The notes under the pieces: generated by a model | Told to the model about the DNA's origin: nothing | Databases searched by the model: none | What the model saw: the letters and a program-made list of their open reading frames with translations, nothing else | Shown: positions 1 to 64,000 of the stretch, in pieces | Layout: every line of letters starts with the position of its first letter | How positions within the stretch are numbered: the stretch's first letter is position 1 | From: Candidatus Bathyarchaeia archaeon | GTDB lineage: Archaea > Thermoproteota > CALKCG01 > B24 | Assembly: GCA_038870975.1 (NCBI GenBank) | Contig: JAVZJD010000002.1 | Location: forward strand, 1-64,000 | Length of the DNA stretch: 64,000 nucleotides | Reading direction: 5' to 3' | Made by a program: the position numbers and the translations under genes

Positions 1-70
1 TCGAAAATGTTAGTTTACAATTTGATGTATTATGCCCCAACGTTCATGATGGAATCTTTGAATTAGGTTG

Positions 71-331
71 CTATTGATAAATCTTTTTTCTGGTGTCTAT
101 TTTGGCGATGACTATTATTTTTTCTTGCTCGTAGACCTTGAATAGTGCTCGGTATTTTCCTACGCGTAGCCTGAAGGTGTTTGCCTCGCCTGCAATTTTA
201 ACTATGTCAAGTTTGACGGCTGGGAAATCCTCCAGCTGTCTGAGCTTGTCAACTATGTGTTGCTTGTCTTCGAGGGTAATTCTCTTTAAAAACTCATCTG
301 CCTTTTTATGGAGGAGAACTCTAAACTTCAT
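71..331 (-). CDS. RelE/ParE-family toxin
   Basis: 86 aa, basic; FRLRVGKYRALF and terminal RKKIY motifs; overlaps upstream small acidic ORF. Confidence 0.85.
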   Translation of the reverse strand: MKFRVLLHKKADEFLKRITLEDKQHIVDKLRQLEDFPAVKLDIVKIAGEANTFRLRVGKYRALFKVYEQEKIIVIAKIDTRKKIYQ

Positions 332-494
332 CGAGAGATTTCAACTCGTTAAAACGCTTCTTCTTGATTATCTCATCAACCTCTTTCAGCAACACGCACT
401 CTTCAGTGGTTAGAAAAACATCTTCAAGAAAATCCCTTAACTCATCAAGCTTCCTACCTATTTCCTCAACCTTCTCCAAAACAGTTTCACCCAA
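321..494 (-). CDS. Cognate antitoxin (RelB-like); likely start TTG 494
   Basis: Small acidic ORF ending KSLDEV, overlaps toxin start; GGTGG SD precedes TTG at 494 (ORF track start 524). Confidence 0.7.
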   Translation of the reverse strand: MGETVLEKVEEIGRKLDELRDFLEDVFLTTEECVLLKEVDEIIKKKRFNELKSLDEV

Positions 495-664
495 AAAACC
501 ACCCAAATAAACGAATACAAACACATCCTAATAACACTTACTTCTCCTATCAGAATAGTTCCGTTATCAGCGACTAACGAACAAATTTCCATTGATATAG
601 CAAAGTTTGATAAGTTGTTAAGTGTGGCATTAGACCTTGTTTTATATGATAATATTTGGGTGTT

Positions 665-1243
665 TTATTTGGCTTGGAGGAGATATGGTAGATAGCCTTT
701 CTTGCTTTTTCGGATTTTTAATATTTTGAAGTTGGCTTTTTTGAAGGAATTTTCTATTTTTCTCGTGAAAACTACGGAGTGGTAGTGCCATCCTGTGTAG
801 CGTTCTAAGCGAAGTTTGTAGATATAGTCGCCCCATACTACTGGTTGCTTTTTTATAAACTTCCAATAAATGTAATTTTTTAAATAAGCTAGAAGTGAAC
901 ACTCGTTTGGAACCTTTGCTACATTCAGAAAGGCAATGCCGCCACCTTTAAGTATTCGTCTCAGATCCTGAAGGAAACCTTCTCTTTTGTCTGGGGGGAC
1001 ATACTCAAAAGCTTGGGTAAACCAAACAGCATCAAATACACCATCTGTGAATGGCAGATGCAACATATCCACACGCACAATGTGCATGTTAACGTTGGGA
1101 AGGCTTTCCTTTGCGAGATGAAGAGAGTGGATGGATAGATCCGCCAAGACTACAGTGTTGTTATTATCCATAAGGTGGGGAGTTACCCTTCCATAACCCC
1201 TGGCTAAATCCAAAACCAGCTTATCAAACCCAACAAGATGCAT
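665..1243 (-). CDS. Class I SAM-dependent methyltransferase, possibly 5'-truncated
   Basis: VLDLARGYGR motif I variant, LADLS, VDMLHLPFTDGVFDAV, LRRILKGGG. Confidence 0.7.
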   Translation of the reverse strand: MHLVGFDKLVLDLARGYGRVTPHLMDNNNTVVLADLSIHSLHLAKESLPNVNMHIVRVDMLHLPFTDGVFDAVWFTQAFEYVPPDKREGFLQDLRRILKGGGIAFLNVAKVPNECSLLAYLKNYIYWKFIKKQPVVWGDYIYKLRLERYTGWHYHSVVFTRKIENSFKKANFKILKIRKSKKGYLPYLLQAK

Positions 1244-1338
1244 AAACGTGGGAAAAGCTTCTTTTCTTCCCTAGCTCTGTTAAGAGACATTAACTGAAAT
1301 TTTAAAAACATCAAGGTAAAAAGAGTGGGATTTTGGTT

Positions 1339-1632
1339 TTATTCGTTTCCGACTTTGTCTATTAGGAAGTATCGTTTGCCGGTTTGTTGGTCCCATTCTA
1401 TGGTTACGCAGAAGTCGAGTTTTGTGTCTACTGTTGCTGTGATTAGGCGTAGTTCGTCGTCGTAGTGTTTTATTATTATTGTTCTGCCACATTGCCTCAT
1501 GCATATGGCTTTTCTTATTCCATAGTCTTTGTCTGGCGTTATGAACTGGAAGAATTTGTGGGCGAGGTTGATTTTGAGGATTGTTCTCCTGCCATAGCTG
1601 TGAGTGTGAAGTAGCGAAATAGGTAGGGCCAA
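1339..1632 (-). CDS. Hypothetical protein or gene remnant
   Basis: 97-aa ORF in decayed region, overlaps integrase remnant; no motif recognised. Confidence 0.25.
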   Translation of the reverse strand: MALPISLLHTHSYGRRTILKINLAHKFFQFITPDKDYGIRKAICMRQCGRTIIIKHYDDELRLITATVDTKLDFCVTIEWDQQTGKRYFLIDKVGNE

Positions 1633-2293
1633 ACAACCCTTCTCAACCCAGCCCTTTTGGCCAGACGCTTTATTACCAGGCGGAAGTACGTGTAGCTGAG
1701 CATCCTGCCCTTATAGTTTTTAGCCAAAGAACACCATAATGGCGCGCTTGGATCATCCATTTTCGGGTGTTCCTCAAGTCAGCCTAATAACGGCTTGTAT
1801 GAAACCACAAACGGAAGGCGCTTAAGCCCTGTTTTGCCGTTAACGGTTATCAAGCAGTATTTGCCTCTAAAATCAACGCTTCCAACATTCATGCTTAGGC
1901 TGTTTTCCGAAGCTTCTTGTCATGTTTAGTCCACCCCCTCCAGTGCTTGTTGCTGTTGACCTCTGCGACAACGCGTTCAATGTCAGCTCGCGTGGCCTCA
2001 CCAATGTTAGAGTCGATCAAGCGTAGAAGCGCTGGAAGGTGGCTTGCAATCTTGCTGACCCTAGCCATGTTTAGGCTTAAAGCATTTAAGTGGTCAAGGA
2101 AGCGCAGGGCTATGCCGCCACCCCTCAACCCTGCAATTAAACGCCTGTACCTTTTCAACCTCCCCTCATAATCGTATATTTCGCTTCTCACCTCACCTAA
2201 AATGGATCTTGGATACTTAAGAGGAAGGGATTCGAACCCTAAATGTAGGCGCCGGGAGTGGGATTTGAACCCACGAGGGCCCGGAGGGCCCAC
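1590..2293 (-). pseudogene. Degraded tyrosine recombinase (SSV-type int(C) fragment)
   Basis: ORF 1895-2293 starts inside the tRNA (GPRGFKSHSRR); downstream frame reads ITVNGKTGLKRLP...LLG*LEEHP...LAKRAGL..VWPYLFRY with in-frame TGA at 1779-1781 and an apparent internal deletion. Confidence 0.8.
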
Positions 2294-2355
2294 AGGCTTT
2301 CATACCCATTTGTGGGACTCCAGGCCTGCGCCTTAGTCCGCTCGGCCATCCCGGC
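2250..2355 (-). tRNA. tRNA-Ser(GGA) with 19-nt intron (2299-2317) at position 37/38
   Basis: Acceptor GCCGGGA/TCCCGGC, anticodon stem CAGGC/GCCTG, long variable arm GGGCCC-TCC-GGGCCC, T arm GTGGG-TTCAAAT-CCCAC, discriminator G; CCA not encoded. Confidence 0.93.
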
Positions 2356-2530
2356 TTTAAAAGAGCTCTGGATTAAAAATACACTGTAGGGTTTTTTAAT
2401 GTTTCTAAGTTCTCACTCGGATTTTGACATTATCTAGTCCGTAGGGTATGAAGCTGTAGTTGTCAGTCCAGTTTAGTTCGTCTTGGAAACTTTATGATCC
2501 TACTTCTACATGGTCTATGGCTTTATGAAG

Positions 2531-2636
2531 TCTGTACATTTAGAAAGAGCGGTCAGAAGTCCTATTTTATCCCTTAAGCCGTATCTATAATCGATAGACA
2601 TATGGTGAAAGAAGGGTGAGATTGTGAAAATAGAAA
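2531..2636 (+). repeat. Direct repeat copy 1 (106 bp)
   Basis: Ungapped match to 6482-6587, 14 mismatches by manual count. Confidence 0.9.
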
Positions 2637-2645
2637 GTTAGGGAA

Positions 2646-3809
2646 TTACCTACGGTTTAATTCTTTAAGTCTCTGAGGCAGGTAATTGCTAACTATAAAA
2701 GTTAAGCCATATCTACTGAATGCCTCTTGTTCAGACTTCCTCTTAATCCTCTGAAAAGTAGCTATCTCCTTCTGCCATAATTCATCCTTATACCTAGGGT
2801 CTCTTTTAAGCTCTTCAAGACGTTTAAGGTCTACCTTCGTCAAAGGATCGCTTGGAAGCCTATATTTTACTATATCTGAAGCGTACACTCCTGCCCATAA
2901 TGCATCCGGTGTGGCAAGCTCGGGTATGTGACCTGCTCTAGCGGAGCCTGATAATATGACTTGGGCTATGTGCATCCCCCATGGATCGCCGTCGACGAAA
3001 ACATATACTGGCAGGTTGAGCTCTAGATTCAACCTTCTGATTAGACGTCTAGTTGCTCTTGGAGGTTGGCCAGCTGTGTGGATGAGTAGAGCTTTAAACT
3101 TCTTGTGTACTTTCTCCTCGATGAACCTTGTGAACATAGCCCCCTTCTCGATAACTATGACTTTATCTGCCTCGCAATGGATAAAGTCCGCGCTCGTAAG
3201 AGTTGGACCGATGACTAGTCCATCTGGGTGCATTGTGAGGTTTACTCTAACCCCTTTATAATCTCTAACCGTATACTCTATGGTTAAGTCGCCGAAGATC
3301 GCAGACCTTTCCTCTGGGAAGATGTTGAATTCCTCTCTTGCTACACCTAGAACCGTTTCAAGTTCTGTTATAACTTCATCGCTTTCCTGTTGATCGTTAA
3401 AATCAATACCGTCTGCTTGAGACATGTAGTATATGTCTCTAAGTGTTGAAGTCTTATCCATTCTACAGAGCGTGTTCGCGGTGTAAGCAACCCACACTAG
3501 TTGGGTTAACGGTCTTAAATGTCTGATGTTTTTAGCGCTTCTTATAAAGAAACGTTCTCCAAGTACGAACTGCCTAAGCTTTGGGTCGTATATTATGTTT
3601 TTAGTTGAACGGCTTGGAATTTTAAGGTACGGGAACTCTCTGTTTTCAAGCTTAGAGTAAATATCTTCGCCGAGTTTCTGAAGTTTTTGAAGGACTATTT
3701 TCTTCCGTTCTTCACCTTTAGGAGGGTTAAATTTCTTCTCTACGGTTTTAGACTTAGCTTTAAAATCCGAAAGCTTAGTAGAGCTTTTCACGGGCTTACG
3801 TTTTCTCAT
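2646..3809 (-). CDS. top6A: DNA topoisomerase VI subunit A
   Basis: TLRDIYY catalytic Tyr; IEK and DGDPWG TOPRIM motifs; overlaps top6B. Confidence 0.97.
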   Translation of the reverse strand: MRKRKPVKSSTKLSDFKAKSKTVEKKFNPPKGEERKKIVLQKLQKLGEDIYSKLENREFPYLKIPSRSTKNIIYDPKLRQFVLGERFFIRSAKNIRHLRPLTQLVWVAYTANTLCRMDKTSTLRDIYYMSQADGIDFNDQQESDEVITELETVLGVAREEFNIFPEERSAIFGDLTIEYTVRDYKGVRVNLTMHPDGLVIGPTLTSADFIHCEADKVIVIEKGAMFTRFIEEKVHKKFKALLIHTAGQPPRATRRLIRRLNLELNLPVYVFVDGDPWGMHIAQVILSGSARAGHIPELATPDALWAGVYASDIVKYRLPSDPLTKVDLKRLEELKRDPRYKDELWQKEIATFQRIKRKSEQEAFSRYGLTFIVSNYLPQRLKELNRR

Positions 3810-5388
3810 AACTCTTCACCTTTATAGTGGGAGGTTCTTCAAGCTTCTCATTCTCGATATTCTGCTCTTCTCCTACTAGGTTTAGCTTAGCAATCTTCGC
3901 CAATAGGGGCTTTAAATCTGGAGTCTTCTTCTTACCACTGAGTTTAGTACTGAATACTGCGAGCTTGTCTAGGTATTTGCTGAAAACTTCTAAACGCACC
4001 CGTTCCATTTGAACTCTCTTCTTCCTGGATAAGTGGAGCATAAGCTGACGTGCTACTATTCTAACACCACTAAGAATTTCATGTTCAATTTCAGGTCTAT
4101 CGGCTATAAACTCTTTGCCAACAGTCTTATAGGGGATTTTCGTTGAACATATGTGAACTATAACGGCTACGGGGTCCATGGTTACGTCGACTTTATACCT
4201 ACTCCAATCTATCATCTCGTTTACGACCTTCCAGCTGACATCGCTAGCCTCGTCATAGAGTAGAGGTATTTTATTGCTGAACCTGTATAACGTTATACCT
4301 GGTTTGAGTATACTCCCACCGTACGCTATGCCGACCTCAACTATAAAAGGGTATCCTGAGTAGGAGGAGGGCTTTCTCTGGGTAACTGCTACAAACTCCG
4401 GTTTAAGCTCCTTCACTATCCCAGCTTTAAGCAGTCTTTCCCCTAGAGGAGAGAGACACGATGCATCTGGTGGAAGGAACCCTTTAAAGTTTCTCATATG
4501 GTTTACGAGTTTAACAATATCATCCTGACTAAGCTTTTTAGGGTTCATCTCCGGGTTTAAACCAGCTTCATTCAGGAACTTGTACGCTGTGGCTTTCCCA
4601 ACCCTATGGAAGTGTTGAGTCATAAATTCGACTAGAGATTTAGACTTAGTGTCAGCTATGATCCTCTTTAACGCTTCAACGTCAACGCCGTAAGGATGTG
4701 GAAGCGTCTCCTTAGGTGCTGGAGGCATTTCGTCAACTCCTCTTTCAAAGATGTAAAGGTAGCCCCTTGGGTCGGCGAAAACTATTTCCGCATATGGATT
4801 TACCATAGCTGTCTGTTTGAAATAATCCACGATTCTAGAAGAAGACCTATAGTAGTCTCCCTCCGTGTAGAACTCTATCAGAAGACCCCTCCAATGATTT
4901 GCATTTTCATAGTTTTTTCTACTCAAAATTTTTGGCTCGTTTTTCCGAATATCTATATTAAGTACGTATTCGTATATGTGTGCGCCTCCGGTGCTTGAGA
5001 CTATTCTAACGGATTTATTTGTGGTTATTTGACCGTAGAGTATTGCCATCTTCCCTCCTAAACCGAATGCTCCACGCGTCTGTTTAAGCTTGTACTTTGA
5101 ACCGTAGAGTACTTTGCCGAATGCCAGCGGAATATTATGTTCTGGAACGCCGGAGCCATTGTCTAAGACTTTGATTTTGAAAACAGCCGCCCCGTCTAGA
5201 GGACCGCTTATATGCGTAAGCCTTACGTATATACTCGGTAAAACTCCCACGGATTCGCACGCATCTAGGGAATTTTCCACAAGCTCCCTTATAGTGCTGT
5301 ACAATGCTCTAGCTGGGTTGGTGAAGCCAGCGATATCTCTATTCCTGTAGAAGAAGTCTGCTGGGCTTATCTCTTGAAACTCAACCAT
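3796..5388 (-). CDS. top6B: DNA topoisomerase VI subunit B
   Basis: ISPADFFYRN, ELVENSLDA, DNGSG, RGAFGLG GHKL motifs; STKIPY. Confidence 0.97.
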   Translation of the reverse strand: MVEFQEISPADFFYRNRDIAGFTNPARALYSTIRELVENSLDACESVGVLPSIYVRLTHISGPLDGAAVFKIKVLDNGSGVPEHNIPLAFGKVLYGSKYKLKQTRGAFGLGGKMAILYGQITTNKSVRIVSSTGGAHIYEYVLNIDIRKNEPKILSRKNYENANHWRGLLIEFYTEGDYYRSSSRIVDYFKQTAMVNPYAEIVFADPRGYLYIFERGVDEMPPAPKETLPHPYGVDVEALKRIIADTKSKSLVEFMTQHFHRVGKATAYKFLNEAGLNPEMNPKKLSQDDIVKLVNHMRNFKGFLPPDASCLSPLGERLLKAGIVKELKPEFVAVTQRKPSSYSGYPFIVEVGIAYGGSILKPGITLYRFSNKIPLLYDEASDVSWKVVNEMIDWSRYKVDVTMDPVAVIVHICSTKIPYKTVGKEFIADRPEIEHEILSGVRIVARQLMLHLSRKKRVQMERVRLEVFSKYLDKLAVFSTKLSGKKKTPDLKPLLAKIAKLNLVGEEQNIENEKLEEPPTIKVKSYEKT

Positions 5389-5599
5389 GTTTAAAGCCTC
5401 CTCTCAGTCTTCCATAGAAGCCGTTTACGGTTTAGTTGAGGGGTTGAATAACAAGAGTGTATGCCGCTAGATAAATCTTTTAACATGATATATATCATTA
5501 TTCTAGGAAAGAGGTCTCCCTCTTTAAAACATAGTAGTAATATGGTGTCAGTGTTAGATGTAAAGTATATATAGGAATATTGTATGAATAAATCGTGTT

Positions 5600-6286
5600 A
5601 TGAATTTGAAGTTTACAGTTGGTCTTTTAACCGTGAGCATATTGGGAGTGCTAGTAGTCTCCGCCTGCTTCGGTGAAGAAGTACCGTTTATCCCATGGTT
5701 TACTTCCACCTACGAAGATTACGTAACTGTAAATATTACAACTACGCCGGGTGGTTTTCCATTCCCCCCTCCAGGCGTGTATACTGTAAAGAGGGGTACA
5801 ACGATAACGCTTCAAGTTGCCGATGTCTACAGTGGTTTTGAATTTGACCATTGGCACATAAACTTCGTAAACTACAGTACTTCACCTTTTACGGCTGTAA
5901 CGCTTGAAGGTGATGCAAACATCACTGCGGTCTTTGTAGAAGCCCCCGTATCTTGGGAAGCTGGCTACCTAGTCGTTGATCTGGCATTCTACGATAAGCC
6001 TTCTCTTGCTCCAAAGGGATATGTCATAGTATGGGAACTTGGTTTAAAAGAAGTCTTAGTTGAAGTTCCAATAGCTCCAAATCAATGGCATTCTCAAGCC
6101 GTATTTGCAGGCGTTAGAATTGGGAAGACCTATACAGTTGTTGTGATACTTGAGAACGGTTTGAAGGGGACTTATATAACCTACTGGACAGCATACAGTA
6201 AGGTAAGTTATATGCACTGGGGTTTCACAACTGGCTATATGAGGATGCCTAGGACTGAATCGGGATACATATACATAGAGGATTAA
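5600..6286 (+). CDS. Secreted/surface protein with a beta-rich repeat-type domain
   Basis: Hydrophobic N-terminal signal; PPPGVY...GFEFDHW...ITAVF resembles divergent InlB B-repeat-like domains. Confidence 0.6.
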   Translation: MNLKFTVGLLTVSILGVLVVSACFGEEVPFIPWFTSTYEDYVTVNITTTPGGFPFPPPGVYTVKRGTTITLQVADVYSGFEFDHWHINFVNYSTSPFTAVTLEGDANITAVFVEAPVSWEAGYLVVDLAFYDKPSLAPKGYVIVWELGLKEVLVEVPIAPNQWHSQAVFAGVRIGKTYTVVVILENGLKGTYITYWTAYSKVSYMHWGFTTGYMRMPRTESGYIYIED

Positions 6287-6481
6287 AGGGTTAGAGCCCT
6301 AAACCGTCTAGAATCTTCAAAGTTTAGGAAAGTAGAAGTGGGCGAGTTTTACAGATGGATTTTGAGTGTGTACGCAAATTTTAGACTTTTTCCCATTTCC
6401 AGTTAAAAGTCATTGTGAAAATTCCTTATAAAGCTTTTATGAAACTATTCACACTAAAATACCTAGGATACATGTTGAAAA

Positions 6482-6587
6482 TCTACACATTTAAAAAGAG
6501 CGATCAGAAATCCCATTCCATCTCCCAAGCAGTATCTATAATTGATAGACATATGGTGAAAAAAGGGTGAGATTGTGAAAATAGAAA
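6482..6587 (+). repeat. Direct repeat copy 2 (upstream region and start of the 6575 ORF)
   Basis: Matches 2531-2636; contains TCTAT-N5-ATAGA inverted repeat, GGTGA SD and GTG start. Confidence 0.9.
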
Positions 6588-6931
6588 ATAGAATAGAGTC
6601 TGGAAACAAATGGACGCCGCAGTATCAATTTATACCTATAGATGGAGAGACAAAGCAAATCTTGGAGAAGTCTTTTTCAAAGAGAAAGGTGCCTAGAGGA
6701 TTCTGGAAAAAAATTTTAATTGATTTTCTAAATTCAGATGAACAGTTCGTTGAGTTGAAGATAGAAGGGTTGGGATTGAACCCTAGACAGATAGCTCCTT
6801 TACTTTCATCTGCGCGAAACTATTTGAAACTTAACGATAAGATTCAAATACATCTTAAGAAGGGGAAAATCTACCTTGTGAAAATAGCTGAGAAGAAGAA
6901 TTCTGAAGGGGCTATTCAGGTAACCATGTAG
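6575..6931 (+). CDS. Hypothetical basic protein, possibly DNA-binding
   Basis: 118 aa, Lys-rich, GGGTGA SD upstream. Confidence 0.55.
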   Translation: MKIENRIESGNKWTPQYQFIPIDGETKQILEKSFSKRKVPRGFWKKILIDFLNSDEQFVELKIEGLGLNPRQIAPLLSSARNYLKLNDKIQIHLKKGKIYLVKIAEKKNSEGAIQVTM

Positions 6932-6998
6932 AGCGTATGGGGACGATATTTTTAACTTTCTTCATAGTTTCACTAGGTATTAGGGCTTTAATGTTTAA

Positions 6999-7793
6999 AT
7001 GAGTAGAAGTGAAATTTTTAGTTGTCTAACCTCTTTATTTGAGGTGGCTTTTTTGATCGTAGATGCACACGTTCATTTAAAACATGGAGATGTTAATAGG
7101 ACTGAGTATAATGCTGAGACGATAGTCTACACAATGGATGCCGTTGGTATTGACATTTCTGTCGTTTTCGCAATGAGTACTTCAACAAAACGTTCGATAG
7201 AGATGGCTCTTGAAGCTTGTAAAAAGTTTCCAGATAGGTTGATACCCTATGTTTACGCTATTCCGAGCTTCGAAAGAGTGGTTAACGATGAGATTAAAGA
7301 GGCTGTAGTCAAACTTGGTTTTAAAGGGGTTAAAATCCACGCTGGAGAGTATACCATAGCCGAATACGTCATAGACCCCCTTATAGAGCTGGTTGAAAGA
7401 CTTGAAGTACCATGTTTAATAGACTGCGTAGGGAGGATTTCAGACGTAAAGCGTATAGCTGAAAAGTTTCCAGAAGCTAAAATAATCGTCGCGCATTTTG
7501 GAAAATACTTGTCAAGAGATGAAAACCTCATAGACCAGTTTATAGGCTTAGCCTCCACTCATGGAAACATCTACCTCGACACAAGCGGAGTGGTTTTAAC
7601 CCAGAAAATAGTGGAAGCCATTAAAAGAGTAGGGTCAGACCGTATAGTATTCGGAACAGATGGACCGCATGAAGAACCTGATACTGTGAGCTTCGCAAAG
7701 AGGGAGCTTGAAAAGATTAAAGCTTTAAAATTGAATTCGACGGATGAAGAGAACATATTGGGTAAGAGCATACTAAGACTTCTGAAAATTTAG
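6999..7793 (+). CDS. Amidohydrolase family protein (likely start TTG ~7053)
   Basis: DAHVH, GVKIH, AHFG, LDTS, FGTDGP motifs. Confidence 0.9.
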   Translation: MSRSEIFSCLTSLFEVAFLIVDAHVHLKHGDVNRTEYNAETIVYTMDAVGIDISVVFAMSTSTKRSIEMALEACKKFPDRLIPYVYAIPSFERVVNDEIKEAVVKLGFKGVKIHAGEYTIAEYVIDPLIELVERLEVPCLIDCVGRISDVKRIAEKFPEAKIIVAHFGKYLSRDENLIDQFIGLASTHGNIYLDTSGVVLTQKIVEAIKRVGSDRIVFGTDGPHEEPDTVSFAKRELEKIKALKLNSTDEENILGKSILRLLKI

Positions 7794-8383
7794 ACCTTTG
7801 AAGCCTCGCTTGGTTTTTCCCAGATATCCATCTCAAGCCTCTTAATCCGTTTACGCTCACGCGTGAGGTACTTGTATACTGTGCTGTGTTGACGCCCCTC
7901 TATAAGCATTTGAATGGCCTCTCGGGCGACTTCAAACCATGGGCTTTTGCCTATGAGGGAGACAGTATTGCCGTATACGGATATGTATACACCTGTTAGT
8001 TCTTCAATCATCTTCCTAGCCTTACCTTCGCGCCCTATTATTCTACCCTGAATCCTTCTAATGGCATTTTCATTCAAACCGTAGTCGTTTCTAAGGTCTA
8101 AAATCTCGAACATTGTATCTTCCTCTAAAAGCTTAAATGCTTTCTCTGGGCTGAAGCCGCGGCCTATGGCTAGAACTACGTTTTTAGCTATGAGTGGGCT
8201 TAAAACATCTCCATCGTCGGCTGGTGTTATCTCAACGTCTCCAGATGAGCTATCTATGTTAAGTCTTACGTGACATTTATCCTCTATAGCACGTTTAACC
8301 TCACCCTTAGCCCCTATTAAAACGCCAACTCTATTGATTGGAATCCTCACTCTGAAGACACTCATATATTCTAACGCTCCCAT
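7790..8383 (-). CDS. KH-domain rRNA processing protein (Dim2/Pno1-like)
   Basis: LIGAKG, AIGRGFSPEKA, GRIIGREGK, HSTVY. Confidence 0.92.
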   Translation of the reverse strand: MGALEYMSVFRVRIPINRVGVLIGAKGEVKRAIEDKCHVRLNIDSSSGDVEITPADDGDVLSPLIAKNVVLAIGRGFSPEKAFKLLEEDTMFEILDLRNDYGLNENAIRRIQGRIIGREGKARKMIEELTGVYISVYGNTVSLIGKSPWFEVAREAIQMLIEGRQHSTVYKYLTRERKRIKRLEMDIWEKPSEASKV

Positions 8384-8526
8384 CTAAAGGAGTTTGCTCG
8401 AAGCTTTATACATTACTTCTCCCATATAAAGCTCAGTCTTCAGTTTTACGTCTATCGGTCAGATGTTTGGAACGGTGGACGTTAAGGTAACCTTATTAGG
8501 GGAATGAACTCCACATATTTTCAGAA

Positions 8527-9237
8527 ATGGCTGAGAAACCCATTAGACTGCGTGAAGTCTTAGAAGTCGTATATTCAGCCGAGAGATGGGATATCTTAAG
8601 AAAGCTTAGATTGCAGGCTATACAACTGCTTGAAGCCTTGGAAAGCTTCAGTATTAGGGGATTCATCCACGGAAGTGTGGCTAGAGGAGATGTAGATGAA
8701 GACAGCGATATTGACGTCGTTGTTCTTCAGCCCATACCAAGCCATGTTATAGAGACACGTCTACTAATGAGGGGCTTCAACATTTTTAGTAGAGTTTTAA
8801 CGCAGGCTACTCCAAGCAATACTCCTAAGGCTCACATATACTTAGACCCGCGGGAGAAGATATCTGTAACCTTTCCGCTTCTAAGCTTTAAAAGTAGAGA
8901 GCTTGAATTCTACAGATTCGGCGGTATGTTGGGGCTTAGAGGATTGAGGGAGAATATGAGAGTACCTGGATGTACTAAAAGGCTCACATTTATCAAACCG
9001 ACGAATACAGGGCACCTTGAATACCCAGTTGAAGGGTTTGAATCTGAAGTGGCTAGAGAGCTGGGCATAAGCGTAGCCGTCGTGGAAGAGCGTGTGAGAG
9101 TTTTAAAGAGGAGAGATGAACATGGAAGAACAGGATTATTCGTTAAGAGGCTTTTAACCGAGGGTGAGAATTTTGAGAGCGTTTTGGAGGAAATAGTTTC
9201 TAAAAATCCTCCGGCTAGGAGGAGGTTGAAGTTTTGA
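8527..9237 (+). CDS. Archaeal nucleotidyltransferase (Pol beta superfamily)
   Basis: HGSVARGDVDEDSDIDVV. Confidence 0.85.
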   Translation: MAEKPIRLREVLEVVYSAERWDILRKLRLQAIQLLEALESFSIRGFIHGSVARGDVDEDSDIDVVVLQPIPSHVIETRLLMRGFNIFSRVLTQATPSNTPKAHIYLDPREKISVTFPLLSFKSRELEFYRFGGMLGLRGLRENMRVPGCTKRLTFIKPTNTGHLEYPVEGFESEVARELGISVAVVEERVRVLKRRDEHGRTGLFVKRLLTEGENFESVLEEIVSKNPPARRRLKF

Positions 9238-10406
9238 GCTTAAACGTATATACACGTATCGGGGTATACTTAGCGGTTATTTCGCTACTATGGCTTGTAA
9301 TCTACGTAATCGTTAGAATATTTAGGCTCGACAGGAGAAACCTTCACATCAAGCCGTTTCTAGTCATGTATAAGACTGCTAGGTTTAATAAGATCCTCGT
9401 AGATTTAGCCAATAAGCATAAGGAGGCTTGGAAATACTTTTCAACGCTCAGCGTTTTCTTAGGATTTGGACTCCTACTGTTTTCAACGTATACACTCACT
9501 GAGAACATATTTAAATTGTTCATGAAGTCGGAAGAAGCAATAGGGCTGGTGCCGATACTACCAGGCATAACCGTAGGGTTTGAGCCTTTAATCTACATTC
9601 TGCCAGCTATAATCATAGGTCTCACTGCCCACGAGATGATGCATGGTATTGCAGCTATACTTGAAAATATACCTGTTGAATCGTCGGGGATTCTTGCGGC
9701 TTTCATAATTTTTGGAGGTTTTGTAGAGCCGAATGAAGAAGCGTTCAGGAGGTCGAAACCATTATCTAAGCTTAGAACACTGTCGTCTGGCCCCTCGTCA
9801 AATCTCGCAGTAGCCACCATAACGCTGATACTTTTAAATGTCCTTTTCCAACAGCCTCAAGGTCTCCTAGTCTATAGTGTCAGTCCTGATAGTCCGTTTT
9901 ACAAGCTTGGCTTAGAAAGCTGGAGCCTGGTTAGTGAGATAAACGGGGTTAAAGTAGGAGTGACTAAGCCTTCAGTACCCTTCATAACGCCTTATCAGAA
10001 TCCGCTGAAAGAGCTCAGTAAGTTGAACATAACGGATAATGTCGTCGTTAAAACGGATAAGGGCGTTTTCAACGTTTCTTTAGGTGAATTCAACGGGAGT
10101 TTAAACGTGAGGTTCTACGTATATCCATACAGTCCTTCGATCTTCGGGGATCTTATACCTAAACCTGTGGCATTCACATGCTACTTAATCTTAATGTATG
10201 TATGCAATATAAACGTCGCTTTTGCGATCTTTAACATGTTGCCAGTATATCCTTTAGACGGCTATGGATTTGTAGAAGTGTTTCTAGTGAAGATAAAAAA
10301 CCGTGTACTCAGGAATATTGCAACACTCTGTCTGAACGTTTTCGCACTAAGCCTTCTAGTATTAAACATGGGTTTAACTTTTCTGAGGTTTAGAATTTTG
10401 AGTTGA
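9234..10406 (+). CDS. Site-2 protease (M50)
   Basis: HEMMH and FNMLPVYPLDG motifs; multiple TM segments. Confidence 0.92.
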   Translation: MSLNVYTRIGVYLAVISLLWLVIYVIVRIFRLDRRNLHIKPFLVMYKTARFNKILVDLANKHKEAWKYFSTLSVFLGFGLLLFSTYTLTENIFKLFMKSEEAIGLVPILPGITVGFEPLIYILPAIIIGLTAHEMMHGIAAILENIPVESSGILAAFIIFGGFVEPNEEAFRRSKPLSKLRTLSSGPSSNLAVATITLILLNVLFQQPQGLLVYSVSPDSPFYKLGLESWSLVSEINGVKVGVTKPSVPFITPYQNPLKELSKLNITDNVVVKTDKGVFNVSLGEFNGSLNVRFYVYPYSPSIFGDLIPKPVAFTCYLILMYVCNINVAFAIFNMLPVYPLDGYGFVEVFLVKIKNRVLRNIATLCLNVFALSLLVLNMGLTFLRFRILS

Positions 10407-10419
10407 AATAGAGCGGTGA

Positions 10420-11355
10420 ATGATGTTGCTCAAATGTCAGAGGTGCGGTGGAGAGGCTGTTTACAGGAGAATATACTCAGGTGAAGTCCTATGCCGTAGA
10501 CACTTCTTAAAATCCATAGAGGATAGGGTGCACTATGCGATAAAACGCTATAGAATGTTCAATCCAGACGATAGAATAGGGTTGGCTCTTTCAGGAGGGA
10601 AAGATAGCTTAACGTTACTGTACATTCTGTCTAAGATAGAGGCTGCTTTTCCAGAAGCTGAGCTCATAGCGGTTACGATAGATGAAGGTATAAAAGGCTA
10701 CAGGAGAGCCTCTTTAAAAATAGCTTCTGAAGCATGTAGAAAGCTTAAGATTCCACATCACGTATACAGTTTTAAAAAACTCTTCGGTATGACGCTCGAT
10801 GAGCTTGTCAGAGTAGCTTCTGATAAGGGGCTTAAACCTAGGCCGTGCGTCTACTGCGGTATTTTACGGCGTAAAGCTTTGAATATGGCCTCTGAAGACC
10901 TTAAACTGGGTAAAATAGCTACAGCTCATAACCTCGACGATGTCATTCAAACGTATGTGTTGAACTTAGCTCACGGAGACATTTACAGGTTTATAGCTTC
11001 AGGCCCGGTGACGGAGAGTAGATTCACAGGAGTCCCTACACGGGTTAAACCTATGGTCTTTGTACCTGAAAAAGAAGTTTCACTATTCGCCGCTCTCATG
11101 GGGTTTAAATTTCAACCTACACAGTGTCCGTATACTGGTTCATCGCTCAGATCTGACATTAGAGCCTTAATAAATCAGCTGGAGAGTAAACATCCAGGTA
11201 TTATGTTCACCCTTTTGAAGAGTTTTGAGAAGATAGCAGAGGCTCTTGAACGGAGCGTAGAGTTTCCACAGGTTAGAAGATGCAGTGTATGTGGAAGTCC
11301 AGCTACGGGAGACCTGTGTAAAGCCTGTGAGCTTTTAACGAAACTTAAAGTCTAG
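10420..11355 (+). CDS. tRNA 2-thiolation protein (Ncs6/TtuA family)
   Basis: SGGKDS PP-loop, CVYC, AHNLDD, terminal Zn-finger CxxC motifs. Confidence 0.9.
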   Translation: MMLLKCQRCGGEAVYRRIYSGEVLCRRHFLKSIEDRVHYAIKRYRMFNPDDRIGLALSGGKDSLTLLYILSKIEAAFPEAELIAVTIDEGIKGYRRASLKIASEACRKLKIPHHVYSFKKLFGMTLDELVRVASDKGLKPRPCVYCGILRRKALNMASEDLKLGKIATAHNLDDVIQTYVLNLAHGDIYRFIASGPVTESRFTGVPTRVKPMVFVPEKEVSLFAALMGFKFQPTQCPYTGSSLRSDIRALINQLESKHPGIMFTLLKSFEKIAEALERSVEFPQVRRCSVCGSPATGDLCKACELLTKLKV

Positions 11356-12359
11356 GGTATATTTTTATGCAGTCTGAAGGCTGCGGCTAGTGCGCCGTAA
11401 AGTCCTATATCGTCACCCAGAGGTGTTACGGCTATCTCCGCCTCTCTGTTAACTATGTAGTCTTTGAAGTGTTGTTTTATCGGGTTCAAAACATGTTCGA
11501 CGTTGTTAAGTGTAACAGCTCCACCTAGAGTCACAAGGTCTGGGTCGTAGACGTTTATGGCCGATGCTACGCCCATAGCGTTTAAAACCCCTATGTTTTC
11601 CACTATCTCTATGCAGAGTCTATCGTTCAGTTTAGCACCGTCATAAACAGATTTCGCGGTTATACCGTTTAAACTACCGTTTGAAGCTTTCCAAAGGTAG
11701 CTGTTCATAAAGTCTTCAAATTTGTTTTTAGCTTCTATCATAAGCTTTGCAAAGTTTGGTATATTACGTCCAGAGCAGTAAGCCTCCCAATGTCCACGTT
11801 TACCACATCCGCAGACAAGTCTACCTTCACAATCTACGACTATGTGGCCTATCTCATGGGCATTTCCGTCTTTACCTAGAAGTAGCCGCCGGTCTACGTA
11901 AACGCCAGCACCTATACCTGTGCTTATAGTTATATAAACAATGTTGTCTACGTTTTTCCCCAAACCGTAAAACTTCTCACCGATGACGGATATGACACAG
12001 TCGTTGTAAACTTCTACCGGAACCTTGAAAGCATCTTCTAAAGGCTTTCTAACAGGTATAAATTCGTAAGGTGCATTAGCTGGTTTTACAATTCCACCCC
12101 TAATTGGATCTTGAGGACCGAATGCACCGACACCTATACCGACCATATCCCTAGGGTCTAGGCCAGCCTCGTTTTGGAGCCTCCGGATCATCGATATTAC
12201 TTGGAGGCTTACTGCTTCAGCGCCTTCAAATAGATTCGTACGTTCTGAAATTCTCGCTATAAATTCGCCTTTCGCAGTGCCAGCGGCAACTCTTGTGTTT
12301 GTTGCACCTAAATCTACTGCTATACCATATTCCATAGTGGTCAGAGAATACTTTGACAA
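11352..12359 (-). CDS. ROK-family sugar kinase
   Basis: VDLGAT, YND, STGIGAG, EIGH, CGCG..GHWEAY. Confidence 0.92.
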   Translation of the reverse strand: MSKYSLTTMEYGIAVDLGATNTRVAAGTAKGEFIARISERTNLFEGAEAVSLQVISMIRRLQNEAGLDPRDMVGIGVGAFGPQDPIRGGIVKPANAPYEFIPVRKPLEDAFKVPVEVYNDCVISVIGEKFYGLGKNVDNIVYITISTGIGAGVYVDRRLLLGKDGNAHEIGHIVVDCEGRLVCGCGKRGHWEAYCSGRNIPNFAKLMIEAKNKFEDFMNSYLWKASNGSLNGITAKSVYDGAKLNDRLCIEIVENIGVLNAMGVASAINVYDPDLVTLGGAVTLNNVEHVLNPIKQHFKDYIVNREAEIAVTPLGDDIGLYGALAAAFRLHKNIP

Positions 12360-12414
12360 ACTATGTTAAAACATTTTCCAACGCGGCGTGATCATAATGG
12401 AGTATAAGCCTAGT

Positions 12415-14916
12415 TTAGAAGACTAGGCTCCCTCTAATATTCGCTCTTCTAAAGTAAGTAATTGCGTCTTTGACAACTCTAGACATGCTTCTAACTTCTT
12501 CATCAGTTGTATAGTTGGGAAAGACATTCTTTTTGACAAGTTGTATGAACTCCTTGGGCTTAGGCATTGAAACAACGTAGAAGTCTCCACCGGTTATATC
12601 TGCAATCCTTTTAAGGAGTTCAACGCCAGTCCTATCAAGTCCATATTGGAACGTTTCTCCAAATGGTGCTATGGCAATTACAGGTATATGCATCATAGCT
12701 AGGTTTTTAGCCACAGATATAGCATCTTCATATGCCTTTCTCAAGCTGTCTAAGTAGAATGGGCTTACGAAGGTCGTACTTAAGGGAACGTTTGCTGCTC
12801 CATCGCTTATGAGGACTACGACAGGTAGGACGTTTTTATTTCTTCTCTTTTCAGCTTTTATAAGCTCTAAAGCAGATTGAAGGCCTTTAGCGAGTGGAGT
12901 GTATCCACTTGCTTTTAAACGTCTGACCTTCCTGGCTACAACTAGTAGATTTCTAGTCGGGTGGGAAATAACCTTGGCATTGAACCCTTGGAAGGCTATG
13001 ACCCCGACTTTATCACGTTTTGTGTAGGCTTCTCTGTGGAGACCCAGTATAACCTTTGATATTATGGGCAGGTAGTCTGCCATTGAATCGCTTAGATCTA
13101 AAAGGAAGACTATCGTTAGAATAGACCTTGAAGATAGGAGTTTAACCTTTAAATCCTCAGGCTTAACGTTTATACTCAATTCACCAGACTGCGTAGTGGA
13201 TATGTGTCCATTAGCTACGGCTGTTTGAATGGTGGGTATTAGAGCTAAGCTCGTATAAACGTCTCGTCTATAGCTTTCGTATCCCGCATATCTTCCGACT
13301 GTGGCGTAGGTTAAAGTGTGAGCTCTTCTACCTGAGAGGTAGAACGTCTTCCTCCTAGCTTGTTTTAGAGGGGTTGAGGGTAATGCTAGGGTTTTAACTT
13401 CACCTACGCTTTCGTATGTTCGTTCTCTGAAAACACCTCTACCCATATGCTTTTCTCCCAAAACTGTAATGAGGTCTTCTGAGCTTTTCTTCAACCATTC
13501 GGATTCAACGCCTTCTGAAGGCTTCGTCTTCACCTTTACTCCGTCTTTGGGCGGAGACTTAGCCCGTCGAAAAAACCTAGTAATCCCTCTACTCCCAGAC
13601 CCTTTACCGCCACCGAAAACTCCCAAAGGGCTTGAAAATCGACTAGAATCCCTTCTTTTAGACTCCATTTCTTCGTTACGTGTTCCATGTTTCTCCAAAC
13701 CGCGTGAATGTAACTGAGTAATCTTCTCTTCTTCTGAACTGGTGGAAGGCCTAGGCTCTTCTAAGCTACCGTTTTTAAGCTTTGAGCTCAGCTTGGATGG
13801 GCCTTCTTTTAAGCTGGATTCACGGCTAGAAGATATTTGTGAAATCTCTCGCACTATCTCCCAAGAAAGGGTGCTGTACAGTTGGTCGAACGTCTTGAGG
13901 ATTTCTTCACGTGAGGCTGGCTCTTTAAATCCACCGCTTCGTGTCCTATGCATTAACGCTAAGAGGGCGGCTCTTCTAACGTGGGAAGCGTCAACAATCG
14001 GTTTATTTTCAAAAGCCGCTAAGGTCTTCGCGGTTTTAAGGATAACTATGTCGGGTCTATGTCCATCAACGTCTAGTGTTATGCAAAGCCTCACCGTAAG
14101 CCTAACTATGGAATCTGGGATCAAAACTTTTGAGAGTATATTACGTGCTTCAACTATCCTCCTTCTAAGGTCCTCCTGTAAAGGCTCATATTTTGCTCTA
14201 AACCCTTCTGGGTCTGCTTCAAACTCTAGATTCCTCTTAACGATTTCAGCCCTTAATTCTTCATCTTTTACGGATGTAGATGCGACTGATATTGGGAATC
14301 TGTCTAAGAGCTGTGGCCGTAGTTCTCCCTCCTCAGGGTTCATGGTACCGACAAGTAGGAATCTTGAAGGATGTGCGACGGATATTGTCTCCCTTTCCAC
14401 TATATTCCATCCTGAGGCTGCTGCGTCTAAAATGTCGTCTACTATGTGGTCTGGGAGGAGGTTTACTTCGTCTATGTACAGTATATTTCTATTGGCTTCA
14501 GCAAGCAGACCTGGTTGGAAGACTCTAACTCCGTCTCGAAGCGTCTTCTCTATGTCTAGAGTCCCGATAAGCCTATCCTCAGTAACACCTAGGGGAACCG
14601 TTATGACCTTCATTTTTCTAAATGAGTATTTAATGTTGCCTTCCCTCAATCTTCGGAAGCACTCTTCACACATTTCAGCTGGGTTATCTGGGTCGCAGTT
14701 GAAAATACAACCGTCTACTACCTTTATCTCCGGAAGTAAGTCGGCTAAAGCTCGAACTATAGTACTTTTCCCCGAGCCCTTTTCTCCTCTTATTAGAACA
14801 CCGCCTATTTGCGGGTTTATAGCATTAAGAATCAGGGAGAGTTTTAAATCCTCTTGGTCTACAAAAGCAGTAAAAGGGAAGACGGTACGCTTATCTTTAA
14901 GCGTTAATGAAGGCAT
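12415..14916 (-). CDS. Chelatase ChlI/ChlD-type AAA+ - VWA fusion protein
   Basis: FPFTAF, GEKGSGKST, LYIDEVN, NPEEGELRPQLLDRF; Ser/Gly-rich linker; VWA DLSDS, GYTPL, ISDG. Confidence 0.9.
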   Translation of the reverse strand: MPSLTLKDKRTVFPFTAFVDQEDLKLSLILNAINPQIGGVLIRGEKGSGKSTIVRALADLLPEIKVVDGCIFNCDPDNPAEMCEECFRRLREGNIKYSFRKMKVITVPLGVTEDRLIGTLDIEKTLRDGVRVFQPGLLAEANRNILYIDEVNLLPDHIVDDILDAAASGWNIVERETISVAHPSRFLLVGTMNPEEGELRPQLLDRFPISVASTSVKDEELRAEIVKRNLEFEADPEGFRAKYEPLQEDLRRRIVEARNILSKVLIPDSIVRLTVRLCITLDVDGHRPDIVILKTAKTLAAFENKPIVDASHVRRAALLALMHRTRSGGFKEPASREEILKTFDQLYSTLSWEIVREISQISSSRESSLKEGPSKLSSKLKNGSLEEPRPSTSSEEEKITQLHSRGLEKHGTRNEEMESKRRDSSRFSSPLGVFGGGKGSGSRGITRFFRRAKSPPKDGVKVKTKPSEGVESEWLKKSSEDLITVLGEKHMGRGVFRERTYESVGEVKTLALPSTPLKQARRKTFYLSGRRAHTLTYATVGRYAGYESYRRDVYTSLALIPTIQTAVANGHISTTQSGELSINVKPEDLKVKLLSSRSILTIVFLLDLSDSMADYLPIISKVILGLHREAYTKRDKVGVIAFQGFNAKVISHPTRNLLVVARKVRRLKASGYTPLAKGLQSALELIKAEKRRNKNVLPVVVLISDGAANVPLSTTFVSPFYLDSLRKAYEDAISVAKNLAMMHIPVIAIAPFGETFQYGLDRTGVELLKRIADITGGDFYVVSMPKPKEFIQLVKKNVFPNYTTDEEVRSMSRVVKDAITYFRRANIRGSLVF

Positions 14917-15007
14917 CTTCTTCTAATAAGTTTAAGGGAGAATCTGTCTATTAAACATATTTTTATTTGGTTTGAAAAGAAAAATTGAGAGAAAAGAGAT
15001 TTAGGAG

Positions 15008-17182
15008 TTAAATATTCAATGTTTTAGCTACTTTTCTAGCTGTTTCAACGACTCTACTTCTAAAGCTATTGTATGCTTCAGTGAACCCTGTCATGGTTTT
15101 AACGGTGGATCCGAAGCTTCCCCACTCGTTATATGTTAGTCCTCTAATGCCCATATCTCCAACTTCTATGCCAACTTTTCTAAGTAGTTCAGATAAATCT
15201 GGCGTCAGCTCGTATGCTTTAACAAAATCGTCCAATTGGCTGAGGAGTTCGACTATTCTATAGTCATGTTTCATCATTATAGCGTTGTCGTATTTTGAAA
15301 GGTTGAAGTTATAACTTTGCGACTCCTTTAAAACATTGAGCTGATGGTCTGGAAATTCGGTATTCGTCATATTCCACCTAGCCAGCGTAAGGAGGGTATC
15401 CATAGGTCTCCTCTTGGAAGCTGGTAGCACATCTATACCGTTTAAAACATTTTCAGCCTCTTCCCTGGTCAAACCATACTCGGAGATTAAGTAGTTGATC
15501 CACTTAACCTTGTTTTCAGAGCTGAAGAAGATCCACCAAACTCTTTGAGCTACAAGAGTCCCAGCGAGTCTTATAGCCTCCTCCCAATCCATCAAGTAAT
15601 TCAACGCCTTATCCTTAGAATCGAATAACTTTGCTTCAACTAAAAGACTAGCCAAATGCTCATTGTCTAAAGTTTTCAAGTACTGGTTGAACGACGTTAA
15701 AACAACCTTCTCCTCTAAACTTTTAGCCGTGAAATTATATCCCCATCCTGTAGCACCAGTCCAAGCTTCGGTTTTATCAGCCGCTGGTACACCAAGCTTT
15801 CTACAGAATTCTAAAAGTTTAGCTTCAGGGTCTTCAAACCTTTTTAAAGCCTCCATTATCAGCTGAGCTGCTTTAGCCTCTCTAAGATGCCCTTCAAGTC
15901 TACCACCCATATTAGTTTCGTAGACTTTAGTAGTTTTAATGCCCATCTTAACAGCTTTAGCCCTTCCACATATTTTAGCCAGTATCAGTGCGACTTCTTG
16001 AGAGACCGTGAACGTTATCGTATTGTTTGTACCTATTCCAAGACTTTCGAGAATGCTGGTTATATCGATGGCTGCTGGACTGCTTCCTGCGACTTTAAAC
16101 ACTATATTTGGTCTGCCTCTTTCAACGTCCTTCGACCAGCCCCATAAGAGGTACTCGTCGTACTTCATAAAGTACTCTTGAGTCGCCTTGTAGATTTTTA
16201 AAGCGTCTTCAATGCTTCTATCGACATTGTCGGCGACGTTTGGGTTCAACTGATAGCTTATCATTCCATCTGAAAATTCTTTAAGGTAGAATACCGGTCT
16301 GAAAACTTCCATGTTGGGCCAAAGTGCCAACATTGTGGCCAACATTGCAAGCTCGTCTTGATGTTCGTCTATACCCTTTAAGTAGTCTGGGTTTTTCCTG
16401 AGGTAGTCTTCAAGTTTACTCCAAAGGCTTGGGTCATCTCTATAGGCTATAGCCGCTAGAACCGGGTTTGTTGAAACTTGAACGTAGCCTAGTCTTCTAA
16501 GCCACCTCAGCCCTAGGGCGTAGTCATTTCCAAATCTACACATGCCTCTTTTAGACATTACGTAGTATACGTTGGTTTGAATTTCCTCTCTTAAAGCGTC
16601 TAGGAAACTCAGAGTGATATTGTCTTCTTTGAGCTTCCTCTCAACGTTTTCTCCCATGGAAGCAACCATGCTTTTTATACCCCTGGGGTCTCCGCGCATA
16701 ACCTTCTTCATATCTTCAATCTTCATCTTCACAACTGCTTTAGCTACTTCAGCGCTTCCAAAATCTTTACGTTCAGTGTTCTCCCAGAGAGATAGCGTAT
16801 TCCTTATAATCTTCAGAGTGTCTTCAACGTCTCTATCGGTAAAGCCAACCCACTCTCTTTCTAAACCAAATAGGTTTATCGCTATTTCGAGGAGAACGTC
16901 GTAGGCTCTACCCCTCTGAATAATGAGGTCTTCCATCTTCTTCTTAACCCAAATAGGCTCCATAAACATCAAATTCAACTGTCTAATTATGGCTCCGACG
17001 ACGTCGGCCAATCTACCTATTAAATCTGGGTTTAACAGACTATCGGCGGCTAACTGAGGATAGCCCATCATCGTAGTTTTAACTACGTGGTCGGCATAAT
17101 CCAGGCTTTCACAGGGATGTCGCAATTCTTCTGGCTTAGCTGAAGATAAAACCTCGTATACGTCTAAGGCCTTCACAACCAC
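15008..17182 (-). CDS. Large transaldolase-family protein
   Basis: STNP motif, ISYQLNP, NIVFKV (Schiff-base Lys position), TNNTITFT; long N-terminal extension. Confidence 0.75.
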   Translation of the reverse strand: MVVKALDVYEVLSSAKPEELRHPCESLDYADHVVKTTMMGYPQLAADSLLNPDLIGRLADVVGAIIRQLNLMFMEPIWVKKKMEDLIIQRGRAYDVLLEIAINLFGLEREWVGFTDRDVEDTLKIIRNTLSLWENTERKDFGSAEVAKAVVKMKIEDMKKVMRGDPRGIKSMVASMGENVERKLKEDNITLSFLDALREEIQTNVYYVMSKRGMCRFGNDYALGLRWLRRLGYVQVSTNPVLAAIAYRDDPSLWSKLEDYLRKNPDYLKGIDEHQDELAMLATMLALWPNMEVFRPVFYLKEFSDGMISYQLNPNVADNVDRSIEDALKIYKATQEYFMKYDEYLLWGWSKDVERGRPNIVFKVAGSSPAAIDITSILESLGIGTNNTITFTVSQEVALILAKICGRAKAVKMGIKTTKVYETNMGGRLEGHLREAKAAQLIMEALKRFEDPEAKLLEFCRKLGVPAADKTEAWTGATGWGYNFTAKSLEEKVVLTSFNQYLKTLDNEHLASLLVEAKLFDSKDKALNYLMDWEEAIRLAGTLVAQRVWWIFFSSENKVKWINYLISEYGLTREEAENVLNGIDVLPASKRRPMDTLLTLARWNMTNTEFPDHQLNVLKESQSYNFNLSKYDNAIMMKHDYRIVELLSQLDDFVKAYELTPDLSELLRKVGIEVGDMGIRGLTYNEWGSFGSTVKTMTGFTEAYNSFRSRVVETARKVAKTLNI

Positions 17183-17255
17183 TTATTATTTGAGGATTCA
17201 CGTAAAAACTTTAAGGGGAATGTTTTATATCCTCCTATGCTAGATTTTAAATGGC

Positions 17256-18260
17256 ATGGATATTGTAAGAGTTGGATTTATAGGTGCTGGAGCTATGGCT
17301 AATAGCGTCCATTACCCGTCGTTGGCCAGCTTTAGAGACGTTGAAATAGCTGCTATATGCGATTTACACGAAACTAGGCTTAAAGAGACTGCTGACCGTT
17401 ATAATGTTGAGCAACGGTTTACAGACTATAGGCTTATGCTTGAAAAGGTGTCTCTAGACGCTGTTTACGTTATTATGGCTCCAATACCTTCAGACCACTA
17501 CGTGAACGCTGAGCCTTTAACCAGTATCGTCGTCAACTGTCTTAAACGCGGTTTACACGTGTTCATAGAGAAGCCGCCTGGGGTATCGGTTGAAGATGCT
17601 GAGAAAATGGCTGAGGTTGCTGAAAAGAGCGGTTGTAAGACAATGGTTGGCTTTAACAGGAGGTTTATACCCGTGTTCAGAGAAGCTAAACGTATAGTTG
17701 AGGAAAACGGTTCCATAACGCACTGTACGGCGGTGTTCCATAAGAATATGATAGGTCAACCTGAGCCTTGGGGTCGTGTAAGCCATCTAGTGGCTGACGT
17801 AATACATGCTGTTGATGCTTTGAGGTTTATGGGCGGTGAAGTGGATGAAGTAACGGCTTACGTTTGCCGCTTCTATGCGGATTACATGAACAGTTTCAAC
17901 GCCCTCGTAAAGTTTAGGAATGGATGTATAGGGCATTTATGCTCAAACTATTCTTCAGGTGGACGTGTACATTACTTTGAAATGCACTCTAAAGCTCTAT
18001 ATGCATTTGTTAACCTGCCCTTTGAGCCTGAAAAGCAGGAGGCTTTGATACTTAGAGGAGGGAAATCGTATGGTGAAGCGGAGGTTCTGAAGAACCTGGA
18101 CTTAGTGGGAGGATGTAGAGACTTCCATGTAGTCTACGGCTATCTTCAAGAGAATAGACACTTCATAGATTGCATTAAGAATGATGAGATGCCTGAGACA
18201 AACTTTAAAGATGCCGTTGAAACCATGAAGCTCGTGGAGCGTATAAAGTCTTCTATCTGA
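17256..18260 (+). CDS. Gfo/Idh/MocA oxidoreductase
   Basis: GFIGAG, IEKP, GFNRRF, IHAVD. Confidence 0.92.
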   Translation: MDIVRVGFIGAGAMANSVHYPSLASFRDVEIAAICDLHETRLKETADRYNVEQRFTDYRLMLEKVSLDAVYVIMAPIPSDHYVNAEPLTSIVVNCLKRGLHVFIEKPPGVSVEDAEKMAEVAEKSGCKTMVGFNRRFIPVFREAKRIVEENGSITHCTAVFHKNMIGQPEPWGRVSHLVADVIHAVDALRFMGGEVDEVTAYVCRFYADYMNSFNALVKFRNGCIGHLCSNYSSGGRVHYFEMHSKALYAFVNLPFEPEKQEALILRGGKSYGEAEVLKNLDLVGGCRDFHVVYGYLQENRHFIDCIKNDEMPETNFKDAVETMKLVERIKSSI

Positions 18261-18271
18261 AGGGGGTCGAT

Positions 18272-19078
18272 ATGGAGATAATAGTCTTCGCTAAGATGTT
18301 TCAGAAGCTTCCACTACCGGAGTTCGCAAGCATTATGTCTGAAATCGGCTTTGAGGGTGTAGATTTAACGGTTAGACCTGGAGGCTATATAGCTCCTAGT
18401 GAAGTTGAAGAGAGACTTCCAGAAGCCGTTGACCTTCTGAAGTCTAAAGGCTTGTCTGTCCCAATGATAACTACGTCGATTGTAGATGCAAGAGAACCAT
18501 ATGCGGAAGAGACTTTTAAAGTGGCTTCAGAGTGTGGTATAAAGTATTTGAAGCTTGGTTATTGGCTTTACGAAGGTTTTGGGAAGTTGAAGGCTCAAGT
18601 GGAAGCCGTCCGTAGAAGTCTAAGAGAGATAGAGAAACTCAGTCGTAAGTACAACGTGACGGCGGCTATACATACACACTCGGGTATGTTTTTAACAGCC
18701 GAGCCGGCTGTCGTGTTAGAAATCCTCAGAGACTTCAATCCAGACTACGTAGGAGCGTACATAGACCCCGGTCACATGGTTGTTGAAGGTGGATTGGCTG
18801 GTTGGCTCATGGGTATGGACATGTTAAGCGAGAGAATACGTATGGTTGCGGTGAAAGACTTTGCTTGGATTAAAAGGGGCGGTTCATGGAATGCCGTAGT
18901 AGTACCACTTGGAGAAGGATTAGTTCCGTGGAGGGGGGTGTTTGAAATACTTAAGCTTATTGGTTTTAAAGGTCCGGTGTCGATACACTGCGAATACGAA
19001 GAAATGCCTCTTAGAGAGATAGTAGAACAGGCTAGGGGGGATTTAAACTACGTGAAGAACATCCTCAACTCTATTTAA
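18272..19078 (+). CDS. Sugar phosphate isomerase/epimerase (xylose isomerase-like TIM barrel)
   Basis: GFEGVDL, HTH, DPGH, VKD, GEG, HCEY. Confidence 0.85.
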   Translation: MEIIVFAKMFQKLPLPEFASIMSEIGFEGVDLTVRPGGYIAPSEVEERLPEAVDLLKSKGLSVPMITTSIVDAREPYAEETFKVASECGIKYLKLGYWLYEGFGKLKAQVEAVRRSLREIEKLSRKYNVTAAIHTHSGMFLTAEPAVVLEILRDFNPDYVGAYIDPGHMVVEGGLAGWLMGMDMLSERIRMVAVKDFAWIKRGGSWNAVVVPLGEGLVPWRGVFEILKLIGFKGPVSIHCEYEEMPLREIVEQARGDLNYVKNILNSI

Positions 19079-19083
19079 AGATG

Positions 19084-20310
19084 TTAAATTTCACCGATGG
19101 ATTCATCTTCATCTAACGTAAGCCTCATTAAATCCGGCTCTGGCGGCATTAGGTTTAGAAATTGCTCGGCAGCCCGTCTCGGCTCTTCACTTCCGACTAT
19201 GTACCTTCCAACCACTACTATATCTGCTCCGTTTTTCAAGGCTTCGACGGAGGTTTTGGGGGTTATACCTCCTGCAACTGCTAGGAGGACTTTAAAACGG
19301 CTTTTAATCTCAGCTATTTCGTTCCACTTATATTCGACTGTTTTACCAGACTCTGCTGTCATTCTTTCAACGTCAGCGCTAACGTGTAGAAGCACTACGT
19401 CAGGCTTATACTCTAGCGTTTCAATTTTAGCTATCGGGTCTGAAACTTCCATAGTATCTAGAATCGAGTAGACTCCCTGTTTTCGTGCTTCAAGTATGGC
19501 TTTATCTATCGTAGTCTTCGATGCGGCGGCGAGTATGCAAACAGCGTCTGCAGTAGCGTCGGCGGCTTCTTTAACCTCAACTCTCCCAACATCCATTGTT
19601 TTCAAGTCTGCAACTATGAATGCGTCCCTCCAGACTTCTCTAATCTTCTCAATGGCTTTAACACCGTAGGCCTTTATGAGCGGTGTGCCAGCTTCAAGGA
19701 TTACTCTTTCACTCCTAGGTAGTTGTTTAACTATTTCCAGGGCTTTCTCGAGACTACTCAAATCCAATGCTACTTGCAGGTACGGTGGACTCCAAAGCTT
19801 TTTAACTCTAAACCCCATAATCGGGTGGACTGCTCTATCCTTCTCCTTGAGAACCTTTTCAACAGTTGGATATTCTTTTAGCGCTCTTCTCACGGCAAGC
19901 TTCGTAGCGGCGTAATTGAACTGGTAGATTCTCCTGAAGTCTCTAGCCTTAGGATGCACGAAGACAGAGACTATTACAACCCAGTTTTCACACTTATCCC
20001 TTGGAATAACCCCCTCTTCAACTGCATCAGCTATGGCTTTAGCAACAGCCGCTTGAGCTGGGCCGAAGACCTTCTCAGAGTCTTCCATACTTCTAACGGT
20101 GACTTTAGGCACTATGAGAGTGCTAGGCTTCACCGGTAGATTTGGCCTTAGTACGGCTAGCATAGCTGTATGTCCAGCGGATGGATTGGATAAAGCGTTT
20201 ACAAAAGCTAAGCCAGCCGCCCCGCTCTTCTCTCCAAGCACTACATCGACGTGGGCAACTTCATAGCCTGAACCTATTAGAGCTTCCCCTACGTAGAAGC
20301 CTCTTTCCAA
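19084..20310 (-). CDS. fae-hps: Bifunctional formaldehyde-activating enzyme / 3-hexulose-6-phosphate synthase
   Basis: N-terminal [24 protein letters not shown]; C-terminal [24 protein letters not shown]. Confidence 0.95.
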
Positions 20311-20484
20311 TTTACCACACGGTATACATAGTCGTTAGGATAATTAAAACTTTTGAAATGAATTGCTGTAAATACTGGCAGATCTACGTGGGGTTTGAAG
20401 GTTGTTTGTGGAAAACATTCAAAGGAAGTGGATGCATGTGAAACGTTTATTAATTTCCCGTCTATTCTATAGTTACGATTATAC

Positions 20485-21090
20485 ATGTCTACGGAACTAC
20501 TCATACCTGGTGCTACAACAGTCGGCTTAGTGTTTAAAGATGGGGTTATACTGGCTTCTGAAAAACGCTATACTTATGGGCGTTACGTTTTAAGTAAAGC
20601 CGTTAAGAAGGTCTTCAAAGTGTCCGATAGAATCGGCGTAGCATGCGCTGGATTGGTTTCAGATATGCAGTCTGTAGTTCAGCTCATAGCGGCTAATATG
20701 AAGCTTTACGAGTTGGATACTGGAAGGCCATGTACGGTTAGAGCGCTTGCTAAGCTTACGTCTCAAATCTTATTCTACAGGAGGCTTTTCCCACTTTTAA
20801 CGCAGACTTTAGTCGGCGGCGTGGATGAGGAAGGGGCAAGCCTATACATTCTAGACCCATTAGGGTCTGTGATAAAAGACGAATATGCCGTTGTCGGGTC
20901 TGGAGCTGAAATATCTCTAGGTGTTTTAGAGGCGGAGTATAGGCCGAATATGTTGCTTGAAGACTCTAGAAACTTGGTTATTAAGGGTATGCGTGCAGCT
21001 ATGGCTAGAGATGCCACGAGTGGAGATGGTATAGACGTGCTTATAATAACTGGTGAAAGGACTTGGGAAGAGTCTATACCCGTGAAATAA
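20485..21090 (+). CDS. psmB: Proteasome beta subunit (Thr1 position is Ala)
   Basis: PGATTVGL, AGLVSD, GSGA, RDATSGDG. Confidence 0.93.
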   Translation: MSTELLIPGATTVGLVFKDGVILASEKRYTYGRYVLSKAVKKVFKVSDRIGVACAGLVSDMQSVVQLIAANMKLYELDTGRPCTVRALAKLTSQILFYRRLFPLLTQTLVGGVDEEGASLYILDPLGSVIKDEYAVVGSGAEISLGVLEAEYRPNMLLEDSRNLVIKGMRAAMARDATSGDGIDVLIITGERTWEESIPVK

Positions 21091-21124
21091 CTTTTTATCC
21101 TTTTTAATCGTATCCTAATCTAGC

Positions 21125-21727
21125 ATGGTTATACTGGGTTTAGACTTAGCTGGTGTTGAAAGTAGACCTACAGGTTTCTGCATACTTCGGGATGACTTGG
21201 CTGTCGAAACGGGGCTTGCTTATACGGATGAGGAAATCATGAGGATTATTCTGAGGCATAAGCCTTCCGTGACGGCTATAGACGCGCCACTGTTCCTTCC
21301 AAAAGGAAGGTCTTCGATTGAAGATCGTAGCGGTCCCCACCTGAGGAAGTGTGATAGGATTCTCCTGAATAGTGGTATAAGGTTTTTCCCGATAACCTTG
21401 GGACCTATGAGAAAGCTTACGTCTAGGGGCATGTCTCTAAAGGAGAAGATTAACGCTGTCGGCTTGGAAGTTATCGAGGTGTATCCCGGTGGGGCTCAAG
21501 ACATCTTAGGAATACCTAGGGGTAAATCCAGTCTGGAGGGGTTAAAAAGCGGTCTTAAAAGACTCGGTTTAAAGGGGTTGAGAGAAGATTCATCTATGCA
21601 TGAGCTTGACGCGGCTACCGCGGCTTACGTTGGGTATCTCTATTTCATAGGTGAGTATTTAGCTCTTGGAGACTCTTCAGAGGGGTATATGATTATGCCT
21701 AAATCTGGAAAATTCAGACTCTACTGA
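21125..21727 (+). CDS. DUF429-like RNase H-fold protein
   Basis: GLDLAG, IDAPL, EVYP, HELDA. Confidence 0.75.
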   Translation: MVILGLDLAGVESRPTGFCILRDDLAVETGLAYTDEEIMRIILRHKPSVTAIDAPLFLPKGRSSIEDRSGPHLRKCDRILLNSGIRFFPITLGPMRKLTSRGMSLKEKINAVGLEVIEVYPGGAQDILGIPRGKSSLEGLKSGLKRLGLKGLREDSSMHELDAATAAYVGYLYFIGEYLALGDSSEGYMIMPKSGKFRLY

Positions 21728-21771
21728 AGGGAATAGTTAAGTTACTCTAATTCCTAAGTCTACTAGAATCC

Positions 21772-22644
21772 ATGTCTGCCACAGTTCCTTCGAAGAGAAA
21801 GTTTAAGCTTTCCGTAGCCTTACCTGCGTCACTCCTCAGCGAAGCCGGCAGTCTTAGAGATAAGACTATTCGAGCTGGTTTTATAGGTAGAGCTTTAGCG
21901 GTATTCAGAGTTGATGAAGTTGTAATTTACAGAGACTTGTACGGTTTGAAAAATCAAGAGAGGGAAGCGTCTCTTATATCTTCTCTACTCTCGTATATGG
22001 AGACTCCCCAGTATTTACGGGTTAAGGTTTTCCCCATAGAGAAGAGCCTACAGTATGCTGGTATACTTCCACCGTTGAGGACGCCGCACCATCCGACTGT
22101 TGCAAAGGCGGAGGAAGTTTTAGATGGAGAGTTTAGAGAGGGGATAGTAGTATCCCATGATGGCTCTTCAAGCCTCGTAGATGTGGGTTTGGATAAACTG
22201 GTTAGAATCCCAGTTAGAGTTAAGACTGGTTTGAGGGTTACGGTTAAAGTGTTCAAGAAGGCTGACGGACTCATCGGCGAATTAGCGTCTAGAAAAAACA
22301 TTCCAATCTACTGGGGTTACAGAGTTTTAAACATCAACCGTCCCATCGGAGGAGTCTTAGAAATCTACAAAGACGCGTTTAAAATCGCCACCTCGAAATA
22401 TGGAGTACCTATAGTCGAAGTATACGAAGAGTTGAAGACGCGTCTCACTGGAAACGCGAACACCTTAGTCTTATTCGGGTCGCCTAGAGAAGGATTAGCT
22501 GAGATTATGCTTAGAGAGGGTTTAAATCTTAAGGATTACGTGGATTTGACTGTAAACTTCATCCCTCATCAAGGCTCTGTAACAGTGAGAACTGAAGAGG
22601 CCCTTTATGCAGTATTAGCTATATTGAACCTTCTAGCACCTTAG
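21772..22644 (+). CDS. SPOUT RNA methyltransferase (MTH1/SPOUT1-like)
   Basis: YMETPQYLR, GILPPL.TPHH, YWGY, TVRTEEA. Confidence 0.9.
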   Translation: MSATVPSKRKFKLSVALPASLLSEAGSLRDKTIRAGFIGRALAVFRVDEVVIYRDLYGLKNQEREASLISSLLSYMETPQYLRVKVFPIEKSLQYAGILPPLRTPHHPTVAKAEEVLDGEFREGIVVSHDGSSSLVDVGLDKLVRIPVRVKTGLRVTVKVFKKADGLIGELASRKNIPIYWGYRVLNINRPIGGVLEIYKDAFKIATSKYGVPIVEVYEELKTRLTGNANTLVLFGSPREGLAEIMLREGLNLKDYVDLTVNFIPHQGSVTVRTEEALYAVLAILNLLAP

Positions 22645-23873
22645 AAGGGTTTTAATTCGTCGATGTTTTCTCTCACTTTTTCAAAAGCTGCAACGATATC
22701 ATCCATATCTTCCCTTGAACCCAGTAGAACGTACTGGGGAAGCCACATGCCTTCACTGTAGCAGGCTTTCTCGGATTTAGGTAGGTGTACTTTCGCATAA
22801 TCTACATTCTTCCCGTAGAATGGGCATGAGAGGGGGCATTTCACGTAGTAGTTTAAGTAGGGCTCTCTATACAGTGGTCTGCTGTAGCCTGGGCTTAAAG
22901 GTATGCCTTCGGCTCTTAAGACCTCGGCGAACCTCGCTTTAGGTATACCGTTGAAGGCCTCTGGGTTGTATCTGAAAATGTACAGATGGTAGGCGTTTCT
23001 CGTGACTCTCTCGTCCCTCCTCATGGTTTTTAAACCGTCGATTTTAGAAAGTTTACTGTCCAAGTAGGAGGCATTCTCCATCCTCCGCTTTAAGTGCTCA
23101 TCGTATCTTGAGAGTTGTACGAGTAGTATGGCTGCTTGAAACTCCGTCATCCTGTAGTTTCCTCCTGGCAGATGGTGTTCATACCATTCTCCAGTGGGTA
23201 GTCTGCCGCAATTGTGTAGACTCCAGGCTTTAACGTAGAGGTCTCTATCGTTTGTAACTATAATTCCCCCTTCGCCGCTAGTTATGTTCTTACTCGATTG
23301 GAAGCTGAAGGCTCCTAAGTCACCTATAGAGCCAACTCTTTTACCTCGCCACTCCGACCCCCACGCTTGACATGCGTCTTCAATTATCCTGAGGTCGTAT
23401 TTTCTAGCTATGCGGGTTAACTCGTCCATATTGGCTGGCCTCCCACCTATGTGGACTGGTATTATGGCTTTAGTACGCTCGGAAATATGTTCTTCAACGC
23501 TGTTCGGGTCTAAAGTGTAAGTGTCGGGCTCAATATCTGCAAAGACTGGTATTGCATTGACGTCTAATACAGCTGTGGCGGTCGCCATGAAGGTGTAAGG
23601 TGGCACTATGACTTCATCTCCGAATCCGATTCCACAGGCTTTAAGAGAGATTTCTAGTGCAGCTGTTCCGTTTGTAACCGCTACGCCGTACTTAGCATGT
23701 TGGTACTCTGCGAAAGCTTTTTCAAACTTAGGCTTCTTCGTCCCTCCTATACCCCAGGCTCCGCTTTCAAGGACTTCTTTCAAGGCGTTGTATTCTCTCT
23801 CATCGAATACTGGCCATTTTGGGAAAGGTTTTCTTCTGACTGGTTCTCCACCGTTGATGGCGAGTTTACCCAT
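22641..23873 (-). CDS. DegT/DnrJ/EryC1/StrS aminotransferase
   Basis: NGTAAL, TFMAT, EDACQA, SFQSSKNITSGEGG. Confidence 0.93.
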   Translation of the reverse strand: MGKLAINGGEPVRRKPFPKWPVFDEREYNALKEVLESGAWGIGGTKKPKFEKAFAEYQHAKYGVAVTNGTAALEISLKACGIGFGDEVIVPPYTFMATATAVLDVNAIPVFADIEPDTYTLDPNSVEEHISERTKAIIPVHIGGRPANMDELTRIARKYDLRIIEDACQAWGSEWRGKRVGSIGDLGAFSFQSSKNITSGEGGIIVTNDRDLYVKAWSLHNCGRLPTGEWYEHHLPGGNYRMTEFQAAILLVQLSRYDEHLKRRMENASYLDSKLSKIDGLKTMRRDERVTRNAYHLYIFRYNPEAFNGIPKARFAEVLRAEGIPLSPGYSRPLYREPYLNYYVKCPLSCPFYGKNVDYAKVHLPKSEKACYSEGMWLPQYVLLGSREDMDDIVAAFEKVRENIDELKPF

Positions 23874-23980
23874 AGGAACACCTAGATATACTTTCTTTGA
23901 AGAAGTATTTAACTGTCTATCGTTTTGTAGAGTAGAGTAATGGTTAATAGGCTGGGCTACACTCCAGTAGATTTGAGGAT

Positions 23981-24736
23981 ATGATATTAGAAGTTAAGGA
24001 TTTAAACGTTGAAGTTTCCGGTAGGCTCGTTTTGAAGGATATAAGCTTATCTATAGGTTTTGGTGAAGCGGTGTTCCTTCTTGGACCGAACGGCTCGGGT
24101 AAAACCTCTCTCATTCAGTCTATTCTGGGAAACCCTGCCTATAGGGTCTTAAAAGGTAGTATCGTATCGCAGGGTTTTGAGATTACAGCGCTTAAACCGG
24201 AGGAGAGGGCTAAAATAGGCATAGCCGCTTCATTTCAACTACCCCCTAAGATAAGGGGTCTTAAAGCAGGTAGACTTCTTGAGGAGGTTTCCAAGAGGTT
24301 TGACGTTGACAAGGGTTACGTTGATGGTCTTGTTTCAGCTCTCAAGCTCGGAGAGTTTATGGATAGGGAGCTCTACGTGGGCTTCAGCGGAGGCGAAGTG
24401 AAAAGGTTTGAGGTACTTCTAGCGCTTCTGCAGAAGCCTAAGCTCCTCCTCTTAGACGAGCCGGACTCTGGAGTAGACGTGGAGAATTTAGCGGTGATAG
24501 GTAAGACTTTAGACAGCTATCTCCATGAGGATGATGACCTTTTAAGCACTAGAAGGTCTATACTCATAGTGACTCACACTGGGGCTTTAGCCAAATACAT
24601 CAATCCGTCGCGGGCATACATCATGTTAAACGGTGAAATCGTCTGCTATGGTAAGGGTGAAGACGTTATCAAGAGGGTTTTTAGAGATGGATTTGAGAAA
24701 TGTAAATCCTGCTATGAGAAGTTTAGAGGAGGATAG
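23981..24736 (+). CDS. sufC: Fe-S assembly ABC ATPase (SufC/SmsC-like)
   Basis: GPNGSGKT, FSGGE, LDEPDSG, C-terminal CKSC. Confidence 0.88.
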   Translation: MILEVKDLNVEVSGRLVLKDISLSIGFGEAVFLLGPNGSGKTSLIQSILGNPAYRVLKGSIVSQGFEITALKPEERAKIGIAASFQLPPKIRGLKAGRLLEEVSKRFDVDKGYVDGLVSALKLGEFMDRELYVGFSGGEVKRFEVLLALLQKPKLLLLDEPDSGVDVENLAVIGKTLDSYLHEDDDLLSTRRSILIVTHTGALAKYINPSRAYIMLNGEIVCYGKGEDVIKRVFRDGFEKCKSCYEKFRGG

Positions 24737-24744
24737 GTTGTCTA

Positions 24745-25959
24745 ATGTTGTCTGAAGCTTTGAAGAAGAAGGCTGAAATGGCTTTAACTAAGAAGCCAGT
24801 CTACGGCTTAGACTTAGACGTATCCGAATTCGAGCCGAAACACGTAGATTTAAACGTTGAAAGCCTCGACTCGTTGGATGAGGAGCTCAGTAGTAGTATG
24901 GAGTCTGTTGGCTTAAGCTTAAGCGAGAAGAGTACTCTAGGAGGCTATATTCAGGTCGATCAGACGTCTGTCTACAGTCTAAGCCGTAAGAGCGGTTTAA
25001 CTATTCTAAACCTTAGAGAAGCGCTTAAACAATTCGACTTTTTAAGAGAATTCTACTGGAGGCTTATCCCAGTAGACTTGGATAAGTTTACGGCTTTAGC
25101 CGCTCTATACGAAGAAAGCGGATACGTCATAGTTGCAGAGAAGGGGTTTAAATCTGAGAATCCAATTCAAGCATGTCTACTCGTTAAAAGCCCTAGAAGC
25201 CTTCAAACCCCACACAATATAGTGATCGCTGGGGAGGGTGTGAATCTACACGTGATAACTGGTTGTACTACCGCTCCTGAGAGCTTTGGCCTACATGTTG
25301 GAATCTCAGAGTTCTACGTCGGGAGGAATGCGACTGTTACGTTTACGATGATACACAGCTGGAGTAGGGCTTCACACGTCAGACCTAGAACGGCGGTTCT
25401 AGTGGAGGATGGCGGTCGATTTATAAGCAATTATGTAATCCTCAAACCGGCGTCTTCAATACAGACTTACCCCTCCATAAGGCTGGTCGGTGGGAATACT
25501 TCAGCGGTGTCTACGTCTGTAGTGCTTGGGTCTGGAAGTGCGAATATAGACGTAGGCTCCAGCGTGAGCTTGGAGTCTAAAGGCTCAAACTGTAGGATAA
25601 TCTCTAGAGTAGTTGGCGGAGGCTCTTCTGAAACCGTGACTAGGAGTAGAATATCGGCTTTAGTGGACGGTGTTAAAGGGCATACAGAGTGTAATGGTAT
25701 AATTGTTTCAGACGGTGCTTCAATAGTGGCTATTCCAGAGCTGGAGGCTAAGGCTGAAAACGTTGAGCTTACACATGAAGCTGCAATAGGTAAAATATCG
25801 GAGGAGGAGATATTCTACCTGCAGACTAGAGGTTTCACGAGGGAGGAAGCTGTCTCTCTAATCGTCGGAGGCTTCTTAGAGTCTGGGTTATCAGATTTGC
25901 CGACTAGCGTAGAGAAATACCTGAGAAGTGCTATTCAATCGGCTCTAACGGGCTTATAA
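24745..25959 (+). CDS. sufB: Fe-S assembly scaffold (SufB/SmsB-like)
   Basis: HVITGCT, GHTEC, LTHEAAIGKI, YLQTRG. Confidence 0.88.
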   Translation: MLSEALKKKAEMALTKKPVYGLDLDVSEFEPKHVDLNVESLDSLDEELSSSMESVGLSLSEKSTLGGYIQVDQTSVYSLSRKSGLTILNLREALKQFDFLREFYWRLIPVDLDKFTALAALYEESGYVIVAEKGFKSENPIQACLLVKSPRSLQTPHNIVIAGEGVNLHVITGCTTAPESFGLHVGISEFYVGRNATVTFTMIHSWSRASHVRPRTAVLVEDGGRFISNYVILKPASSIQTYPSIRLVGGNTSAVSTSVVLGSGSANIDVGSSVSLESKGSNCRIISRVVGGGSSETVTRSRISALVDGVKGHTECNGIIVSDGASIVAIPELEAKAENVELTHEAAIGKISEEEIFYLQTRGFTREEAVSLIVGGFLESGLSDLPTSVEKYLRSAIQSALTGL

Positions 25960-25973
25960 TTTAACGGCTCGTT

Positions 25974-27629
25974 TCAACTTTTAACCTGACTTTTAGACCT
26001 TTTAACAGTCACATACTCCGCTAGGAAGCCTTTGAGCTTTTTCTCAGGTCTCTTCCACTCACGTTTCCGCTCTTCAAGTGTATCTCGGTCGACGTTTAAA
26101 TTTAGCATTCTCCTAGGTATGTCTATTTCGATTTCATCTCCATTTTCCACTAGAGCTATAGGTCCACCCTCGTAAGCCTCTGGAGATACGTGTCCTACGC
26201 ATGGTCCTCTAGTGGCTCCTGAGAACCGTCCGTCTGTTACAAGGGCGATTTCATCTGATAAACCCATACCGTATATCAACGCAGTCGGTATGAGCATTTC
26301 CTGCATACCCGGACCGCCCATCATACCTTCATACCTTATCACTATGACTGAGCCCTTCTCTATTCTTCCGGCTTCTATGGCTTTTAAAGCTTCATCCTGC
26401 CCGTTGAATACTACGGCTGGCCCTATGAATACTTTGGCTCTTTCAGAGACCGCTGAGGCTTTAACAACGGAGCCTTGCGGAGCTAATGAACCTTTAAGTA
26501 TTGCTATGCCGCCCTCGCTTTTCAACGGTTTGTCTATGGGCTTTATGACGTTGTAGTCTAAAATTTTTGCATCGGCTATGTTTTCCCCGACCGTTTTAAA
26601 CGTGACGGTTAAAGCGTCTAAGTGTAGTAGTGTCTTCAACTCGCTCATGAGTGCTGGGACGCCTCCGGCTCTGTGGAAGTCTTCCATGTCCATTTCTCCG
26701 CCTGAACCTATTAGATTGGCTAAGTGGGGGACTCTACGGCTTATCTCATCGAATAGGTCTATGGAGATTTCTACACCGAGTTCTTCAGCTATAGCTGGAA
26801 GGTGGAGTACTGTGTTTGTAGACCCTCCTAAAGCCATGTCCACTATGATGGCGTTTTCAAAGGCTTCTCGCGTCATTATCGCTGATGGTGTTAAATTCCT
26901 ATTGACTAGTTTAACGATCTGTTCACCGGCTTTCCTAGCGAGTGAAATCCTACTCGAATAGTAGGCTGGGATTGTGGCTGTATACGGTAGGGCTATGCCT
27001 AATGCTTCGGATAGGCAAGCCATTGTGTTGGCCGTGAAAAGTCCATTGCAGGAGCCACAGGTTGGACATGCTATTCTCTCAAGCTCTGTAAGCTCTTCTA
27101 TGCTTAAACGTCTCCCCAGTACTTCGCCGACGGCTTCAACGACTGTAAGTATTCCAGTCTTCCTGTTTCTCCATCTTCCAGAGCCCATCGGTCCCCCGGT
27201 TATAAGTATGCTCGGTATGTTTAGTCTAGCGGCTGCCATAAGCATTCCAGGGGTTATTTTATCGCAGTTTGTTAGAAGTACAAGCCCGTCTAGTCTGTGT
27301 GCTTCAGCCATGGCTTCGATGCTGTTGGCTATGAGTTCTCTAGATGGGAGGGAGTATTTCATGCCTATGTGGCCCATGGCTAATCCATCGCATATGGCTA
27401 TTGTGTTGAATTCAAACGGTACACCTCCCCCCCTCCAAACACCTTCTTTTACGGCTTCCACCATCCGTTTGAGGTGCATATGTCCTGGGACGATGTCTGT
27501 GTAGCTGTTTGCAATGCCTATGAATGGTCTATTTAAATCACCTGGATCTACTCCTAGAGCGTATAGCAGTCCCCTATGGTGAGCCCTGTTTAAACCACTT
27601 TTTATCTCACTGCTTCTCGACGTGTTCAA
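25974..27629 (-). CDS. ilvD: Dihydroxy-acid dehydratase
   Basis: PGHMHL, CDGL, CDKITPG, GGSTN, GGPGMQEM, TDGRFSG. Confidence 0.97.
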   Translation of the reverse strand: MNTSRSSEIKSGLNRAHHRGLLYALGVDPGDLNRPFIGIANSYTDIVPGHMHLKRMVEAVKEGVWRGGGVPFEFNTIAICDGLAMGHIGMKYSLPSRELIANSIEAMAEAHRLDGLVLLTNCDKITPGMLMAAARLNIPSILITGGPMGSGRWRNRKTGILTVVEAVGEVLGRRLSIEELTELERIACPTCGSCNGLFTANTMACLSEALGIALPYTATIPAYYSSRISLARKAGEQIVKLVNRNLTPSAIMTREAFENAIIVDMALGGSTNTVLHLPAIAEELGVEISIDLFDEISRRVPHLANLIGSGGEMDMEDFHRAGGVPALMSELKTLLHLDALTVTFKTVGENIADAKILDYNVIKPIDKPLKSEGGIAILKGSLAPQGSVVKASAVSERAKVFIGPAVVFNGQDEALKAIEAGRIEKGSVIVIRYEGMMGGPGMQEMLIPTALIYGMGLSDEIALVTDGRFSGATRGPCVGHVSPEAYEGGPIALVENGDEIEIDIPRRMLNLNVDRDTLEERKREWKRPEKKLKGFLAEYVTVKRSKSQVKS

Positions 27630-27750
27630 TCTGAGTCACGCAATAGTTCAATCTGTGGAAGAAGCTATAAGCTTTAGTACAGTAAAAGTTCGTGTTGTAA
27701 AAGCTTAAATAGTGGATGTGTGTCTAAAATAGGCTTGTGTTCCATTAGGG

Positions 27751-29301
27751 GTGTTGCGATGGGGTGGTACTTTATCATCGAACTGTAGCGGCTTCCCCTC
27801 GAAAATACTTCTTCTAGATACAACTTTAAGAGATGGTGAACAGACCCCAGGTGTATCACTCACCCCTGAGAAAAAACTGAGGATAGCGGTTAAACTTGAT
27901 GAGATCGGCGTAGACTTTATAGAGGCTGGTTTTGCAGCGGCTTCTCGGGGGGAGTTTGAAGCTGTAAAGCTTGTATCGTCTCAAGGTTTGAAAGCTAAAG
28001 TCTACAGTTTCAGTAGAGGCGTTAAATCCGATATAGATTCTGCTGCAGATGCTGGAGCTGATGGTGTAACTTTAACGTTGCCCACTTCAGACCTACATAT
28101 AACCTACAAGCTTAAGAAGGATAGAGACTATATTTTGAGGAGTACTGAGGAGTCTGTAACGCATGCTAAGAGTAGGGGGTTGACCGTAGAATTCCTCGCA
28201 GAGGATGGTAGTAGAAGCGACTTGGAGTTTCTGGAGAAAGTCTTTAATAGAGCTGTGGAGTGTGGAGCAGATAGAGTATGTCTTTGCGACACTGTTGGGG
28301 TTTTAACGGTTGAGAAGACTTATGAAGTAGTTCGTAGGCTTTCGGCGAATTTGAAAGTCCCATTGGCGATTCACTGTCACAACGACTTCGGATTGGCTGT
28401 TTCAAATTCTATCGCTGCTCTTAAAAGTGGTGCTCAAGAGGCTCATGTTACAGTCAACGGGCTTGGAGAGAGGGCTGGTAATGCTGCTTTGGAGGAGCTT
28501 GTTGTAGCTTTAAACGTTTTATACGGCTGTAAGTTGAACATCCGCATGGAGCTTATACATGAAACGTCTAGGCTTGTTTCAAGGTTGACGGGTATTTTCC
28601 TCCAGCCTAATAAGGCGATAGTTGGTGATAATGCGTTTACTCATGAGTCTGGAATACATACGCACGGCGTTTTATCGCACCCAGCAACTTATGAGCCTAT
28701 TTCGCCTGAGCTTGTAGGAGCATCTAGACGTATAACTGTGGGTAAACACGCTGGCTCACATGGTATTGAAGCCATGCTCAGAAGTATGGGTTTAACTGTG
28801 ACGAAAGAGCAGCTTTCAGAAATCCTGAAGAGGATTAAAACTCTAGGCGATAAGGGTAAGCAGGTTACAGACACAGACCTTCAAGCTATAGCTGAAGCCG
28901 TCCTAGGATTGCCAAAGGTCAGACCTATACAGTTGAAAGAGCTTACTGTCGTAACTGGTAATAGGATTACTCCGACGGCTTCTGTTAAGCTGTCTTTAAA
29001 CGGTAAGACGATAGTTGAGTCTGCAACTGGAGTAGGCCCGGTTGACGCCGCTATTAACGCCATTAGGAAGGCTGTTTCAGCGGTGGAGCCTATTCAGCTT
29101 GAAGAATACCATGTGAAAGCTATAACTGGTGGAACCGATGCCGTCGTCGAAGTCTTGGTGAGGCTTAGGAAGGGTGCGAGGGTTGTTACGGCTATGGGTG
29201 CTAGAGGGGATATCGTTATGGCGAGTGTGGAAGCCGTCTTAAACGGGATGAATACTCTCCTAGTCGACTATGAGAAGATTAGGGGGGAGGGTAAAAGTTG
29301 A
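27751..29301 (+). CDS. 2-isopropylmalate/citramalate synthase (LeuA/CimA family)
   Basis: DTTLRDGEQ, HCHND, GERAGN, HESGIH, regulatory GPVDA domain. Confidence 0.93.
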   Translation: MLRWGGTLSSNCSGFPSKILLLDTTLRDGEQTPGVSLTPEKKLRIAVKLDEIGVDFIEAGFAAASRGEFEAVKLVSSQGLKAKVYSFSRGVKSDIDSAADAGADGVTLTLPTSDLHITYKLKKDRDYILRSTEESVTHAKSRGLTVEFLAEDGSRSDLEFLEKVFNRAVECGADRVCLCDTVGVLTVEKTYEVVRRLSANLKVPLAIHCHNDFGLAVSNSIAALKSGAQEAHVTVNGLGERAGNAALEELVVALNVLYGCKLNIRMELIHETSRLVSRLTGIFLQPNKAIVGDNAFTHESGIHTHGVLSHPATYEPISPELVGASRRITVGKHAGSHGIEAMLRSMGLTVTKEQLSEILKRIKTLGDKGKQVTDTDLQAIAEAVLGLPKVRPIQLKELTVVTGNRITPTASVKLSLNGKTIVESATGVGPVDAAINAIRKAVSAVEPIQLEEYHVKAITGGTDAVVEVLVRLRKGARVVTAMGARGDIVMASVEAVLNGMNTLLVDYEKIRGEGKS

Positions 29302-30971
29302 GGATGAGTGGGAGTCAAGCGTTAATAGAGGCTCTGAAAAGAGAAGGGGTTAAAGTAATCTTTGGAATACCTGGAGGGGCTATAATGCCTGTCTACGACG
29401 TTCTCTACGATGAGAAGGATATAAGACACATTCTCATGCGGCATGAACAGTGCGCTGCACACGCAGCCGATGGGTATGCTAGGGCTTTACGTGGACCTGG
29501 TGTTTGTATGGCTACTTCTGGACCTGGGGCTACGAATCTTGTGACTGGTATTGCTAATGCTTATATGGATTCTAGCCCTGTTGTGGCGATAACTGGTCAG
29601 GTTGCTACGCACTTGATCGGTAAAGACGCTTTCCAAGAGACCGACATAATCGGTATAACTACTCCCATAACCAAGTACAATTATCAGGTTAGGCGGGTTG
29701 AGGATATACCTAGGATAGTTAAAGAGGCGTTCTACATTGCGTCGACGGGTAGGCCTGGGCCTGTGGTTATAGATGTGCCTAGGGATATGCAGACTGGTAT
29801 AGCTGATGTGGATTTCAACGTTAAGGTGAGTATAAGGGGCTATAAGCCTAATGTTGAACCCCACCCTCTACAGGTTAAAAGGGCTGTCGACATACTGGTT
29901 GGTAGTGAGCGTCCAGTAATACTTGCTGGTGGAGGAGTGCATTGGTCTAAGGCTTACGGGGAGCTTCTGACCTTAGCTGAGCTGTTAATGGCGCCTGTAG
30001 CTACTACCTTCATGGGTAAAGGCGTTATACCTGAAAACCACCCTCTGGCTTTAGGCTGTGTTGGGATGCATGGTAGGGTTGAAGCCAATAAGGCTATTAT
30101 GGCTTCTGACGCTATTCTAGCGGTAGGTGTTAGATTTTCAGATAGAACTACTGGTAAGGTTGATGAATTCTGTCACGATGCTAAGATAATACACATAGAC
30201 ATAGACCCCTCCGAGATTAGGAAGAACGTCCCAGTTCACCTACCTATCGTTGCAGACGCTAAATACGCTCTTAAAGCTATCATAGATGAGTTGATCCGTA
30301 GAGGCTTCAAGAGGGAGAAGTCTGATTGGATTAGACGTATTGAAATGCTTAAGAAGGAGTGTGAAGACTCAGAGCCAGGTGGAGATCTTACGGCTGTGAA
30401 TGCTATTAAGCTTCTACGTAAAGTTCTGCCTGAGAAGGCCATTGTGACCACGGAGGTTGGGCAGAATCAAATGTGGGCTTCGTTACACTTCAGGGTTTTA
30501 AAGCCTGGGACGTTCATATCTTCAGGCGGATTGGGGACTATGGGCTTCGGCTTCCCTGCGGCGCTTGGAGCTAAAGTCGCAGTGCCTGATGTACCCGTCG
30601 TAGATATCGCTGGAGACGGTAGTTTTCTGATGACTGAGCAGGACTTAGCTACTAGTGTTGTTGAAGATATACCAGTTACGGTTATGGTTCTCAACAATTC
30701 GAGTCTAGGTATGGTTGCTCAGTGGCAGAGGTTCTTCTTTGGAAGAAGATACTCTCATACGGATTTGAAGGGTGTGCCAGATTTCGCTAGACTTGCTGAG
30801 GCTTTTGGGGCTAGAGGTGTGAGAGTTGGTTCTCTGAATGAGCTTGAGCAGGTTTTACGTGAGGCTGTGAAATCGGATGTAACTGTTGTTATAGATGTTC
30901 CAATACCTAAGGAGGAGGATGTTCTACCGATTGTTCCACCGGGTAGGAGTTTAAAGGATATGATATGTTAG
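29298..30971 (+). CDS. ilvB: Acetolactate synthase large subunit
   Basis: RHEQ, TSGPGATN, FQE, GDGSF ThDP motif. Confidence 0.96.
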   Translation: MRMSGSQALIEALKREGVKVIFGIPGGAIMPVYDVLYDEKDIRHILMRHEQCAAHAADGYARALRGPGVCMATSGPGATNLVTGIANAYMDSSPVVAITGQVATHLIGKDAFQETDIIGITTPITKYNYQVRRVEDIPRIVKEAFYIASTGRPGPVVIDVPRDMQTGIADVDFNVKVSIRGYKPNVEPHPLQVKRAVDILVGSERPVILAGGGVHWSKAYGELLTLAELLMAPVATTFMGKGVIPENHPLALGCVGMHGRVEANKAIMASDAILAVGVRFSDRTTGKVDEFCHDAKIIHIDIDPSEIRKNVPVHLPIVADAKYALKAIIDELIRRGFKREKSDWIRRIEMLKKECEDSEPGGDLTAVNAIKLLRKVLPEKAIVTTEVGQNQMWASLHFRVLKPGTFISSGGLGTMGFGFPAALGAKVAVPDVPVVDIAGDGSFLMTEQDLATSVVEDIPVTVMVLNNSSLGMVAQWQRFFFGRRYSHTDLKGVPDFARLAEAFGARGVRVGSLNELEQVLREAVKSDVTVVIDVPIPKEEDVLPIVPPGRSLKDMIC

Positions 30972-30978
30972 GAGGCGG

Positions 30979-31488
30979 TTGTATTTGGGAGAGTATATTT
31001 TGGCTGCTCTCGTTGAGCATAAGCCTGGCGTTTTACATAAGGTTTCAAACATGTTTAGGAAGAGGAATTTCAACATAGAGAGTATAACGGTTGGTGCATG
31101 TGAGGATGGAGATGTTGCTAGGATGACTATAACTGTTCAAGGTGATGAAGCTGTCGTTGAGCAGGTTGTGAAGCAGCTTCAAAAGCTTGTAGATGTTATA
31201 AAGGTTAGTAGGCTTGAGCCTAGTAAGAGCGTTGTTAGAGAGCTGGCTCTAGTTAAGGTTTACACGGCTGATTCTAAGGCTAAAAGCGACGTTGTAAACT
31301 ACGCCACCATATTCAGAGGTAGGATTGTCGACGTTTCTAAAGACTCTATGATAATCGAGGTTACAGGTTCGCCTAGTAAAATCGATGCCTTCGTTGAACT
31401 CGTGAAACCCTACGGTATTAAAGAGTTCGCTAGGACTGGCGTTGTAGCTATGTCGAGAGGACTTAAATCTTTGAAAGTAGAAGAATAG
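30979..31488 (+). CDS. ilvN: Acetolactate synthase small subunit
   Basis: HKPGVL, NIESI, RELAL, RTG. Confidence 0.95.
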   Translation: MYLGEYILAALVEHKPGVLHKVSNMFRKRNFNIESITVGACEDGDVARMTITVQGDEAVVEQVVKQLQKLVDVIKVSRLEPSKSVVRELALVKVYTADSKAKSDVVNYATIFRGRIVDVSKDSMIIEVTGSPSKIDAFVELVKPYGIKEFARTGVVAMSRGLKSLKVEE

Positions 31489-32493
31489 GTGGAGGTGTTT
31501 ACCACGGTTAAGGTCTTCCATGATGAGGATGCTTCTCTAGAGCCTCTTAAAGGTAGGACTATTGCGGTGATAGGCTATGGAAGCCAGGGTAGGAATCAGG
31601 CTTTAAACTTTAGAGACTCGGGTTTAAATGTGATCGTAGGCGTTAGACGTGATGGTAGGTCTTGGAGGCTTGCATCTGAAGACGGTTTTAAAGTCTATGA
31701 GATACCTGAAGCCTCAAGGCTCGGCGATATTGTCCATATACTGATTCCGGATACTGCTCAGCCTGAGGTTTACGCTGAACAGATCGCTCCGTATATTTCA
31801 GAGGGTAAGGCTTTAGGCTTCAGCCACGGGTTCAACATACACTTTAAACGCATCGTTCCCCCTTCAAACGTAGACGTTATAATGGTTGCTCCGAAGAGTC
31901 CGGGGCATCTTTTGAGGCGTATGTATTTGGAGGGTTTCGGAGTTCCTGCGCTTGTAGCGGTTCATCAAGACTACAGTGGGAAGGCTAGAGAAACTGTTCT
32001 AGCTATGGCTAAGGCTTTAGGCTGTACTAGGGCTGGGGTTATAGAGACTACTTTTAAGGATGAAACTGAGAGCGATTTGATAGGTGAACAGTGTGTACTA
32101 GTTGGTGGTTTAATCGAGCTTATTATGAAGGGTTTTGAAGTACTGGTGGAGCTTGGGTATCCGCCTGAGCTTGCCTACTTTGAGGCGTGTAATGAGGCTA
32201 AGCTCATAATGGACCTTATATACGAGCGGGGTATAACTGGTATGCTTCAGGCGGTTTCAGACACGGCTAAGCATGGAGGTTTAACTAGAGGACCGAGGGT
32301 TTTAGACGAGAGGGTTAAAGAGAATATGCGTAGAGTGGCTGAAGAAGTTATAAGCGGTAAGTATGCTGAAGAGTGGGTTAAAGAGGATGCTGCTGGTAGG
32401 CCGAATCTTAAGCGTCTCCTCATGGAGATTGAGCGGCATCCTCTTGAAGTCGTCGGTAGGAGTATACGTAGGATGGCTGGTATAGAAAAGTAG
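31489..32493 (+). CDS. ilvC: Ketol-acid reductoisomerase
   Basis: [31 protein letters not shown]. Confidence 0.96.
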
Positions 32494-32523
32494 AAATCGT
32501 CCGGTTTTATTTTTCATTTTTAA

Positions 32524-33579
32524 ATGTCTGAGAGGCTTGCTTTAAAGGTTGATAAGCGTAGATCCAACGATTTGATTAAGCTTCTCAAGGTTATGGGGCT
32601 TTTAAATGGAGATTTTAAGGTAAAACGTGTAGAAGACTATGTACTGGTTCCGATTTTGAGGAAGCCTACTGTTGAAGAATTGGAGGTGCTCAGCCGTTTT
32701 GAGCCTGTTTTACAGGTGGGTGTTTTCGAGCCTAGGTTTAAAACGTCTAGTGTTAGAGAGGCTTTAAAGGGTTTAATCCCAGATGGTTTACTCGACTCGG
32801 TTCCATCTTCAATGGATTTGATAGGTGAGGTTGCTATTGTGCAGGTTCAAGATGAGTTGAAGCCTTTCTTAAAGGCTATTGGAGAGGCTATTCTCAAAGT
32901 CTATCCACGTATTAAAACGGTTCTAGTGAAGAGTAGCCCTATATCTGGGGTTTTCAGAGTTGGAGGCTATGAGGTTGTTGTAGGCTCTGGTGTGACTGAG
33001 ACTTTCTACAGGGAGCATGGGTGTGTATACCTTGTAGACCCTGTTAAAGTGTACGTAAGTCCAAGGTTGAGCTTTGAGCGTTTAAGGGTTGCTTCGATGG
33101 TTAAGCCCGGTGAGAACGTGTTAGACATGTTTACAGGTGTTGGATGTTATGCTATTTTAATCGCTAAGAGGGTTTTAAACTGTAAAGTCTACGCTGTTGA
33201 TTTAAACCCTTACGCTATTAAATACCTTAAGTATAATATTGAGAGGAATAGGGTTCAGGGTAGAGTTGTACCGATTGAAGGAGATGCATCTAAAGTCGTG
33301 GAGTCTGGTTTAAACGGGATGTTTGATAGGGTTATAATAGATAACCCTTCGAACGCTAGGGAGTTTCTAAGAGCTGCTTGCGATGCGCTTAAACAGACTG
33401 GTGGAGTTGTACACTACTACGAGTTCCGCCCAGAGGGTGATTTAATGGATAGGGTTTTAGAGGACTTCTACGAGAACGTTGAGAGGTTTGGAAGGTCTGT
33501 AAAGTCCTCTAACGTTAGAGTAGTTCGGGAGGTTGCTCCTAGAATATACCATGTGGTTGTAGACGCCTCTATCCAGTAG
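32524..33579 (+). CDS. Trm5/Tyw2-family tRNA methyltransferase
   Basis: DLIGEVA, SPRLSFER, DMFTGVG, DLNP. Confidence 0.85.
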   Translation: MSERLALKVDKRRSNDLIKLLKVMGLLNGDFKVKRVEDYVLVPILRKPTVEELEVLSRFEPVLQVGVFEPRFKTSSVREALKGLIPDGLLDSVPSSMDLIGEVAIVQVQDELKPFLKAIGEAILKVYPRIKTVLVKSSPISGVFRVGGYEVVVGSGVTETFYREHGCVYLVDPVKVYVSPRLSFERLRVASMVKPGENVLDMFTGVGCYAILIAKRVLNCKVYAVDLNPYAIKYLKYNIERNRVQGRVVPIEGDASKVVESGLNGMFDRVIIDNPSNAREFLRAACDALKQTGGVVHYYEFRPEGDLMDRVLEDFYENVERFGRSVKSSNVRVVREVAPRIYHVVVDASIQ

Positions 33580-33600
33580 ACCATCCAAGGCTTGGTTATT

Positions 33601-34008
33601 CTACTCTTTAAACGCTTCCAGTGTGATGTGTACAACGGTGTCTGGGCTTTTTAAAAGCCGTAGGATTTCCCTAGGTAGGTCTGAGGCTGATGAATCGGCT
33701 TTAACCATGACGGTTCTTGGGCATACGTACTGGCTCTTCCTGAAGACCATAGATTTTACGTCTGTTAGAGTCATTTCTCTAGAGCCGTATCCTCTAACAG
33801 TCCACGTGAACGGTCCAGCTTCGAGCTTTAAGGTTACGACTGTACTTCCGCTTTTTAGAAGCTGTTTGAATTCTGGGCTTAAATCGTAGGCTGCTTTCGA
33901 AGCTGAAACGGCGATTATACAGTCTCCTCTCGGCGTTACATAGGGGTCTCTGGTGATTTCAAAAGTAGTCTTATGTTTAGCTGTTATGTTTGGGTGTCCC
34001 CTAGCCAC
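33601..34008 (-). CDS. DUF371 family protein (start may be ATC 34032)
   Basis: ARGHPNITAKHKTTFEIT, GDCII, VFRKS. Confidence 0.85.
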   Translation of the reverse strand: MARGHPNITAKHKTTFEITRDPYVTPRGDCIIAVSASKAAYDLSPEFKQLLKSGSTVVTLKLEAGPFTWTVRGYGSREMTLTDVKSMVFRKSQYVCPRTVMVKADSSASDLPREILRLLKSPDTVVHITLEAFKE

Positions 34009-34033
34009 TACGTACTCCCTAGCGTTGGAGATT

Positions 34034-34758
34034 CTACCACCATCCCCTCCATCCCTTCTTACCCCTTAAAGGTACGAATGCTACACCACCCAAGTGTACT
34101 GTTTCAACAGTTTCATCGCTACGCTTGTACGCTTTAACCAATTCTTGGAATCCACCTGGCGGTCCAATGGGTGCGACTATGAGACCGCCTACTTTAACCT
34201 GTTCGATTAGAGTGTCTGGGATCTCTGGGGCTGCGGCTGTAACGAGGATGCGGTCGTATGGTGCTTTTTCAGGATAGCCTAGAGAGCCGTCTCCATGTAT
34301 GACTGTGACTCTATCTGAGTATCCGCTTTTACGTACGTTTTCCTCAGCCATTCTGTAAAGCTCGAAGATTATTTCAACCGTCCAGACGTGTCCCCACTTC
34401 TCCCTAGGTTCATCAGACGGTGCGACTACTTCAGCTATTGTACAAGCGTGGTATCCTGAGCCGGCTCCAACCTCTAGAACTTTTAAACCCACTTCGAGTT
34501 CAAGCGCTTCATTCATTATACAGACCATGTTTCACCCCTCTAGCCTTCTGGCTAGAAGTGTGGTGCGGATATGGTTTGACCGTAGCCTATCGGTAGTGGT
34601 GTGTCGACGTAGGCGTATGGCTTTAAATATTCCGGTAGAAAGTTCTCCCTTGGGACTCTTCTAAACGCCTCTATGACTTTCTCCGTCTTGAGGATGCCTT
34701 CTCTAACGTAGATGTCTATCAACTTCTCCTTCTCTCTTTTAAAATCCTCAGAGGACAT
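34034..34758 (-). CDS. pcm: Protein-L-isoaspartate O-methyltransferase, split into exons 34758-34560 and 34530-34034 (231 aa when joined)
   Basis: Exon 1 ends [24 protein letters not shown]; exon 2 continues [36 protein letters not shown]. Confidence 0.93.
34531..34559 (-). other. Putative 29-nt bulge-helix-bulge mRNA intron in pcm
   Basis: G-CACC-ACA-CTTCTAGCC-AGAA-GGCTAGAGG-GGTG-AAA-C; cutting after the second nt of each bulge restores frame and motif. Confidence 0.88.
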
Positions 34759-34790
34759 GTTTCCACTATTTAAATGGTTTACGTTTACTG

Positions 34791-36155
34791 TTAAACGTTT
34801 CCCATGCCTAACATCTTGTACTCTTGCACCAGCTTCCTAGCCTTCTCCAGCCACGTTGGGAATTCCTCCGGGTTCTCTGGGAAATTCTGGTAGTGTGTTT
34901 TAACTGTTTTCATGAGTTCAGATGTTTTTCTAAGCCTTATGACGAAGTTGAGCTTTCCTACTGAGCGTAGAAACCTAAGGGCTTTATCTGTGATTGTGAG
35001 TTTAACTTCACCGTATAGGCTGGCTTTTAAAACGTCTTCTTCAGCTATCAGCCTCCGGCTCATACCGTAGTTCAACTCTTCATCCGAAGCATTCTGGAGG
35101 AATACTCTGAAGACGTCTAGAGATGCCTGTTTAGAGCCGTATCCCCTCATGTATGCTACGTTGTAGCTCCAAAGACCCCTGTAGCTTACATCTCCCTTCT
35201 CTAAAGCCTTCGCGGCGGTTTCACCTGCGAGTTTTCCAGCTGTCATAGATGGTCCTATTCCACCTCCGTGGATCGGGTTTACTTGGCAGGCTGCATCACC
35301 TACCACTATTAAGCCGTTTGAAACCATGTTGTCTAGAGGTCTTCTCGTTGGGACGAAGGCTCCTCTTCCGTCTAAAACCTCAGCCTTTTTAAGCCATGGA
35401 AGCTTATCCTCTATGAACCTTGTGAAGTAGCTTTTAATCTCCATTTTGGCTTTTGAAGCTTGAACACCCAGCCCTATGTTGACCTTGTTTAAACCCTTCG
35501 GGAATAGCCAGAAGTATCCCCCTGGAGCGTACTCTTGGCTTAGGTATATGTAGCCGAACGTTCTATCTTCAATTTCGCCTTCTAAGGTTCTAACCTCTCT
35601 GTAGGCTATTTCAAGCTCTTCTCTTTCCACTGTTTTTTCAAAGCCAGGCGTATCTGGGGCTTTACTCCTGAGGACTGCGGATACACCTGAGGCGTCTATG
35701 AAAACCCTCCCCCTTAAAACTCCGCTTGAATTACGGCCTCTGACTTTAACGGCGACTATGTAGTTGTTTTCAACTACAGGTTCTAAAACGGTGGTTCTAT
35801 CCATAAGCTCTACGCCTGCGTTTAAAGCCTCTTTGAGAAGCCTCCCTCCGAATTCGCGTCTATCGACCATGAAGGCTTTAGCCCCTAGACCGTATATTCG
35901 GAATGAGGTTTCAAAGTCTGGTGAAACTACTTTAACGCCTTCAAGCTCCCAGCAGAGTTCGGAGCCTGTGGGGTATTTTAAGCCTATGTTGTCGAAGTGG
36001 TGTTTACCGACTGCGTCTCCACAGGCTTTAAGTCCTACGTTTTCAGATGGCTTAGACTCTAAGAGGCATACTCTTAAGCCTTTCTCAGCGGCTGTCTTTG
36101 CGGCTAGACATCCTCCTGTTCCAGCACCTACGACTACAACATCGTAGAGCTCCAT
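34791..36155 (-). CDS. Geranylgeranyl reductase family flavoprotein
   Basis: [33 protein letters not shown]. Confidence 0.9.
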
Positions 36156-36171
36156 GTCTCTATATTATGCC

Positions 36172-36660
36172 TCATCTGGGAGATTTATGTTTTCTCAGTA
36201 GTCTACCGTCTTCGTCTATTTCACCTAGTTTCACTCTTGTGGAGGATATGGGTTTTCCATCTTCGGCTAAAACCATTGGAATCTTCACTATTTCAATGGT
36301 TTTCAAGCCCCGTGCTTCTCTAAGCCTGTTTATTTCCAAGGCTCTACTGTAGGTTTCATCGCTGACTACTATGGCTTCTACAGCCGGGTTGTATGCTGCT
36401 GGACCGTAGGGGTCTTCTATGGCTGTTATAATAGCTCTATCTTCCACTCGCATGTCTTCCAACAGCTTCTTAAGGCTTTCCAGTCTTTCAACGTAGGGTT
36501 TGACTTCATGGGCTTTCCCCATGCTTCTGGCAAATTTGTCTGTCGTAAGCCCTATGAGGACGTTATCTCCGAGGTTGAAAGCCGTAATTAGAAGCTCTCT
36601 ATGCCCCTTATGGATGGTGTCGAATGTACCTCCTAATGCGACGAGTCTGAATCTGCGCAT
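36172..36660 (-). CDS. coaD: Phosphopantetheine adenylyltransferase
   Basis: GGTFDTIHKGH, DPYGP, VSDET, ISSTRV. Confidence 0.92.
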   Translation of the reverse strand: MRRFRLVALGGTFDTIHKGHRELLITAFNLGDNVLIGLTTDKFARSMGKAHEVKPYVERLESLKKLLEDMRVEDRAIITAIEDPYGPAAYNPAVEAIVVSDETYSRALEINRLREARGLKTIEIVKIPMVLAEDGKPISSTRVKLGEIDEDGRLLRKHKSPR

Positions 36661-36693
36661 AGCTTCATGTAGTGTTTAAGAGAGTTTAAATAG

Positions 36694-37944
36694 TTAAGTA
36701 GTACTATTCGATGTAGTGGATTTTTCCAACCCTCTATGAGCCTGCATCAGTATTGCTAGTGCTACTGCTTGAGTTGAAACGGCGAATATCAGCGTTAAGA
36801 CTGGTTGTACGTTGAAGTCTATCATTAAGCCGTAGATGGCTCCGCTTGCTAGGAAGCCTACGCCGTAGGCTGCGTTGAAGATTCCATATGCCAATCCTCT
36901 TGAAGAGGTTTCTGTAAACGCTGAGACTGCTGCTCTGTATGTGGATTCTTGTACGCCTAAGACTACTCCGAAGAATATCGATGCGATTATTAGGGTTGTT
37001 AAGCCTGAGTTTAGCATCGTGAATACTGGTGGGAGTATTGAGAGTATGAAGGGTAGGGCTAGGATTTTAATGCCCAGTCTATCGTATAGGTATCCTGAGG
37101 TTAGGGCTGCTGGAGCGTCAATCCCCTGGATTAGAAGGTATATTAGTGGAACTATCCACTGCTGTTGCTCCGGCTGTAGTATGGCTGAGGCTTTGTACAG
37201 TATTAGCGATGCGGGGATTAAACCTACGGTGTTTAAAGTAACTGCTAGTGTGTAAACGTAGAATGGTTTTCTAAGGGCTTTATCGGCTTTTTTAACGTCT
37301 ACTGTAGGCTCCAGTACTGTTTTAGAGCCTATTCTCAAGTATGTGTATGTTAATGCTGCTATGAGTATTGTGAACGGTATTGTCAGTATGCTGAAGCTCA
37401 ACCTGTAGTTGTTTCCACTGTAGAGCATTAGCGTTGCCACTAGTAGTGGTCCTGCAACTGCTCCTACTTGGTCTAGGAATTCATGTATTCCGAATGCTTT
37501 ACCTGCCCCCATTCCTCTACTCACTATGGATATGATCGTGTCTCTAGAGGGTGATCTACAGGCTTTCCCAAGTCTTTCAAGCAGTACTAGGATTGCCGCT
37601 ATTTCCCATCCGTTTGCGAGGCCTAGAAGCGGTATGGAGGCTATAAGCCCATAGCCTATGAACATGAAGACCCAGTATGCTCTAGTGGTGTCCGCTAGGA
37701 AGCCGCTGATGAGTCTTGTAGCGTATCCTAGGAATTCTCCGAGTCCGCTGACGAGTCCTACGACGAATGCTGTAGCGCCTAGAAACTTCAGGAAGTCGGG
37801 TATTAGTCCTCTTGAGCCTTCGTATACTATGTCGCCCATTAGGCTTACTACTCCAAGGAGTAGGATGCTTACGTAGACGCTTCTCAATTCTATGGTGTGT
37901 TTCACGTTAGACCGCCAGTTTAAGCTAAGTATCGCATACTCCAA
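36694..37944 (-). CDS. MFS transporter
   Basis: About 12 hydrophobic segments; DIVYEG, ERLGKACRSP.RD, DQVGAVAGP. Confidence 0.9.
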   Translation of the reverse strand: MEYAILSLNWRSNVKHTIELRSVYVSILLLGVVSLMGDIVYEGSRGLIPDFLKFLGATAFVVGLVSGLGEFLGYATRLISGFLADTTRAYWVFMFIGYGLIASIPLLGLANGWEIAAILVLLERLGKACRSPSRDTIISIVSRGMGAGKAFGIHEFLDQVGAVAGPLLVATLMLYSGNNYRLSFSILTIPFTILIAALTYTYLRIGSKTVLEPTVDVKKADKALRKPFYVYTLAVTLNTVGLIPASLILYKASAILQPEQQQWIVPLIYLLIQGIDAPAALTSGYLYDRLGIKILALPFILSILPPVFTMLNSGLTTLIIASIFFGVVLGVQESTYRAAVSAFTETSSRGLAYGIFNAAYGVGFLASGAIYGLMIDFNVQPVLTLIFAVSTQAVALAILMQAHRGLEKSTTSNSTT

Positions 37945-38095
37945 CCATTAAAGTTTACTATTAAAGTTTAAACCTATTCTACGATATTTAGGGTTTGCCC
38001 TCTACTCTAATCGGTGGAAATACCTAGTCGACATCGCCTCCTTTATAACTTTAGGGTAAATATATAGGTGTAATTCAAATAGAAGGTGATAGTTC

Positions 38096-39779
38096 TTGTC
38101 CAAGAAAATAATACAACGCATGAGAACTTTCTCTTCCATATTCAGGAGATCAACACCAGAAGTAGTGAAAAAACAAGTTAAACTACCCTACACATTCAGA
38201 CCGATACTACCAGAGTATAAAATATATCGAAACATACTGGATTAAAGAACCCCTCTCAAAAATAACCATAGCCTCAATGCCCGAGCTCGGCGGAGCATAC
38301 GGATACTTCATATCCGAAGTAGAACTTCTAGAAGAAGAGAGAAAAGTCACCGATAAACTCATAGACATGCTTTCATCAGAGCTAAAACCGCCAACGGTTG
38401 AAGAAGTAGACCTTAGAAAGCACGTACTAGCCGAAGCCGAAAGAATCATAGGCAAATACCGTTCAATGCTATCAGTAGCTAAAGAAAGCAAAGAAAAAGT
38501 ACTCTACTACGTCGAAAGAGACCTATTAGGCTTCGGACCGATACACGCAATGGTTTTAGACCCTAGGATTGAAGACATATCATGCGAAGGCGTAGGAGGA
38601 CCCGTATACGTATGGCATAGAGACTACGAAGGACTCCCCTCAAACCTAGTATTCTTAGACGCTAAATTCCTAGACGACCTAATAGTTAAACTCGCACACA
38701 TAGGCGGTAAACACGTTTCAACGGCATTCCCAATAGTCGACACCATGATATACGGTAAACACAGATTCGTAGCAACCTTCAAACGAGAAGTCACACCTAA
38801 AGGCTCTACATTCACGATAAGAAAATTCAGAGAAAAACCCCTATCGATAACCGAACTCGTAAAATCCCACACCGTAACCGCAAGAATAGCCGCATACTTC
38901 TGGCTCCTCCTCGAAAACAGAATGTCGATAATCATCATAGGGGGAACAGGAGCAGACAAAACAACACTTCTAAACGGACTAGCAAGCCTAATAAACCCAG
39001 CGATGAAAATATGCACAGTAGAAGAAATAGCAGAGTTAAACCTATCACATGAAAACTGGGTTCAATTCGTAAGCCGTGAAAGCTACGGCATCGGAGGCGC
39101 TGCTTCAAGCGCCATACCGCTATTCAGCCTTGTAAAGACAACACTCAGATACAGACCAGACTACATAGTCGTCGGTGAAGTAAGAGGAGAGGAAGCCTTC
39201 GTACTATTCCAAGCCTTAGCAACAGGACACGGCGGAATGTGCACACTACACGCTGAAGACGTAGACTATGCGATTAAAAAGCTTACAAGCCCACCTATGA
39301 ACGTAGCCGAAGTATACATACCTCTTATGAACGTAGTCGTAGAAGTCGAAAGAGTACATCTACCAAAGCCTGTAAGCGGAGCTACATTCGGAAGAAGAGT
39401 TAGAGAAGTATCCGAAATCATAAGCCACAAGGAGTTTCTAAAAGTCTTCTCATGGAACCCAATAACAGACGAATTCTCATCGAGGCTTGAGGAAAGCATA
39501 CTACTGAGGAAAATAGCCCTTAAAACAGGTAAAGACTTCCAAGACCTACTCGACGAAATAGACAAGAGAGAAGTAATAATCAGATGGATGGTTGAAAAGG
39601 GAATATTCCAAAACGAAGACGTAGCCAAAGTAATATCGCAATACTACATATCGCCAGATGCAATCTACAACGTAGCATCCATGGAGCTAGCAGTACCGAT
39701 AAAAATCAAACTACCTGCACTCGTGCAAATGGGTGAAAACCCATCAACGGAGAAGGAGGAAAGTCAAACCCCATCATAA
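38096..39779 (+). pseudogene. Type II/IV secretion (ArlI/VirB11-like) ATPase with 5' frameshift and altered Walker A
   Basis: IEDISC, TIRKF, LRYRPDYIVVGEVRG, TGH, TLHA; GGTGADKTT; SD-led TTG at 38096 is out of frame with ORF 38277-39779. Confidence 0.7.
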
Positions 39780-39839
39780 CCCCCTCTTTTAAGAAAAACT
39801 TATCTCAAACAGTTAAACCCATTATATCATGATTGGAAA

Positions 39840-40757
39840 TTGTCAAGTACTAAACTGAAGGAAGAATTCCTAAAACTCCTAGAAACAGATAGAGAATTCA
39901 GATACCTCGTCATAAGCCATCTAGGACTAATAGAGCTAATAGAAGGGCAGAGGAAAATACTCGAAGAACTTAAAATCCTACACGAAAACCAGGAGAAACT
40001 ATGGGAGAATGCAAACAAGCTATGGGAAGAAGTTAAAAGCCTCAGAGAGGGGCAAGAGAAACTATGGATGGAGGTTAGACTTCTCAGAGAAGAACAGGAG
40101 AAGCTTTGGCAGGAGGTTAAGAACCTCAGAGAGGGACAGAACAAGCTTTGGGAAGAGGTTAAAAGTTTAAGGAAGGGCCAGGAAAAACTGTGGGAGAATC
40201 AGAACAAGCTATGGGAGGAAGTTAAAAGCCTTAGAGAGGGACAAGCGAAGTTGTGGGAGAATGCAAACAGACTATGGGAGGAAGTAAAACACCTCAGAGA
40301 AGGGCAGAACCGGCTATGGGAAAACCAGAACAGGCTCTGGAAAAGCCAGGAAAGAATGAGAGATGAGTTTAGATCTTGGACTATACAAGGATTCGGTGAA
40401 CTAGCAAAGTTTGCAGGGGTATCATTTAAAGAATTCGTTAGAAGCTTCCTAACTAAACACCTCAGAGAAATGGGCTTAATACCAGCAGATGGAGAATTGA
40501 AGAAAATAGTCATAGATGGGGAAGAGATAAACATCTTCTTTGAAAACCCACTTATAATTGGAGAAGTAACATCTAGCGTTGAAAGTATTGAAGAATTGGA
40601 AAAACTATTGAAGAGGGCGGAGCTTGCAAGGGAAAAGTACGGAAGAGAACCTATGAAATACCTAATCGCATTAACAGCCTCAGCCTCAATAGCCGATGAA
40701 ATTAAAGTGCGAGCTAAAATAAACAACGTAGAGCTAATCCTCGGAAAAATAAGTTGA
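39840..40757 (+). CDS. Coiled-coil repeat protein with degenerate PD-(D/E)XK-like C-terminus (DUF3782/PaREP-like)
   Basis: EFLKLLETDREFRYLV N-terminus, heptad array, EIN...GEVT. Confidence 0.75.
   Translation: MSSTKLKEEFLKLLETDREFRYLVISHLGLIELIEGQRKILEELKILHENQEKLWENANKLWEEVKSLREGQEKLWMEVRLLREEQEKLWQEVKNLREGQNKLWEEVKSLRKGQEKLWENQNKLWEEVKSLREGQAKLWENANRLWEEVKHLREGQNRLWENQNRLWKSQERMRDEFRSWTIQGFGELAKFAGVSFKEFVRSFLTKHLREMGLIPADGELKKIVIDGEEINIFFENPLIIGEVTSSVESIEELEKLLKRAELAREKYGREPMKYLIALTASASIADEIKVRAKINNVELILGKIS
39984..40340 (+). repeat. 17 tandem 21-bp coding heptads (ExQxKLW / EEVKSLR)
   Basis: Counted directly in the translation. Confidence 0.9.
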
Positions 40758-40880
40758 AATACAACACCTTGAAATAGAACAATAAAACATTCAACGTTTT
40801 AACCCATTTCTCACAGCGTATAGAGAGAAGAGTTAAATACTGCTACATTGTAAAGCGGACTTTAAAGGTGTCTTTCCCCC

Positions 40881-42173
40881 ATGTACGAAGAGATCCTTAA
40901 AATAGTTGAACAAATCCCCGTAGTAGATTCCCATGAACACCTCGCAATCCCAAGTAGCTATACAGCCCCCAGGGAGCCCATAGCCCTCCTACTGAGAGGC
41001 TACTTCCCAAGCGACCTACTTTCAGCAGGTATGTCTCCAAAAGAACTTCAAACCCTTCAAAACGATGAAGTACCCACTGAGGAGAAGTGGCCCATATTCA
41101 GAAAATACTGGGTTAAAACTGAGCATACAGCCTACGCTAGAGAAGTAAAGCATACTCTACGTATCTACGGCGAGGAAACCTTAAACTTGGAAAGCCTAAA
41201 AAGGCTCAGCCAGAAGATGAATAGACTCACAGGAGACCGAATCGTCGAATTCCTCGACTCTCTAAACATTAAAGCAGCTCTCGTCGATATACTCGGATCA
41301 TTGGACACATTGAAGCGCTTCCTCAAAGGCGAGGTCAAGCTACCGGAATGCTACAAGCCTCTAATACCGCTCCCAATATTTCATGAACCTGTAAGGTCTT
41401 TCTACAACATACAGAGTATAGCTGAAGTGGCAGGTAGAACTGTAACATGCTTAGACGAATTCCTAGAGGCCGTTAAAGAGATATTTAAACGTTTGAAAGA
41501 ATGCGGAGTGGTTGGTGTAAAAGACCAGAGTGCATACTACAGACGTATAGACTTCAACCTATCGAGAAGGGATGAAGCCGAGCGACTATTCAATAAATGC
41601 CTCAGAGACCCGAACAACAGCCTCGGCTGGCCTGAGGCAAAACCCTTAGACGACTTCCTATTCCACCAGTACATGAGGTATGCTAGAGAATTAAACCTAC
41701 CAGTTCAAATACACACAGGCCATATGGCTGGCATAAGAAACAGAGTAGATAAAGCCAACGCCGTGTACTTCATACGGGTTTTAGAACTACACCAGGATGT
41801 CAACTTCGACCTATTCCATGGAAACTGGCCCTACATGGGAGACCTACTATTCATAGCGAAAAACTATCCGAACGTGTACATAAACCTATGCTGGGTGAAC
41901 ATAATAGACCCAGTATACAGCGTAGAACTGCTGGAGAGAGCAGTAGTCACAATACCGCATAAGAAGATAAATGGGTTTGGAGGAGACTACTTCGCACCTG
42001 AAATACTACCAGCCCATCTATCTCAAGCCAGGGAAAACATAGCACGTGCACTATCAAACCTAGTATCGAGAGGATGGATTTCAAAAACAGAGGCCTTAAA
42101 CCTAGCGGCAGACTGGCTCTACAACAACCCCAACGAACTATTCAAACTGGGGTTGAAGCCCTACAGCCCTTAA
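40881..42173 (+). CDS. Amidohydrolase family protein (uronate isomerase-like)
   Basis: DSHEH, QIHTG, LFHG, FGGDY. Confidence 0.85.
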   Translation: MYEEILKIVEQIPVVDSHEHLAIPSSYTAPREPIALLLRGYFPSDLLSAGMSPKELQTLQNDEVPTEEKWPIFRKYWVKTEHTAYAREVKHTLRIYGEETLNLESLKRLSQKMNRLTGDRIVEFLDSLNIKAALVDILGSLDTLKRFLKGEVKLPECYKPLIPLPIFHEPVRSFYNIQSIAEVAGRTVTCLDEFLEAVKEIFKRLKECGVVGVKDQSAYYRRIDFNLSRRDEAERLFNKCLRDPNNSLGWPEAKPLDDFLFHQYMRYARELNLPVQIHTGHMAGIRNRVDKANAVYFIRVLELHQDVNFDLFHGNWPYMGDLLFIAKNYPNVYINLCWVNIIDPVYSVELLERAVVTIPHKKINGFGGDYFAPEILPAHLSQARENIARALSNLVSRGWISKTEALNLAADWLYNNPNELFKLGLKPYSP

Positions 42174-42955
42174 ACCCCTAACGCCTCTCTAACCTCCCTC
42201 TTAAAATTCTCCCTATCCATGAATGAGGCTTTTATCGCCTTTCCATTAACAGCACACTGTGGAACCTGACCACGCTTCTCCACTTCTTCCACCTCCTCAA
42301 ACATATTTACCATTCTCACTGGAAGACCCGGCATAACCTCCCCTATCAAGTTTTTAATATGCTCAGCAAAGTACATACAGAATGGGCATGAAGGGTCATA
42401 GAAGATCAACCCTCTACCCTTATCCTCCGCCTGTGGAGTAAACACAGCCGTTTCAGGCTGGTAAACATACCCCTCCTCCATAGGGTAGTAGAGTAGAAAG
42501 GGTTCATCCTCTCTAACCTTTTTAAACCCCATCCTCAGGTAAAACTCATTCTGCGGATAATACCCGGGGACTTGAAAAGCCCATGTGACAAGAGCAAGTG
42601 GGAGCTTATAATCGAAGAATTCTCTAGGCTTTTTCACGTCTTCAATTAAAGCATTTAACAACGTCTTCCCAATACCCTTCCTCTGGTTCCGTCTATCTGG
42701 GACAAATATACAGGTTATCTCTAGAAGCCTCCTTTTAGGCTTAGGTTGATACTGTATTAAACCCACGGGTGTTGAATCTAAATAAGCCATTTTACCTATG
42801 CCTCCAAACACCTCTAACGACTTTCTCGCCCAAGCTCTTTTAACATTCGCGCCTTCGATAAAAACTCGTTCGCTTCTCTTCTCAGGTGGAATGCAAAGAC
42901 TTATTAGAGAATCAATATCTTCCAGTTCCACATCCTTTATCTTCCAAAACCCCAT
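42170..42955 (-). CDS. GNAT acetyltransferase with C-terminal thioredoxin-like CPFC domain
   Basis: QRKGIGKTLL, FYLRMGF, CPFC. Confidence 0.8.
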   Translation of the reverse strand: MGFWKIKDVELEDIDSLISLCIPPEKRSERVFIEGANVKRAWARKSLEVFGGIGKMAYLDSTPVGLIQYQPKPKRRLLEITCIFVPDRRNQRKGIGKTLLNALIEDVKKPREFFDYKLPLALVTWAFQVPGYYPQNEFYLRMGFKKVREDEPFLLYYPMEEGYVYQPETAVFTPQAEDKGRGLIFYDPSCPFCMYFAEHIKNLIGEVMPGLPVRMVNMFEEVEEVEKRGQVPQCAVNGKAIKASFMDRENFKREVREALGV

Positions 42956-43220
42956 TTAAAACCTCAGAACAATATCCTCTAAATGGTATAAAACATTTTG
43001 CTAAAAACTTAAAGTAAAATTGGATTTTAAGAAGGGAAAAGCGTTAAAAATGATTTAAAAATACAGCCGTTAAAGGTAGAAATATAGACGCCTGGTAAGT
43101 GCCGATTAATATTCTAATGAACCTATTCAAACTTGAGCAAGCATTCCTATAGCCCAAACAGACTTGATCGCTCAACCTTTATATAGCCGTGGGGGGTTTA
43201 ACTACAGTAGTGTACACTCC

Positions 43221-44000
43221 ATGGAGCTAAAGCTTCTCAAAGAAAAACTGCTAAACCTTCTAAAAGAAGATGAAGAATTCAGGTATGCTGTAGCAGGGCT
43301 CATAGGATTAGAAGAAATACTAAAGAGACTAGATAGGCATGAAGCTGAGCTTGTCAGACTTAGAGAAGACATGAACAAGGGGTTCGAGAAACATAGCGAA
43401 ATACTGAGTAGACATGAAGTTGAATTAATTAAACTAAGGGAAGATATGATGGAAGGCTTCAGAAGACATGATGAAATCTTAAGTAGGCATGAAGCCGAAC
43501 TGGTTAAACTAAGGGAAGATCTGTTGGAGGGGTTTAGAAGACACGATGAAATTTTAAGCAGACATCAAGCGGGGCTCGTTAAGCTTAGAGAAGATATGAT
43601 GGAGGGGTTCAACTTACTGAGGAGACACCTAGATGCCTTAGGCGCTAGATGGGGAATTTTAACTGAATCGGCATTCAGAAAGGGTCTTAAAGGAATCTTG
43701 GAGAGAGAACTAGGCTTAAAAGTTGAGAAATGGGTTAAATACGATCAGGAGGGTGAAGTCTTCGGATATCCAAGCCCCATAGACGTGGACGTAACCGTGA
43801 AAGATGGGAGAGAAATTCTAGTCGAGGTCAAATCTCACGTAGATAAAGCCGACGTCCGAATATTCGAAAGAAAGGTGAAATTCTACGAGAAAACCGAAGG
43901 AAGGAAACCATCAAGGCTGATAATAGTGACACCTTACGTAGACGACGATGCTTTAGAGCTGGCGAAACACTTGGGGATAGAAGTATACACGAACATCTAG
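43221..44000 (+). CDS. DUF3782-like coiled-coil protein with PD-(D/E)XK domain
   Basis: LLKEDEEFRYAVAGLIG, ALGARWG..E..FR, DVD...VEVKS; ATG 43221 preferred over ORF-track start 43164. Confidence 0.82.
   Translation: MELKLLKEKLLNLLKEDEEFRYAVAGLIGLEEILKRLDRHEAELVRLREDMNKGFEKHSEILSRHEVELIKLREDMMEGFRRHDEILSRHEAELVKLREDLLEGFRRHDEILSRHQAGLVKLREDMMEGFNLLRRHLDALGARWGILTESAFRKGLKGILERELGLKVEKWVKYDQEGEVFGYPSPIDVDVTVKDGREILVEVKSHVDKADVRIFERKVKFYEKTEGRKPSRLIIVTPYVDDDALELAKHLGIEVYTNI
43335..43610 (+). repeat. About 3.7 tandem 75-bp (25-aa) coding repeats
   Basis: RHEAELVKLREDMMEGFRRHDEILS-like units start at 43335, 43410, 43485, 43560. Confidence 0.9.
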
Positions 44001-44274
44001 CAGTTTTAAGCGGTTATAATACTGCTCAATTCATGTCATACTTGTGGGATTCCATGAAGTTTTAGAGTCAATTACGTAGTTTAATTCCTAGGATGTTTAA
44101 AGCCACCTGTTTTGAAACAATTAGTGTCACCATCTCTATCTTCTGAGAAGACATATGTAATTCAACGTCTTTAATCGGCTACGCTTCAGTGGTTTTAGCC
44201 TAGCACTTCTAGGTAGTGAAACTACAGCTGAAAAGCTTAAATGGTCTTGGGATAAGTTCGTTATGGTGTGTTAG

Positions 44275-45210
44275 GTGGATGCTTTCAAGCTGAATAAGAG
44301 GTTAGGAAGAGGGGTTAACATACTCGGCTACGACCCGGTATGGAGGTCTAAGGATAGGGCACGTATGAAGGATGAGCATTTCAAACTCATAAGCGGTGCT
44401 GGCTTTAACAGTGTACGTATCGCACTCCACCCCCTCCGGGATGAAGCTATGAGTGAAGAATTTAAGCTTTCGAATAAGTGGTTGGAAGTTTTAGACTGGG
44501 CTATTGAACAATCCCTCAATAATGGTCTTGCGGCTATACTCGACTTTCACGAGTTTATAGCTATGGGTAAAGCTCCGCTAGAGAATAAGGATAAGTTCCT
44601 CTCCTTCTGGAAGCAGGTCGGTGAACGATACCGCGATTATCCAGATGAGGTTCTCTTTGAACTACTCAATGAACCGAACAGCAAATTGACACCAGAATTG
44701 TGGAATACCTTCCTTAAAGAAGCCCTCCAGCTGATCCGAGAGAGAAACCCCGAGAGAACCGTTATCATAGGACCCGCATACTGGAACAACATCAACCTTC
44801 TAGATAAGCTGACCCTTCCAGAAGACGATAGAAACATCATAGTAACCGTCCACTACTACGAGCCGATGGACTTTACACATCAAGGCGCTAAATGGGCTGG
44901 ACGGGAAAACAAAATCGGCGTAGAGTGGAGGGGAACGGATGAAGAGAAGAAAGCAATTATAAACTCTTTCAATAGAGCTCAGTCATGGGCGAAGGAACAT
45001 AATAGGCCGATATTCCTCGGAGAATTCGGAGTCTACGATAAAGCTCCAATGGAATCTAGAGTCCGATACTTAAGCTTCATCGCTAGACTTGCGGAAAGCA
45101 TGGGCTGGAGCTGGGCCTACTGGCAGTTCGACAGCGACTTCATATTGTACGATATACCGAACAATAGGTGGATAGAACCAGTATTAAACGCTCTAATTCC
45201 AAGAGGATAG
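44275..45210 (+). CDS. Glycoside hydrolase family 5 (endoglucanase-like), no signal peptide
   Basis: LLNEP and LGEFG catalytic glutamates, HYY, FTHQGA, WAYW. Confidence 0.92.
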   Translation: MDAFKLNKRLGRGVNILGYDPVWRSKDRARMKDEHFKLISGAGFNSVRIALHPLRDEAMSEEFKLSNKWLEVLDWAIEQSLNNGLAAILDFHEFIAMGKAPLENKDKFLSFWKQVGERYRDYPDEVLFELLNEPNSKLTPELWNTFLKEALQLIRERNPERTVIIGPAYWNNINLLDKLTLPEDDRNIIVTVHYYEPMDFTHQGAKWAGRENKIGVEWRGTDEEKKAIINSFNRAQSWAKEHNRPIFLGEFGVYDKAPMESRVRYLSFIARLAESMGWSWAYWQFDSDFILYDIPNNRWIEPVLNALIPRG

Positions 45211-45414
45211 CAATACCAGGTGAAATAACCACGAGGGGAAAAAGAGCACCAACAGATGGAGAAAGCAGTCTTTATGCCTCTCCCCTGCGAGTCGGTGAAG
45301 CTCACTTAACACTATTACTCCTCCAATAAGATTCCCCATGACCATAGTTTTTGGAAAACGTTGAGAAAATTCTTAAAAGTCAACGTGGATGATGTAATTT
45401 GAGAGGTTTTAAAG

Positions 45415-46071
45415 ATGATACGTGAAGACCATAGGAGACGTTTAACCGAAGAGTTTAAAAAGAAGTTGGAAAAACCCATTAGGCTCATCGTGTTCACGCA
45501 GGAAGTTGAATGTCCATTCTGTGCTCAAACAAGAAGCCTAATTGAAGAACTAGGCTCTCTGAGCGATAAAATAACCGTTGAAGTATACGACTTCATTAAA
45601 GACTCTAAAAAAGCTGAAGAATATGCAGTTGATAAGGTCCCAGCAGTAGCTATAGTTGGGGAAAAAGACTACGGTTTAAGATTCTACGGCCTACCATATG
45701 GATACGAGTTTCAAACACTCCTAGAGGCTTTATCCTATGTCTCAACGGGTAGGACAAACCTCTCAGAAGAATCTAAGAGGAAGCTGAAGACCTTGAAAAC
45801 AACAGTCCACATTCAAGTCTTCGTAACATTGACATGTCCCTACTGTCCATCTGTTGCAAGTCTAGCCTATAGATGCGCTGTGGAGAGCGACATGGTGAAA
45901 GCCGAAGTAGTAGATGTAAGCGAATTCCCACACCTCGCCTACAAATACGCGGTCATGGGCGTCCCCAAGACCATTATAAACGATAAAGTTGAATTCGTCG
46001 GAGCAGTACCAGAGAAACTATTCATAGACTACATTATGCTCGCCATAGGTAGCCCAGGATACATCCTCTAA
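45415..46071 (+). CDS. Protein disulfide oxidoreductase (two thioredoxin folds)
   Basis: CPFC and CPYC, GLPYGYEF, VMGVP. Confidence 0.92.
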   Translation: MIREDHRRRLTEEFKKKLEKPIRLIVFTQEVECPFCAQTRSLIEELGSLSDKITVEVYDFIKDSKKAEEYAVDKVPAVAIVGEKDYGLRFYGLPYGYEFQTLLEALSYVSTGRTNLSEESKRKLKTLKTTVHIQVFVTLTCPYCPSVASLAYRCAVESDMVKAEVVDVSEFPHLAYKYAVMGVPKTIINDKVEFVGAVPEKLFIDYIMLAIGSPGYIL

Positions 46072-46089
46072 AACGCCTACGGTGCAAGA

Positions 46090-46893
46090 TTGACCAGTAG
46101 AAGAGAACCCTTAAAACTAGTATTCATATACAGCGGTGAATTCGCAGAACGAGTCATAAGAAACCTCATAAACGACCCAAGCTTCTGTAAATCCTGCGGA
46201 TTATACTGCAACTCCTGCAAATACGGCTTATACAGCCATGTTCAGAACATACTAGCCGCGGTAAAGCTTCCAAACCCCTCAGACCTACCAGCGTTCATAG
46301 ATAAGCCCGAGGAGTATATGCCTAAATCAACCCCTAAAGCCGACATATGCGTAGCATCAGGCCTACATAAAGACCTACTGCTAGAACTACCACGTCACCT
46401 CAAAAAGACGGGTGTAAAAGCTTTAGTAGTTCCAGTGGAAGACTTCAATGAAGTACCAGCAGGCTTAAAGAGGCAAGTTGAAGAATACTGCTTAGAACTA
46501 GGCTTGGAAACGGCATTTCCCAAGCCTTTCTGCTCTTTAGAGCCCTCAGAAGATAAACCTCTAATCTCAAGATTCGTTGAAGAGCTTGGCGTAGGTAGAC
46601 CAAAGCTTGAGATATCCCTGGCCAGAAGAAGCGGGTATGAAATCATAGAGTATGCAATTGTCAAACGTAGTGCGCCGTGCGGCTCTACATGGTACGTAGC
46701 GAAAAAATTAACAAACGTTGAAACTAAGAGGGAAATCTTATACGACGCCATAGCTAGAGCCCACCACAGCTACCCATGCACGGCAACAATGAACATAGAC
46801 CCGGAAGCAAAAGAACCTATACTGCACTTAGGAGGCTACATAATAAGAGAAGAAGTTGAGAAAGCAATTGAGGGTGCTCTCCTCAGAACTTAA
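46090..46893 (+). CDS. DUF166-like protein with extra Cys cluster
   Basis: PKPFCSL, RSAPCGST, HSYPC; CKSCGLYCNSC. Confidence 0.7.
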   Translation: MTSRREPLKLVFIYSGEFAERVIRNLINDPSFCKSCGLYCNSCKYGLYSHVQNILAAVKLPNPSDLPAFIDKPEEYMPKSTPKADICVASGLHKDLLLELPRHLKKTGVKALVVPVEDFNEVPAGLKRQVEEYCLELGLETAFPKPFCSLEPSEDKPLISRFVEELGVGRPKLEISLARRSGYEIIEYAIVKRSAPCGSTWYVAKKLTNVETKREILYDAIARAHHSYPCTATMNIDPEAKEPILHLGGYIIREEVEKAIEGALLRT

Positions 46894-46985
46894 TCTGATA
46901 GAGTAAAGGAAGTAACACATCAACCATTTTAAACGAAATATCCAGTAGATGGACCCGCTCTTAGCCTCTAAACAATAGCCCTATA

Positions 46986-47903
46986 CTATACCTTAATTTT
47001 AGAAAGGTATCTAAAAGCCGATAAAGCCGCTTTACATCCTTCTCCAGCTGCAACCACTATCTGCTTCTCCGGTACGTTTGTAACATCACCCGCTGCGAAA
47101 AGCCCTGGAAAACTAGTTTCACATGCACAATTCACAACTATCTCACCCCACTGATTTTTCAATACAAAATCGACTATCTCCGAGTTCGGAGTAGAGCCTA
47201 CTTCAATAAAAACCCCTTGAACTGGTAGGAAAAACTCCCTACCATCTTTCAACACTTTCATACCTTTAACCGTTTTATCTCCGGTTATTTCTAAGACGCG
47301 GGTGCTAGTCCATATACTAACTTTATCTGAAGCCTCAGCTTTCTCAACAAGTATTGGATCAGCTTTAAGCTTAGGCATAACTTCTATAAGATATACGTTG
47401 CTTGCAATCTTCATCAACTGTAAAACCGCTTCTAAACCTGAATTCCCCCCACCGACAACAGCCACATCCATTCCCTTAAACAATGGTCCATCGCAAGTAG
47501 CACAGTAGGAAACGCCTCTATTCTTGAAATCCCTTTCACCTGGAACGTTGAGCTCTTTAGCTCTTCTACCGGTTGCAATTATAACAGTTCTACCGAGATA
47601 AGTGGCATTATCTGTAATCACGTTAAAAAGCCCATTTTGAACGGCAACTTTACGAACCTCCTCTATTTTAAAGTCGAAGCTATACTGCGTTAAATGCTCA
47701 TAGAACTTAGCAGCCAATTCTTCACCTGTAATATACTGAAAACCAGTATAATTCTCGATAGTCGACGAAAACGTAACTTGACCACCCAGATTAACCGTAA
47801 GCACTAGAAAATCCATCCTTTTCCGAGCGGCGTAAATAGCCGCCGTTATTCCAGCGGGACCAGCACCCACGATTATCAAATCGTAAATATGTTCTGAACT
47901 CAT
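46986..47903 (-). CDS. trxB: Thioredoxin reductase
   Basis: GAGPAG, CATCDG, GGGNSG, AAGD. Confidence 0.92.
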   Translation of the reverse strand: MSSEHIYDLIIVGAGPAGITAAIYAARKRMDFLVLTVNLGGQVTFSSTIENYTGFQYITGEELAAKFYEHLTQYSFDFKIEEVRKVAVQNGLFNVITDNATYLGRTVIIATGRRAKELNVPGERDFKNRGVSYCATCDGPLFKGMDVAVVGGGNSGLEAVLQLMKIASNVYLIEVMPKLKADPILVEKAEASDKVSIWTSTRVLEITGDKTVKGMKVLKDGREFFLPVQGVFIEVGSTPNSEIVDFVLKNQWGEIVVNCACETSFPGLFAAGDVTNVPEKQIVVAAGEGCKAALSAFRYLSKIKV

Positions 47904-48091
47904 TCAAGAGTTTCTACGGATTATCCTCCTAAATATTTTTCTACGTTATACTGCTATCTCCACGTAACTATAACAAATAGGGGTAAGCATAAGAAACATA
48001 CAATCACTAAACGCATCATCATACAGACTAGAATACCGTCAGAGTTAAATACTTAGAGAATTTTTAAAATCATTATGGGAGGCGTTTTCCT

Positions 48092-48424
48092 ATGGTTAAA
48101 AAGATGATCTACATAGGTAATGCGAAGAAAATACCAGTTGGAGAAGCTAGAAAATTCCTCTATCCAGTTGGTGATGAAAAAGGCACTGAGAGACCAGGTT
48201 TACTCATACATCTTGAAGATGGATTCGTAGCTTACGATGGATTATGTACGCATATGCAGGCTGAAGTCGAATGGAACCAATATACTGGAAAAATTTGGTG
48301 CACACTGCACGATGGCATGTACGACCCGAAAACCGGAAGACCATTCATGGGGATGCCTAAAGAACCATTAAAGAAAATAGAGTTAAAGATCGAAGAAAAC
48401 GGTGAAATTTTCGCTCTAATATAA
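48092..48424 (+). CDS. Soluble Rieske [2Fe-2S] protein
   Basis: CTH...CTLH ligands; no disulfide-forming Cys; no TM anchor. Confidence 0.88.
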   Translation: MVKKMIYIGNAKKIPVGEARKFLYPVGDEKGTERPGLLIHLEDGFVAYDGLCTHMQAEVEWNQYTGKIWCTLHDGMYDPKTGRPFMGMPKEPLKKIELKIEENGEIFALI

Positions 48425-48454
48425 CACGTTAAAAACATTTCCCCATTTTCTCTT

Positions 48455-48874
48455 TTAAACCCTACATACAGTTTGAATATCCCCCTTTCTAAGCCTTTCA
48501 ACAAGGTTTAATACTCTATCTTTTATCAAATTCCTCACCTTTCTCGCTTCTTCCAACGGCATTCCCGCGGGGTCTGGAATATCCCACTCTTCAACATACT
48601 TGGTGTAAACCACTGGGCATAAAGAGCCACTGCATACGATTACAGCCATGTAGGCATTTTCCTGAAGCTCTCTAGTCATAAGTTGAGGCCTCTTACGGCT
48701 TATATCAATCCCCTCTTCAAGCATAAGCTTCACAGCATTCGGATGAACATTCTCAACCGGAGTTAAGCCTGCACTTACAGCCTTCCAATCCTCAGGTGCA
48801 TATGTATTAAAATATGCTTCAGCGATCTGACTTCTAAAACTATTCTCAACGCAGACGAAAAGTACAGTCTTCAA
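48455..48874 (-). CDS. arsC: Arsenate reductase (LMW-PTP fold)
   Basis: CVENSFRSQIAE, CSGSLCP, WDIPDP; acr3 nearby. Confidence 0.82.
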   Translation of the reverse strand: MKTVLFVCVENSFRSQIAEAYFNTYAPEDWKAVSAGLTPVENVHPNAVKLMLEEGIDISRKRPQLMTRELQENAYMAVIVCSGSLCPVVYTKYVEEWDIPDPAGMPLEEARKVRNLIKDRVLNLVERLRKGDIQTVCRV

Positions 48875-48955
48875 TTATACCATCTCTCTAGTATTCAGCT
48901 TAGATTTAAACTTTTAAGGCTAAAAATAAAATAAATAAATATTTCAGGTGAGGTT

Positions 48956-49498
48956 ATGCCACCGCATTGCGATACTATGGATGGTCCAGTTGTTACAGCT
49001 GCTAAAAAGGCTTTGGAAACGGGAAACGTCAACCTTATCCTCCCTTGGGTGCCGAAGAAAGCTGAAGAGGAATTGAAGAAGGCTTTTGAAAAGACCCTTC
49101 AAGTGAGAAAACTGAGTAAAGAAGCAGCTGAACTTGCAGACTACTGGTTTTTTGAAACAGCCGTACGGTTGCATAGGGAAGGCGAAGGAGCCCCATATAC
49201 TGGGCTTAAGCCAGCCGGGTTGGATTGGGGTTCTATTATACCGCGGGCGGATAAGGCAATTGAAAAAGGAAATCCAAAAGAAGTAGTAGATTTCATACTG
49301 CACACTGTTGAAGGGGAATTGCAGAGAAGGTTTAAACACGTCATGGAGAAGAAGAATTACGATGTGAATGATGTGGACGCTGCAAGAGATTATGTGCAAG
49401 CAATGCTTGGCTTTATCTTATATGCGCATCATCTATACGAGTACGTAAAGAGTGGAAAAGTATACAGTGAAGAAAGAATAGGTGGACACGTGCACTAG
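48956..49498 (+). CDS. Conserved helical protein (DUF6448-like)
   Basis: HCDTMDGPVV, FFETAVRLHREGEGAPYTGLKP. Confidence 0.7.
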   Translation: MPPHCDTMDGPVVTAAKKALETGNVNLILPWVPKKAEEELKKAFEKTLQVRKLSKEAAELADYWFFETAVRLHREGEGAPYTGLKPAGLDWGSIIPRADKAIEKGNPKEVVDFILHTVEGELQRRFKHVMEKKNYDVNDVDAARDYVQAMLGFILYAHHLYEYVKSGKVYSEERIGGHVH

Positions 49499-49662
49499 CT
49501 GTGAGACAATAATGAAAGGATGGCTAATAGAAAGCTGAAATTAAGCAAAATAAAAAGTGGGTTTATGACGATATTTATTTAGGATTGGTTCTCCTAGTTA
49601 GGGAAACCTTAGATCAAGCTGTTTTAACGGAATTAGCGAGGATTGGCAACTTTATCAGTTTG

Positions 49663-49678
49663 CCCGAATATATTCGGG
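49663..49678. promoter_or_regulatory. Perfect 16-bp palindrome CCCGAATATATTCGGG, putative regulator site
   Basis: Immediately upstream of the TATA-like TTTAATTATATATAA of the 49714 gene. Confidence 0.65.
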
Positions 49679-49713
49679 AAAGATTTAATTATATATAACT
49701 CTGTTATATCAAT

Positions 49714-50496
49714 ATGGTGATTAAAATTGTAGGTAAAGAAGAGTTGAAAAAGATTCTCAGAGAGTTGAAGTCAGAGGAAGATTTAGCTAGAGTTGAAGAG
49801 GAAGCACGTCGGTTTTTACGAGATATAGACCCCGAAACATTATCCATTATTGAGCAAGAGCTCTTAGAGGAAGGCTTAAACTTCGAAGATTTAAGGAGGC
49901 TTTGCGAAATACACTTGAAAGCAATCACGATTAAAAGAGAAGAACCTGAAATTGGAGAAGAGCATCCAATAAGCATACTTAAGGCTGAACATGAAATCAT
50001 ATTGGACAACCTCAAGATATTAGAAGAGATAGTTAGTAAAGTAAAATCCGACATAGGCTTAGAGCAATTGAATGAAGAGTTTGAGAAACTAGAGCCAGTA
50101 GTAGCACTACTGCTTGAAGCTGAAAGTCACCATCAGAGGGAGGAGGAAGCACTATTCCCACGTTTAGAGAGGCAGGGAATTGCTGGACCGCCAAATATTA
50201 TGAGGATAGAACATGAAGACTTAAGAGCTAAGAAGAAGACTCTTAAAAGACTTTTAGACGAGCGTGCCACATTAGACCGTAACTACTTAACTGACAATGT
50301 GTATGAGTTAGGCAATTATATCGCTTCAACCCTAAGAGACCATATATACAAAGAAAACAACATACTCTATCCACTATCTCTAACAACAATACCTGAAAAT
50401 GAGTGGCGTAAAATCAAAGAGGAATTTGACGTTATTGGATACTGTTGCTTTACCCCAGGAATTAAAGCCTTAGGAGAGCACCGCCATGAAGTATGA
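49714..50496 (+). CDS. DUF438 + hemerythrin-like domain protein
   Basis: EQELL..G...RLCEIH; HPI...EH, HHQREEEALFP, EHE, HIYKENNILYP, IGYC. Confidence 0.85.
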   Translation: MVIKIVGKEELKKILRELKSEEDLARVEEEARRFLRDIDPETLSIIEQELLEEGLNFEDLRRLCEIHLKAITIKREEPEIGEEHPISILKAEHEIILDNLKILEEIVSKVKSDIGLEQLNEEFEKLEPVVALLLEAESHHQREEEALFPRLERQGIAGPPNIMRIEHEDLRAKKKTLKRLLDERATLDRNYLTDNVYELGNYIASTLRDHIYKENNILYPLSLTTIPENEWRKIKEEFDVIGYCCFTPGIKALGEHRHEV

Positions 50497-50731
50497 AAAA
50501 CAGTCTACTGTGGGCGATTATCTAATTGGTGATGGAATATTCACCGTGAGTAAAGAGGGAAATAGGGTAATTATTAAACTATATGCATGGTCGAAAAGGA
50601 GAGGAAAAGAGATAATTCGTCTACTCGATAGTAGAAGCGACACAGAGATACACATACATGACAGAGGATACATCTACGGAGAGAATAGTGAAGATAGAGC
50701 TGAAATAGCACAATCCTTCGCCAATACATGA
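50486..50731 (+). CDS. Hypothetical protein
   Basis: 81 aa, overlaps upstream stop, GGAG SD. Confidence 0.5.
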   Translation: MKYEKQSTVGDYLIGDGIFTVSKEGNRVIIKLYAWSKRRGKEIIRLLDSRSDTEIHIHDRGYIYGENSEDRAEIAQSFANT

Positions 50732-50744
50732 AGCAAATAGTTTT

Positions 50745-51380
50745 TCACGAATATTCGAAGTAGTATTCTAAGAGCCGTCTTATCCCCCTCCTCATTCTCT
50801 CAGAAAGCGTTGAAGAGCTGATTCCAAGCTTACGTGAAATATCCGATATAGTCGATTTTTTGGGATAATTGAAGAAACCCATTTCTAGAGCCATTCGTAA
50901 AGCCATCTCCTGCTTCTCAGTTAAGACTAAACCCCTCCCTCTAAATCTCTCCACTCCTAGTATTTTTGGCTCAAAACCAAGTTCCTCTAAAGTTGAAACT
51001 ATATCTTGCACTATTCTTGTGTTGGGAGAAACAAATATGTAAACAAGCCTACTACTTTCCACACTCCACGCTGCCGTCAGAAAAGCACCCTTTGAAACAA
51101 TAGTGTTACATACGTCGCATCCATCGGATTCAAACCATGCGATAGATTCCTTCCCTAACTTAATGCTACTCCGCATCTTCACATTACTACGTTTTAGAAT
51201 ATTAACGGATTGTTTTACCGGTATTCTCACTAGATGCCTAGTAATACCGCGCGGTAAACGCCTAATGTCAACCACTCTAAACTGGTGAATCCCTAAATCT
51301 TTAAATAGTTTCAATACTTTACACCGTTCATTTGCTATTTCAATAGAAATACGGTAGGGTAATTTTTCTCTATAAGCCAT
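50745..51380 (-). CDS. Bacterio-opsin-activator-type (HTH_10) transcriptional regulator
   Basis: LTEKQ...ALEMGFFNYPK...LGIS.STLSE.MRRG; GCDVC. Confidence 0.88.
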   Translation of the reverse strand: MAYREKLPYRISIEIANERCKVLKLFKDLGIHQFRVVDIRRLPRGITRHLVRIPVKQSVNILKRSNVKMRSSIKLGKESIAWFESDGCDVCNTIVSKGAFLTAAWSVESSRLVYIFVSPNTRIVQDIVSTLEELGFEPKILGVERFRGRGLVLTEKQEMALRMALEMGFFNYPKKSTISDISRKLGISSSTLSERMRRGIRRLLEYYFEYS

Positions 51381-51472
51381 TTTTCAACCTCCCTCTAAAT
51401 ACTAACACCTCTTTCGATTTTCTTCACATCGTGCTTCTACTTAAAAAATAGGTGGATTAAAATTCTGAAGAA

Positions 51473-52816
51473 ATGTTTACATACCAAATCCAGCATTTCT
51501 ATAGGTGTCGTCACATGTCAAACGCTATCGATAGAGGTAAGATTGAGGCTTTAAAGAGTATGTTGCTTAGTCTGCATAAGGGTGAATCTATAGAAGAGTT
51601 GAAGCGTAAGTTTAAGGGCGTCCTTGAAACTATTTCTCCCATTGAAATATCTCTGGTTGAGCAGGAGCTTGTTAGGGAAGGCGTATCCATCTCAGAGATA
51701 CTTAGGCTATGTGATTTACACGTAGAGCTCATCAGGGATACGTTACGCTCTAGTTTACTTATGGATGTGCCTAAAGGGCATCCCGTAAGCCTTATTTCTA
51801 GGGAAAATGAACATATTACTAAGCTTGCTGAAGCTTTAAACGTTTATGCTGGAGCTCTGAGTAAAGCCAGCTCAGGAGAAGCCGAAAGCCATCTAAAAGC
51901 TATCAGCAACATATTAGCCGAGCTGAGAAAATCTAGATTGCATTATAGAAAGATTCAGATGTTAATATTTCCATATCTTGAGAGGAGGGGTATAACAGCT
52001 ATTCCAAGGGTTTTATGGGGCAGAGAAGACCAGATAATTGTTAAACTTAGGGAACTATCCACGCTTGTGGAGAAAGAGTTAACTCATCCTAAAGAATACC
52101 CCAATATAGCTGAAAAAGCAATGGAGGTTTCTAGGGAGATATCTGACCTCATTTTCAGGGAGGAGAGGATTTTACTACCAGCAGTATGGATTCTTCTATC
52201 TGAGGGGGAGTGGGTGGCTATACATGAAGCCGCTAAAGATATAGGGTATCTAATACCCATCGACGTAGAGTGGGCATCTAGAGCTAAGCCACTACTACCG
52301 TATGAAGTTAACGGGGTCGTTACACGAGAGCAGGTTGAAAGTCTTCCACAAGAGTTTAAATTCGCTGCTTTAGCCCCGGACACGTACGAAGTTAGGTCTG
52401 AAGAGGATCTAGAGTTTGAAACAGGCTTCCTGAGTAAAGATGAAGTTGAAGCCATATTTAGGCATCTACCAATCGAGGTGACGTATGCCGATGTCAATGA
52501 TAGGGTTACATTCTTCTCCCAAAGCATCTTTAGAAAGGGATTCGCTAGAACAAAAACAATTATCGGCAGGAGACTTGGATATTGCCATCCACCTAGACTT
52601 GAACATTTCGTTAAAAGCAACGTTGACGATCTTAAAGCTGGAAAATCGGATTATAAGGAGTATTGGACTAAGCTTGGAGATAGAACAATTAGGGTCATCA
52701 TAGCCGCAGTTAGAGATAAAGATGGGAAGTATCTTGGGACTCTAGAGATTGTTGAAGACCTAACCGAAATAGTGAATAATCCAGATGAGATTAAGGGGAA
52801 GATAGTTACCCTATAA
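51473..52816 (+). CDS. DUF438 + hemerythrin-like + PAS protein
   Basis: EQELV.EG...LCDLH, GHPV...EN, HYRK..LIFPYLE, LPIEVTYAD, CHPP. Confidence 0.85.
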   Translation: MFTYQIQHFYRCRHMSNAIDRGKIEALKSMLLSLHKGESIEELKRKFKGVLETISPIEISLVEQELVREGVSISEILRLCDLHVELIRDTLRSSLLMDVPKGHPVSLISRENEHITKLAEALNVYAGALSKASSGEAESHLKAISNILAELRKSRLHYRKIQMLIFPYLERRGITAIPRVLWGREDQIIVKLRELSTLVEKELTHPKEYPNIAEKAMEVSREISDLIFREERILLPAVWILLSEGEWVAIHEAAKDIGYLIPIDVEWASRAKPLLPYEVNGVVTREQVESLPQEFKFAALAPDTYEVRSEEDLEFETGFLSKDEVEAIFRHLPIEVTYADVNDRVTFFSQSIFRKGFARTKTIIGRRLGYCHPPRLEHFVKSNVDDLKAGKSDYKEYWTKLGDRTIRVIIAAVRDKDGKYLGTLEIVEDLTEIVNNPDEIKGKIVTL

Positions 52817-52958
52817 ATACGATCTCAGTATTTGGGTTTAGCCATAGGTATGCAATTCCACCCATCAAGAGGAAATCGTCAAAGTAGCTTATATAGGTAG
52901 GACTAACGCGGAGAGAAGCCACCTAGAAAGGCCGTGAAATAAGGGAATTAAAAATCTT

Positions 52959-53138
52959 CTACTGGTAGTTGGTAGAGTCATACATTCGAACAGCATGACT
53001 TGTAATCTCTAAAGAACAGGAATAATACTTAGAGCAGAACTCCTCACATTTTTCAGCCCAAGTCTCCTCTCTATAGGCGAGACTACACTCTTCACAAATG
53101 TATAAGGACTCACCTTTCCTCTCTACCCTCTTCACCAT
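52959..53138 (-). CDS. 59-aa Cys-rich zinc-finger-like protein (absent from ORF track)
   Basis: MVKRVERKGESLYICEECSLAYREETWAEKCEEFCSKYYSCSLEITSHAV...; GGAGG SD; directly downstream of acr3. Confidence 0.8.
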   Translation of the reverse strand: MVKRVERKGESLYICEECSLAYREETWAEKCEEFCSKYYSCSLEITSHAVRMYDSTNYQ

Positions 53139-53161
53139 GATAGTTAGACGCCTCCTACCAA

Positions 53162-54184
53162 TTAAGAATCTACGCTAGAGAAATATTTTCTGGTTTTTAA
53201 GGCTATTTTCACGAATGTCAGCATAGACGGGACCTCCCATAATGGGCCGACTACTGTTGCTAAGGCTGCCTCTGAACTAGCACCGAAAACGACTGTAGCT
53301 GTTGCTATGGCAACCTCAAATTGAGTACCTGAGCTTATAAAAGCGATGGTTGAGGCATCTTTATAATTGAATTTTAAGAGCCAAGGTATAATGTAGAAAA
53401 GGGAGGACATAATAAAGAAATGTAGTAGCAATGGTATTGAAACCAAGCCTACTAAAAGAGGCTGATCAGCAATCGCTCCACCCTTTAAGGAGAAAAGCAT
53501 TATAACAGTAATTAGTAAAGCTAGAGCCGCAGTATTCCCTATAAGTGGGCGAAATTTGTTATCAAACCACTCTTCCCCCTTTCTTGAGACGAGAATTTTT
53601 CGCGACATTTGCCCTGTAATTAATGGTAGACCGACAAACAGAATCACACTCTTTGTAATTAGTGTTATTGGAACTGGTATTCCTCCGATTCTGAGGTAGA
53701 AAGCTGCAAGAGGTGCATAAAGTATTAGAGTCGATAAAGCATTTATCGCGGTTATCACGATACCTTTAGCTACGTCGCCCTGCGCCAGTAGAATCCAGAA
53801 TAAAACCATCCCGGTGCATGGCGCTATTCCAAGCAGAATAACACCAGACGCGTATCCTGGATAGCTACTTAAGAATAAGTGTGCCAGTAGAGCCATGAGC
53901 GCTGGGGCGACAGCCCAATTACCTATTAACGTAAGGATTGTGGGTTTGGGAGACTTAGCAGCTTTCACTATCTCCTCAAACTTTATGTTCACCATTGTTG
54001 GATACATTAGGAGGAAGAGACATACCCCCATGGGAATCGATATATCCCAAACCTGAAGAGACCCAATCCATAAACCTAACTCTGGAAAGAACCTACCTAA
54101 TAGAAAGCCGGCAATCATGCTAAGAACAACCCACAGCGTAAGGTATTTTTCAAATGAACCTAAAACTGTTCGACTTTCAGACAT
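53162..54184 (-). CDS. acr3: ACR3-family arsenite efflux transporter
   Basis: FEKYLTLWV, MYP, GNW, APCTGMV, FEVAIA, VVGPLWEVP. Confidence 0.93.
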   Translation of the reverse strand: MSESRTVLGSFEKYLTLWVVLSMIAGFLLGRFFPELGLWIGSLQVWDISIPMGVCLFLLMYPTMVNIKFEEIVKAAKSPKPTILTLIGNWAVAPALMALLAHLFLSSYPGYASGVILLGIAPCTGMVLFWILLAQGDVAKGIVITAINALSTLILYAPLAAFYLRIGGIPVPITLITKSVILFVGLPLITGQMSRKILVSRKGEEWFDNKFRPLIGNTAALALLITVIMLFSLKGGAIADQPLLVGLVSIPLLLHFFIMSSLFYIIPWLLKFNYKDASTIAFISSGTQFEVAIATATVVFGASSEAALATVVGPLWEVPSMLTFVKIALKTRKYFSSVDS

Positions 54185-54211
54185 GCTTGCCTCCTCTACT
54201 GACCATCCGTT

Positions 54212-55447
54212 TTAATGGGTCTCCTTAACTTTATCCGCAAGCAATCTGCCAATCTCTACAACCCGTTTAAGAATCTCTTCAGTAGGTGGACCGTTCACCT
54301 CTAACACATCGACAACCTCAACCTTAAACTGTCCAAGCAACTCTTGCATATGTTTCACCGCACTCCCACCCCAGCCGTAAGAGCTTAAGAATACGGCGTA
54401 CTTTGTCGGTGGACGTAAAACCCTCATGAGATATGCAACATAAACAGCCAACGGATGAGCACCGCCTAAAACAGTTGAACCACCTAAAACAACAGCTCTA
54501 GAGTCTACAAGGTCTTTAATAAGGTCTCCAACATCGGTCACCGTTAAATTGTGAAGAACCACTTCAATACCTTCCCCAGCGAGTACCTCAGCCATCTGCT
54601 CAGCCATATGCTTAGTACTATCCCACATACTCACATAAATTATCGACACCTTTCGCTTAGTTTCACCATTCACCCACTTCCTATAAGCATCTAGAATGAC
54701 CTCAGGCTTCCTATGAATAGGTCCGTGGCTCGGAGCTATCACTTTAACGTCTAAGTCCTTCAACTTTTCCAACCCCCTCTGTGCCATGGCTCTAAAAGGC
54801 ATCATTATCTCACCCCAATACTTTTGAGCATGTATGAGTAGATCTTCAACATCATCGCCATAGATTCCCTCAGCTAAGTGAGAGCCGAAGAAATCGCATG
54901 AAAAAAGTATTCCATCCTCTTCAACGTAGGTAAACATCGTTTCGGGCCAGTGAAGCATAGGCGCCTCTATAAAACGTAGAGTTTTCCCACCGAGGCTTAA
55001 CCTCTCTTGATCGGCAACCATCTTCATCCTCTCCTCTGAAACATTGTAAAAAATTCGAGCCATTTTTACCCCTCTACTTGTCGCTACAAGCTTAGCCTTC
55101 GTAGCGACCTTCATCAGATATGGTATAGCACCCGCATGATCGGGCTCAGCATGATTCATCACAATATATTCTATTTCCCCGGGATCTACTAGACTACGGA
55201 TCTTTCTTTCAAGCTCTCGCTCGAAACCTGGGTTCACCGTATCTATTAACGCATTCTTCTCTTCCCCCAGCACAAGATAGGCATTATAAGACGTTCCTCT
55301 TGGAAGAGGAATTAAAGCATCGAAAAGCCTACGGTTCCAGTCTTTTACACCAACCCAGTAGACGTTTCTTGAAATCCTAAAAACGTTCCCCTCAATCGTA
55401 TAATCATCACCACATACTGTAGTGGATGAAAACAGGTATTTAAGCAT
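54212..55447 (-). CDS. fprA: Flavodiiron protein (true start probably near 55396-55399)
   Basis: GTSYNAY, HAEPDH, HWPE, SCDFFG, PSHG, flavodoxin SMWDST, SYGWGG. Confidence 0.93.
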   Translation of the reverse strand: MLKYLFSSTTVCGDDYTIEGNVFRISRNVYWVGVKDWNRRLFDALIPLPRGTSYNAYLVLGEEKNALIDTVNPGFERELERKIRSLVDPGEIEYIVMNHAEPDHAGAIPYLMKVATKAKLVATSRGVKMARIFYNVSEERMKMVADQERLSLGGKTLRFIEAPMLHWPETMFTYVEEDGILFSCDFFGSHLAEGIYGDDVEDLLIHAQKYWGEIMMPFRAMAQRGLEKLKDLDVKVIAPSHGPIHRKPEVILDAYRKWVNGETKRKVSIIYVSMWDSTKHMAEQMAEVLAGEGIEVVLHNLTVTDVGDLIKDLVDSRAVVLGGSTVLGGAHPLAVYVAYLMRVLRPPTKYAVFLSSYGWGGSAVKHMQELLGQFKVEVVDVLEVNGPPTEEILKRVVEIGRLLADKVKETH

Positions 55448-55778
55448 GATTTAATACATGTAGATGAAGAGTTAAAGGAAGTAATCATAGATGGATAGGA
55501 GATAACATTTTTCCCTAGATTTTTCTGGTTTTCAAGGCTTTATTCGTCGGTTTAAAGTTTATCGAGAAATTGAAACTACTCCTTGATGGCATCGGAGTTG
55601 ACGTGCATAATTGGCTAGTGTCTTTCACCCAGCAGATTTTTTAAAGACTCTGGGGCAAGTAAACATTTGTTTCATCATAGAGGTGAAGTAGAATAAACCT
55701 CACCTGTTTTCAGTTGATGAAAGCATATTTCTGAAGATTATGGGCTTAGCAGTACATTCTCTTTGGGCGTTTGACCAG

Positions 55779-56300
55779 TTAAACGGTAGACCTTTTAATC
55801 TTAGGAAGAGTTTCAATAGTAAACTTGGCGATTTGTTCTTTTGTAAGTCCGTACTCCCCATTCAACTTACTTATTTTACCCTGTTTAAACATAGATGCAA
55901 GAGTATTATAGACTGTTTTCAAGGCTTTATTCGTTGTTTTAGCGAGCTCAGACGGTGTCAAAGACTCTTTACTCAGTTTTCCAAGTCTAAAACCTAAGTA
56001 GGCTCCTACTAAGCTCAGCATTATAGCGTCTTCAGCGGATAAATCCGTTCTCTTAAGAACTACTCCATTATCTGTTACTTGGAGAAATTCAGAACATTCT
56101 CTGATAAGCGTGTCAAAGTTGGGCTCGAAGACTATTTTCGAAATCGCCTCATAAGACGGGTATACTTTAGAAAGCCATTCAAAGAAAGCCCTTAAAACAA
56201 CGTCAGACTCGCCTTTGAAAGTTGCTTCTAAAGAGCCTATTTTAACATTCAACTCTATACTACTCAACAAGTTCACCTTTAAGCCTAGGTGCAACTTCAC
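55779..56300 (-). CDS. Winged-helix protein, paralogue 1
   Basis: N-terminal VKIGSLEATFKG hairpin-helix; C-terminal LTPSEL..KTVYNTL..GKI...EYGLT. Confidence 0.7.
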   Translation of the reverse strand: MKLHLGLKVNLLSSIELNVKIGSLEATFKGESDVVLRAFFEWLSKVYPSYEAISKIVFEPNFDTLIRECSEFLQVTDNGVVLKRTDLSAEDAIMLSLVGAYLGFRLGKLSKESLTPSELAKTTNKALKTVYNTLASMFKQGKISKLNGEYGLTKEQIAKFTIETLPKIKRSTV

Positions 56301-56757
56301 TTATGAAGTACTTCAACCCCTTCGAAGTAATCCTATATTCGCCTCTTTCCACCTTCTCGACAAGATAACCATTCTGAAGCTCACTAAGTCTAGCGCTGAT
56401 AGAACTTTTAGATTTACCCAATCTTCCAGAGATCTCTTCAAGTGAAAGTGAAGCCTTATCGGATTTGCCGAATAGGTAGGCGAGATATTTAACGATCAAA
56501 ACTAGTAGACAGCCTTCGAAAATAGTCAACTTCTTCATATCGGCTAAAACAGTGGGTTCAGGATGTACTGTAACTAAATCCTTTAAACCCTTGGAGACCT
56601 CCTCTAAATCCAAGCTTAGAGTCAAATTTTTCACAAGGCTGAAAGTCGGATAGACGTCTGATATGAATTTGATAAGACTTCTCAAAACCTGCTCGGCATC
56701 CCCTGAAAACTCCAACTCTCCACCCTGGAATGAGACTTTAACTTTAACCTCGCTCAT
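56260..56757 (-). CDS. Winged-helix protein, paralogue 2
   Basis: VKVSFQGGELEFSG; LSLEEI..ISARLSEL..LVEK..RGEYRIT.KG. Confidence 0.75.
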   Translation of the reverse strand: MSEVKVKVSFQGGELEFSGDAEQVLRSLIKFISDVYPTFSLVKNLTLSLDLEEVSKGLKDLVTVHPEPTVLADMKKLTIFEGCLLVLIVKYLAYLFGKSDKASLSLEEISGRLGKSKSSISARLSELQNGYLVEKVERGEYRITSKGLKYFISEVAPRLKGELVE

Positions 56758-57302
56758 AACATTCCTCCCCTAATCTTTGGGATAATCATCTTCTCAACCC
56801 ACATTTGACCTTGAGCTGAAAGCTTCCACACGACATCCTTCGGGTCAGGCTTGAAAACTCTACCCGATTCAGCCATCTCCTTAAGTCTAGCTGACACGTT
56901 TGAAACCTTAAAGCCCGAATTCTGCAAAAGTAGAGCTATAGTTTTAGGGTCAGACTTCTGCTCTTTAAATGCATAAAGTAGCAAACCTATAGCTTCATAC
57001 TGGCTTAACTTAGCCTTCTCCGAAGCCACTATCAAAGGACCGTCAACGCTCCACTCAATCAAACCCTCTAATAGGTTAGATGTCTGTGGAGCCTTTTCAG
57101 CAGCCTCGAAATGCTTGAACGTAGAAGGCTGAAAATCCTCTACAGTCAAACTACTTTTAAGTAACTCCTTAAAACCCATTGAAGAAGCTTCTTCTAAAGC
57201 CGTTTTAACAAGGCTGAGCTTTTCACGGAGTTCTTCAACCGTTGAAAACTCAAACTCTAGAGAGCCAAACCAAGACCGGAAGATCGCTTTTACTCCGCTC
57301 AT
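56754..57302 (-). CDS. Winged-helix protein, paralogue 3
   Basis: FGSLEFEFS; VSARLKEM..GRV...WKLS.QG. Confidence 0.7.
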   Translation of the reverse strand: MSGVKAIFRSWFGSLEFEFSTVEELREKLSLVKTALEEASSMGFKELLKSSLTVEDFQPSTFKHFEAAEKAPQTSNLLEGLIEWSVDGPLIVASEKAKLSQYEAIGLLLYAFKEQKSDPKTIALLLQNSGFKVSNVSARLKEMAESGRVFKPDPKDVVWKLSAQGQMWVEKMIIPKIRGGML

Positions 57303-57526
57303 ATCTGTAGAAAAGATTAGATAAACCAGTATATAAATCTATTCAAAAAATCCTTTAAAATTCCCATATTTAAAAACACTTACATAACCTTTTTACCATA
57401 ATTTTCACGGATAAAAAAGGCGTGGTAAAATATTTAGGAATAAACTAGGAAAATTTTATTTAAATTCTACATGGTTTTATCCATAAAACAGTTAATATTT
57501 CCTCCATTGAATACTTAAGTGAAAAC
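57303..57526. promoter_or_regulatory. AT-rich spacer with inverted repeats
   Basis: TTTTACCA (57391-57398) / TGGTAAAA (57423-57430); GTTTTAT-CC-ATAAAAC (57474-57489). Confidence 0.5.
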
Positions 57527-57931
57527 TCACAAACTTGGAGGCTTCTTCTGAATATACACGTATTTACCCTTTCTACCGCCTCTATACAGTATATCGCTTC
57601 TAACTAAATCAGCTAAAGTATGCGCAACAGCAGTCCTATCGTAGTGGAAGCCACGTTTACTGAGCTCTTCATGAACATCGCTGAGCGTCCTCCCAGTACT
57701 AAACCATCCGGTCCTCCAAAGATTGAGTAGAACACCCCTGCAAGTTGATGGAGTGGGCTCTTTAACAATTTCAAACTCAGGCTTACTAAGCTCTCTATCC
57801 AGTAGAGAGACGTTTTGAAATGCACTTAGAAATTCTTCAACAGTCTTCTTAAGCTGGTCTTCTCTACACTCAATCTCTGCTTCGACTCCTTGATACTTTA
57901 ACTTTATCCTGACTTTTCTATCGGATTCCAT
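57527..57931 (-). CDS. Winged-helix protein, paralogue 4
   Basis: IKLKYQGVEAEIEC; GWF..RTLSDV.EEL..GF.Y....VAHTL.DLV...L.R.G..GKY.Y; ATG 57931 after GTGG SD. Confidence 0.75.
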   Translation of the reverse strand: MESDRKVRIKLKYQGVEAEIECREDQLKKTVEEFLSAFQNVSLLDRELSKPEFEIVKEPTPSTCRGVLLNLWRTGWFSTGRTLSDVHEELSKRGFHYDRTAVAHTLADLVRSDILYRGGRKGKYVYIQKKPPSL

Positions 57932-57969
57932 ATTCAACCACTTTGTTGATTGAACAATCAACAACAACA

Positions 57970-57977
57970 CTTATAAG
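57970..57977. promoter_or_regulatory. Palindromic TATA-like box CTTATAAG between divergent genes
   Basis: About 30-40 nt from both start codons (57931 on -, 58009 on +). Confidence 0.5.
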
Positions 57978-58008
57978 GGAGTACATCTACATATAGAGTG
58001 GTGATTGC

Positions 58009-59157
58009 ATGGATATAAACATTTCCCCCTCAACAAATCACTCTAAGGATGACCCTCAAAGTCTCCCATGGCTTAAAGAAATGCCCTACGTAAAACTCTA
58101 CCAAGAACTCGTCGACACAGGTACAGAGCTACTTCTCAATAGGCTTAAAACATATAGAAAAGAAGTTTACAAACTGGTAGATGAAGTCAAAAACAGGTTA
58201 AAAATATATAAAGCTGTTTACGACAAAGATGGACCTGCTTCTTCTAGAATAATCGGAGTAGATGCAGGGAGAAACGGAACAGAGTACAAATTCGCATACA
58301 TACCCCTATATGGAGCTATTGCGGTTCTAGTTGAAAACTGGGAGATTGTAGATGAACCACTGTGTGTAACAGGACCACCGGACGTATGGGCTTCAGAATT
58401 AGACCCAGATAAGCGTGAAAGTCTTCTACACATGGCTTTGGAATACCACGTAGCTACTAGAGCCGTAGAAAAGTGGAAACCAGACTATCTTCTACTTGAT
58501 GGGGGGATAGTACTCAACCCTAAACTCTACCCAGATTTCCAAGTTTCACCACAGTATGAAGGAGACTTCTACTTCACAGTCATTACTGTCCTCGAACTTT
58601 TAAATACCTGTAGGAAACTCCACGTTCCAGTTTTAGGCTTCGTTAAGCGTACACATATGAACTTCTACTCTTCATTCATGAGGAACAGTCAGATTAGAGA
58701 CTCAACACTGATGAACTTCATACTTAAAGAAGGCGAATACTCTGAACCCTTCAAAGTTGAAAACATAGTGGCTGAATCCTACAGAACTGTGGCTGAAAGC
58801 CTAAAATACGATAAAAGCCTTCCAGTCATATACTCAAGTTACATAAAGACGAGTTCAGCCCCGTTCAGAGTGGAGGTTCCAATGTTCTGTTTAAACAAAC
58901 TCGGAGAATTGATGTCCATCGTCTACACTATGGCAGGCTTCGACGGTATTCCATATCCTATACATGAAGCAGATAGGCTTTCAAGGATAACTAGACCAAC
59001 TTCGAACATACACTCTTTAGTACTCTACTCTAAAGCCTTAGAACTCGTCGAAAGCGGAGAAATGGAGCTTAAAGACCTAGACCTCCTAATGCTCGAGTAT
59101 GGTGAAAGCTGGACGTTAAACGGCAATCTTGAAGAACTTAGAGGTGGCGACGTTTGA
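58009..59157 (+). CDS. NurA-family nuclease
   Basis: IIGVDAG, LLLDGG, GFVKR, FRVEVP, GIPYPIHEAD. Confidence 0.85.
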   Translation: MDINISPSTNHSKDDPQSLPWLKEMPYVKLYQELVDTGTELLLNRLKTYRKEVYKLVDEVKNRLKIYKAVYDKDGPASSRIIGVDAGRNGTEYKFAYIPLYGAIAVLVENWEIVDEPLCVTGPPDVWASELDPDKRESLLHMALEYHVATRAVEKWKPDYLLLDGGIVLNPKLYPDFQVSPQYEGDFYFTVITVLELLNTCRKLHVPVLGFVKRTHMNFYSSFMRNSQIRDSTLMNFILKEGEYSEPFKVENIVAESYRTVAESLKYDKSLPVIYSSYIKTSSAPFRVEVPMFCLNKLGELMSIVYTMAGFDGIPYPIHEADRLSRITRPTSNIHSLVLYSKALELVESGEMELKDLDLLMLEYGESWTLNGNLEELRGGDV

Positions 59158-60698
59158 AACAGATAGGCTACATACTGTCAGGTTGCGACCAAAGTAAAAT
59201 ATCTTTCGTAGTCATGGAGGATACCAGAGTCTACGTAAACAACTACTACTTCATAAACCATCCTTCAAGCTCAGCGGGAGAATTCAACCCAGTTTTACTG
59301 AGAGTCTATAAGATAACACCTTATAACCCTGAAATGACGATAGGAAGCTTCGGACCTATAGCTGGTAAAAAAGGTGAAAAAGCATACTACGGTAAAAAAC
59401 TCGAATATCTAGTAGCTTGGGCTGAAGTCTTAGGTTACATATCTTGGGATGGCAAATGGAGAAGACTCGAATGTAGTCCCAATACTTGGGACTCAATCTA
59501 CGAACCCACATACGAAGAACTAGAAGGATTCTTCATAAAACTCTCAAGCAAAAGCTTAACGGACAGAACAGACTTCCCAATAGCCATAGGCAGACACAGG
59601 GGTTTAAACATACCATTCCACCTAGATTTAAACGCCATAGCCAAAGGACATATTTTTGTCGCTGGAATGACTCGAAGCGGCAAGAGTACTTTTGTCTTAA
59701 ACCTTATAGCTAGAGCTCTTGAAAACGATTTAAAGCCTAGATTTATAATATTTGATAGAAGGTGCGAGTATTCCCTCCTGTCAAAATATGGAGCCACAGT
59801 ACTCCCATACCTCAGCTTCGTACCTAAAACCGAGTTGATCTCTCCAAGCCTTATAGTGTCTAGGCTTGGCTTAGATCCGAATAAGGCTGAAGGGAAGCTT
59901 CTATGTGAAGCTTTAAACTCCATGAGAGCTGACGGCTCCGATTTAACTACTAAAAACGTACTAAGAAGATGCGTAGAACTCTCCCCATACTTGGTTTCAA
60001 GAGGCAGGGATTCAATTCTATCTAAGATTAGATGGATTCTTGAGAAGCGCGGAGACACAGTATTCACGGAGGAGCATAAGCCTTTAAACATCTTAGAAGT
60101 GCTTTACGATAAACCAGCTGTAATCGTAGACTTCTCAGTCGATGCCAACATTGAAGACCAACAGCTTACCGCTAAATACTTGATACGCGAGGTTGTAAAC
60201 CACGCTATTAAGTGTAGAGCTACTGGAGATTTTGCCACAATATTTGTAATAGAAGAAGCACAGTACTTCGTACCTGAGAGAGGACTTAAAATAGAGGTTG
60301 GAAACCCTGAGAAAACAGGAGTAGATAAACAACTAATAGAAGCAATAAGTCAAGCTGGAGGATACAACGTAGGCTTTATAATAGTTACACAGAGACCTGC
60401 TTACATTTCAAAGTCAATAATATCACAGTGTAATACGATAGCGGCCTTCAGGCTTATGGCTGGCAACGACCAAGAAGCAATCATAAAATACTCTGAATAC
60501 GGAAGTGAAAGAATGAGCGACTACCTACCTGGACTGGCGGATCATGAAGCCCTCATATGGGGTATGGCGTCGCCAGTACCATTCCCAGTCACAGTAGAGA
60601 TAGATGTTAAGGACTATCCGTCTAAAACAGGAGTGACGGCTAAAGTATCATGGGAGAGGATGAACCTTAAAACATCAAACCTTAAAATCCAACATTGA
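59154..60698 (+). CDS. HerA/FtsK-family ATPase with N-terminal HAS-like barrel
   Basis: IGYI N-terminus, HIFVAGMTRSGKS, IFDRRCEY, VIEEAQ, VTQRP, SQCNT; 4-nt overlap with the NurA gene. Confidence 0.9.
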   Translation: MKQIGYILSGCDQSKISFVVMEDTRVYVNNYYFINHPSSSAGEFNPVLLRVYKITPYNPEMTIGSFGPIAGKKGEKAYYGKKLEYLVAWAEVLGYISWDGKWRRLECSPNTWDSIYEPTYEELEGFFIKLSSKSLTDRTDFPIAIGRHRGLNIPFHLDLNAIAKGHIFVAGMTRSGKSTFVLNLIARALENDLKPRFIIFDRRCEYSLLSKYGATVLPYLSFVPKTELISPSLIVSRLGLDPNKAEGKLLCEALNSMRADGSDLTTKNVLRRCVELSPYLVSRGRDSILSKIRWILEKRGDTVFTEEHKPLNILEVLYDKPAVIVDFSVDANIEDQQLTAKYLIREVVNHAIKCRATGDFATIFVIEEAQYFVPERGLKIEVGNPEKTGVDKQLIEAISQAGGYNVGFIIVTQRPAYISKSIISQCNTIAAFRLMAGNDQEAIIKYSEYGSERMSDYLPGLADHEALIWGMASPVPFPVTVEIDVKDYPSKTGVTAKVSWERMNLKTSNLKIQH

Positions 60699-60824
60699 TA
60701 TTTACCTAGAACTACTTTTGTTGCAGTACCATTAAGAGAGCTAAACTAAGCTTCATCATAATACAGAGAAAGTAAATTAGAATTCCACAGTTTGACGTAA
60801 GATTCTTAGAGTTCTACAAGTAAA

Positions 60825-61198
60825 GTCTTTATATTTTCCATTCAAAAGAAAATTCACCTGAGGAAGCTTGAAGAGGCCCGAAAAGAGATGGTGGAAGATT
60901 CAGGCATAAGCCTCGAAGACCTCATTGAAGAGATAGGCTGACAATAAATGTTTCAAGTAATCGTATCTCAAAGAGCCAGAAACTCCCTGAGCACTACAAA
61001 AGAAGGATTATTGAGCTACTCTTAATTTTTCGTGAAAATCCGGTTCCAGCCGAATATTATGACGTAAAAAAGCTTAAAGGATGCGCAGATATTTATAGAG
61101 TTAGAATCGGCGATATTCGAGTGATCTACGAAATATTATGGGACCTTAATATGGTTCATGTATTACTAGTTGAATGGAGAGAAAGAGCCTACCCTTAA
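60825..61198 (+). pseudogene. Decayed antitoxin-RelE toxin pair
   Basis: Startless acidic ORF ending ISLEDLIEEIG* (60941); toxin ATG 60948 frameshifts before KLPEHY...VKKLKG..IYRVRIGDIRVIY...RERAY. Confidence 0.8.
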
Positions 61199-61239
61199 AC
61201 AAAAAGGAGGGGTTTGCGGGAGATATCACCAAGTAGTCG

Positions 61240-61651
61240 TTGGTTCAAATGCATCTGAAAATCGCTTCTATGCTATTAGATTTTGGTATTCCAGTTACAA
61301 ACATTAATAACCAGACGCTTGACGTATCTGGTAGAATCATGGTTTACGATAACAAGATAAAGGGTAATGGACTTAGGGTTTATGAGTTTATGCGGATACT
61401 ATTCTCTAACGAATCATGGATATAGATAGGAGTCCGTAGATGGCGCTAAAACAACTATGAATGATGGCAGAGGCAGGTTCACGGAGCTGAAATACTACTA
61501 CGGCGGATCATGGTCGAGTTGGAACGCTATAAAGTTTACAAATGGAAGTGGAAAAGCAGGTATGGAGTATCCACCGGACCCACCATACCGTGCTAAAGCC
61601 TTAGATACTAATGGGCTTATAACGTGGGGAGGCTACGATGCAGACCCCTGA
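61240..61651 (+). pseudogene. Possible gene fragments
   Basis: Two short co-oriented ORFs, the second Trp/Gly/Tyr-rich; no family recognised. Confidence 0.3.
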
Positions 61652-61795
61652 GAAAGCTGGCTACTAGCTACGGATAAGTAGCGCTTATGGTCTAGATGCT
61701 CAACACTTGCAAATAGCATTTTTCTCTGTTAGTATGGTAGAAAGGAATTTAAAAAAGTTAATAGGCACTCTACAAGCAGTGCCTACTCCAATAAA

Positions 61796-62797
61796 TCAAA
61801 GTGGGAGTGTAATGGGTCTACCTTCTTCGGCGGATTTAACGGCGGCAAGTGTTACTTCAAGTGTTCTAACGCCTTCAGATATGGGTGTTCTAGTGGCTCT
61901 ATCTTCTAAAACAGCATTTATCAAGTCGAGCTCAGCCATCCTCATAGTATCTCTGAAGGGTTCGGCAAACTCCTCCACACTAAAAGGTGTCTTCGTACTC
62001 CAGTGGATCTTTAACCGATTCGGGTCTTCAGATTCAAGCATAGCATCCCAACCCACTATACTCCACTTCAAGCCCCAAGTGTAAGGTGAAGCCCCTATAG
62101 TCGCCGTTACTACGCCTACTGCGCCTGATGAGAATCTTAAAATAACTCCGCTTACGTCTTCAATAGTCATCCCTTCAACGTCCTTGTAGAATAGTCTATC
62201 CATTTCGGCATAGACGCGTTTAACATCTCCGCAAAGCCACACTATAATATCGTACAGGTGTGTAGACTGTTCAACAATCTGTCCTCCGCTTTTAGATCTA
62301 TCTATCCACCAGTCTTTACGTATAAATCTACACCAGTATTTTCCAGAGGCCAGCCCTATAGAGCCTAAACTATTAGACTCGATAAGGCTCTTAGCTTTCT
62401 CAACACCAGCCCCAAACCTCGACTGGTAGCCAACCTGACTTTTTACACCATACTTTTCAACGGCTTTAGCCATCTCCCTCGCAAGCTTAATATCTAAAGC
62501 TATAGGCTTCTCAATGTATATGTTTACACAGTTTTCAGCGGCAACCATGACTTCATCGCTGTGAGCGAAAGGCGGCAAACATATAAATACTACGTCCAAT
62601 TTGGCTTTTTCAAGCATAGTCCGCCAATCTTCATAAACCTCACCACCGTAGGTTGAAGCGAAACGCTCAGCTCTAGAACGTACAATGTCGCTGAAAGCCT
62701 TAAATTCTACATTTTTAATGTTCGAAAGACTTCTAGCATGGGCTTCAGCAATACCACCGCATCCTATAAACCCGACAGCTAAACGTCTCATCAACAA
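61796..62797 (-). CDS. Gfo/Idh/MocA oxidoreductase
   Basis: GFIGCGG, IEKP, GYQSRF, SGGQIVEQSTH. Confidence 0.92.
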   Translation of the reverse strand: MLMRRLAVGFIGCGGIAEAHARSLSNIKNVEFKAFSDIVRSRAERFASTYGGEVYEDWRTMLEKAKLDVVFICLPPFAHSDEVMVAAENCVNIYIEKPIALDIKLAREMAKAVEKYGVKSQVGYQSRFGAGVEKAKSLIESNSLGSIGLASGKYWCRFIRKDWWIDRSKSGGQIVEQSTHLYDIIVWLCGDVKRVYAEMDRLFYKDVEGMTIEDVSGVILRFSSGAVGVVTATIGASPYTWGLKWSIVGWDAMLESEDPNRLKIHWSTKTPFSVEEFAEPFRDTMRMAELDLINAVLEDRATRTPISEGVRTLEVTLAAVKSAEEGRPITLPL

Positions 62798-62887
62798 TCC
62801 CCCACCTTATAACATGCCAACTGTTTAAATACTTAACCTCTACAAGTTTAACACATCTCCAGCTTCTTAGAAGAGTTTACGAATGCT

Positions 62888-64000
62888 TCACTTCTCAAAA
62901 AGCAGGAGTGGAACAATCGTTAAAATCGCTAAGATGGAAGATGCATAGAATACAGAAGAAGGGCCTAAGCTACTTCATAGCAAGCCAGCTATCATACTGG
63001 CTAGAGAGAAGCCAAGCCTCACAGCAGTTTGTCGAAAACCCATACCTATACTCCACTTAGAACTCGGTATAGCCATAGTTACAAGCGTTGCTGAAGCAGG
63101 CCAAGTAGCCGAGTATAACCCATAGGAGATTGCGTAGATCGTCGTGAATAAATTTAAATCTCTAACAAACGGTAGAAACGCATAGAGAGGAATCATTAAT
63201 AGAATACATAGTTGAAGAAACCTCTTCAAATCCATCTTCTTCAAAACATAGGCTGCACTGAGCTGAGATACAAGCGTCGCCAATCCAATAATTGAAAACA
63301 TGAAGCCCACTTGAGTAGTGGAAGCATTAAACCTCTCGGAAGCATATATGGAGAGGAGGGAATTGCTCACACCAACTGTAAGAGAAATGAGCATGTGAAA
63401 TACAACGAGCAGGCTCATGGTTCTCAAAAGCCTCCTAAAGCTCCAACCTTCCCCGCCGCCTCCATTTTTACTCAGACTCTTAACCTCCTTCATCATCCAG
63501 GCTGGAGCTAAGCACAGGGCCATTGCAATAGAGGCTATTATAAAAACAGGCATCCACCCATAGTTGTCTACGATAGCCCCAGCCAAAACAGGTGCCGTCA
63601 AAGTACCTAAAGGCCAAGCAACGTTCATAAGCCCGTAAATACTGGCTCTATTCTCCAATAGACTGATCTCCGCTATGTAAACCATACGGGCGGGTATGAA
63701 AACTGTAAAAGAAACTGTATATATGATGATAAGTGGAGAAAGCTGAACCCAGTTTTTCACAACAGTGTAGAGTAAGACAGATATTGATGAGAAGATTATG
63801 CTTAAGATTATGACCTTCTTATTCCCATATTTTTCAGCGATTAAACTACTCGGTATGATTAAAGCCGTAGCTGTAAAGCCTGAAATCGAGAGTATAACAC
63901 CAACTTCTACGATCGAAGCCCCCAATCTCTGAATAAAAAGAGGCTGAAGAGGTATGATCAATTCTGAGGCTAATGCTATCCCTAGGTTAACTATGAAAAG
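62888..64000 (-). CDS. MFS transporter, 5' end beyond window, with in-frame TGA at 62975-62977
   Basis: Hydrophobic helices, AEKYGNK motif A variant; frame continues 28 aa after the TGA. Confidence 0.8.

Follow-up and report, generated by a model that had tools for sequence, protein, structure and literature searches.

Archaeal pre-tRNA introns were reportedly described by Marck and Grosjean in 2003, with hBHBh' and relaxed HBh' motifs, and a bulge-helix-bulge (BHB) intron of the cbf5 pre-mRNA is said to go back to the work of Watanabe in 2002 and Yoshinari in 2006. Outside this group, the eukaryotic HAC1 and XBP1 mRNAs are cut at stem-loops by IRE1, with RtcB as the ligase for XBP1 and Trl1 for HAC1, and this splicing is stress-regulated.

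The cbf5 pre-mRNA BHB intron is found in Desulfurococcales and Sulfolobales (PMC2738675). The HVO_1309 mRNA of Haloferax volcanii has a BHB intron in its 5' UTR (Schwarz et al. 2020, PMC7714728), which is released in circular form and seems to be required for normal expression (PMC7714728). Besides their own 5'-UTR case, Schwarz et al. (2020) found only cbf5 reported (PMC7714728), and a 2023 review still lists only cbf5 and one 5'-UTR case (PMC10485636). The splicing of coding mRNA by the tRNA-splicing enzymes in archaea has been documented for cbf5 alone since 2002.

We analyzed a 29-nt insert in the pcm gene, encoding protein-L-isoaspartate O-methyltransferase (PCMT), in a 64,000-nt stretch of contig JAVZJD010000002.1 from a Candidatus Bathyarchaeia archaeon (the window). 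An insert with compensating mutations is present at this codon in 37 related genomes and contigs, suggesting that the tRNA-splicing enzymes very probably splice the pcm mRNA.

The pcm insert resembles the cbf5 intron in being short, ORF-less and located in a coding region, with a BHB or relaxed-BHB motif, in a host with a hetero-oligomeric (alpha-beta)2 endonuclease, and in its probable history as an ancestral intron with precise losses in some lineages. It differs in the host gene and in the lineage, which comprises a Bathyarchaeia-type class and Bathyarchaeia, and its core (helix H, the 3-nt bulges and the inner stem) is canonical in 37/37 copies, with the outer helix alone relaxed. For cbf5, RT-PCR and in vitro cleavage have demonstrated splicing, whereas for pcm we infer it. 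As in HVO_1309, an mRNA would be the substrate of the splicing endonuclease, but the HVO_1309 intron lies in an untranslated leader and leaves the frame intact, and its euryarchaeal host has an alpha2 enzyme.

With the pre-tRNA introns the pcm insert shares its geometry (3-nt bulges 4 bp apart, predicted cuts following the second base of each bulge), its size range and presumably also the enzymes that act on it. Unlike pre-tRNA exons, the pcm exons are coding mRNA, without a tRNA body aiding recognition, and one strand of helix H consists of Ala/Pro codons. Like those of HAC1 and XBP1, it would be a small intron of a coding mRNA, spliceosome-independent, removed by an endonuclease and an RNA ligase with a change of frame; here, however, EndA would act on a BHB, in place of IRE1 on stem-loops, and the stress regulation is a feature of HAC1/XBP1.

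In the literature readable without subscription, no paper joined pcm or isoaspartate with a BHB or a splicing endonuclease, and none linked Bathyarchaeia with mRNA introns. Very probably pcm adds a host gene to a mechanism that, within coding regions, has been published only for cbf5. If true, this second host gene, with its much deeper comparative support (37 co-varying copies in many families), means that EndA-type introns in protein genes are no one-off, and the pcm introns would offer a natural substrate set for the recognition of BHB motifs by EndA outside tRNA.

The split pcm gene

The original prediction described a 29-nt insert with an in-frame TAG and a frame shift inside pcm, and the minus-strand sequence confirms it to the base. 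The insert divides the gene into two exons, which are located with their neighbors as follows.

34791..36155, minus strand: upstream neighbor, geranylgeranyl-reductase-family flavoprotein (Pfam GGR_cat and FAD_oxidored), ending 33 nt before the pcm start
34560..34758, minus strand: pcm exon 1, with the ATG at 34758, 66 codons and the first base (C) of a His codon
34531..34559, minus strand: predicted 29-nt BHB intron, made of the last 5' bulge base, a 9-bp stem with an AGAA loop, the 3' strand of helix H and the first two 3' bulge bases
34034..34530, minus strand: pcm exon 2, in which AC finishes the His codon and is followed by 164 codons (Met-Val-Cys...) and the stop
33601..34008, minus strand: downstream neighbor, DUF371 protein (Pfam PF04027, E 1.5e-48)

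The minus strand reads ...ATA TCC GCA CCA C/A CTTCTAGCC AGAA GGCTAGAGG GGTG AA/A C ATG GTC, where the slashes mark the insert ends. The upstream ORF (34758-34552, minus strand) encodes 68 aa with the C-terminus ...GQTISAPHF-stop, and the downstream ORF (34528-34034, minus strand) encodes 164 aa with the N-terminus MVCIMNEAL.

The two exons match consecutive parts of the PCMT profile of Pfam (PF01135), exon 1 at positions 2-60 (E 5e-16) and exon 2 at positions 61-209 of 210 (E 1.6e-42). This near full-length match, together with the SAPHM and the AdoMet-binding LEVGxGSGY motifs in the ORFs, places the gene in the PCMT family. The insert follows the first base of the His codon (phase 1) of the SAPHM motif. 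The nearest solved structures to the pcm exons are 2yxe, 1jg1 and 4o29. On 2yxe_A exon 1 (aligned to residues 2-64) stops at His64 and exon 2 (65-215) opens at Met65, and the exons are likewise adjacent on 1jg1_A (78/79, with exon 2 aligned to 79-228) and 4o29_A (62/63). Since the exon ends are adjacent on both the Pfam profile and the solved PCMTs, no residue is missing or duplicated and the 29 nt are simply inserted.

Joining the exons in silico gave GCA CCA CAC ATG GTC (APHMV) and a 231-aa protein, as had been predicted for the excision, and the junction is exact on the Pfam and PDB homologues; the predicted spliced junction of this pcm is GCACCAC-ACATGGTC, and that of other lineages is GCGCCAC-ACATGGT. 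A PF01135 search of the whole genome detected this gene as the sole true pcm, because the remaining matches are weak, partial and in larger methyltransferases. A second, divergent PCMT paralogue with in-frame stops was detected in a related genome (L043, G008:C9:19250-20100), where a 36-nt spacer lies between copies of a 33-nt direct repeat, an arrangement distinct from a BHB at the pcm site.

The BHB fold of the insert

The minimum-energy fold of the 66 nt around the insert is a BHB (-24.3 kcal/mol, z = -4.1), and none of 200 shuffles was as stable. It holds two 3-nt bulges on opposite strands with a 4-bp helix between them, and its elements are listed in the order of the mRNA.

34562..34565, minus strand: 5' strand of helix H, CACC (exon bases, Ala/Pro codons), pairing with GGUG at 34533-34536
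34559..34561, minus strand: 5' bulge ACA, free in the minimum-energy fold, with the predicted cut at 34560/34559
34537..34558, minus strand: inner helix h' CUUCUAGCC / GGCUAGAGG with the AGAA loop, 9 bp with one G-U
34533..34536, minus strand: 3' strand of helix H, GGUG (intron bases), seen in the fold, the parsed copies and the covariation
34530..34532, minus strand: 3' bulge AAA, seen in the fold, with the predicted cut at 34531/34530

We take the strand layout, a central helix followed by a bulge, to be that of pre-tRNA introns at position 37/38. The geometry proposed for the insert stood in most parts, since the 4-bp helix, the 3-nt bulges, the 9-bp stem and a further exon-exon pairing ACCAU/AUGGU are all present in the minimum-energy fold, the last as a discontinuous helix; the single closing G:C pair is possible, yet absent from this fold.

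The outer helix h consists of that one G:C pair and the discontinuous exon-exon helix, the latter without conservation. The exon-exon helix is mostly set by the Thr-Ile and Met-Val codons, and the third position of the Thr codon, which is free to vary, is unbiased towards pairing (16 C/U vs 20 A/G by hand count in 36 copies). The coding constraint also fixes the closing G:C pair, through the Ala and His codons, and three of the four H pairs. Judged from its sequence and fold, the pcm motif is canonical in the core and relaxed outside, in line with reports on cbf5; the relaxation is on the 3'-cut side, because the outer helix is weak there. The (alpha-beta)2 endonucleases have been reported to accept relaxed motifs outside tRNA (PMC2738675, PMC5829648). 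When 36 copies were folded singly, both bulges were free in 17/36 and helix H formed in 27/36.

BHB patterns are abundant in the genome, with about 39,000 loose and 1,979 stricter matches, and the case for a pcm intron rests for that reason on the junction homology and the cross-genome conservation, not on the motif alone. A genome-wide scan for BHB motifs with removal joining two open frames did no better than frame-shifted controls, giving 464 loose and 19 strict cases vs 459-489 and 21-26 in the controls. This criterion is powerless without homology and was dropped. A covariance model of the pcm introns (R1, described below) had the pcm insert as its single match in the whole genome. Separately, we noted a 22-nt BHB at G000:C2:705064-705085 (plus strand; GUGG / AAA / 5-bp stem / CCAC / AUG), the removal of which joins an open frame, and by eye the junction peptide looks like an Lrp/AsnC domain.

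Conservation and covariation in relatives

The PCMT profile search detected a split at profile position ~60 in all five other species of the genus, and the split pcm was also found in both species of the sister genus and in families f2 and f3, which belong with the genus to one small class (17 species in the genome collection). Family f4 yielded three pcm genes, none of them interrupted. A 401-genome sample of the phylum and a targeted search added the families f11, f15, f19, f23, f33 and f43. The same site and codon phase carries an insert in 37 copies, from nine GTDB families (f1, f2, f3, f11, f15, f19, f23, f33 and f43) and three metagenome contigs, which represent two abundant hot-spring lineages. 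We extracted and parsed 36 copies by hand, and these are the basis for the lengths, bulges and inner stems given here. The covariance model was built on twelve copies; it recovered all 36 and one more, and had no match in seven intronless loci.

The insert starts after the first base of the His codon in the parsed copies and has lengths of 23, 29, 30, 31, 32, 33 and 34 nt (36 parsed copies), the majority of which shift the frame; the four in-frame introns (30 or 33 nt) have stop codons in 4/4. The 5' bulge is ACA, UCU or ACU and the 3' bulge is A-N-A in 36/36 parsed copies, and the inner stem of 3-12 bp abuts the 5' bulge and helix H directly. Seven copies have the UCU or ACU bulge, and in these the canonical cuts alone rebuild CAC (His), while a shift by one base would give Leu or Asn. 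The intronless relatives have GC(G/A) CC(N) CA(Y) ATG GT at the site, which is the predicted spliced junction.

The original prediction called for a survey of split pcm genes in relatives for covarying BHB stems, and the 37 copies provide it. Helix H is paired at 4/4 positions in 37/37 copies (CGCC/GGCG in 27, CACC/GGUG in 9 and one with a G-U). The exchange of A-U for G-C in the 27 copies is compensatory, and on the exon side it is the synonymous change of GCA to GCG (Ala). In the inner helix h' both sides change across the copies in eight of the nine pairs.

Standard pairs fill 97.6% of the structure cells of the 37-sequence alignment vs 74.4% in shuffles, with 0/500 shuffles reaching the observed value, and when the partners were slid by 1-3 columns only 24-45% of the cells paired. 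Changes on both sides were counted in 126 cells vs 34 in the shuffles (37 sequences), and compensatory changes occur at 9/14 pairs. The 37-sequence alignment was fitted to the model and thus tilts these values towards structure; the ungapped 12-sequence alignment agrees. G-U pairs account for about 19 cells and would turn into mismatches if the opposite strand folded, a modest sign that it is the mRNA strand that folds.

Among the best 120 database homologues of exon 2, 108 are exon-2-only ORFs of 156-166 aa, mostly starting with MV(S/A/C)IM, and one of the 108 is a cut contig and not a split gene. NCBI MEM2848676.1 (in the cluster of P0001/P0121, to which the window protein itself belongs) is one such record, a 164-aa PCMT of 'Candidatus Bathyarchaeia archaeon' that begins with MVCIMNE. 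Public annotation systematically records the pcm of this lineage as a truncated, exon-2-only protein, suggesting that gene callers need a BHB-aware step for these lineages.

Alternative explanations for the split gene

Translation of the unspliced mRNA was considered, in which a 68-aa peptide and an exon-2 protein, started at its own ATG through the GGGGUGA segment, would assemble to PCMT. Exon 2 does open with ATG, its 164-aa ORF is annotated publicly as a protein, and in the own genus seven bases at the 3' end of the 16S rRNA (...GGAUCACCUCCU) could pair with GGGGUGA at a workable spacing. The ATG, however, is the conserved Met of SAPHM, hence present with or without a translation start, and the segment is locked inside helix H; 27/37 copies have GGCG instead of GGUG, breaking the rRNA pairing. 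The Shine-Dalgarno likeness noted in the original prediction thus stands as a pairing in this genus and a few others, and is not conserved. The canonical cuts always rebuild His, whereas the unspliced reading loses it in the seven UCU/ACU copies, and two polypeptides would leave a BHB with compensatory changes at variable insert length unexplained. We regard such a split enzyme as improbable, in comparison with a spliced mRNA.

A still smaller chance is given to a pseudogene, with the function lost through a small palindromic insertion. The in-frame stop and the frameshift would fit, and the insert is largely a hairpin, like small mobile palindromes. Within the genus, exon 1 has a dN/dS of 0.01-0.10 and exon 2 one of 0.03-0.08, at a synonymous divergence of 0.2-2 (near-saturated), and by these values both pcm exons are under strong purifying selection. 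A gene broken since before the family split would not show such ratios, which argues that pcm is alive. The insert is also kept at one codon across at least nine families, and the genome has no other pcm.

Translational recoding, with the 29 nt skipped by ribosomal bypass (T4 gene 60 type) or crossed by a frameshift, seems barely credible. A stop codon and a hairpin come right after the break, in superficial likeness to gene 60, but there are no matching take-off and landing codons (AAC precedes the ATG, while the take-off codon would be CAC here and CCU-C.. in other lineages), and the inserts of 23-34 nt have no common bypass signal; what they conserve is the BHB geometry. An assembly or sequencing artefact has nothing specific in its favor and is next to impossible, with 37 copies from independent assemblies, lineage-specific sequences and the exon-2-only type of ORF dominating the metagenomic homologues of exon 2. 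A group I or group II intron was rejected, the insert having 29 nt vs a catalytic core of hundreds of nucleotides.

Splicing enzymes and predicted tRNA introns of the genome

The genome encodes both a splicing endonuclease and an RtcB ligase. Two endonuclease genes were detected (L044:1459-2019 and L045:1456-2013, both minus strand), each with both EndA Pfam domains (PF01974/PF02778). EndA alpha has the catalytic Tyr/His/Lys, and its best PDB matches are the catalytic subunits of Sulfolobus tokodaii, Aeropyrum pernix and Pyrobaculum aerophilum; EndA beta is without the catalytic His. By its gene content the genome's EndA is of the crenarchaeal two-subunit type, (alpha-beta)2.

RtcB was identified by PF01139 (E 7e-149). 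Its gene (G000:C1:62226-65000, L046/L047) is one frame of 986 aa in which Pfam profile positions 1-50 and 49-426 are matched by two segments ~1.4 kb apart. This pattern resembles an intein, here in the very ligase proposed to act on the pcm exons. A cbf5-like gene (G000:C2:281344-281637, minus strand) has its TruB_N matches in a single frame of 267 aa, unsplit at the matched part, so the genome may lack the classical cbf5 intron.

ARAGORN with intron search predicted introns in 13/44 tRNA genes. The Rfam scan of the window detected one tRNA and nothing else. Rfam and the intron-search ARAGORN both detected a tRNA-Ser(GGA) gene in the window (2248-2355, minus strand, 106-108 nt), which the default ARAGORN missed; its predicted intron is 19 nt long.

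Proposed splicing of pcm and the search for spliced forms

In our proposal the primary transcript of pcm is a pre-mRNA in which a 29-nt BHB intron interrupts the His codon of SAPHM. The intron and the adjoining exon bases would fold into the 4-bp helix, the two 3-nt bulges and a stable inner hairpin; EndA alpha and beta would cut after the second base of each bulge, and RtcB would ligate the exons, with the probable release of a small circular intron. The spliced mRNA would then be translated to the normal 231-aa protein-L-isoaspartate O-methyltransferase. From the sequence comparison we infer the cleavage, the ligation and the translation of the spliced form. That pcm carries a BHB intron removed by EndA and RtcB to give a normal 231-aa PCMT is in our view highly probable, and the central claim of the original prediction, an EndA/RtcB-type intron in pcm, is supported by the shared site and phase, the variable length, the co-varying stems, the selection on both exons and the enzymes encoded.

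A scan of public metagenome contigs for the spliced pcm junction of the own genus and family found none. The junction scan for the two abundant hot-spring lineages matched only two loci (L071 and L072), both intronless genes, which are 64-71% identical to the intron-bearing loci and represent other lineages. No full-length twin of any split pcm form was found in the protein collection. One candidate pair, the 224-aa P0100 and the 161-aa P0072 (100% identical), was rejected, as the P0072 contig is cut inside an intronless gene; the pair is therefore no evidence of splicing or polymorphism.

A more far-reaching proposal has the removal of the pcm intron conditional (for instance on heat, stress or growth state, via EndA/RtcB), an RNA-level switch, and makes the intron one of a large unrecognized spliced set in Bathyarchaeia-type archaea. 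We consider it unlikely. If the removal were conditional, splicing would turn the production of a protein-repair enzyme on or off, and archaea would have their own counterpart of the HAC1/XBP1 system.

Evolutionary history of the pcm intron

A single clade of 38 rows in the PCMT tree (SH-aLRT 90) contains 32/33 of the intron-bearing rows, and nested in it are six intronless rows (family f4, G154, P0100 and L071). The tree was built without the intron copies G098, G196 and G347 and the variant L062, and without the poorly parsed intronless rows G029, G030, G020 and L072. The gain and loss of the intron require at least six changes overall on this tree; counting only well-supported branches, the minimum is two. 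The simplest reading appears to be that the intron was gained early and then lost precisely several times, and this is the pattern described for the cbf5 intron (PMC2738675). By its distribution the pcm intron is old, common to most of the small class and to several families of Bathyarchaeia.

The His codon at the junction is CAC in 36/36 parsed intron copies, and its C can close the 3' bulge; it is CAT in 4/7 intronless relatives (G010, G013, G015 and G154). This contrast is only suggestive, because three of the four CAT relatives belong to one genus. Two hot-spring variants of one 29-nt pcm intron (L061 and L062, 1457-1509 in each) have as their sole difference a reverse-complemented 4-nt loop, AGAC vs GUCU, which fits an inversion of the hairpin tip.

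Follow-up and report, generated by a model that had tools for sequence, protein, structure and literature searches.

HerA and NurA are treated as the minimal archaeal machine for the resection of DNA ends, working together with Mre11 and Rad50. In Sulfolobus, Pyrococcus and Thermococcus the canonical HerA-NurA end-resection complex is encoded with Mre11-Rad50 (PMC3326311, PMC5715905, PMC12977600). Several nurA-herA pairs exist in the Thermoproteales, including a CRISPR-associated nurA-csm6-herA cluster (Bernick et al. 2012, PMC3396285), and at least three vertically inherited pairs per genome, only one of them tied to recombination repair, form a precedent there (PMC3396285). Bacteria possess the HerA anti-phage systems Sir2-HerA and DUF4297-HerA (PMC11472057, PMC11514289) as well as NurA-HerA (PMC9960219). 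In the 64,000-nucleotide stretch of a Candidatus Bathyarchaeia contig analysed here (the window), a nurA-herA pair is located back to back with four genes for small proteins with a winged helix-turn-helix (wHTH), named W1 to W4 (Table 1), and mre11 and rad50 are missing from the window, as a preliminary description had stated. The question raised by this locus is whether the pair is a copy of the repair machine or part of a separate system, and what the W proteins have to do with it.

It is somewhat probable that the locus is a vertically inherited second NurA-HerA module controlled by W4, with W1 to W3 acting in the same pathway. New is an unnamed wHTH family with its own putative operator beside a non-canonical NurA-HerA pair; the NurA and HerA families themselves are known. 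The preliminary description had not recognised a described system, and no published description of a module of W proteins and NurA-HerA was found in the literature searched.

Table 1 Features of the locus (positions of the window)
Feature	Position	Strand	Description
W1	55779..56300	-	N-terminal beta-hairpin/helix domain and C-terminal winged helix; longest ORF 173 aa
W2	56260..56757	-	165 aa; nearest paralogue of W1
W3	56754..57302	-	182 aa; first gene of the W3-W2-W1 operon
TATA box tttatata	57330..57337	-	27 nt before the W3 ATG
Inverted repeat ATGG-N6-CCAT	57471..57484		precedes the W3 operon; retained in two genera
W4	57527..57931	-	ATG start; 134 aa; most conserved W member; divergent to nurA
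Putative operator TTGTTGATTGaaCAATCAACAA	57943..57964		perfect 10+2+10 palindrome, 22 bp, between TATA box and W4 ATG
Palindromic TATA-like box cttataag	57970..57977		common to both divergent promoters
Shine-Dalgarno-like GGTGAT	58000..58005	+	3 nt before the nurA ATG; read from the sequence by eye
nurA	58009..59157	+	NurA-family nuclease, 382 aa, non-canonical clade A
herA	59154..60698	+	HerA-family ATPase/translocase, 514 aa, clade A

The six open reading frames are those first listed, and all are real genes. The coding regions of W2 and W3 as well as of nurA and herA overlap by 4 nt. The starts of orthologues indicate that translation of W1 probably begins at a TTG at 56267, resulting in a protein of 162 aa; even from there W1 overlaps the stop of W2. 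All four of the N-terminal motifs quoted before are present in W1 to W4. Residues ~40-75 of W3 are a lineage-specific insert. The 77-bp divergent gap with its palindromic TATA-like box extends from 57932 to 58008. The pair has wHTH, redox, transporter and oxidoreductase genes as neighbours, and the flanks of the locus are metabolic or housekeeping in character. A decayed RelE/ParE gene lies immediately downstream. A 27-nt repeat gave reason to look for a decayed W gene in the 330-bp gap that follows W1, and none was found.

Both enzymes of the pair are complete in their catalytic motifs. NurA matches Pfam PF09376 over profile positions 3-254 with 65.2 bits (cut-off 21), and HerA matches PF01935 (DUF87) with 47.8 bits (cut-off 23.2). 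D85, E145 and D164 of NurA do not vary among 32 aligned NurA sequences from clade A, clade B and the canonical group, and their position suggests that they are the metal ligands. HerA has intact Walker A (GMTRSGKS, 171-178) and Walker B (VIEE, 365-368) motifs and aligns with its C-terminal half to solved HerA chains, among them 4d2i; a phmmer search of NurA against the PDB yielded nothing meaningful. The two domains, the translationally coupled genes, the conserved acidic residues and the Walker motifs are shared with canonical HerA-NurA, and the ring-plus-dimer mechanics are probably shared, too. In contrast to the canonical complex, mre11 and rad50 are not linked, HerA falls into a separate clade of the HerA tree, and the scores are far below the cut-offs of the NCBIfam repair equivalogs (helicase_HerA 47.7 vs. 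970, NurA_Sulf 21.9 vs. 400). Furthermore, the window pair has its own wHTH set and operator, neither of which is reported for canonical HerA-NurA.

A separate canonical operon nurA-herA-mre11-rad50, for which the preliminary description had proposed to look, is located on the same contig at ~120-126.6 kb, about 60 kb from the locus; the window pair is a second NurA-HerA pair beside this repair copy. In the HerA tree W-linked pairs belong to either of two non-canonical clades, A (the clade of the window pair) and B, and some genomes carry a third NurA-HerA pair. Clade B was considered as the canonical pair and ruled out, since clade-B genomes such as G401 and G402 also own a nurA-herA-mre11-rad50 operon at another place and the clades are distinct in the tree. 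Clade A has probably displaced the commoner clade B at the window locus, because two genomes (G056, G020) also have clade A pairs without linkage to W genes. The same two genomes speak against a W family that is specific to the clade A pair.

The best profile matches of HerA are models associated with anti-phage systems, namely PADLOC HerA (100 bits) and mad8 (73 bits), both partial matches, and NCBIfam HerA_antiphage with 72 bits against a cut-off of 800. By sequence, the closest solved chains are annotated merely as ATP-binding protein, DNA helicase or HerA; presumably they belong to defence-system complexes. With these matches and with the combination of a HerA ATPase and a nuclease or other effector the locus resembles the bacterial HerA systems, and the preliminary description had put forward defence among the possible roles. 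Anti-virus or anti-plasmid defence, in which the wHTH proteins would be sensors or regulators of the nuclease effector, would also be in line with the fast divergence of the NurA-HerA sequences, the displacement of one clade by the other and the decayed RelE/ParE gene. Nevertheless, we regard it as very unlikely. The profile scores are far under the family cut-offs, W4 is a single-copy gene which is spread across the group in housekeeping synteny, and the HerA subclades track the family groupings of the genomes. Neither Sir2, DUF4297, methylase nor cas genes were found near the locus, and the region 45-64 kb of the window contains no spaced direct repeats, i.e. no CRISPR array. A mobile defence island is disfavoured by the housekeeping flanks, the one W4 per genome and the inteins in the P-loop of HerA orthologues. 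Unlike in Sir2-HerA and DUF4297-HerA the effector is a NurA, and the genes are inherited vertically on the chromosome in a housekeeping context without an island signature. Unlike in the nurA-csm6-herA cluster, nurA and herA overlap directly without csm6, cas genes or a CRISPR array, and their partners are an undescribed wHTH family.

Sequence comparison identifies W1, W2 and W3 as clear paralogues and W4 as a remoter relative with the same layout. W1 and W2 match across 160 residues (BLASTP, E 4e-14), and W3 matches W2 over the full length (hhalign probability 99.5%, E 3e-22). For W4 and W2 the hhalign probability is only 57% (E 1e-4), yet the alignment is co-linear across 117 columns. A W12 profile reaches 199 bits in the own genome. 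The AF2 model of W2 (pLDDT 86.5) shows a winged helix at residues ~71-165, and the wide structure search, which covered residues 71-165, assigned this C-terminal domain to the MarR/PadR/AspA type (Z ~12), with BldR, AF1382 and MarR chains matching at Z 11.5-12.1 and rmsd 1.6-4.5 over 77-85 residues. Foldseek with the first W2 model gave weak MarR-type matches in the PDB (E ~1e-3), and W2 matches CARF/Csa3 models in their wHTH part only. The W proteins share the C-terminal fold (Z 11-12) with regulators such as BldR (3f3x), AF1382 (2qvo), SSO2273 (2x4h) and AspA (5k5o), as well as the arrangement of divergent genes with a palindrome beside the core promoter. In contrast to these regulators they remain below the gathering thresholds of the Pfam wHTH families: the best matches are HTH_24 for W2 (17.2 vs. 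21.9) and HVO_A0261_N for W1 (18.4 vs. 35), and W3 and W4 have no Pfam wHTH match. They also possess an additional N-terminal beta-hairpin/helix domain of ~75 residues without family assignment, which has 205 matches in 1.84 billion proteins and almost never occurs outside the W protein type, and they come as four paralogues, not as a single homodimeric regulator.

Related loci were sought with the W4 alignment. Of 62 loci anchored on W4 with sufficient flank, most of them labelled Bathyarchaeia, 60 have W4 back to back with NurA-HerA, and in 42 of 58 loci with flank further W genes are located within 6 kb of W4. The six genes, proposed as one system before, are in this respect a unit conserved across relatives. 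The order W4-nurA-herA is identical in every sampled relative of the order; a class-level search returned eight genomes, all from the window's own order, and added no breadth. The best explanation is a chromosomal module that is inherited vertically across Bathyarchaeia-labelled archaea and not specific to one lineage.

W1 to W3 are tied to NurA-HerA more loosely than W4, since their relatives are not near in 16 of the 58 loci, W genes other than W4 are on another contig in G011 and G014 and ~50 kb from W4 in G056, and a W12 protein without a W4 match occurs in family f10. The supposed link of the wHTH genes to this NurA-HerA clade holds insofar as the linkage recurs; the exclusiveness does not, because the family is much wider and its partner may be clade A or B. 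W1 to W3 could be independent chromatin or transcription factors, placed near W4 by tandem duplication, with W4 alone concerning NurA-HerA. The W12 family, present in 187 of the 401 genomes of the phylum sample, is more widespread than W4, which is present in 118 with one copy per genome, and far more widespread than HerA clade A; in several genomes the W operon is over 6 kb distant or on a different contig. Moreover, the W3 operon is preceded by a TATA box of its own, which does not vary among six orthologous intergenic regions and whose distance from the ATG implies a near-leaderless transcript, and by a different inverted repeat, ATGG-N6-CCAT, possibly a second operator. This independence is nonetheless quite unlikely, as the linkage recurs under different gene orders and orientations, which is hard to ascribe to inertia alone, and arrays of W operon and NurA-HerA exist without a divergent W4: W3-W12-W12-W4p-NurA-HerA run co-directionally in G182, G063 and G126, and an eight-gene array in G042 holds both pair types.

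For W4 itself the evidence comes from the divergent promoter. The 22-bp palindrome TTGTTGATTGaaCAATCAACAA has its sole copy in the 1.85 Mb of the own genome at this locus, related palindromes occupy the same position in other lineages, and in G401, G402 and G405 the exact clade-B operator has a single copy per genome, each time at this locus. The sampled loci of both clade A and clade B preserve the layout of palindrome and TATA box, with a TTTATATA or CTTAAATA box at the equivalent place in the 20 sampled loci listed. Because the palindrome is unique in the genome, located beside a TATA box and positionally kept in other lineages, the most likely role of W4 is that of a dedicated regulator binding to this operator. 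The preliminary description had assigned the W proteins to the marking of DNA; the position of the palindrome by the TATA box suggests for W4 instead a role in local regulation of transcription, in place of or in addition to a targeting function. Conserved TGGTGATTG blocks near nurA, tried as further operators, turned out to be the Shine-Dalgarno-like sequence and the first nurA codons. The recognition helix of W4 (HYDRTAVAHxLxDLVR) is nearly invariant, whereas the half-sites vary between lineages (TTGATTG vs. TTGCGCA), an observation at odds with W4 as the regulator; the actual binder could be a different protein. A simple repressor would also not need three or four paralogues.

In the favoured model the second NurA-HerA pair, apart from the repair operon linked to Mre11-Rad50, would probably, by homology, be a machine of a HerA ring and a NurA dimer which threads and degrades DNA ends. 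A W4 dimer would bind with its winged helices to the palindrome, which spans the expected transcription start of W4 and abuts the TATA/BRE of nurA; W4 would therefore repress itself and nurA-herA. W3, W2 and W1 may act in the pathway of W4, either as co-regulators meeting it via the N-terminal domain or as DNA-binding accessory subunits in contact with the nuclease-motor.

An unlikely alternative is that W1 to W4 are subunits of the machine more than regulators: assembled via their private N-terminal domain into one hetero-oligomeric complex, they would recognise a certain site or structure in DNA, such as ends, forks, or foreign or marked DNA, and physically recruit, load or license NurA-HerA there in a hitherto undescribed DNA-processing pathway, with W4 also as autoregulator. 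A complex of this kind is the model of the preliminary description. It might be an old platform that has changed its NurA-HerA clade over time and has perhaps also been combined with an ERCC3-type helicase. The N-terminal domain common to all four proteins and nearly restricted to them would fit, as would the co-directional, partly overlapping operons of W genes and NurA-HerA in four lineages and two unusual proteins: P0174, a rare natural fusion of two W12 bodies in one chain, and P0187, a full W12 with an extra domain, encoded beside an ERCC3-type helicase. However, both are single representatives on short contigs, relatives of W1 to W3 are often unlinked to NurA-HerA, and the genome-unique promoter operator is better explained by regulation.

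An uncultured group of archaea that is both large and abundant thus maintains a second NurA-HerA pair, and in some genomes a third one, with a putative operator of its own. If the W proteins regulate or direct the nuclease-motor, the module would represent an unstudied pathway of DNA processing or damage response. In vitro work is possible without cultivation of the host, with the 22-bp operator, the four W proteins and the two enzymes as reagents, and the apparent swap of NurA-HerA clades while regulator and promoter stayed the same is a clear example of paralogue displacement. As a minor observation, the extra domain of P0187 recurs in P0227; a Pfam search with it yields nothing, and the one feature behind a PD-(D/E)xK reading is the motif PDG...YELK present in both proteins.

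The preliminary description reported four small winged-helix (wHTH) proteins, here called W1 to W4, facing away from a NurA-HerA pair, and this layout matches what was found, with all six open reading frames (ORFs) as described and every quoted N-terminal motif present (see table). W2 and W3 overlap by 4 nt, as do nurA and herA. W1 is probably 162 aa long and starts with a TTG at 56267, since the starts of its orthologues coincide with this codon; the overlap with the W2 stop codon is retained in this form. We interpret the locus, with moderate confidence, as a regulated second NurA-HerA system for DNA-end processing, in which W4 is the operator-binding regulator and W1 to W3 are functionally tied paralogous DNA binders.

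Genes and control elements of the W/NurA-HerA locus
Feature	Position	Strand	Remarks
W1	55779-56300	minus	ORF
W2	56260-56757	minus	ORF
W3	56754-57302	minus	ORF
TATA box	57330-57337		W3 operon
Inverted repeat	57471-57484		ATGG-N6-CCAT, upstream of W3 operon; conserved in two genera (ATGGATAAAACCAT, ATGGAAAAATCCAT, coding strand)
W4	57527-57931	minus	ORF from its ATG
Perfect palindrome	57943-57964		TTGTTGATTGaaCAATCAACAA
TATA-like box	57970-57977		cttataag
nurA	58009-59157	plus	ORF
herA	59154-60698	plus	ORF

Both enzymes of the pair are assigned by Pfam (NurA 65 bits against a cut-off of 21, HerA/DUF87 48 bits against 23), and they fall short of the NCBIfam equivalogs for repair enzymes and anti-phage HerA by an order of magnitude. 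D85, E145 and D164 of NurA are invariant in an alignment of 32 sequences, and HerA retains Walker A (GMTRSGKS, 171-178) and Walker B (VIEE, 365-368). The pair is not the only copy in the genome, a case raised in the preliminary description, as a separate canonical nurA-herA-mre11-rad50 operon is located on the same contig at about 120-126.6 kb, with strong matches for Rad50 (E 1e-102), Mre11 (5e-84) and HerA (2e-68). The nearest precedent for the extra pair is found in Thermoproteales, which have at least three nurA-herA pairs, one of them CRISPR-associated (Bernick et al. 2012; PMC3396285). Full-text searching of the literature on canonical, bacterial and anti-phage HerA, as well as of a 2026 NurA review, revealed no mention of wHTH partners or Bathyarchaeia. 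The HerA orthologues of several relatives hold one or two inteins (Intein_splicing and LAGLIDADG), among them L044:6133-9288 (genome G002), L042:6594-10793 (G013) and those of G005, G010, G015 and G016; one insertion site is the Walker A loop (P-loop) at about residue 173, and G013 has a second intein at about residue 420. No intein is present in the window's HerA.

W1 and W2 match over their full length (BLASTP, E 4e-14) and the W3 family matches the W2 family with 99.5% probability (hhalign, E 3e-22), while W4 reaches 57% probability and E 1e-4 against the W2 family, co-linear across 117 columns and with identical domain order. Because of these match strengths W1, W2 and W3 are certainly paralogues and W4 is likely a distant one, so that the earlier term "four paralogous" proteins is clear for three of them. 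An AlphaFold2 model of W2 from 83 sequences (pLDDT 86.5) predicts a beta-hairpin (residues 4-19) followed by three helices, then a small hairpin (62-70) and finally a winged helix (79-161). A structure search covering the winged-helix part (residues 71-165) matched it at Z 11-12 to BldR, AF1382, AspA and proteins of the MarR and PadR types. When the N-domain was used by itself as a profile, just 205 representatives were retrieved out of 1.84 billion proteins, almost all being 160-175-aa proteins of the W type, and no Pfam family attains its threshold on W1 to W4. Relatives of W4 form at least 573 clusters, annotated solely as hypothetical proteins, the named ones nearly all bearing the label Bathyarchaeota or Bathyarchaeia.

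The HerA of the window belongs to a non-canonical clade, A, carried by each of the 16 relatives sampled from its order and also found in a few other families. Wherever flanks of order relatives were fetched, W4 is divergent to nurA-herA, and W3-W2-W1 adjoin it in most cases. Furthermore, a survey anchored on W4 (80 loci with 10-kb flanks, nearly all labelled Bathyarchaeia) revealed a divergent NurA and HerA in 60 of the 62 that had 2.8 kb or more of upstream sequence; of the remaining two, one is on a truncated contig and the other reflects a missed ORF call. The most frequent layout is HerA-NurA divergent to W4, followed by an opposite-strand operon of W4p, W3 and W12 (the W1/W2 family). In a phylum sample of 401 genomes, W12 occurs in 187 and W4 in 118, nearly always as one copy. 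Where 4 kb or more of downstream sequence was available (58 loci), 42 loci have other W genes within 6 kb. A reading in which W1 to W3 function independently of NurA-HerA is unlikely.

At most W4-anchored loci the pair belongs to another non-canonical clade, B, unlike that of the window; its proteins are recognised by Pfam (DUF87 45 bits, NurA 34 bits), and the clade-B genomes G401 and G402 likewise retain the canonical four-gene operon. A HerA tree shows canonical, clade A and clade B as three groups, with long branches and an unsure deep order. In G056 and G020 a clade-B pair stands back-to-back with W4 and the clade-A pair is unlinked, among housekeeping genes; no clade-B pair was found in the window's own genome (completeness 92.9%). 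G182, G063 and G126 have the array W3-W12-W12-W4p-NurA-HerA, and G042 (L039:1949-9221) a co-directional array of eight genes, W3-W12-W12-W4p-NurB-HerB-NurA(A)-HerA(A), with both clades in tandem behind a single W operon, which may be an intermediate in a clade swap. On the simplest reading, clade A represents a paralogue family in its own right, which took over the W4-linked position in the window's order. Promoter and operator would have been retained through this takeover, the clade-A loci L034 and L036 having kept an operator of the TTGCGCAT...ATGCACAA type known from clade-B lineages. The earlier interpretation, a wHTH complex marking DNA for a translocase-nuclease, is borne out in part. 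The canonical operon is separate; linkage of the wHTH genes to this NurA-HerA clade elsewhere, a check named in the preliminary description, gives a mixed picture, since it recurs across the whole order and in three or four further lineages but is a property of the W set and not of clade A as such. In G056 a further HerA-like gene (DUF87 61 bits) and a 390-aa partner, which matches the NurA profile only weakly, lie directly upstream of the unlinked clade-A pair (L038:5854-8515 for the two genes); some such genomes may hold four NurA-HerA-like pairs.

Read from W4, the 77-bp gap consists of 11 nt, the palindrome, CAACA, cttataag, 22 nt, GGTGAT and 3 nt before the nurA ATG. Across the 1.85-Mb genome the palindrome occurs nowhere else, and the closest other site has 4 mismatches. 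Related palindromes with outer TTG...CAA occupy the equivalent position in other lineages, for example TTGCGCAT-N7-ATGCGCAA directly before CTTAAATA, an operator whose exact form is present as a single copy in each of the genomes G401, G402 and G405, every time at the W4/nurA locus. Start site and BRE were placed by the established geometry of archaeal promoters; the palindrome would overlie the site where W4 transcription is expected to start as well as the nurA promoter on its BRE side, and this position points to a dimeric site-specific protein shutting both promoters. W4, divergently encoded and highly conserved, is the obvious candidate for the operator binder. The inverted repeat upstream of the W3 operon differs from this palindrome, and ATGG(N)AAAA-like motifs are repeated within the same intergenic region.

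Rare W12 fusions, single representatives on short contigs, hint at cooperation at the protein level. A targeting platform of four W subunits is an unlikely alternative reading of the locus. P0187 (L190:3559-4689) and P0227 (L192:2247-3356) join an unassigned N-terminal domain of about 195 aa, whose PDG...YELK motif could be PD-(D/E)xK-like, to a full W12. The P0187 operon includes a ResIII/ERCC3-type helicase, and P0227 lies within a cluster of further W-like genes. P0174 (L191:322-1929), from a single 2-kb contig and possibly an assembly or gene-call artefact, is a Ser/Thr protein kinase fused to two consecutive W12 bodies lacking the N-terminal hairpin.

A role in defence is very unlikely, as the flanks, the lack of a CRISPR array near the module and the HerA inteins do not resemble a mobile defence island. 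The window's flanks contain hemerythrin/DUF438, HTH_10, Acr3-type, flavodiiron, GFO/IDH oxidoreductase and MFS genes, and clade-B loci adjoin NUDIX, DUF523-like and gatDE genes. The stretch upstream of W1 (49714-55447) encodes two DUF438-hemerythrin proteins, of which one contains a PAS domain, as well as an HTH_10 regulator, a transporter of the SBF/Acr3 type and a flavodiiron-type protein. Downstream of W1 a non-coding gap of 330 bp was inspected for a decayed W gene, and none was detected; the gap holds one copy (55528-55554) of a 27-nt direct repeat, 93% identical to the other inside W1 (55915-55941). Directly downstream of herA lies a frame-broken remnant of a RelE/ParE-type toxin (60929-61198, plus strand; ...YRVRIGDIRVIYEI...VHVLLVEWRERAY), with its N-terminal 25 codons in a different frame (60948-61025).
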